34,649 nucleotides of DNA. Source: Chiloscyllium plagiosum (Eukaryota). Positions 1 to 34,649 of this stretch are shown in pieces. The DNA lies in assembly GCF_004010195.1 (NCBI RefSeq), contig NC_057754.1:3281427-3316075 (forward strand), in the 5' to 3' direction. A program made the position numbers and the translations under genes. Below the pieces are notes generated by a model. The model was not told the origin of the DNA. It saw only the letters and a list, made by a program, of their open reading frames with translations, and ran no database searches. Within the stretch, counting starts at the first letter, position 1. Every line of letters starts with the position of its first letter.

Positions 1-973
1 TCTGTATCTCAGTCTCTCCCCGTGCCTCTGTCTCAGTCTCTCTGTATCTCAGTCTCTCCCCGTGTCTCTGTATCAGTCTCTCTGCATCTCAGTCTCTCCC
101 CGTGTTTCTGACTCAATCTTTCTGTATCTCAGTCTCTCCCCGTGCCTCTGTCTCAGTCTCTCTGTATCTCAGTCTCTCCCCGTGTCTCTGTCTCAGTCTC
201 TCCCTGTGTCTCTGTCTCAGTCTCTCTGTATCTCAGTCTCTCCCCGTGTCTCTGTCTCAGTCTCTCTGTATCTCAGTCTCTCCCCGTGTCTCTGTCTCAG
301 TCTCTCTGTATCTCAGTCTCTCCCCGTGTCTCTGTCTCAGTCTCTCTGTATCTCAGTCTCTCCCCGTGTCTCTGTCTCAGTCTCTCTGTATCTCAGTCTC
401 TCCCCGTGTCTCTGTCTCAGTCTCTCTGTATCTCAGTCTCTCCCCGTGTCTCTGTCTCAGTCTCTCCCTCAGTCTCTCCCCGTGTCTCTGTCTCAGTCTC
501 TCCCTCAGTCTCTCCCCGTGTCTCTGTCTCAGTCTCTCCCTCAGTCTCTCCCCGTGTCTCTGTCTCAGTCTCTCCCTCAGTCTCTCCCCGTGTCTCTGTC
601 TCAGTCTCTCCCTCAGTCTCTCCCCGTGTCTCTGTCTCAGTCTCTCCCTCAGTCTCTCCCCGTGTCTCTGTCTCAGTCTCTCCCTCAGTCTCTCCCCGTG
701 TCTCTGTCTCAGTCTCTCCCTCAGTCTCTCCCCGTGTCTCTGTCTCAGTCTGTATCTCAGTCTCTCCCCGTGTCTCTGTCTCAGTCTCTCTGTATCTCAG
801 TCTCTCCCCGTGTCTCTGTCTCAGTCTCTCCCTCAGTCTCTCCCCGTGTCTCTGTCTCAGTCTCTCCCAGTGTTTCTGACTCAGTTTCTCTATATCTCAG
901 TCTCTCGCTGTGTCTCTCTCTGTGTCTCTGTGTCCGGCTCTCCCTGTATCTCTCTGTATCTATCTCTCTGTAT
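1..973. repeat. TC-rich minisatellite (40-bp unit TCTCTGTATCTCAGTCTCTCCCCGTGTCTCTGTCTCAGTC, 36-bp variant at ~460-720)
   Basis: 40-bp period visible at 223-460 and 36-bp period at ~460-720. Overlapping Ser/Leu/Val ORFs in all three + frames are repeat artefacts. Confidence 0.95.
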
Positions 974-1288
974 GATTAGACTAGATTACATTACAGTGTG
1001 GAAACAGGCCCTTCGGCCCAACAAGTCCACACCGACCCGCCGAAGTGCAACCCACCCATGCCCCTACATTTACTCCTTACCTAACACTACGGGGAATTTA
1101 GTATGGCCAACTCACCTGACCTGCACATCTTTGGACTGTGGGAGGAAACCGGAGCACCCGGAGGAAACCCACGCAGACACGGGGAGAATGTGCAAACTCC
1201 ACACAGACAGTCGCCTGAGGCTGGAATTGAACCCGGGTCTCTGGCGCTGTGAGGCAGCAGTGCTAACCACTGGGCCACCGTGATGCCC
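974..1288 (-). mobile_element. Full-length tRNA-derived V-SINE (HE1-like)
   Basis: Minus strand reads GGGCATCACGGTGGCCCAGTGGTTAGCACTG (A box), GGTTCAATTCC (B box), V-domain TTCTCCCCGTGTCTGCGTGGGTTTCCTCCGGGTGCTCCGG, CR1-type tail GGGCCGAAGGGCCTGTTTCCACACTGTAA and TAATC-type repeats. Matches the copy at 34170. Confidence 0.95.
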
Positions 1289-1297
1289 GTGCCACCG

Positions 1298-2203
1298 TAT
1301 CTCAGTCTCTCCCTGTGTCTCTCAGTCTCTGTATCTCAGTCTCTCCCTGTGTCTGTATCTCAGTCTCTCCCCGTGTCTCTGTCTCAGTCTCTGTATCTCA
1401 GTCTCTCCCCGTGTCCCTGTCTCAGTCTCTCTGTATCTCAGTCTCTCCCCGTGTCTCTGTATCAGTCTCTCTGCATCTCAGTCTCTCCCCGTGTCTCTGT
1501 CTCAGTCTCTCTGTATCTCAGTCTCTCCCTGTGTCTCTGTGTCAGTCTCTCTGCATCTCAGTCTCTCCCCGTGTCTCTGACTCAATCTTTCTGTATCTCA
1601 GTCTCTCCCTGTGTCTCTGTCTCAGTCTCTTTGTATCTCAGTCTCTCCCCGTGTGTGTCTCTGTCTCAGTCTCTTTGTATCTCAGTCTCTCCCCGTGTCT
1701 CTGTCTCAGTCTCTCCCCGTGTCTCTGACTCAATCTTTCTGTATCTCAGTCTCTCTCTGTGTCTCTGTCTCAGTCTCTTTGTATCTCAGTCTCTCCCCGT
1801 GTCTCTGTCTCAGTCTCTCCCTGTGTCTCTGTCGCAGTCTCTCTGCATCTCAGTCTCTCCCCGTGTTTCTGACTCAATCTTTCTGTATCTCAGTCTCTCC
1901 CCGTGCCTCTGTCTCAGTCTCTCTGTATCTCAGTGTCTCCCCGTGTCTCTGTCTCAGTCTCTGTATCTCAGTCTCTCCCCGTGCCTCTGTCTCAGTCTCT
2001 CTGAACCTCAGTCTCTCCCTGTGTCTCTGTCTCAGTCTCTCTGTATCTCAGTCTCTCTGTACCTCAGTCTCTCCCTGTGTCTCTGTCTCAATCTCTCTGT
2101 ATCTCAGTCTCTCCCTGTGTCTGTGTCTCTGTCTCAGTCTCTCCCCGTGTCTCTGTCTCGGTCTGTCTCTCAGTCTCTCCCCGTATTTCTGTTTCAGTCT
2201 CAG
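1298..2203. repeat. Continuation of TC-rich minisatellite (more diverged)
   Basis: Same TCTCAGTCTCTCCCCGTGTCTCTG units resume after the SINE; a further decayed part lies at ~2601-2815. Confidence 0.93.
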
Positions 2204-2600
2204 TAAATCCCTTTGTTAGATTAGAAGCTGTCTGAACGTTGGGGCACAGACAGCCTCACCCCTTCAATACATTATCTTTGCCGATATGGCACCTACTGTT
2301 AAAGTTGAGAATGTAACTTTAAAAAAAAGTTCTGGGATTTACACATGAATGAACTGAAACCAACATGGTCATTCTAAAAGATGAGAGACTTAACAAACAA
2401 TCCAGGTCTTTTTCAACATATAATTTCAGGTACATCTCACTGTAAACGTTTGCTATAAATTCTGTGTCTTACAATCTTACACCCGATGAAGGGGCAGCGC
2501 TCCGAAAGCTAGTGCTTCCAAATAAACCTGTTGGACTGTCACCTGGTGTTGTGTGATTTTTAACTTTGTCCACCCCAGCCCAACGCCGGCCCCTCCAAAT
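2204..2600 (+). mobile_element. Penelope-like element 3' fragment with hammerhead-like motif
   Basis: AT-rich insert in the satellite. Its 3' ~120 bp (GAAAGCTAGTGCTTCCAAATAAACCTGTTGG...GTGTGATTTTTAACTTTGT) recurs at 5762-5887. Confidence 0.75.
2480..2514 (+). ncRNA. Degenerate minimal hammerhead ribozyme (core CUGAUGA mutated to CCGAUGA)
   Basis: cac-CCGATGA-a-GGGGC agc GCTCC-GAAA-GCTA-gtg. Stem I is cac/gtg, stem II is GGGGC/GCTCC with one G.U pair, stem III is the palindrome AGCT, and the predicted cleavage triplet is CUA. Confidence 0.7.
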
Positions 2601-2815
2601 CTCTCCATCTCAGTCTCTGTTTCAGCTTGTCTCAGTCTCTCTCTGTGTCTCTGCCTTAGTCTCTGTCTCAGGCTCTCCCTGCGACTCAGTCTCAATCTTT
2701 CTGTATCTCAGTCTCTCTCAGTATGGCTCAGTCTCTCTGTCAGTCCCTGTCTCTGTTTTTCTCCTCTCTCTCTCTCTCTGTCACAGTCCTGTCTCTGCCT
2801 CTCTCTCTCTCTCTC

Positions 2816-4060
2816 GTGCCCACTCCCTCAGCACTGACCCTCCGACAGTGCCCACTCCCTCAGCACTGACCCTCCGACAGTGCCCACTCCCTCAGCACTG
2901 ACCCTCCGACAGTGCCCACTCCCTCAGCACTGACCCTCCGACAGTGCCCACTCCCTCAGCACTGACCCTCCGACAGTGCCCACTCCCTCAGCACTGACCC
3001 TCCGACAGTGCCCACTCCCTCAGCACTGACCCTCCGACAGTGCCCACTCCCTCAGCACTGACCCTCCGACAGTGCCCACTCCCTCAGCACTGACCCTCCG
3101 ACAGTGCCCACTCCCTCAGCACTGACCCTCCGACAGTGCCCACTCCCTCAGCACTGACCCTCCGACAGTGCCCACTCCCTCAGCACTGACCCTCCGACAG
3201 TGCCCACTCCCTCAGCACTGACCCTCCGACAGTGCCCACTCCCTCAGCACTGACCCTCCGACAGTGCCCACTCCCTCAGCACTGACCCTCCGACAGTGCC
3301 CACTCCCTCAGCACTGACCCTCCGACAGTGCCCACTCCCTCAGCACTGACCCTCCGACAGTGCCCACTCCCTCAGCACTGACCCTCCGACAGTGCCCACT
3401 CCCTCAGCACTGACCCTCCGACAGTGCCCACTCCCTCAGCACTGACCCTCCGACAGTGCCCACTCCCTCAGCACTGACCCTCCGACAGTGCCCACTCCCT
3501 CAGCACTGACCCTCCGACAGTGCCCACTCCCTCAGCACTGACCCTCCGACAGTGCCCACTCCCTCAGCACTGACCCTCCGACAGTGCCCACTCCCTCAGC
3601 ACTGACCCTCCGACAGTGCCCACTCCCTCAGCACTGACCCTCCGACAGTGCCCACTCCCTCAGCACTGACCCTCCGACAGTGCCCACTCCCTCAGCACTG
3701 ACCCTCCGACAGTGCCCACTCCCTCAGCACTGACCCTCCGACAGTGCCCACTCCCTCAGCACTGACCCTCCGACAGTGCCCACTCCCTCAGCACTGACCC
3801 TCCGACAGTGCCCACTCCCTCAGCACTGACCCTCCGACAGTGCCCACTCCCTCAGCACTGACCCTCCGACAGTGCCCACTCCCTCAGCACTGACCCTCCG
3901 ACAGTGCCCACTCCCTCAGCACTGACCCTCCGACAGTGCCCACTCCCTCAGCACTGACCCTCCGACAGTGCCCACTCCCTCAGCACTGACCCTCCGACAG
4001 GGCCCGCTCCCTCAGCACTGACCCTCCGACAGTGCCTACTCCCTCAGCACTGACCCTCTG
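2816..4060. repeat. Near-perfect 32-bp minisatellite GTGCCCACTCCCTCAGCACTGACCCTCCGACA (~39 copies)
   Basis: Exact 32-bp period, with variants only in the last ~2 units. Confidence 0.97.
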
Positions 4061-4064
4061 ACCC

Positions 4065-4325
4065 TCGGGTCCGGAAGGGCCTGAGGGGGTGGTGTCACCG
4101 TGCGGTTGTTTGGCCGGTTGGGCCTGTCGTGTTGTCTGTGGTGGTTTAACCACGGGGCGGAGAATGTTCCGGAAGGGAAACAGCAGGTGGAATCCGTGGA
4201 GGCGGCTGACGTGGTGAGCTGAGTGACGTGGGAGAGTGGAGGCCCCAAACAGCCTGTTCCGGGCTCTCTCCCTGTGCGTGTGTCAGGGGCGAGGCCTTCG
4301 TGGGGGATCTCCCTTCCTCCTGGGT
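4065..4325. promoter_or_regulatory. GC/CpG-rich promoter-like island
   Basis: ETS-type CCGGAAG at 4071 and 4169, GC box GGGGCGG at 4154, CRE/ATF-like TGACGTG at 4207 and 4224, possible + strand donor GTG|GTGAGC at 4214. CpG density is well above the other unique sequence. Truncated by the gap. Confidence 0.55.
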
Positions 4326-4825
4326 NNNNNNNNNNNNNNNNNNNNNNNNNNNNNNNNNNNNNNNNNNNNNNNNNNNNNNNNNNNNNNNNNNNNNNNNNNN
4401 NNNNNNNNNNNNNNNNNNNNNNNNNNNNNNNNNNNNNNNNNNNNNNNNNNNNNNNNNNNNNNNNNNNNNNNNNNNNNNNNNNNNNNNNNNNNNNNNNNNN
4501 NNNNNNNNNNNNNNNNNNNNNNNNNNNNNNNNNNNNNNNNNNNNNNNNNNNNNNNNNNNNNNNNNNNNNNNNNNNNNNNNNNNNNNNNNNNNNNNNNNNN
4601 NNNNNNNNNNNNNNNNNNNNNNNNNNNNNNNNNNNNNNNNNNNNNNNNNNNNNNNNNNNNNNNNNNNNNNNNNNNNNNNNNNNNNNNNNNNNNNNNNNNN
4701 NNNNNNNNNNNNNNNNNNNNNNNNNNNNNNNNNNNNNNNNNNNNNNNNNNNNNNNNNNNNNNNNNNNNNNNNNNNNNNNNNNNNNNNNNNNNNNNNNNNN
4801 NNNNNNNNNNNNNNNNNNNNNNNNN
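4326..4825. other. Assembly gap (500 N)
   Basis: N run; the round size suggests a placeholder length. Confidence 0.99.
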
Positions 4826-5030
4826 GCGAATGTTCCTGTTGTATCTGATCCCCTTGCCTTTTCAGGCAGCACATCCCAGAACTCGCCACCTGAAACAAAA
4901 CATTCTCACCTCCTCAGTTTCGTTTCCCATTTCTCTTCAGTCTGTGTCCCTCTGGTTATTGACCCTCCTGCTGTTGGGAACAGTTTCCACCTTTCTACTT
5001 TCCGGCTCCCTCCGAATTGCCTCTGGATAA
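4826..5030 (-). mobile_element. Decayed CR1 LINE 3' region
   Basis: Minus strand resembles the CR1 ORF2 C-terminus (GAAACTGTTCCC...ACCAGAGGGACACAG...GATGTGCTGCCTGAAAAG). Confidence 0.55.
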
Positions 5031-5129
5031 TCTCCCAGAGGCTGACGCTACTGCAGGAGAGCTGCCCTCTCTGAGAAGCTGTCTTTCAGAGATTTCACCC
5101 CTGTGCGTCCAGCTAGCGGGCAGAGCTGA

Positions 5130-5340
5130 AAGATCCCAGGTCCTTTATTGGAAGGACAGTCGCTGGGCGCTCTCTGCCGTGGCCTGGAGCCAGTATTTGT
5201 TCCTCAACCTCCCTCAGAAAACCAAACATCTGACTCATTGGTACTGTCTACGGGAGCTTATTGTGTACACACACGCACACACACACTTTGGGATGGTCCT
5301 CCAGTTGTGAAAGGTGCTAGGCAAATGCAAAGTCTGTCTT
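5130..5340 (+). mobile_element. Decayed Deu-domain SINE (SacSINE1-like) 3' part
   Basis: CCTGGAGCCAGTATTTGTTCCTCAACC...GGGAGCTTATTGTGT...CACTTTGGGATG...GTGAAAGGTGCTAGGCAAATGCAAAGTCT. Confidence 0.6.
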
Positions 5341-5735
5341 CGCCTGGGAAACCTTGTATTTGGTACAGAAACATGCGGCAATGCTGGAGGTACTGTCCTG
5401 TGGTTCAAGTATGAGGCCAGGCCCTGCCGCCTTGTGAAACCGAACATGAAGGATCACACGCTACATTTTTTGGAAAAGCAAGGTATTCTCCTGGACAACA
5501 TTCACATTCAGCTCAAACCACCCACAACTGGCCTTCATAACCCCGATCCAATTCAGCATGGGACTCGGCTACCAAACCTTTCCAAACTCCCATTAATTAA
5601 CCCTCCCAGGAGGCTACAGTCCGATCGGAACAGAACACTGAGGCACTTTATTAAACTGGGATTGATTGACAACCAGGTAGACTTATTGAAGGAGCTTTAC
5701 TCTGGTTTGAACCCTGTGCTGTCCCTATCCTGGGG

Positions 5736-5887
5736 GTTAGTTAAAAATCACACCTGATAACCACTTGTTGAAGGAGCAGCGCACCGAAAGCTAGTGTGCT
5801 TCCAAATAAACCTGTTGGTCTATAACCTGGTGTTGTGTGATTTTTAACTTTGTACACCCCAGTCCAACACCGGCATCTCCACATCAT
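5736..5887 (+). mobile_element. Short PLE insertion with 5' inverted segment and decayed hammerhead
   Basis: AGTTAAAAATCACAC (5739-5753) is the reverse complement of GTGTGATTTTTAACT (~5835-5849). Motif cac-TTGTTGA-aGGAGC agc GCACC-GAAAGCTA-gtg at 5762-5795. TCCTGGG lies on both flanks. Confidence 0.75.
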
Positions 5888-5999
5888 GTCCTGGGAGTGT
5901 TTGATGGGGGATAGTGGAAAAGCTTTATTCTGTATCTAACTCTGTACTGTCCCTGTCCTGGGGAGTGTTTAATGGAGGGAACAGTGTAGAGGGAGCTTT

Positions 6000-6186
6000 G
6001 AACTGAAAAATGTGTTGCTGGAAAAGCGCAGATAAGTCTGCTAAAAAGCTAAGTTAAAAGCCTGCTTGGCACACCTTCCTCATTCCTGAAGAAGGGCTTA
6101 TGCCCGAAACATCGATTCTCCTTGCGCTTTTCCAGCAACACATTTTTCAGCTCGGATCTCCAGCATCTGCAGTCCTCACTTTCTCC
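6000..6186 (+). mobile_element. Fold-back PLE insertion with hammerhead motif and 14-bp TSD
   Basis: 28-bp inverted arms at 6003-6030 and 6123-6150. Motif attc-CTGAAGA-aGGGC ttat GCCC-GAAAC ATC-gatt at 6082-6117. GTAGAGGGAGCTTT is duplicated at 5986-5999 and 6187-6200. Confidence 0.82.
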
Positions 6187-8072
6187 GTAGAGGGAGCTTT
6201 ACTCTGTATCTAACTCTGTGTAGTACCTGTCCTGGGAGTGTTTGATGGGGGGACAGTGTAGAGGGAAGCTTCACTCTGTATCTAACTCTGTGCTGTCCCT
6301 GTCCTGGGGAATGTTTGATGGGGAGGACAGTGTAGAGGGAAACTTCACTCTGTATCTAACCGCGTGCTGTCCCTGTCCTGGGGGGATAGTATAGAGGGAA
6401 GCTTCACTTGGTAAGTAACTGTGTGTGTAGTACCTGTCCTGGGAGTGTTTGATGTCAGTGTAGAGGGAAGCTTCACTCTGTATCTAACTGTGTAATACTT
6501 ATCCTGGGAGTGTTTGATCGGGGACAGTGTAGAGAAAGCTTGTCTCTGTATCTAACCCCATGCTGTCCCTGTCCTGGGAGTGTTTGATGGGGGGACAGTG
6601 TAGAGGGAGCTTTACTCTGTGTCTAACCCCGTGCTGTCCCTGTCCTGGGGGTGCTTGTTGGGGGACAGTGTAGAGAGAGCTTTACTCTGTATCTAACCCC
6701 GTGCTGTCCCTGTCCTGGGGGTGCTTGATGGGGGGACAGTGTAGAGGGAGCTTTACTCTGTATCTAACCCCGTGCTGTCCCTGTCCTAGGGGTGCTTGAT
6801 GGGGGACAGTGTAGAGAGAGCTTTACTCTGTATCTAACCCCGTGCTGTTCCTGTCCTGGGGGTGCTTGATGGGGGGGACAGTGTAGAGGGAGCTTTACTC
6901 TGTATCTAACCCCGTGCTGTCCCTGTCATGGGGGTGCTTGATGGGGGGACAGTGTAGAGGGAGCTTTACTCTGTATCTAACCCCGTGCTGTCCCTGTCCT
7001 GGGAGTGTTTGATGGGGGACAGTGTAGAGGGAGCTTTACTCTGTATCTAACCCCGTGCTGTCCCTGTCATGGGGGTGTTTGATGGGGGACAGTGTAGAGG
7101 GAGCTTTGCTCTGTATATAACCCCGTGCTGTCCCTGTCCCTGGGTGTTTGATGGGGGACAGTGTAGAGGGAGCTTTGCTCTGTATCTAACCCCGTGCTGT
7201 CCCTGTCCTGGGAGTGTTTGATGGGGGACAGTGTAGAGGGAGCTTTACTCTGTATCCAACCCCGTGCTGTCCCTGTCCTGGGAGTGCTTGATGGGGATGC
7301 AATCAGGGACATAGCAAAGGGAACCTGAAGGTAGGAAAGGATTAACAATATAACACGGGGAGACCTCATAATGGAGAAATGTCTTGTACAAAAACAACGC
7401 TCACTCAAACTCCGATCCGGTGGGAAGTGGGTAACCGAGGCGGTGGTGCAACGAGCTGTGACATGAAAGATTAGCCAAACCCCTCAGGACATTTTTAGTT
7501 GGCCAGCAGATCTGGAAATGAAGACATCTACTGAATTTATCAGAGCACAAGGTTTTTTTAAAAAGGCATAGTGTTGGCAGCTGTAGGACAGCTCCTAGAG
7601 AGTTTCTGACTTGGCAAAATGTGTGTTGTGGATGCAGCAAGTGCTGATGCCTGTCAGAACAATCTCGCATGTCTATAGCGCCTCTCTCGACCTCTGGATG
7701 CCTCCAATCGCTTCACACCCAACGAAGCTCTTTTGTTCTGCCTCTATTCCACAGCAAGCTCCCACAAACAACTAACTGATAACCTCCCAGCATGTGTGCT
7801 CCTTGAGCCTACATTTTGGCCCCAAAGATGTGGGGGAGGACTAGACTCGCCCCACCTGCCTGCGCTTGTCCCCGACTTGGACTATGGGATCTGTTCCAGA
7901 GGGGACCTGGGGTCTTGGCTCGAACAATCACTTGGAAGGTGGTACTGCTGACACTGCAGCACTAACCCCACACTCTCAGTGGGTTTAGGTATCTGGAGAG
8001 GAAGATCCACGTCTCAGAGATAGGAAGCCAGCGCATCTGCACTGGAGAAACTCAATGCCTTCCAGGGTGGAG

Positions 8073-8700
8073 AAGCAACTATTAATGAAGAGATCCAGCA
8101 CTGCCTCCAGTGTGATCGCATAGCCTTCAGCCCCTTGAGGAAAAGGGTATTCGAGGACAACATCTGATCCGACACCAAGCTGTGGTGGCTCTGAGACATA
8201 GACTGTCTACAGCAGGCACCTCAAGGCACTGCAGCAGTCCCACCAATCCTGTCAATCTGCTGGGAAGAAAGATGCACCCAACACCAGTGTCCTTGACCAG
8301 GCCGACAGCCCCAGTACAGAGGCATTGATGGCCCTTGATCGGCTGTGATGGGCTGGGAACATTGTCTGACACGAGATTCCCTGAGCAGGTGCTCTATTCC
8401 CAGCTGAAACAGCAGGCGAGCCCCACGTGGACTGGCCTCACCGGCAAAGTGCGGAATTCCCATGGACACTTGGGAATCACTGGCTGAAGACTGTCCAAAG
8501 TGGAGGAGAAGCATGCAGGAAGGTGTTAGGCACCTCGGGACTTGCCGTTGGGGAAAAGTGGATGCCGGGTGAAAGGATCGCCCTGCCACACCAACGGCCC
8601 CACCCAGCCCACCTGCGGTCGCCCCATCAGCCGCCTACGGACTCACCTTGAGTGTGGAACAGAGTCATCCTCATCTGTGAGGGGCCACCAATGAATGAAT
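8073..8700 (+). mobile_element. RTE-clade LINE 3' fragment (frameshifted ORF C-terminus)
   Basis: Conceptual peptides INEEIQHCLQC..LRKRVFED, VYSRHLKAL, NTSVLDQA, RFPEQVLYSQL, KCGIPMDTWESLAEDCPKWRR; (ATGA)n tail. Confidence 0.8.
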
Positions 8701-8769
8701 TAGTTAGATCTCCCAGGAACTCAGTGCCACTGAAGTGGGTACCAAGCCCAAGATATGGTGCAGTAGCCT

Positions 8770-10055
8770 CAGACTGTGATGGAATAACACCCCCTCCCCC
8801 ATTGCCCTGGATTGGTGCACCTAAGAAGCTCAACACCATCCAGGACAAAGCAGCTGCTGGACTGGCAGCAAGATTGCTGCGTATGCTTCAGCCTTATCCT
8901 TTGCACCGACATGTTGGGCTCTTCCATCATTGAGAATGGGAAGGTCTGTGAAGACTCCTCCTCCAGTGGGTTGGTCAATTGCCCACCACCATTCACACCC
9001 TGATGTGGCAGGACTCCAGAGCTTCGATCTGATCTGTTGGTTGTGGGATCGCTTAGCTGTGTGTTATGGACCAGACCAAACTGCCTCAAAATACATTAAG
9101 AAGATAGCTTAGACCCTAGCTTTTTCATTTTTTTACAGGTAAGTGTAAGGTGTTGCAGTCCAGATGCAATTCGATTGGTCAAACTACTCAACTTTAAGCA
9201 AACCACACTTTCTTTCTTGCTTAACTGTAACGCTATTGAAATGCTTAACAAAGTAATATATATTAACTACTACTAATTAACTGCTCTAATATAGTAACAT
9301 CCCATAAACACACCCTAAGCAAAGGCAAATTCAGTAAAATACATGCAATTCTAGCAGCAGGGCAAGAACCCCAGCTTTCAGTTGTAACAGAAAGAGCAAT
9401 AAGAGCTTCCACATCCAGCTTCAAGACCCCAGCAATTGCTACTGAAAGCTAGAATTAAAAATCTTGATTCTGTGGGAGCCTGACGCCACCCATTCAGGCT
9501 GCTTCTATTGTTCCAACTTTTTAAAAAACCGCAAGGATTCACAATGTGTTTATTGGCTTTGAGCAGACTGCTCGACACCTCTGTCTCAACCTTTGTCCAT
9601 GAAACAACAGGAGAAAATATATCTCTTAAAGCCGTTGTATTATCACATGTGTCTATCACTTGCTGCTTAGGCTGTTTGGTATATGATTACCAACATTTTC
9701 CATGTTTGGTAGCTTCATCAGGTCAACACCTCAGCTTTAGGTCTGCCTGGTGCTGCATGCCCTCCTGCACTCTCCATTGAACTAGGGTTAATCCCCTGCA
9801 TTGATGGTAATGGTTGATTCGGGCATATGCCTGGCCATGAGATTGCAGGATTGTGCTGAAGTACAATTCTGCTGTTGTTGATGGCCCACAGCGCCTCATG
9901 GATGCCCATGAGTCTTAAGGCAAAACATTGGAACATTGGCCAGCATTGCAGGTCTACCTCCAGCACACAAGTGCAGCACTTCAGGGGGCAATTAGGGATG
10001 GGCGATAAATGCAGAGCCTTGCCAGAGATGCACAGATCCTCTGAATGGTGAAAAA
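8770..10055. mobile_element. Old CR1-group non-LTR retrotransposon remnant (clade unresolved), apparently internally inverted and split by a solo LTR
   Basis: + strand 8770-8870 gives KKLNTIQDKAA. Segments ~8871-9061 and 9648-9910 appear to be minus strand. + strand 3' tail GGGCAATTAGGGATGGGCGATAAATG at ~9986. Confidence 0.6.
9062..9647. mobile_element. Solo LTR (586 bp, Gypsy/ERV-type)
   Basis: TGTTAT...ATCACA termini (TG..CA, imperfect inverted ends). 4-bp TSD TGTG at 9058-9061 and 9648-9651. Removing it gives a continuous flank GCTTAGCTGTGTCTATCACTTG. Confidence 0.85.
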
Positions 10056-10315
10056 AGACCTCCCTGAGGCAGAGAGGTGACCGGCAATGAAGGCCGGTGG
10101 GAAGCAAGCCTCCTGGCCAGCCTGCTGTCAGCTGTCAGCCTGGTAACAGGGCCTTTCATGCATTCAGGGCCCCGCAGCTGGTTAGGCATCTCCCTCGCAA
10201 AAACAATGACTGCAGATGCTGGAAACCAGATTCTGGATTAGTGATGCTGGAAGAGCACAGCAGTTCAGGCAGCATCCAAGGAGTTTCGAAATCGACGTTT
10301 CGGGCAAAAGCCCTT

Positions 10316-11544
10316 TGGTGATTATTTTCCAGAGTTCAATAGATTCGGGGTCGGTTCCTGAGGATTGGAGGGTGGCTAATGTTATACCACTTTTTAAGAA
10401 AGGTGGGAGAGAGAAAGCAGGAAATTATAGACCAGATAGTCTGACCTCAGTGGTGGGAAAGATGCTGGAGTCTATTATAAAGGATGAAATTACGGCACAT
10501 CTGGATAGTAATAACAGGATAGGACAGAGTCAGCATGGATTTATGAAGGGGAAATCATGCTTGACTAATCTTCTTGAATTTTTTGAGGATGTAACTATGA
10601 AGTTGGACGAGGGAAATCCAGTAGATGTAGTGTACCTGGACTTTCAGAAAGCTTTTGATAAAGTCCCACANNNNNNNNNNNNNNNNNNNNNNNNNNNNNN
10701 NNNNNNNNNNNNNNNNNNNNNNNNNNNNNNNNNNNNNNNNNNNNNNNNNNNNNNNNNNNNNNNNNNNNNNNNNNNNNNNNNNNNNNNNNNNNNNNNNNNN
10801 NNNNNNNNNNNNNNNNNNNNNNNNNNNNNNNNNNNNNNNNNNNNNNNNNNNNNNNNNNNNNNNNNNNNNNNNNNNNNNNNNNNNNNNNNNNNNNNNNNNN
10901 NNNNNNNNNNNNNNNNNNNNNNNNNNNNNNNNNNNNNNNNNNNNNNNNNNNNNNNNNNNNNNNNNNNNNNNNNNNNNNNNNNNNNNNNNNNNNNNNNNNN
11001 NNNNNNNNNNNNNNNNNNNNNNNNNNNNNNNNNNNNNNNNNNNNNNNNNNNNNNNNNNNNNNNNNNNNNNNNNNNNNNNNNNNNNNNNNNNNNNNNNNNN
11101 NNNNNNNNNNNNNNNNNNNNNNNNNNNNNNNNNNNNNNNNNNNNNNNNNNNNNNNNNNNNNNNNNNNNNNNNNNNNNNNNNNNNNNNNNNNNNNNNNNNN
11201 NNNNNNNNNNNNNNNNNNNNNNNNNNNNNNNNNNNNNNNNNNNNNNNGATGGGGCTGATGGGTGAGTGCCGAACCAGCTTAAAAATATGGGGTAGACCAT
11301 TTAGGACAGAGATGAGGAGAAACGTCTTCACCCAGAGAGTGGTGGCTGTGTGGAATGCTCTGCCCCAGAGGGCAGTGGAGGCCCAGAGTTGGATAGAGCT
11401 CTCAAAGATAGTGGAATCAAGGGTTATGGAGATAAGGCAGGAAGAGGATCCTGATTAAGAATGATCAGCCATGATCATATTGAATGGCGGTGGAGGCTCG
11501 AAGGGCTGAATGGCCTACTCCAGCACCTATTGTCTATTGTCTAT
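10316..11544 (+). mobile_element. 5'-truncated CR1 (HER1-like) LINE, reverse-transcriptase region plus 3' UTR
   Basis: Open frame LVIIFQSSIDSGSVPEDWRVANVIPLFKKG...NYRP.SLTSVVGKMLE...QHGFMKGKSCLTNL...YLDFQKAFDKVP. After the gap: FRTEMRRNVFTQRVVAVWNALP. Tail GGGCTGAATGGCCTACTC..(CTATTGT)n. Confidence 0.95.
10671..11247. other. Assembly gap (577 N) inside the CR1 element
   Basis: N run. Confidence 0.99.
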
Positions 11545-12659
11545 GAAGGGCTTTTGCCCGAAACGTCGATTTCGAAGCTCCTTCGATGCTGCCTGAACTG
11601 CTGTGCTCTTCCAGCACCTCTAATCCAGAATCTCCCTGGCACCCTGCACTCTGAGAGCACACCCATTCAGCCTTACCCTCTACCCCCGCGTCCAGCAGCT
11701 GCTGTCCAATCGCACCAGCTCAGCTGATCGACTTGGAAGGCGTCAGCAGGTCAATGCGGCATTGGGGGCACCCTCCCACACACCTTTGCAAGGCTGGAAA
11801 GGAGCATGGGCAGGAGCACGTGCACGGGAAAGGGATGGAAATCCTAGCCAGAGGATTCCCTCGCGGTCCGGCATCGGAATGTATCGAGATCAGTGCTGCA
11901 GATGTGTGAAGTCATTCATCCGAGGAAGCCTAGAAAGGGACAGTGAGATTCCGTCTGTGGCCTTGATGCTGTGGCTTCATACCAGCGGCAGTTCACTGCA
12001 GCTGTTGACACACGAGCCCTACTGTGTACAAATTTTGGCTTTTCTATTATCCTTCCAGGAGTTCAAAAGCCTCTTTGCTGCTTTGCCAAATGTGCTTTCA
12101 ATTAGATCCTTTCCCTTGTCCTGTCCTCAGAGCAGCAACGCAGCTCGGTTCACCTAGGAGGGTAAACAGACGAAACTGCCTTGTGCTCCCTTCCCTTGTT
12201 GCTACTACTCAGAAGGTGGCTGTTCAGCCCTCTGGCCTGTGCAGGCTCTCTCGCGTGGCTTGTCTCTGCGCTCTGCCTCAGTCCTCCCACCTCCCCTTTC
12301 CCCAGTGCCCTGCAACTTCTTTAATGTCTCAGGGAATGAAAACTCCACTTCCTGCTCTCTCGGCGAGCACAACCCAGCTCATTACCGAGTCCCAGGTCAA
12401 AACACAACCCTATTCACCTGCCATCGCTGCCAAACATTTCAAATCCATGCGCGCCTGTTCTTTCATTTCTCCTGATCTACTGTGTCTAGATCTCTCAGTT
12501 TCTTGAACGCCTTAAATCTCCTCTGGATCTTCTCGTTCCCAAGACAGAGGGTCCCCAATCTCCAATCACTCCACATAATTCCAGTCTCTTGTTCCTTGGA
12601 GACATGGGAAGAAAAGCCGTTTTGTTTCCCACCCGCTCCCCGACACGGACGCAGAATGA

Positions 12660-12795
12660 GCTCTGATTGCCCAATCATGATCTCACGCCTGCTTGTGGGA
12701 TCTTGCTGTGCGCATGTTGGATTTCCTGCGGGAAGACAGTTGCTCCACTTCACAAAACATGGTGCGAGATCCTGGGGTGGCAAAAGGCACTATTG
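12660..12795 (+). mobile_element. Decayed Deu-domain SINE 3' part
   Basis: TTGTGGGATCTTGCTGTGCGCATGTTGG...TTTCCTGC...CACTTCA...AAAGGCACTAT. Confidence 0.55.
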
Positions 12796-12894
12796 GAAGG
12801 CGGCTGGCTTCTTGGGACCTCGGGATGAGCTTCTAGCCTCATACCCGTGCTGCCGCAGAGGGTGGTCATGTCCCCACTTTTGCCACTCCCACCC

Positions 12895-13200
12895 AAGCTC
12901 AGGGTCATGTTTGCCAACAGAGCGTCACTGTTCTGCAATAGCGGTCATCTAGACTGTGTTTAGTCTTTGTGAGCTTTGAGAAGATTTGTAGCTCAGGTTG
13001 AGGTTCTGGATGTAGGTTTGCTCGCTGAGCTGCAAGGTTCGTTTAGTCTCCCCAAAATCGAGGAGGCCATGTTGTGAGCAGCAAATACAGATGACTAGAT
13101 TGAGTGAAGTACAGGTAAATCACTCCTTCCCCTGGAAGGTGTGCCTGGACCCTTGGGTGGTGAGGAGGTAAACAGGCAGGTGCTTCTGCGATTGCAAGGG
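12895..13200 (-). pseudogene. Penelope-like GIY-YIG endonuclease coding remnant (split by a 74-bp insert)
   Basis: Minus-strand translation TQGSRHTFQGKE*FTCTSLNLVICICCSQHGLLDFGETK, then after the insert HSLDDR.AEQ*RSVGKHDPEL (one frameshift). Fits the PLE motif FTC.S.N(L/V)VY.I.C..C...YIGET.R.L..RF.EH. Confidence 0.8.
12967..13040 (-). mobile_element. Short retroelement 3'-end insertion (probably a second PLE family) with 9-bp TSD
   Basis: GTTTAGTCT is duplicated at 12958-12966 and 13041-13049. The insert reads CAGCTCAGCGAGCAAACCTACATCCAGAACCTCAACCTGAGCTACAAATCTTCTC on the minus strand. Confidence 0.75.
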
Positions 13201-13204
13201 CTGG

Positions 13205-13320
13205 CACTGTGGCTGGTTTTGTGATGCCGACAGCGTGGGTTCAATTCCCGCACCGGCTGAGTTACCATGAAGGACTCTCCTTCTCAACGTCATCCCTCAC
13301 CTGAGGCACGGTGACCCTCT
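13205..13320 (+). mobile_element. tRNA-derived SINE 5' fragment
   Basis: B box GGTTCAATTCCC at 13238-13249, followed by the SINE body. Confidence 0.6.
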
Positions 13321-13910
13321 CTCATTCATCGGTGGTCCTTCACAGACGAGGCTGACTCTCTCCCACTCTCAGGGGGAGTCTGTAGGTAGTTGTACAGACT
13401 GATGAGGTTTCCACAGGCTCTGTTACACTTGGGACAGGTGGTGGTCGTGGGAAGGACATTAGTGGGGCAGTGTGCTTCCCACACCTGACATCCGCTTTTT
13501 CCCAACAGCACGGCTCACAGTGCTTAACACCTTAGAGTCACAGAGATGTACAGCACGGAAACAGACCCTTCGGTCCAACCCGTCCATGCCGACCAGATAT
13601 CCCAACCCAATCTAGTCTCACTTGCCAGCAACCGGCCCATATTCCTCTCAAACCTTCCTATTCATATACCCATCCAAATGCCTTTTAAATGCTGCAATTC
13701 TCCTTCCCGGATGCACCTCCTCCACTTTGGACGGTCTTGGCCCAGTGATTCCCAGGTGTCTGTGGGAATGCTGCACTTGCCCAGTGAGGCCTGGAGGGTA
13801 TCCCTGAGGAACTTCCTCTGTCTACCTGGGGCTCCCCTCAGTTTCAGAGCTGGGAGTGGAGCACCTGCTTGAGGAATCTCATGTTGGTCATGCCTAGCCA
13901 CCTCACTGCC
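13321..13910 (-). mobile_element. RTE-clade LINE 3' fragment interrupted by a CR1 3' end
   Basis: RFLKQVLHSQL, GRQRKFLRDTLQASLGKCSIPTDTWESLGQDRPKWRRCIREG. The 3' end at 13321-13390 matches the tail of the 8073-8700 copy. Confidence 0.8.
13532..13699 (-). mobile_element. CR1/HER1 LINE 3' end nested in the RTE
   Basis: AGAGTCACAGAGATGTACAGCACGGAAACAGACCCTTCGGTCCAA on + (the tail shared with HE1 SINEs); similar to the copy starting at 31708. Confidence 0.8.
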
Positions 13911-14619
13911 CCATGGTCCCCGAGAACTCTGGTGACCTTATCTCCTTTCCTGAGCAGGACACAGCACACAGACAAGGATCGTTCAGCAGGGAAAATGTGC
14001 AAATTCTTGCCACCATTTTGTTTCATCTCCAGTACATTGATTTCTGAGTATCACAGCTTTTTTTTTTAAACAGTGTCTCTCCCCATTTCTGTAACACCCT
14101 CGGTTTAAAACAAAGGCTTAAGCTTTCTGAGCTAGTATCACCTCCGCCTGTCCGGACAGCAGTCATAGTGTGTTACTTTGTTGGCTCAGGTACCTGCTTT
14201 CAAATGTTCATGCCTGCAGACTGAGGGTCAGGTTTCAAATGGCTAACCACGTCTCTGCCCGGGAGGAACAATGTGAATGGAGGGTGAAAGGGAAGGGTCT
14301 CACACTGGTTATCCCTGCTAGCAGGAACAGGAAACAGGACCAGCATACATTAAAATGATGGTTCTTCACAAACGTTAGGACTCAATCGCTCCATGTGCCC
14401 AATCCATCTGGGGAACCAGCCGCTATTTAAAAACTGGTCAAACTATCTTGCCATGTTGAGATCGCTGCCCTCCTTCCAGCTCTGGTCCAATCTCCTTTAC
14501 TCCATCAGGGGCTCTAACGTCCAGAGCTCTGTTCCTCCACCTCCACCTCTCTCTCTCCCCACTCCATCGAGGGCACTCCATCAAGCTGAAATCTTTCGGT
14601 CACCTGTCCCTAATATCCC

Positions 14620-14935
14620 ACATGAATCAGCAGCAGGGGACCATTCAGCCCATCGAGGCTGCTCAATAAGCTCACAGCTCAATAACCACAAATCTACAAT
14701 CCAGGCTACACCTGGGTATCTTCCAAACCCTTACCCAACAACAATGTCAACTTTCTGCCTTCAAAATATTCAAGCTCTGAGGATTCAGTCTTCGGTGAGG
14801 ATGAAAAATTATCTCAGCTCTGTTTTAAAGGGACGACCTGTTACTTAAAAATACTGAGTCCAAGTGCTCGATTCTCCCCACAAGAGGAAACATCCTCTCC
14901 ATTTCAAGACCCCTCAGGATTGTATACCTTTTATT
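14620..14935 (-). mobile_element. Decayed CR1 LINE 3' region
   Basis: CCATTCAGCCCATCGAG...GATTCTCCCCACAAGAGGAAACATCCTCTCC..TCAAGACCCCTCAGGAT on +. Confidence 0.6.
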
Positions 14936-15941
14936 CTGCGAAACACCTCAACACAATCAGTACAGGTCTGTGGCTGAGAACCATCTCATGAAGTACTTTG
15001 TCTGCTTTACCATAGAGGTGATGCTATATGACACATGAACAGTGTGCCGCACTGTCGGAGAGTCAGTGCTGATGGAGCGGCACACAGTCTAAGGATCAAT
15101 GCTGAGGGAGTGCTGCACTGTTGGAGGGTCAGCACTGAGGGAGTGCTGCACTGTCGGAGGATCAGCTCTGAGGGAGTGCTGCACTGTAGGAGGGTCAGCA
15201 CTGAGGGAGTGCTGCACTGTAGGAGAGTCAGCACTGAGGGAGTGCTGCACTGTCGGAGGGTCAGCTCTGAGGGAGTGCTGCACTGTCGGAGGGTCAGCTC
15301 TGAGGGAGTGCTGCACTGTAGGAGGGTCAGCACTGAGGGAGTGCTGCACTGTAGGAGGGTCAGCACTGAGGGAGTGCTGCACTGTCGGAGGGTCAGCTCT
15401 GAGGGAGTGCTGCACTGTAGGAGGGTCAGCACTGAGGGAGTGCTGCACTGTCGGAGGGTCAGCTCTGAGGGAGTGCCGCACTGTAGGAGGGTCAGCACTG
15501 AGGGAGTGCCGCACTGTAGGAGTGTCAGCACTGAGGGAGTGCTGCACTATCGGAGGGTCAGCTCTGAGGGAGTGCCGCACTGTAGGAGGGTCTGCACTGA
15601 GGGAGTGCTGCACTGTCGGAGTGTCAGCTTTGAGGGAGTGCCACATTGTAGGACGGTCAGCACTGAGGGAGTGCCGCACTGTAGGAGGGTCAGCTCTGAG
15701 GGAGTGCCGCACTGTAGGAGGGTCAGCACTGAGGGAGTGCTGCACTGTCGGAGGATCAGCTCTGAGGGAGTGCCACACTGTAGGAGGGTCAGCACTGAGG
15801 GAGTGCCGCACTGTAGGAGGGTCAGCTCAGCACTGAGGGAGTGCCGCACTGTAGGAGGGTCAGCACTGAGGGAGTGCCACACTGTAGGAGGGTCAGCACT
15901 GAGGGAGTGCCGCACTGTAGGAGGGTCAGCACTGAGGGAGT

Positions 15942-16141
15942 AAGTGAGGTCTGCAGATGCTGGAGATCAAAGTTGAAACTTTATTGCTGGAACAGCACAG
16001 CAGGTCAGGCAGCATCCAGGGAACAGGAGATTCGACGTTTCGGGCACAGGCCTGAAGAAGGGCCTGTGCCCGAAACGTCGAATCTCCTGTTCCCTGGATG
16101 CTGCCTGACCTGCTGTGCTGTTCCAGCAATAAAGTTTCAAC
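15942..16141. mobile_element. Young fold-back PLE: perfect 81-bp inverted repeat with 8-nt loop
   Basis: 15972-16052 is the exact reverse complement of 16061-16141. CAGCACTGAGGGAGT is duplicated at 15927-15941 and 16141-16155. Confidence 0.92.
16052..16083 (+). ncRNA. Minimal hammerhead ribozyme core with conserved nucleotides intact
   Basis: CTGAAGA-a-GGGC ctgt GCCC-GAAA-CGTC-gaat. Stem III is the palindrome ACGT and the triplet is GUC. The 5' strand of stem I (attc in the 6082 copy) is replaced by the inverted arm. Confidence 0.75.
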
Positions 16142-16544
16142 AGCACTGAGGGAGTGCCACACTGTAGGACGGTCAGCACTGAGGAAGTGCCGCACTGTAG
16201 GAGGGTCAGCTCTGATGGAGTGCCGCACTGTAGGAGGGTCAGCACTGAGGGAGTGCCGCACTGTAGGAGGGTCAGCTCTGAGGGAGTGCCGCACTGTAGG
16301 AGGGTCAGCTCTGAGGGAGTGCTGCACTGTCGGAGGGTCAGCTCTGAGGGAGTGCCGCACTGTAGGAGGGTCAGCACTGAGGGAGTGCCGCACTGTAGGA
16401 GGGTCAGCACTGAGGGAGCGCTGCACTGTGAGAGGGTCAGTACTGAGGGATTGGGCAATGTCGGAGGGTCAGTGCTGATAGAGCACCGCACTGTGGGAGG
16501 GTCAACGCCAAAGGAGTGCCAGTGCTGCACTGTCAGAGGGTCAG

Positions 16545-16810
16545 AACTAAGACATGTAAGCCAAACCCCCATCTGCCTTTCTAAATGGGTGTTAAATCCC
16601 ACAGCTGTAATTTGTAAGAAGAGCCCAGTGGTTGGGGTGGGGCTTTTCCCAGTGTCCCACAGGAGGCATGAACTTCACTGAGAGGAAACGTTGCAGTGGG
16701 TCATGATCACATTGCAGTCTGTGCGATGTTGCTGTGTGTAAATTGGCTGCTACCTTTTCTATATTATAATAACACGATTCTGCTACCTTTTCTATATTAT
16801 AATAACACGA
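16545..16810 (+). mobile_element. Deu-domain SINE remnant continuing directly from the minisatellite, ending in an exact 31-bp duplication
   Basis: CCCCATCTGCC..AAATCCCACAGC..AAGAAGAGC..CCAGTGTCC..ATCACATTGC..TTGCTGTGTGTAAATTGGCTGC. CTGCTACCTTTTCTATATTATAATAACACGA occurs at 16747 and 16780. Confidence 0.7.
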
Positions 16811-18504
16811 GACCATCACACTCCTGACTCATGTCTTGTAGAGGATGGACAGGCTTTGGGGAGTCAGGGTGGGAGAGGATTCCCAGCCTCTGACCTGATG
16901 ATTTACACGGCTGGTCCAGCTCAGTCTCTGATCTATGGTAGCTCCCAGAACATCGATGCTGTTATGGTAAAATTGAGCTGCAGTGGAGATACCCAACAGG
17001 TACAATTTTTGGACAGGAAGTTGATCAGAGGAACCCAGCTTCTGTTTGGTTAATCTGCACCGTCTGAATTCAACCAGTCAGGAGGGTCCCGATAAGAGAG
17101 TGTGGTTGCTTTGCAGGAAACTGTTAGAAATGAGTGCCATCTCTCTTTGCTCTCATAGGCTAACGCTCTGTGGGATAAAGTGTAAGGCTCACTGCACATT
17201 CATCATATTGTGGGTGACTGTGACTGAAATTGAATTGCTTGGCTTTCACTGAGAAAGAGTAATCCTATACCTATTTAATCCCCATGAAGGAGAGTCCTTT
17301 AGACTAATGGGATAATCAAAGTGCACACACTTAACCCTGAGTTAAGGTGAGGCCTGTTCACAGAGCTTTGCTGGCTGAACCTGGTGTTGTTTCAGGCTCC
17401 TCGAAAACAAACAGAAAGCAGCGACACCACGGTGCACACTGTACTGACAAACAACAGGCCACTTTCAGAAGGAAGCGACTGCACTGGAGAGAGTGCAGAG
17501 AGGCTTAGGAGAAAGGTTCCAGAGGTGAGAAACTTCTGCTCAGAGCCACATTCCGTCCCAGTGTTTCCTGCTGCTGGCAGGGACGTCTGGGCCTGGAATA
17601 CTCACTGATTGGTGTGCATGGACCCCCTGACAATGCCCAACCCACTCCCCACACCGGGGAAATGCCTCACAGGGATGGGACTGGCGCTATCGACAGAACC
17701 ACGCACCCCCCCGCCCTCTCACCAACTCCCTCAGAACTACTCCCTTGGCTGGAAGGCAGAGTGGGACGTCCTGAGGCTACAGAAATGCACCCCTGCTCTG
17801 CCTGGCACCTGTCCCGCAGGATGCAGGGAAGTGGGAGGTGCCTGGACCAAGGATCTCACTGTCACTGTTCATCATTGCCCCTCCTCACCCCCCAGTGCAC
17901 CCCACCTCAGGTGACGTAACCCCTCCTTCTTGCCAGCTCTGTCTGTCGAACCTGCCTTGATATATCGGCAGAGAGAAAGATCGTAACTAAACTTGTGTGG
18001 AGATGATAGTTCACTGAATTGGAGTGCGGGTCTATAAGCTCCCCCGAATAGACCCTCCCCTCCAATCCGGACTGTACGGCAATCACACTTTGGATGAAGA
18101 GAAGCTTTCAGCCAAATTAAACTGGGCCCTGGCTGCCTTTATCAAGTCAATATCTAGATGTCGAATTCTGGTTCACTTCCCGATTCCTGAAAGCATGACA
18201 ATGGGTAGCTGGCTGTAAAGTGATTAGCCGATAAGACTGCATATCTCTGTCAATCCACCCAAAACACTCCAGTAACTTAAACGGTGAAAGACCACACTGG
18301 TCCTTTCAGATAATGAAGAAACTCAACTGCACCAGGGGCAAAACAATGATGTAGTGGGAACACCCACAAGCCCCCTGGGTAATTCATTGGTTCAAACCCT
18401 CAGCACGCCAGCTGGCTGTGTTCAAACAAAAACAATCAATGTTTAAACCAAGTCAGCAACTGAAAGGCAGGCCTCAGTAATGGTCCTGAAGGGATCAGTG
18501 AGGG

Positions 18505-18610
18505 ATTCTGAAGAAGAATTAACCCGACTGGAAATGTTAATTCTGTTTCTCTCTCCACGGATGCTTCCAGATCCTGCTGGGTTCCTCCAGCACTCTCTGT
18601 TTTTAGTTCA
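18505..18610 (+). mobile_element. Old PLE terminal fragment with decayed hammerhead
   Basis: att-CTGAAGA-(stem II decayed)-GAAA-TGTT-aat at 18505-18541, followed by TCTCTCCACGGATGCTTCCAGATCCTGCTG, similar to the other PLE arms. Confidence 0.6.
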
Positions 18611-18729
18611 GTGACGATAACTCGATTGTCGTTTTTAAAAATTGCCTTTTAGTGAAGGAAATCTGCCATCCTTATCGAATCTGGTCCATCTAAGATCAAG
18701 AGAGGGTCTGGCAGCAGCTGTGGAGAGGG

Positions 18730-19067
18730 CGGGTGACGGCCTAGTGGAATTATCGCCGGACTGTTATTCCAGAGACCAAGGTAATGTTCTGGGAACCCAG
18801 ATTCAAATTCCATCACGGCAGATGCTGGAATTTGAATCCAATAAAAATCTGGGATTTAAAAGTTTAATGACAACCATGAATCCATTGTCAATTGTCAATT
18901 GTCGGAAAAACCCATCTGGGTCACTAATGTCCTTTGCAGAAGGAAGCTGCCATCCTTACCTGGTCTGGCCTACATGTGACTCCAGACCCACAGCAACGTG
19001 GTAGACTCGTAACTGCCCTCAGAAATGGCTGAACAAGCCACCCAGCTCAAGGGGCAATTAGGGATGG
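18730..19067 (+). mobile_element. tRNA-derived SINE with CR1-group LINE tail
   Basis: A-box-like CGGCCTAGTGG and B-box-like AGATTCAAATTCC. Body CCCATCTGGGTCACTAATGTCCTTT..CCTTACCTGGTCTGGCCTACATGTGACTCCAGACCCACAGC. Tail GGGCAATTAGGGATGG is shared with ~9986. Confidence 0.8.
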
Positions 19068-19080
19068 ACCTTGCCACTCT

Positions 19081-19548
19081 ATTTATTTCTTCAGAGGATG
19101 TGGACAACGCTGGTGAGGCTGGGGTTTCTGGTAAGTGAGTATTTATCACCCATCTCTAATTGCCCCTTGAGCTGGGTGGCTTCCTTCTCGAAACTGCTGC
19201 AGTCCATGTGGTGTACAGACACCCGCAGTCAGGAGGGAATCCCAGAATTATGACCCAGCGACAGTGTAAGAACGGCGATATATTTCCAAGTTGGGATGGT
19301 GAATTGCTCGGAGGGAAACATGCACTGGATGGTGTTCCCATGTATCTGCTGTCTTTATCTTTTTAGTAGTGGTCGTGGGTTTGGAAGATACTGTCTAAGG
19401 AGTCTTGGGGCACCTAGTAGATGGTACACACTGCTGCTACCATGCATCAATGTTGGAGGGAGTGAATGCTCATCAGTGTGGTGCCAATCGAGTGGGGGCT
19501 GCTTTATCCTGGATGGTGTCGAGCTTCTTGAGTGTTGTTGGAGCTGCA
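19081..19548 (-). mobile_element. CR1-group LINE 3' fragment (same family as 8770-10055)
   Basis: Minus strand encodes AAPTTLKKLDTIQDKAA. Tail GGGCAATTAGAGATGGGTGATAAAT on the minus strand at ~19141-19165. Confidence 0.75.
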
Positions 19549-19834
19549 GGGTTGAAAGGTGCTACAGAAGTGTCATGTACTGAGTGGGTGTCAAAGCTGG
19601 GACCCAAGGGCTGACCCAGGTACAGCTAAGTCCAGGAAGACCCAGAGGAAAGTGAACTTGGCCAAAACAAGATGCAACCAGAGCTGACTGCGCAGCCAGA
19701 ATGGTGACTTTCCCAGCACAGGACGCTTACGAATGCCACAGGACAGTTCCCAGCTCAGAGCCCAGGGGACAGTCGCAGGAAATTACTCATCAGCATTTGT
19801 CAAAATACCCACCCTGCAGTCTTCAAATGATCAA

Positions 19835-20092
19835 CTTTTACATAAAGGATGTGCATTTCTCTAGTGCCTCCACTAAGCTTCCCAGACAGAGAGGTTTTTA
19901 TTCAAGGGCACACACTGTTGTAGAGTCGGAGAAGCATGGGCCAATTTGCCTACAGCAAGCTCCAGCACACAGCCAGATGCTCCATTTCTCTATCAGTGAT
20001 GTTTACTGAGGGCTACGGATCAGCCAATGGAGACAGGGTAGAACCCTCCACACCCACACCCACTCTTCTTCTAAACGCAGCCAAGGACCATT
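19835..20092 (-). mobile_element. Deu-domain SINE 3' remnant abutting the minisatellite
   Basis: + strand TGCATTTCTCTAGTGCC..GCCAATTTGCCTACAGCAAGCTCC..AGTGATGTTTACTGAGGG..GACAGGGTAGAAC..CTCTTCTTCTAAA..GCCAAGGA. Confidence 0.6.
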
Positions 20093-20104
20093 CCCATAAA
20101 CGCT

Positions 20105-20990
20105 CAGTGCCCACTCCCTCAGCACTGACCCTCCGACAGTGCGGTGCTCCCTCAGCACTGACCCTCCGACAGTGCCCACTCCCTCAGCACTGACCCTCCG
20201 ACAGTGCCCGCTCCCTCAGCACTGACCCTCCGACAGTGCCAGTTCCCTCAGCACTGACCCTCTGACAGTGCCAGTTCCCTCAGCACTGACCCTCCGACAG
20301 TGCAGTGCTCCCTCAGCAGCGACCCTCCGACAGTGCGGCGCTCTCTCAGCACTGTCCCTCCAACAGTGCCCACTCCCTCAGCACTGACTCTCCGACAGTG
20401 CCCACTCCCTCAGCACTGACCCTTCGACAGTGCGGTGCTCCCTCAGCACTGACCCTCCGACAGTGCGGCGCTCCCTCAGCACTGACCCTCTGACTGTGTG
20501 GCCATCCCTCAGCACTGACCCTCTGACAGTGCCCACTCTTTCAGCACTGATCCTCCGACAGTGCAGCGCTCCCTCAGCACTGACCCTCCGACACTGCGGT
20601 GCTCCCTCAGCACTGACCCTCCGACAGTGCGGCGCTCCCTCAGCACTGACCATCCGACAGTGCGGCGCTCCCTCAGCACTGACCCTCCGACAGTGCGACA
20701 CTCCCTCAGCACTGACCCTCCGACAGTGCCCACTCCCTCAGCACTAACCGTCCGACACTGCGGCGCTCCCTCAGCACTGACCCACTGACAGTGCGGCGCT
20801 CCCTCAGCACTGACCCACTGACAGTGCGGCACTCCCTCAGCACTGACCCTCCGACAGTGCCCACTCCCTCAGCACTGACCCTCTGACAGTGCAGTGCTCC
20901 CTCAGCACTGACCCTCCGACAGTGACTATTCCTTCAGCACTGACTGTCTGACAGTACCCACTTGCTCAGCACTGATTCCCCAACAGGGCA
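20105..20990. repeat. 32/33-bp minisatellite array (mixed units)
   Basis: Interspersed GTGCCCACTCCC (32-bp) and GTGCGGCGCTCCC (33-bp) units. Confidence 0.95.
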
Positions 20991-21221
20991 TTGCACTCTT
21001 AGATAGAGAGGGATTCGCAGAGCAAGAGACACCACTCAAGAGTGGAACCTATCACAAATGAGACACACCCTGCATAAGTGAGAGAGAGAGAGAGATAAAT
21101 ACAACTGGCATGAACAAGGTTTGAGGGCAAGAACCAGAGAGACAGAAATGGTGTGGGAGAGATAGTCAGTTCACTGGGTTGATTCTTCAGGTGAAAAAGG
21201 AGAACAGTGAAAGAGGCTGCA

Positions 21222-21385
21222 GATCAGGCAGCATCAACGGGAAGCAAGAAACAGAGTTCACATTTCATTGTCAATCGATGGCCTTTACTCCAAACATTCC
21301 TCAAAAGTAATCCAAAAATGGCCATGTTGTCCCTTTCTCTGCAGATACTGCCTGACCTTCTCAACATTCCTAACATTTGATTATG
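21222..21385. mobile_element. Heavily decayed fold-back PLE
   Basis: TCAGGCAGCATC..ACAGAGTTCACATTTC on the left and TCTCTGCAGATACTGCCTGACC on the right are remnant inverted arms. Confidence 0.5.
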
Positions 21386-22805
21386 GATCTCTGCACTCAT
21401 CAGGACTAAAGCAAGGATGCTAAATCTCAAACAATCAAACAGTTCACATTATTGGGGGGGGGAGCTTTGTTGGCAAGCCATGTTTGATTGGTTGGCGTGT
21501 TGCCATGGAGACTGCAAAGAGGCACTAAAGGCACCGCAAGCTGCCAAGTAATTCAAAAAGACATGACAGTAAACCAGACTTCTTTTCTTTGCAGAATGGG
21601 TTTCTGTATTTAAGTGTGTGCTCATGTCAATGGGCCACATTTATAAGTTCAAATGATCATCTTCGATTGGTTGTTAATATCGCCGTTAACAGAGTTGAGA
21701 TTATTGGGCAAGTCCTGTCCCATTGTATTTAACTGCAGACGTGTCACACCAATTCACAAATGAACCGAATGGTGCTGCAGTTAGACCTGAGAAATGGCTG
21801 CTCTGCCTCCAATTATCCCAGAAAGTCCAAGTATCACAAATATTTGAACAACGGAATAAAGGGAGTTCTCTGTCGCTGCCACTGTGCAGTATTTCTGGAA
21901 AGAGCGGGAAGCAGTGCCAAACATTGGTGTACCCGACCACTGTGAATCTGAGCAATGCCATGGGTGAATTTCAGAGCTGGGCAATGCCACTTACATTGGC
22001 TGCATGCCCCAGGGACCAGGCAAGCGAATCAAATCACACAATGCTTTAGGCTGTCTGAAACAGGCAAGACTATGGACCACACTGAATCAGCCTGCTCACA
22101 CCAGTAAGGTGCCTACGTGGGGACTGGGTGAGCCACGCTGTTGATCTGTTAACTGGCTATGCACAGAATAAATAGATCTTTTCCACTGCCTCCGAAAACG
22201 TCAGAATGTCGAAAAGCAAAAGCACTTTTATTCTGAAGTGCCGTCACAGCAAGACCCCAGGCACAGCTCTGTGTTGATGATCACTCGCGTTAAAGACAGA
22301 AAGGGGTAGGGAGAGAACGTGGGTGTCAGGTGCTGGGATAGAGGATCAGCTACCGATATACTGAACACAGGGCAAGCCTGGAGGGCTGAAAATCCTACAC
22401 CTGTTCCTGTTTTCTATTTCCACAGTCTGGTGTTTCCGAACTTTGTTTTGAAAAGCTTGCTTTGGGATAACTCTGAGCTTTGTGTGTAAATGTTTTTTCA
22501 CCCTCTCTCCTCACTCAGTGTCATTTTCCCAGAAGTGATGAGAACCAGTTAGGGGCCACTGCGGAATTATATTCTCTATATCGAGGATGGGCAGAAGGAG
22601 AGGTTGCTGCAAATGGATTGACATTGTGAGTTCAAGGCTCAATCACTTCACACTGCTGACCAGCACTGTGGATTATTAAGCACAAAACAAACAAACTAAA
22701 TCTCATCCAGATGAATACTTACACACACCATCCCATCATTCATCACCAGAGGTGGACAATTACGTCTGACTGGGATTTCACTAAGAGGCACAAACTGAAG
22801 AAGTG

Positions 22806-23252
22806 AACACGTGTGTCTGGGTGTGATCATGTGTGTGCATGAGCACCTGTATCTATGTGCATGTGAGTGCCTGTGTCTGTGTGTGAGCATGTGTGAACAC
22901 ATGCATCTATACGCATGCGCCCGTGTCTGTGTGAACAGGTGTGTGGTGAACACAAATATCCACGTGCATGTGAGTGCCTGTGTCTGAGTGTGTGAGAATG
23001 AGTATATGTGTGAACACGTGCCTGAGAGTATGTGAATGCATGTGAGCACATCTGTGTACATGAGTGCATGTGTTTAGTCTGTGAGCAACTGAGTGCGTCT
23101 GTATGAGCATGTCTGTAAGAATGTGTGTGCACATGTGAGTGTGTGTACTGCTGTGAGTGCATGTGTGTGTGTGTCTGTGTATAAATGTGTGAGAGTTCGA
23201 GAGCGTGCGAGAGCACACGTGCATGTTTGTGAGCACGTGTTTGCCTGTGCAC
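22806..23252. repeat. Degenerate (TG)n low-complexity tract
   Basis: TGTG/GCATGT-rich; source of the His/Thr-rich spurious ORFs. Confidence 0.9.
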
Positions 23253-24124
23253 GTCTCTCCTCATTCACACAGATGCACCAGCCGGGCACTCAGAACGGTG
23301 ACTCTCTCCCCAACTGGAAGCTTACAGGGTGACTGGAATGTCCCCTCATTCCTGATCACAATCAGTCTATTCAACCCATCTGCTCCCTACTAACCTCCCA
23401 ACTCATCATCTTACCCCACCACACAATCCTATTTCCTTTTCCCTGGTGGGTTTATCCAGCTTCCCTCCTGAAACACACTGACACAATTCACCTCACCTAC
23501 TGCCAGTGGGAGCAAGTTCCATTTTCTCCCTGTTCACTGGGCACAGAACGATTCGCCCAAATTCCTGGTTGGACTTCTCAATGATGGTCTAACATTGCAA
23601 CCACTCCTGGCTCTGGTCTTCACTATGGCCTATCCTTTAGTGATCTAATACACAGTCCCAGTCTAGCACTTGCCCTAGTGAACTACTAACGCTGCGATAC
23701 TCAATGCTCCTCAGGAGATCAAAAAAAACCTGGATCCCATCCCGTCACAATTCCCAGCTGCTGCCAACTCATTTCCTGAGAGGCTCAGATAATAACTTGG
23801 CTCCAGGAAGCAGAACAAGGCAGATACATGCGTCTGGATACTCTGTAACATAACAGGGGATAGTGGCCGCACGCAGGAGCCTGGGATATCACTGGCTCTG
23901 AACTGAGGCACCCCCTTGCTGACCAGCTACTTTCACGAGAAGCGTGTACTTGACTCAGGGAATGATGTTGTGGCCAGTTGGCCAGTTTATTCCAGCCTCA
24001 CAGCGTGTTGGGTGGAGCTGTCACTTTCTCTGGAGAGATTGCCAATGTTTTCCCCAAACACTGCCCTGGCCAGTGAGTAAATTTCCCGCCATGGCTACAA
24101 CCCCTATTTGTTCCCAGCGAACCT

Positions 24125-24260
24125 CTGAATTTCTTAGTGCCTTTTGTGCCTCCCATGGGATGCTGCAACCACTCAGCTGCGAGCTGCTGATTGGTATAAC
24201 AGAGGAAACGGCAGTTTGGGTAGATCAATCCCCTCACAAACAGCCGATGTGATAATGACA
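24125..24260 (-). mobile_element. Deu-domain SINE 3' remnant abutting the minisatellite
   Basis: + strand TTTCTTAGTGCCTTT..AGGAAACGGCAG..CCCTCACAAACAGCCGATGTGATAATGAC. Confidence 0.55.
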
Positions 24261-24262
24261 CG

Positions 24263-25990
24263 CAGCGCTGACCCTCCGACAGTGCGGTGTTCCCTCAGCG
24301 CTGACCCTCCGACAGTGCGGTGTTCCCTCAGCGCTGACCCTCCGACAGTGCGGTCTTCCCTCAGCACTGACCCTCCGACAGTGCGGTGCTCCCTCAGCAC
24401 TGACCCTCCGACAGTATGGCACCCCCTCAGCACTGACCATCCAACAGTGCGGTGTTCCCTCAGCACTGACCCTCCGACAGTGTGGCACCCCCTCAGCACT
24501 GACCCTCCAACAGTGCGGTGCTCCCTCAGCACTGACCCTCCGACGGTGTGATGTTCCCTCAGCACTGACCCTCCAACAGTGCTGTGCTCCCTCAGCACTG
24601 ACCCTCCGACGGTGTGATGTTCCCTCAGCACTGACCCTCCGACAGTGTGGCACCCCCTCAGCACTGACTCTCCAACAGTGCGGTGTTCCCTCAGCGCTGA
24701 CCCTCCGACAGTGCGGTGTTCCCTCAGCGCTGACCCTCTGACAGTGCGGTCTTCCCTCAGCACTGACCCTCCGACGGTGTGATGTTCCCTCAGCACTGAC
24801 CCTCCAACAGTGTGGTGCTCCCTCAGCACTGACCCTCGGACTGTGCGGTGCTCCCTCAGCACTGACGTTCCGACAGTGCGGTGATCCCTCAGTACTGACC
24901 CTCTGACAGTACCCACTCCCTCAGCACTGACCCGCACTGACCTTCCGACAGTGCGGTGCTCCCTCAGCACTGACCCTCCAACAGTGCGGTGTTCCCTCAG
25001 TACTGACGTTCCGACAGTGTGGTGTTCCCTCAGCACTGACCCTCCAACAGTGCGGTGTTCCCTCAGCACTGACCCTCCGACAGTGTGGTGTTCCCTCAGC
25101 ACTGACCCTCCAACAGTGTGGTGTTCCCTCAGCACTGACCCTCCGATGGTGTGATGTTCCCTCAGCACTGACCCTCCAACAGTGCGGTCTTCCCTCAGCA
25201 CTGACCCTCCAATGGTGTGGTGTTCCCTCTGTGCTGACCCTCCAATTGTGCGGTGCCACCTCAGCGGTGACCCTCCAGTGGCGCGGTGTTCCCTCAGCAC
25301 TGATCCGCTGGTGGTGCGGCACTTTCTCAGCGTTGACCCTCCGATACCGTGGTGTTCCCTCAGCACTGACCCTCCGATAGTGCGGCGCTCCCTCTGTGTT
25401 GATCCTCTGACAGTGCAGCACTCCTTCTGTGTTGACCCTGACAGTGCAGTGTTCCCTCAGCACTGACCTTCCAACAGATTGGTGCTCCCTCAGTGCTGAC
25501 TCTCCAATAGTGTGGCACTCCCTCAGCACTGATCCTCCGACAGTGCGGCATTCCCTCTGTGCTGACCCTCTGACAGTGCAGCACTCCTTCTGTGCTGACC
25601 CTCTGACAGAGCAGTGCTCCCTCAGCACTGATTCTCCAACAGTATGGCGCTTGCTCAGTGCTGACCCTCTGATAGTAGGGCGCTTGCTCAGTGCTGACCG
25701 TCCGATACTGCGGCGCTCCCTCAGCACTTACCCTCAGATAGTGTGGTGTTCCCTCAGCGCTGACCCTCTGATGGTGAGGCACTCCCTCTGTGCTGACCCT
25801 CTGACAGCGCAGTGCTCCTTCAGCATTGATTCTCAGACAGTATGGCGCTCGCTCAGCACTGACCCTCCGATACTGTGGCGTTCCCTCAGCGCTGACCCTC
25901 TGATAGCGAGGCACTCCCTCTGTGCTGACCCTCTACAGTGCAGCATATCCTTGACTCTCATCCTCTTACAGTACGGTGCTTCCTCAATAC
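24263..25990. repeat. 33-bp minisatellite array, increasingly diverged rightwards
   Basis: CAGCACTGACCCTCCGACAGTGCGGTGTTCCCT units. Confidence 0.95.
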
Positions 25991-26000
25991 TTGCAGATGG

Positions 26001-26268
26001 GATTAGATATAGAGTGAAGCTCCCTCTACACTGTCCACATTAAATACTCCCAAGATATAGCACAGGGTTAGATACAGAGTAAATTGTGTCTACTCTTTTA
26101 AACAGAAAGTATATGTCTCTCAACACATTCTTCATCAACACACCCACAACCCAGTGACAGCATGATGTTAGATACAGAGTAATGCTCTCTCTAAACTGTC
26201 CCCATCAAACACTCCCAGGACAGGGACAGCAAGGGATTAAGGTACAGAATATTGCTCCCTCTACACTC
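26001..26268. repeat. Remnant of the ~70-bp minisatellite (opposite orientation to 5690-7296)
   Basis: TTAGATACAGAGTAA..CTCCCTCTACACTGTCC..CATCAAACACTCCCAGGACAGGGACAGC. Confidence 0.85.
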
Positions 26269-26536
26269 GCTAATCAGATGTATTCTGCTCTAATAAGCAT
26301 TCCCATTCAAAGAGAACAGCAGGTACAGTAGACCCTCGGAGCATGTGGTCAATTTCACAGTGAACAGTGACGTACAGCCATTTACTCATATATTGCTTCT
26401 GCCATTTTCCTCTCCCTCTCTCGCAAGGTTTGTCAATAGCAAAGCGTGTGTGGAACACCTTCCTGCCCCAACATTCATACAACTTTAACAAATGGACACA
26501 TGTTTACGGTGAACAGTTTGCACAGACTGCACCTAC

Positions 26537-26704
26537 CTGAAACCAACATAGTGGATAAATACTCCGGCCAACATAATGAAGACACAGTAGCCAAAAACCT
26601 TCATGTTTCTCTTGCGCTTCCTGCTGCTGTGAAAGTCTGCATAATCTTCTGGTGTGGGGTACCGGAACTGCTCCCAGTACCGTTGCTGCTTGGACTTCTC
26701 GTAC
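26537..26704 (-). CDS. DNAJC4: Internal coding exon of a DNAJC4-like gene (post-J-domain linker and transmembrane segment)
   Basis: Acceptor TTCTGTTCCACTTCTCCAAAG| and donor AG|GTAGGT; 168 nt, phase 2-2. Encodes YEKSKQQRYWEQFRYPTPEDYADFHSSRKRKRNMKVFGYCVFIMLAGVFIHYVGFR, matching the recalled vertebrate DNAJC4 pattern YW.QF...N..V.GYC...MLAG...HY..FR. Confidence 0.82.
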
Positions 26705-27349
26705 CTTTGGAGAAGTGGAACAGAAGACAAGGTGAGGACAGACCAACCAAGAAAAGCCAAGCTGAATTCAACAATACCTTACCCTGGAACAAACCAAAAC
26801 TGAAGTCAAATTCCTTTTTCGGAAGGGGGGATTTGTTTGCTGAGAGTTCAGCTATATTCAATTTGCTTCCCTATAATTACAGATCTCCTGAGTAAATTCG
26901 ATTTGCCTGTTTTAGCCTGTACAGCAACCCAGAGTGTGATTTTTTGTTTGGACAGAATGAGAATATCCAGCAGCTGGGTTGTGTCAGCCCAGCAAAATGA
27001 ATCCGAAATAAGCTATTTACTCCTCTGGAGCAAGCTAAAGGTCAGAAGGCCCTCATTTACTTTCCTGAAACAAAAGGCATAAAAGAGCGATTCAGACCCA
27101 AGTCTGAACAGCAACACATAGTTTAACAAACTATACACTCCCTGTTTCACTGATTAAAACACAGCATATCCTTAAAATTCTCGCTCATGAGCACTGGGCT
27201 CCCATCAGATCTGTAGGGAACTAGTTACAGGGACTGCTAACGCACAGCTCCCCTTGATTCAACTCATTCTGAAGCAAAGCAGCCCCTGTTGTTCAGTATA
27301 GTCAGGAATGACTCTAGCCTGCGAAGACTGCCAATGACATGGGTTACGC

Positions 27350-27860
27350 AACATAGAATCAGGCCATTCGGCCCAGCAATCCATGCTGGTGTTTCTACTC
27401 TGTTCCATCTTTCCTCCTCTGAATCTACCATCTTAACCCTCTCATCATGTCTTCCTCCCTTTTAATGCGTCTGTCTGACTCACCCTGACCACTCCCTGTG
27501 AGAGTGAGTCCCACATTCTTCCTACTGTCTGGGTCAAGGCTGTCCTCCTGAACTCCCAATCGGATTTCTCGGTGTTTGCCACACATTGACACCTTCTGCC
27601 GATGCTTTTCCCCACAACAGGAAACATTCTCTCTGCGTTCACTTGATCAAAACCTTCCCACAGACCTCTAATGAGTCACTGCTCAGCCTTCTCTTTCCAA
27701 GCTCCAGCTCCTCAATCCTTTCCTGATCCATGTCCCCAAACATTGCTGTATTGTCCTCTTCAGTCTCCTCTGCACCCTCTCCAGTGCCTTGATATATCCT
27801 CTTTATAATAATGAAGACTTTTGGGCAGGATTTAAGTGTGGTCTAACCAAAGTTTGACTC
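27350..27860 (-). mobile_element. Decayed CR1 LINE 3' region
   Basis: AERMFPVVGKS..FRRTALTQTVGRMWDSLSQGVV; tail GGCCATTCGGCCC on +. Confidence 0.75.
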
Positions 27861-27904
27861 AGGTTCAGTGTTTTCCCCCTCCTTCAAGCTGCAGAAAAGT
27901 AAGA

Positions 27905-28160
27905 TAGGTGCAAATCGGGTAGGTCGGAGAAAAACCTTTCCGCTTAGTGCGGGGTTTCATAATCTGTGGACATAGATTTGAGGTAAGGGACAGGAGACTT
28001 AGAAGAACTTTTCCACCCAGAGGATGATCACTTGGAGTAGCATGACATTTTAGGCTATGGGCCAAGTGCTAGAAAATGGAACTAGTTAATAGGTGCTTGA
28101 AGACCAGAGCATACATAATGGGCTGAAGGGCCTCTTACCATGCCAGGACTCTATGACCAT
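27905..28160 (+). mobile_element. Decayed CR1 LINE 3' end
   Basis: GGACATAGATTTGAGGTAAG..CTTTTCCACCCAGAGG..GGGCTGAAGGGCCTCTT..ACTCTATGA. Confidence 0.7.
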
Positions 28161-28324
28161 ACAGTTCTATTCCTCTCGCTGGATAATCTGGTGTTTGGTT
28201 TGCTGTTTTTTAAAAGGTGTGGCAGTGAGGAAAGGCCACTCTGTAGACCAGCGAGGAGCTTACATGGGGACGTTGGCAGTGGGATTGACACAGTTTCCAA
28301 CTTGTGAGAAGGGAGCTCCGTCAT

Positions 28325-28660
28325 TTAATGAGTCCGTGGCTGATCTGACCATCCTCAACTCCACTTTCCAGCCTTCTCCTCCTGACTCTCAATTCCCTTC
28401 CTGATTAAAAATCTGTCTTCAACATACTGAACGACCCAGCCTCGACTGCCCTCTGCAGTAAAGACTTCCACAGATTCACTGCCCTCTGAGAGAAGAATTT
28501 CATCCTCATCTCCATCTTCGATGGGTCACCCCCTTACTCTGAGATGATGCCCTCTGGTCCTAGACTCTCCCACAAGGGAAAACAACCTTTCTGCATCGCC
28601 CCTGTCAAGTCCTCGAAGAATTTTATGTTTCACTAAGGTCTCAAATGAGTACAGGCCCAA
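28325..28660 (-). mobile_element. Decayed CR1 LINE 3' region
   Basis: KILRGLDRGDAERLFSLVGESRTRGHHLRVRG. Confidence 0.8.
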
Positions 28661-28850
28661 TTGATACAGGCCCAATGAGGACACAGATCCACTCAATACA
28701 GGCCCAATGGATACAGGCCCACAGGCCCAATGAGAACACAGACCCAATGGATACAGGCCCAATGACGACAGGCCCACAGGCCTAATGAGAACAGGCCCAC
28801 AGGCCCAACAAGGACACAGGCCCACAGGCCCAACGAGGACAGGCCCACTC
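28645..28850. repeat. Short ACAGGCCCA(ATG) tandem repeat seeded at the LINE end
   Basis: Repeated ACAGGCCCA/CAGACCCA motifs. Confidence 0.85.
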
Positions 28851-29719
28851 AATTTTTCCTTGTAAGATAGTCCCTTGAGGAATGCACAGTGAGTGACAGC
28901 AGGTTATTGGGATCAGTCTAAGAAAAAGGGACAGGACTGTTGGACTGACTGAGTTGTCAGTGGTCTCCTGGGAGTTCCTCATCCACCTTGAGCAGTGAGG
29001 AAGCATGGTGAACTGGACTGGGATAAAGGACCTCGATTCTCTGGCGAACAGGTGAAGGAGGTGAAGGAGGTGGGGGCGGGGGGGGGCGTGTCTTATCAAT
29101 AAACAATGCAGTAAAAGGACCTGAAAACGCAGTTAGCTGCCCCCCAAAGGGGGAACCGGTGAGGGCTGTCGACACAGCGAGCTGTGATGAGAAGGGAGCC
29201 TTCTTTCAAACACACTGCTCCAGCGAAATGATTGACAATCCTGGCTGTCAGTGGATCAGATGCTGCCTTTCTCTCCACGTTGCTGTGGGGCTCAGACTTG
29301 TTCAGCAGTGGATAGAAACTGTCAACTCGGCATAATGATGAGATGCAGGCGAATTGACAGGTCGGGAATTGTAAATATGAAGGGGAAAGAAAAGGGATGA
29401 AAGGGCGCTGGTTTTTTTTTTACCCTCTCTTTATAAAGCTGGCTGGGGATTATAATGTGAGCTTCTCGCTTCACTGGCATAGACAGGGGGCCTGCAAGTC
29501 CAGGCTGCATCTTTCACTCGCCACGCGTTCCGATGGCTTTGCACACAGGTGTGGATGAAGTGGCACGTCAAGCGTGGATCCGAATTCCTTTGGCTGTTGG
29601 GGGGGGGGGCAGAGAAAATGCTCACTTTTGGGCCATCTCTCCCTCTAGTGCTGCACACGGCCTTTTCCAAACTGAGCAGTGACACAAAAACCTTTTCACA
29701 TCAGCCATGTTCAAACGAG

Positions 29720-30320
29720 GAGCAGCAGCAGCAGCAGCAGGCCATTCAGCCCCTCCAGCCTGCTCCACCGTTTGACACCAAAGTTGCTGACATCCTCTCG
29801 GCCCATCAACTCCACTTTCCCGCCCCTCTCCATAACCCTTCACTAATCACACATCTGTCTATCTCCTCCTCAATGTCCAGGGGAGAATGAATCACACAGA
29901 TGCATGATTCTTGGAGAGAAGTCATTCCTCCTCACCTCTGTTTTAAACCTGCTAGCCCCTACTCGTTCCAGTTTGAAAGGTTTAAACTCGGTTAAAGGAT
30001 AAGGTCAAGGTTAAAGCTTCTACTTTAAATCTGCTAATCTCTACTCGTTTAGTTTAAAAGGTTTAAACTCAGTTAAAGGTTATGGTCTCAGTTAAAGTTT
30101 CTACTCTAAATCTGCTGACTCTACCCATTCTAAGTGACCCAACAAGAAGAAACATCCACTCTATGTCTACTTTGTCAATCCCCTTTACCATTTTATATAC
30201 CTCCGCTAGATCTCAAGCAGGTTTAGGCCTAAACTACTCTATCTCTCTCTCTCTATAAGGCAAACCTCTTATCTCTGGAATTAATCAAGTGAACCTCTTC
30301 TGAATTGCAATTTTATCCAA
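29720..30320 (-). mobile_element. Decayed CR1 3' region with (CAG)n tract and an internal ~81-bp tandem duplication
   Basis: GGCCATTCAGCCCCTCCAGCCTGCTCC follows the (CAG)n tract; ~29961-30042 is repeated at ~30043-30122. Confidence 0.6.
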
Positions 30321-31159
30321 ATGCCTTCCTTTGCACATATAGCTTCTGGCCAGTGCAATCTCGTCACCGCATTTCAGAGGCTGCTGGTCATGGGGGCTCG
30401 GAGTGCAGCGAGGCTGTTTGGCATTTCATTGATATAGCGCCTTTGGCTGGAGCTTTAACTGCATTGGAGGTGGGGGTTCCGATTTGACCTTGAGCTGCCC
30501 AGTGTGGGGCATGAGGGAGCATTGACAGCAATCCTGGTACCCTTCACACTTGGCAAGATCAGGCCCTCACTGGAAGGCCTAGTCATGACACCATGCCTTC
30601 AACAAAACTCCGCAGTGCGGGGAATGGCATTACTGCAGATTTGAAGAGTCGGGTTGGTCGGAGTGTGGAGTAGGGCTGACAGGAAGGAATCAAAAACGTG
30701 GTGGGATAATGATGCTCTCTGAATTGGCCTGAGTAAATCACTCAGCTCAAGGGCAGTCAATGATATCAGCTTCATCTACACTCTCTAAACCAAGAGATTA
30801 GGAGTGGGTCATTCAGCCCTTCCAGCCTGCTCTGTCATTTAATAAGATCATGGCTAATCCGATTGTGGTATCAACTCCGTTTTCCCACCTCCCATCCTCC
30901 TCCCGAAAGCCTCTGGGGACTGCCCGAAGAAAAACATCCACATTGGTTTGGTGCTTGTGCCATCAGGATCCTGAGCTCAGGAATTCTCTCCCCTCTTTAC
31001 TCTGTCTCTGAAAACCTCTCCTTTTCAGTCAGCACTTCAACATCTGTCCCAAATATTTCTTCTGAAGCCCTCGCAATATTACTGTGTTAAAGGTACACTA
31101 TTAATGCAAGCGTGCCTGCTCAGTGCACTCCCTTACTGTACAAACATTGAACTGAGGAG

Positions 31160-31685
31160 CACAGCAGGCCACTCGGCCCTTCAAGCTTGCTGCTCCATTC
31201 AATTAGACCCATGGTTGATCTGATTACTCCATTCTCTGACTGACCCCGATAACCTTTCACACCCTCGCTTATCAAGAATCTGTCTGTGTTTGTCTTAAAA
31301 ATGTTTAGCTTCTTCTTCCATTGGATTTCAGGAAGGGTTCTCAGAGAATTTTTGTTTTCCCATTGCCTTGGTTTTAAATGGGAGACCCCTGATTTTTAAA
31401 CAGCGATTCTTAGTTCTGGACTTTCCCTTAAAAAGAAATGCCCTCTCTACATCCACCCAGTCAGGCCCTCTCAGGGTCTTCTGTTTCAATCAAATCATCT
31501 CTTAACTAAAACAGATACACGCCTAGCCAGCCCATGAGACAACCTGCCCACTCCAGTGTAGTAAACCCTCTCTGAGCTGTCTGCGATGCATTTACATCCT
31601 TCTTTAAAAACAGAGACCAATACCGTTCACATTACTCCAGCTGTACTCTCACCAATGACCGGTATAACTGAAGCATAACTTCCCC
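31160..31685 (-). mobile_element. Decayed CR1 LINE 3' region
   Basis: GGCCACTCGGCCCTTCAAGC...AGAGACCAATACCGTTCACATTACTCCAG. Confidence 0.65.
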
Positions 31686-31707
31686 CACAGGAAATGATAA
31701 CTTTAAT

Positions 31708-32156
31708 GGAGTCACAGAGCATGGAAACAGACCCTTCGGTCCAACCAGTCCACGTTCCCAAACTAAACTAGTCCCATCTGCCTGCTCCTGGCCCATATCC
31801 CTCCTAACCTTTCCTATTCACGTCCTTATCCAAATGGGTTTAAACGTTGTAACTGTATCTGCATCCACACACAAACCACCCTCTGTGTGAAAAAGGTGTC
31901 CCTCGGGTCTTTTCTAGATCTTTCTGCTCTCACCTGAAGAACATGCTCCCTAGTTTTGAACTCCTCCCACCCTGGGAAAAAGACCTTTGGCTCTTCACCT
32001 AATCTATATCCCTCATGATTTTATAAACCTCGACAATGTCACTTCTCAGCCTCCGATGCTCCAGTGAGTAAAGTCCCAGCCTCTCCTTAAAACTCAAACC
32101 CTCCATTCCAGCAACTTCCTGGTGAACCTTTTCTGAACCTTCTCCAGTTTAATAAT
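31708..32156 (-). mobile_element. CR1/HER1 LINE 3' region
   Basis: GGAAACAGACCCTTCGGTCCAA tail on +; similar to 13532-13699. Confidence 0.8.
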
Positions 32157-32950
32157 ATCATAGAATCCCGATCGTGTGGAAGCATGCCATTTGGCCCATC
32201 GAGTCCACACTTAGCTTCTTTGCACAGATGCACGAGTAGGTGGGAAGCAGAGTGATACAGATGCTTAGGAATCAGGCGACAGGTTTAGACAGTAGATTTG
32301 ATCAGCTCAGGTTTGGAGGGCCGAAGGGCCTGTTCCTGAGCTGTAAATTTTCTTTGTTCTTGACCCTCCGAAGAGCATCCCACTCAGACCCACCTCTAAC
32401 TCTCTCCCTGCATTTCTCATGGCCAATTCGCCGAGCCTGCACATCTCTGAACACTATGGGCAATTTATCACAGCCAATCCTCACTAACCTGCACATCCCT
32501 GGACACAATGGACAATTTAGCATGGCCAACCCACCCTAACCTGCACATCCCTGGGCACTATGGGACAATTTAGCACGGCCAACCCACCCTAACCTGCACA
32601 ACCCTGGGCACTATGGGACAATTTAGCATGGCCAATCCACCCTAACCTGCACATCCCTGGGCACTATGGGACAATTTAGCACGGCCAATCCTCACTAACC
32701 TGCACATCCCTGGACACAATGGACAATTTAGCACGCCCAATCCACCCTAACCTGCACAACCCTGGGCACTATGGGACAATTTAGCATGGCCAATCCACCT
32801 AATGTGCACATCTTTGGACTGTGGGAGCCAACCGGAGCACCCGGAGGAAACTGCACGCAGACACGGGGAGAACATGCAAATACCACACAGTTGCCTGATT
32901 GTGGAATCGAACCGGAGTCCCTGGCGCTGTGAGATGCTGAGTCACTGTGC
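32157..32950 (-). mobile_element. V-SINE (HE1-related) with seven internal 52-53-bp tandem units and a nested CR1 3' end
   Basis: V-domain at ~32810-32890. Units CCTGCACATCCCTGGGCACTATGGGACAATTTAGCATGGCCAATCCACCCTAA at 32436-32802. + strand CR1 tail GGAGGGCCGAAGGGCCTGTTCCTGAGCTGTAA inserted at ~32212-32360. Confidence 0.85.
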
Positions 32951-33399
32951 TGGTGCTGGAAACATTTTTCCACCTCGAGGACGGTGAGTGTCTGGAACTT
33001 GCTGCCTGAAAGAACTGTAGAGACAGGCACATTCCAGGCATTTAAGAAACAGCACAGCAGTTTCAAGTGGCTGAACAGCCCTCACACCAGCCGAGGGGAG
33101 AAAGGGCAGTGAAAAGGGGGAGTGTCAGTCCGAACACCAGATGAGGGAGAAAGGCAGGGGGGGTGTTGTGGGGTGGGTGGGGGAAGGGTCAGTTCTCCCT
33201 GGCTTCCTGGAGCTGGATAAGTAGCCCATGACCTACACCACTGAAAGAGAGACAACAAACAACAAAAGTTCCAGTGCTTCCTGAGCTGCCGTTTATGGGA
33301 TCTTGCTGTGCGTGGGTTATTAAAACGGTGACGGTGCCAAAGCAAACAAAGGAAGGGATAATGGGAGGTGAAGTGATTTCACAGGATGTCGCAGGTCTG

Positions 33400-33605
33400 A
33401 TTGATTATTGTCACATGTACCAAGGTACAGGGAAAGGTTTGGTTTTGTGAGCAGTACAGGCAGATCATAACACACCAAGATTGTAGGGTGATAGAGCAGA
33501 GCGAGGAATATACAGTTACAGCTGCAAGGAAGGTGAACAAAATGCAAAAGCAGCATTAGATTTGAAATGTGGGGGGTTTGCATCAAGCTGCAGAGAGGTA
33601 GCTGG
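33400..33605 (-). mobile_element. Possible Rex1/Babar-type LINE 3' end
   Basis: + strand TTATTGTCACATGTACC..TACAGGGAAA resembles the reverse complement of Rex1-type tails (from recall). Confidence 0.45.
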
Positions 33606-34169
33606 AAACCCTGCCCAGAGTGAGGAGCAGTCCGATTCCTGGTCGTGCTACAACAGGTAAATGAACTGAAGTTTACCGTCCCCTTATAAATGGCTCCCAG
33701 CCTCAGAGCAGCTCCGAGGGAGTGTGGGGAAGGAAGGAGGGACTCCACTTGTGTTGATCGCTGCCCTGCATTCCAGAAGCCATTTGCCACCGAGTGCATT
33801 CACCCCCACCCAGGGAAGCAGAGCTTCTGCCAGAGCTCTGGGGGTGGAGCGGGTAACTGCAGTTGCAACAGTGCCTCAGCCATGGGCAGTGGGATAAGAC
33901 TGTGTCTGGCTCGGCTGCTCAAGCTCATTTCGTCGCTACGATTACTGAGCTCGCTGTGTGTTTGCTATCAATGGGTTCCACTGTTGCCCCCACAGATATA
34001 CAGATGCACAGCCAGCTCCCCCAAAAGGGTAGTTGCTGAAGAGCTCAAAACCAGGCTGAGCACATGTGAAATTATATAAACTGATACTGCGTTCCCAGCA
34101 CAGGACCAGGCCATTCAGCCCATCTGCATTGTGTTACTAAGTACTTTTCACAGAACTTCCACCTCACAC

Positions 34170-34390
34170 GGGCGGCACGGTGGCACAGTGGTTAGCACTG
34201 CTACCTCACAGCGCCAGAGACCCGGGTTCAATTCCCACCTCAGGCGACTGACTGTGTGGAGTTTGCACGTTCTCCCCGTGTCTGCGTGGGTTTCCTCCGG
34301 GTGCTCCGGTTTCCTCCCCGGCGGGGCGGTGTGGACTTGTTGGGCCGAAGGACCTGTTTCCACACTGTAAGTAATCTAATCTAATCTAAC
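34170..34390 (+). mobile_element. HE1-like V-SINE with ~97-bp internal deletion
   Basis: Intact A/B boxes, V-domain and (TAATC)n tail; lacks the segment equivalent to 1043-1139 of the first copy. Confidence 0.93.
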
Positions 34391-34649
34391 CCATTGTGAC
34401 CCTATCACTCTATCCCTTTCTCCCTCAACTGTTTAGTAGTTTCCTCATTAACTCAATTCATTTACCTCAATCCCTTTCTATGGAAGCAAGTCCCACATTC
34501 CTCCCACCCCTTGCAGAAGCAAATCATACACTATACTGCACACCTCAATTACCCCTTCGCTATCTCTGTCACCCCCTACAGCCCATACACCCCCTAAACT
34601 ACTCATTGACCCCCTACACCCCCTCCCTATCTCTGTCAGCACCTACACC

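Follow-up and report, generated by a model that had tools for sequence, protein, structure and literature searches.

The window examined here, a stretch of 34,649 nucleotides from Chiloscyllium plagiosum, contains a 200-bp insert at positions 15942 to 16141 that breaks a host array of 33-bp minisatellite units. Its longest perfect inverted repeat measures 81 bp, with arms at 15972-16052 and 16061-16141 and a loop of 8 nt. A 15-bp direct repeat at 15927-15941 and 16141-16155 encloses the insert, and the first base of the right copy is also the final base of the insert. The first 30 nt (15942-15971) have no partner in the arms and form the one-sided tail of the element. Once the insert and one copy of this target site duplication (TSD) were deleted in silico, the phase of the host minisatellite was regained. 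The original prediction, which had described a 200-bp insert with a 15-bp duplicated flank and 81-bp arms without mismatches, was exact on re-measurement. Neither the insert nor its arms are due to chance, since all 40 scored candidates, out of 554 found by searching the species' own genome with the insert, were 100 % identical over 200 bp, and all 30 fetched loci had different flanks. These flanks are unrelated, the right end is fixed, and the left end extends a few bases further. The predicted very young age of the element is also upheld.

Positions in the element are given on the coordinate scale of its parent. Here, +1 is the A of a motif upstream of the ribozyme that we take to be an initiator-like element, C3 of the ribozyme is +5, and the ribozyme cut lies after +32. 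On the 3' side, the first end site is +94 and the tail ends at +129 to +135 across the family. Inr-like motifs are also named in PMC3846280, echoing the initiator label. On this scale, the insert consists of parent +124 to +14 in inverted orientation, joined via a 2-nt overlap to +4 to +94, and four of the five missing tail bases are matched by the last target bases. The features of the locus are listed below.

15044..16504, no strand: host 33-bp minisatellite array, broken by the insert
15927..15941, + strand: left TSD copy, a direct repeat, part of the host 33-bp minisatellite unit
15942..15971, - strand: one-sided tail, parent +95 to +124 (concept of the tail from PMC11167929 and PMC8557442)
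15972..16052, - strand: left arm (parent +14 to +94) without the CUGANGA box, owing to a 5' truncation at the base of stem II
16051..16052, no strand: 2-nt microhomology at the inversion junction, claimable by both arms, with 5' ends at +14 (tail arm) and +4 (other arm)
16051..16141, + strand: right arm with loop (parent +4 to +94), whose end lies at the fixed first reverse transcriptase (RT) start site
16052..16079, + strand: minimal type I hammerhead core (features according to PMC4209133)
16141..16155, + strand: right TSD copy, a direct repeat

The parent of the insert was sought in the whole assembly, which comprises 3.56 Gb in 101,977 contigs and contains 15,965 exact matches to a 24-mer of the arm. 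Coding copies have a frame with RT and GIY-YIG domains, up to 749 sense codons long, directly followed by the same end module at 98-100 % identity. The 749-aa frame of locus L223 matched RVT_1 with 35.4 bits (cut-off 29.6, E 1.2e-8), and GIY-YIG with 21.5 bits, just below the curated cut-off of 22.6 (E 2.9e-4). The parent ORF has the RT and C-terminal GIY-YIG domains that characterize EN+ Penelope-like elements, and a 3.3-kb copy with part of this ORF has the same two termini and a TSD. The adjoining position of end module and ORF upholds the proposed Penelope-like origin, and the insert can be identified as the end module of a young and abundant Penelope-like element. The minimal unit itself has no ORF, as expected from the prediction of a non-coding insert. 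By inspection, the translated parent frames contain a C-x4-C-x2-C linker. A CX2-5CxxC linker upstream of GIY-YIG is a Neptune trait common to Nematis (PMC8557442), and the linker of the parent points to the Neptune type.

The insertion unit of EN+ Penelope-like elements is composed of a pLTR, an adjacent inverted 5'-truncated copy and a one-sided tail of 30-40 bp (Craig et al. 2021, PMC8557442; Arkhipova et al. 2013, PMC3846280). The insert resembles these units in its head-to-head inverted and 5'-truncated copy inside one TSD, in the tail at one end, which is 30 nt long here and 35-41 nt across the family, in the hammerhead of the pLTR and in a parent with RT and C-terminal GIY-YIG domains. 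It differs in being a minimal case without an ORF and in a TSD of about 15 bp, compared with 8-10 bp in the rotifer Penelope-like elements of the same two papers. The insert is an ordinary minimal case of the known inverted-plus-tail insertion pattern. Fold-back DNA transposons and MITEs carry inverted repeats at both termini and a short TSD of fixed length. An origin of this kind is at odds with the one-sided tail, the variable TSD of 10-20 bp, the variable apex and the RT-encoding parent.

The original prediction had also placed a hammerhead ribozyme core at the apex of the hairpin, and the minimal motif is real. On the + strand, CUGAAGA begins at 16052 and the GAAA-C-GUC box at 16072, with the presumptive cut after 16079. 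The core positions comprise C3 (16052), the bulged A (16059), stem II (16060-16063/16068-16071), G12 (16072), a two-base palindrome (16076-16077) and C17 (16079). Like the minimal hammerheads described by Cervera and de la Pena (2014, PMC4209133), the parent has the catalytic boxes, a bulge after A9, the G10.1-C11.1 pair, a palindromic 15.2-16.2 and a helix I of 4 bp. In the window copy, stem I is reduced to 1 bp, as had been noted, and falls short of the 4-5 bp of this helix. Another similarity is that pairs on opposite strands, 100-700 bp apart, are noted in that paper. Helix II has 4 bp, compared with 7-8 bp in Schistosoma families (PMC4209133). A relaxed pattern found 58,133 exact cores across subfamilies in the genome, against about 4,000-9,000 obtained with a different descriptor in coelacanth and Xenopus (PMC4209133). 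Across subfamilies, N7 and loop II vary and stem II holds, the latter being fixed by the search pattern. A descriptor applied to 645 kb of fetched, family-enriched loci gave 184 matches, compared with none in one shuffle. These matches include a second motif family, in which the paired stems I and II differ and the palindrome is reversed. The suggested comparison with the Rfam hammerhead models gave no match, neither at E<=1 for the window nor at E<=10 for a parent copy; in both, only sub-threshold miRNA or lncRNA matches appeared, which reflect the hairpin.

In the folding prediction for the window copy, an open core with stem II kept costs 38 kcal/mol (-185.0 vs -146.7), in line with the earlier view that the ribozyme is sequestered in its own hairpin. 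Minimal hammerheads of Penelope-like elements are characterized by self-cleavage as a dimer or with the help of a protein, whereas the clipped ribozyme motif of this insert is predicted to be inactive. As modeled, the hammerhead, which has lost most of stem I and is predicted to lie hidden in the hairpin, would be a passenger, and the window copy is probably dead.

For an unselected view of the family, the first 100 matches on contig 1 were all fetched, and nine locus identifiers were dropped as duplicates. Of the resulting 101 arms at 75 loci, 43 end at +88 to +101, 44 at +124 to +140 and 14 elsewhere, some of the latter having been cut by indels in the ungapped walk. The same arms start at -2 to +7 in 65 cases, at +8 to +14 in 12 and further upstream in 24. 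An inverted partner lies within 160 nt at 37 of the 75 loci, and solo arms ending at either site also have duplications. Genome-wide counts were restricted to arms that deviate from the parent at both of the two bases upstream. Of their 5' ends, 1,799 fall at +1, which is 4 nt ahead of the ribozyme core; the position of the ribozyme cut has 132 and a control position 273. Because of this distribution, the template RNA likely starts at stem I (+1) and is not cut by the ribozyme, a start that is read from DNA ends only. A ribozyme-cut RNA as the template was ruled out since 5' ends at the cut are not in excess over the control. A splice acceptor behind the +1 edge was likewise ruled out, as the parent has, by eye, no AG directly before +1. 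RNA reads of one single-cell run on a parent copy showed no pile-up of starts or ends. An uncleaved RNA template is in line with PMC11167929.

The ends of the insertions were analyzed in 110 of 151 fold-backs, namely those with both canonical ends and a TSD of at least 10 bp; 86 of the 151 had been chosen for the apex of the window, and their targets are independent. The TSD is 13-16 bp long in 94 of the 110. The final duplicated base is G in 47 and 41 of the 110 at the two ends, respectively, and each of the next three target bases after the nick is C in 45-62 of 110 on both strands. On average, target and RNA overlap by 1.76 nt (n=95) at one end and 1.74 nt (n=92) at the other, compared with 0.59 and 0.71 in a simulation without pairing. 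Judged by these patterns, both ends resemble sites of priming. Cutting and extension of both target strands by a Penelope-like protein have been shown in vitro; the protein is predicted to dimerise, and two start sites bound the tail (PMC11167929). In that study, initiation is reported to occur in the absence of target homology, which differs from the short overlaps of the present family.

The shared nick motif, the overlaps at both ends and these in vitro data together lead to a model of two-ended priming. The insert very probably consists of two short head-to-head copies of the end module, likely made in one event in which both target strands primed cDNA on element RNA. In the insert itself, the observed ends are parent +94 for one arm and the tail for the other, and the two arms meet in a microhomology of 2 nt. 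At a G/CC(C/A)-like site, the element protein would introduce nicks in the two strands with a spacing of about 15 nt, and each target 3' end would pair with 1-3 RNA bases and prime at the RT start site at +94 or at about +130. Since the RNA likely starts at the initiator-like +1, both cDNAs would run out after 90-130 nt. Their ends would then be joined by microhomology and the gaps filled, the joining step being inferred. The hairpin would be rebuilt at each insertion, and the same apex would recur because few joins are possible at that RNA end.

In LINE-1 twin priming, two target ends prime two cDNAs that are joined by microhomology, which leaves an inversion inside one TSD. The insert is alike in its two primers and its microhomology-joined inversion in one TSD. 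Unlike in twin priming, the second primer here would use a fixed, element-encoded start site near the 5' end of the RNA, and for this reason the two cDNAs would overlap and form a hairpin. A close experimental system is PAc, the Poseidon element of Anolis carolinensis (Frangieh et al. 2024, PMC11167929), which shares the two RT start sites bounding the tail, the cutting and extension of both target strands, as read here from genomic ends, and an uncleaved RNA template, with no pile-up at the ribozyme cut here. The present family differs from PAc in its Neptune-type cysteine linker, in a G/CC-like target motif compared with ATT, and in junctions that overlap the RNA by 1-3 nt (PMC11167929). Animal non-LTR retrozymes (bioRxiv 10.64898/2026.07.22.740005) are likewise non-coding, hammerhead-bearing and derived from Penelope pLTRs. 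A circular RNA intermediate is a further trait of retrozymes. Their direct tandem repeats with a ribozyme per unit set them apart from the insert, which has a single inverted unit and one clipped ribozyme. Among the titles and abstracts found in the literature, none states a model of two-ended priming for Penelope inversions.

Whether the apex is inherited or rebuilt was addressed by a genome-wide pattern search, which found 2,538 tight fold-backs of the subfamily. The first 50 have 30 different apices, of which 21 were seen once and the commonest six, five and five times. The apex of the window occurs in two of the 50 and is not the commonest. Recurrent apices mostly have an overlap of 1-3 nt and are found in both orientations. 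Genome-wide, the apex of the window recurs in 96 copies with the tail on the shorter arm and in 17 flipped copies. Among the first 50 fold-backs, the tail arm is more truncated in 29, the other arm in 16 and neither in five (three values were corrected for point variants), and stops at +12 to +14 occur on the tail arm in ten and on the other arm in three. Of the 96 same-apex copies, 86 were examined, and a TSD was found by script in 73 and by eye in at least nine of the other 13. No 20-mer is shared in either flank of the 86. The check put forward with the original prediction, whether copies share the apex or vary in it, thus gave a mixed answer: the apex does recur, yet it is one of 30 among the first 50 fold-backs, which favors independent by-products of inversion. 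The idea of a mini-element replicating as a unit was not supported, given this variety of apices and the absence of a common flank. A single replicating unit, as it appeared from the first search with the 200-bp insert, was rejected since such a search selects for identity; the unselected pattern searches overturned it.

Substitutions within the arms bear on the same issue. Six of the 86 same-apex copies have a private substitution in both arms, and among the first 50 fold-backs, seven have both-arm variants, with two variants each common to two loci, including one at the free N7 position of the ribozyme. Substitutions in both arms at once are expected if one template sequence feeds both arms; symmetric variants could also arise from arm-to-arm conversion or assembly. 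The 86 copies also have 35 one-arm substitutions, and those that are shared lie at CpG sites, except one in two copies. A 1-nt deletion in the tail occurs in 184 copies with many apices, and two of 30 carriers have the apex of the window. This deletion was discarded as an unreliable lineage marker, as the daughters of a single source differ in whether they have it. The apices of L188 and L192 are complex: one has switched back to the antisense strand upstream, the other contains a 12-nt duplication, and both point to template switching in the course of joining.

Longer inverted copies of the family have been copied again. One long inversion junction (-218/-644) recurs at 33 loci, including L115-L120, L123 and L297-L308, with cDNAs that cross it and stop at varied positions; L304 and L308 share two unequal arms. 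This recurrent junction points to an inverted master copy. A fold-back of about 450 bp occurs together with unique flank at four fetched loci (L058/L309, at 1404-1980 of L058; L061, at 2393-5404; L319; L321), which have the junction, an unusual arm end and the unique flank in common and differ in their tail-side sites. Three of the four share at least 1.53 kb at 99.9 % identity, and one forms an insert of 2,988 bp enclosed by a TSD of 14 bp. Taken together, these loci point to flank transduction from an inverted source copy, and such re-copying with flank is a route by which Penelope-like elements move host DNA.

By analogy, the 200-bp fold-back could be the daughter of a transcribed fold-back master, whose - strand read-through RNA would provide both RT start sites and be copied through the apex. 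The 96 copies in one orientation compared with 17 in the other, the at least 40 copies with 100 % identity and the re-copied longer inverted copies would fit this reading. It is nevertheless improbable: the apex is found in only two of the first 50 fold-backs, and no 20-mer is common to the flanks of the 86 copies, whereas daughters of a longer master do carry its flank. In addition, the 35 one-arm substitutions include a single shared non-CpG change, in two copies, the orientation bias is general (ten versus three of 50 for other joins at +12 to +14), and the 81-bp duplex is predicted to bury the +94 start site. Flipped and symmetric products could also result if a fold-back RNA were primed at both sites, so that a master for the apex of the window is disfavored only. 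It is likewise unlikely, if slightly less so, that the 96 same-orientation copies descend in part from re-inserted read-through transcripts of inverted copies, with fold-backs as a second generation of templates. If true, this would make the element a self-propagating hairpin retroposon. Re-insertion with the junction and up to kilobases of flank was seen for two longer inverted sources.

Self-priming of one cDNA by folding back, as proposed for palindromic Penelope junctions (Arkhipova et al. 2013), is a very improbable origin of the hairpin. The apex can form a snap-back of 2 bp with an 8-nt loop on the - strand, junction palindromes are read in this way in PMC3846280, and a few copies have complex template switches at the apex. 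However, in the orientation of the window (96 copies), the strand capable of snapping back begins at +94 and offers no tail for copying, which makes a second cDNA necessary. Further counter-evidence comes from the nick motif and primer-like overlap, which are the same at both ends, and from solo arms that end at either site. The genomic ends favor two-ended priming over the self-priming and endonuclease-resolution readings of PMC8557442 and PMC3846280. That the perfect symmetry and identity are an artefact of assembly is hardly credible. The assembly, from which the exact insert is known, is fragmented, with N runs at long copies; yet each copy has its own TSD, the 35 one-arm differences are kept among the 86 copies, and removing the insert restores the minisatellite phase.

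The window locus itself is of little importance. The family offers useful natural data on the way in which Penelope-like elements complete their insertion. In its thousands of young, nearly identical copies, the nick motif is the same at the two ends, each end has a short overlap, and the stagger is about 15 bp; two start sites and a front edge of the RNA at stem I of the ribozyme are also seen. The model is directly testable in the existing in vitro system. At 16050-16052 and at a junction of L062 near 5250, both of recurrent types, a cDNA end lies at a target-like G/CC step. It is a speculative thought that the endonuclease might trim nascent cDNA at this step.

RNA reads of the family came from one single-cell run. 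Run X22 gave 523 reads on a parent copy, in both orientations and with 88 % running into unlike sequence, a pattern as for read-through of scattered copies; run X23 gave none. All six places with A>G changes in family RNA reads also vary in a DNA run. The unique flank at 16560-20050 received 15 partial reads, on repeated bits only, in about 2 % of one run, which is too shallow to call the region silent. At the locus itself, these reads gave no sign of transcription or editing, and the read-through hairpin of the original prediction would be a hypothetical Dicer or ADAR substrate.

In a search for a host gene, 38 frames of at least 100 aa were compared with Pfam, which yielded no host family, one neighboring RT fragment and one weak match below the cut-off. 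Related 33-bp minisatellites form three arrays in opposite orientations, at 15044-16504, 20114-20924 and 24263-25941. At 2816-4062, 39 copies of a 32-bp unit with 99 % identity lie beside a run of N and may be assembly fill. Older relatives of the end module, 70-82 % identical, occur at 6061-6186, 10210-10315 and 11545-11616. In the first of these, a hammerhead core is preserved at 6086 and the tail lies on the right-hand side; a decayed copy at about 5760-5880 resembles, by eye, the second hammerhead motif family.
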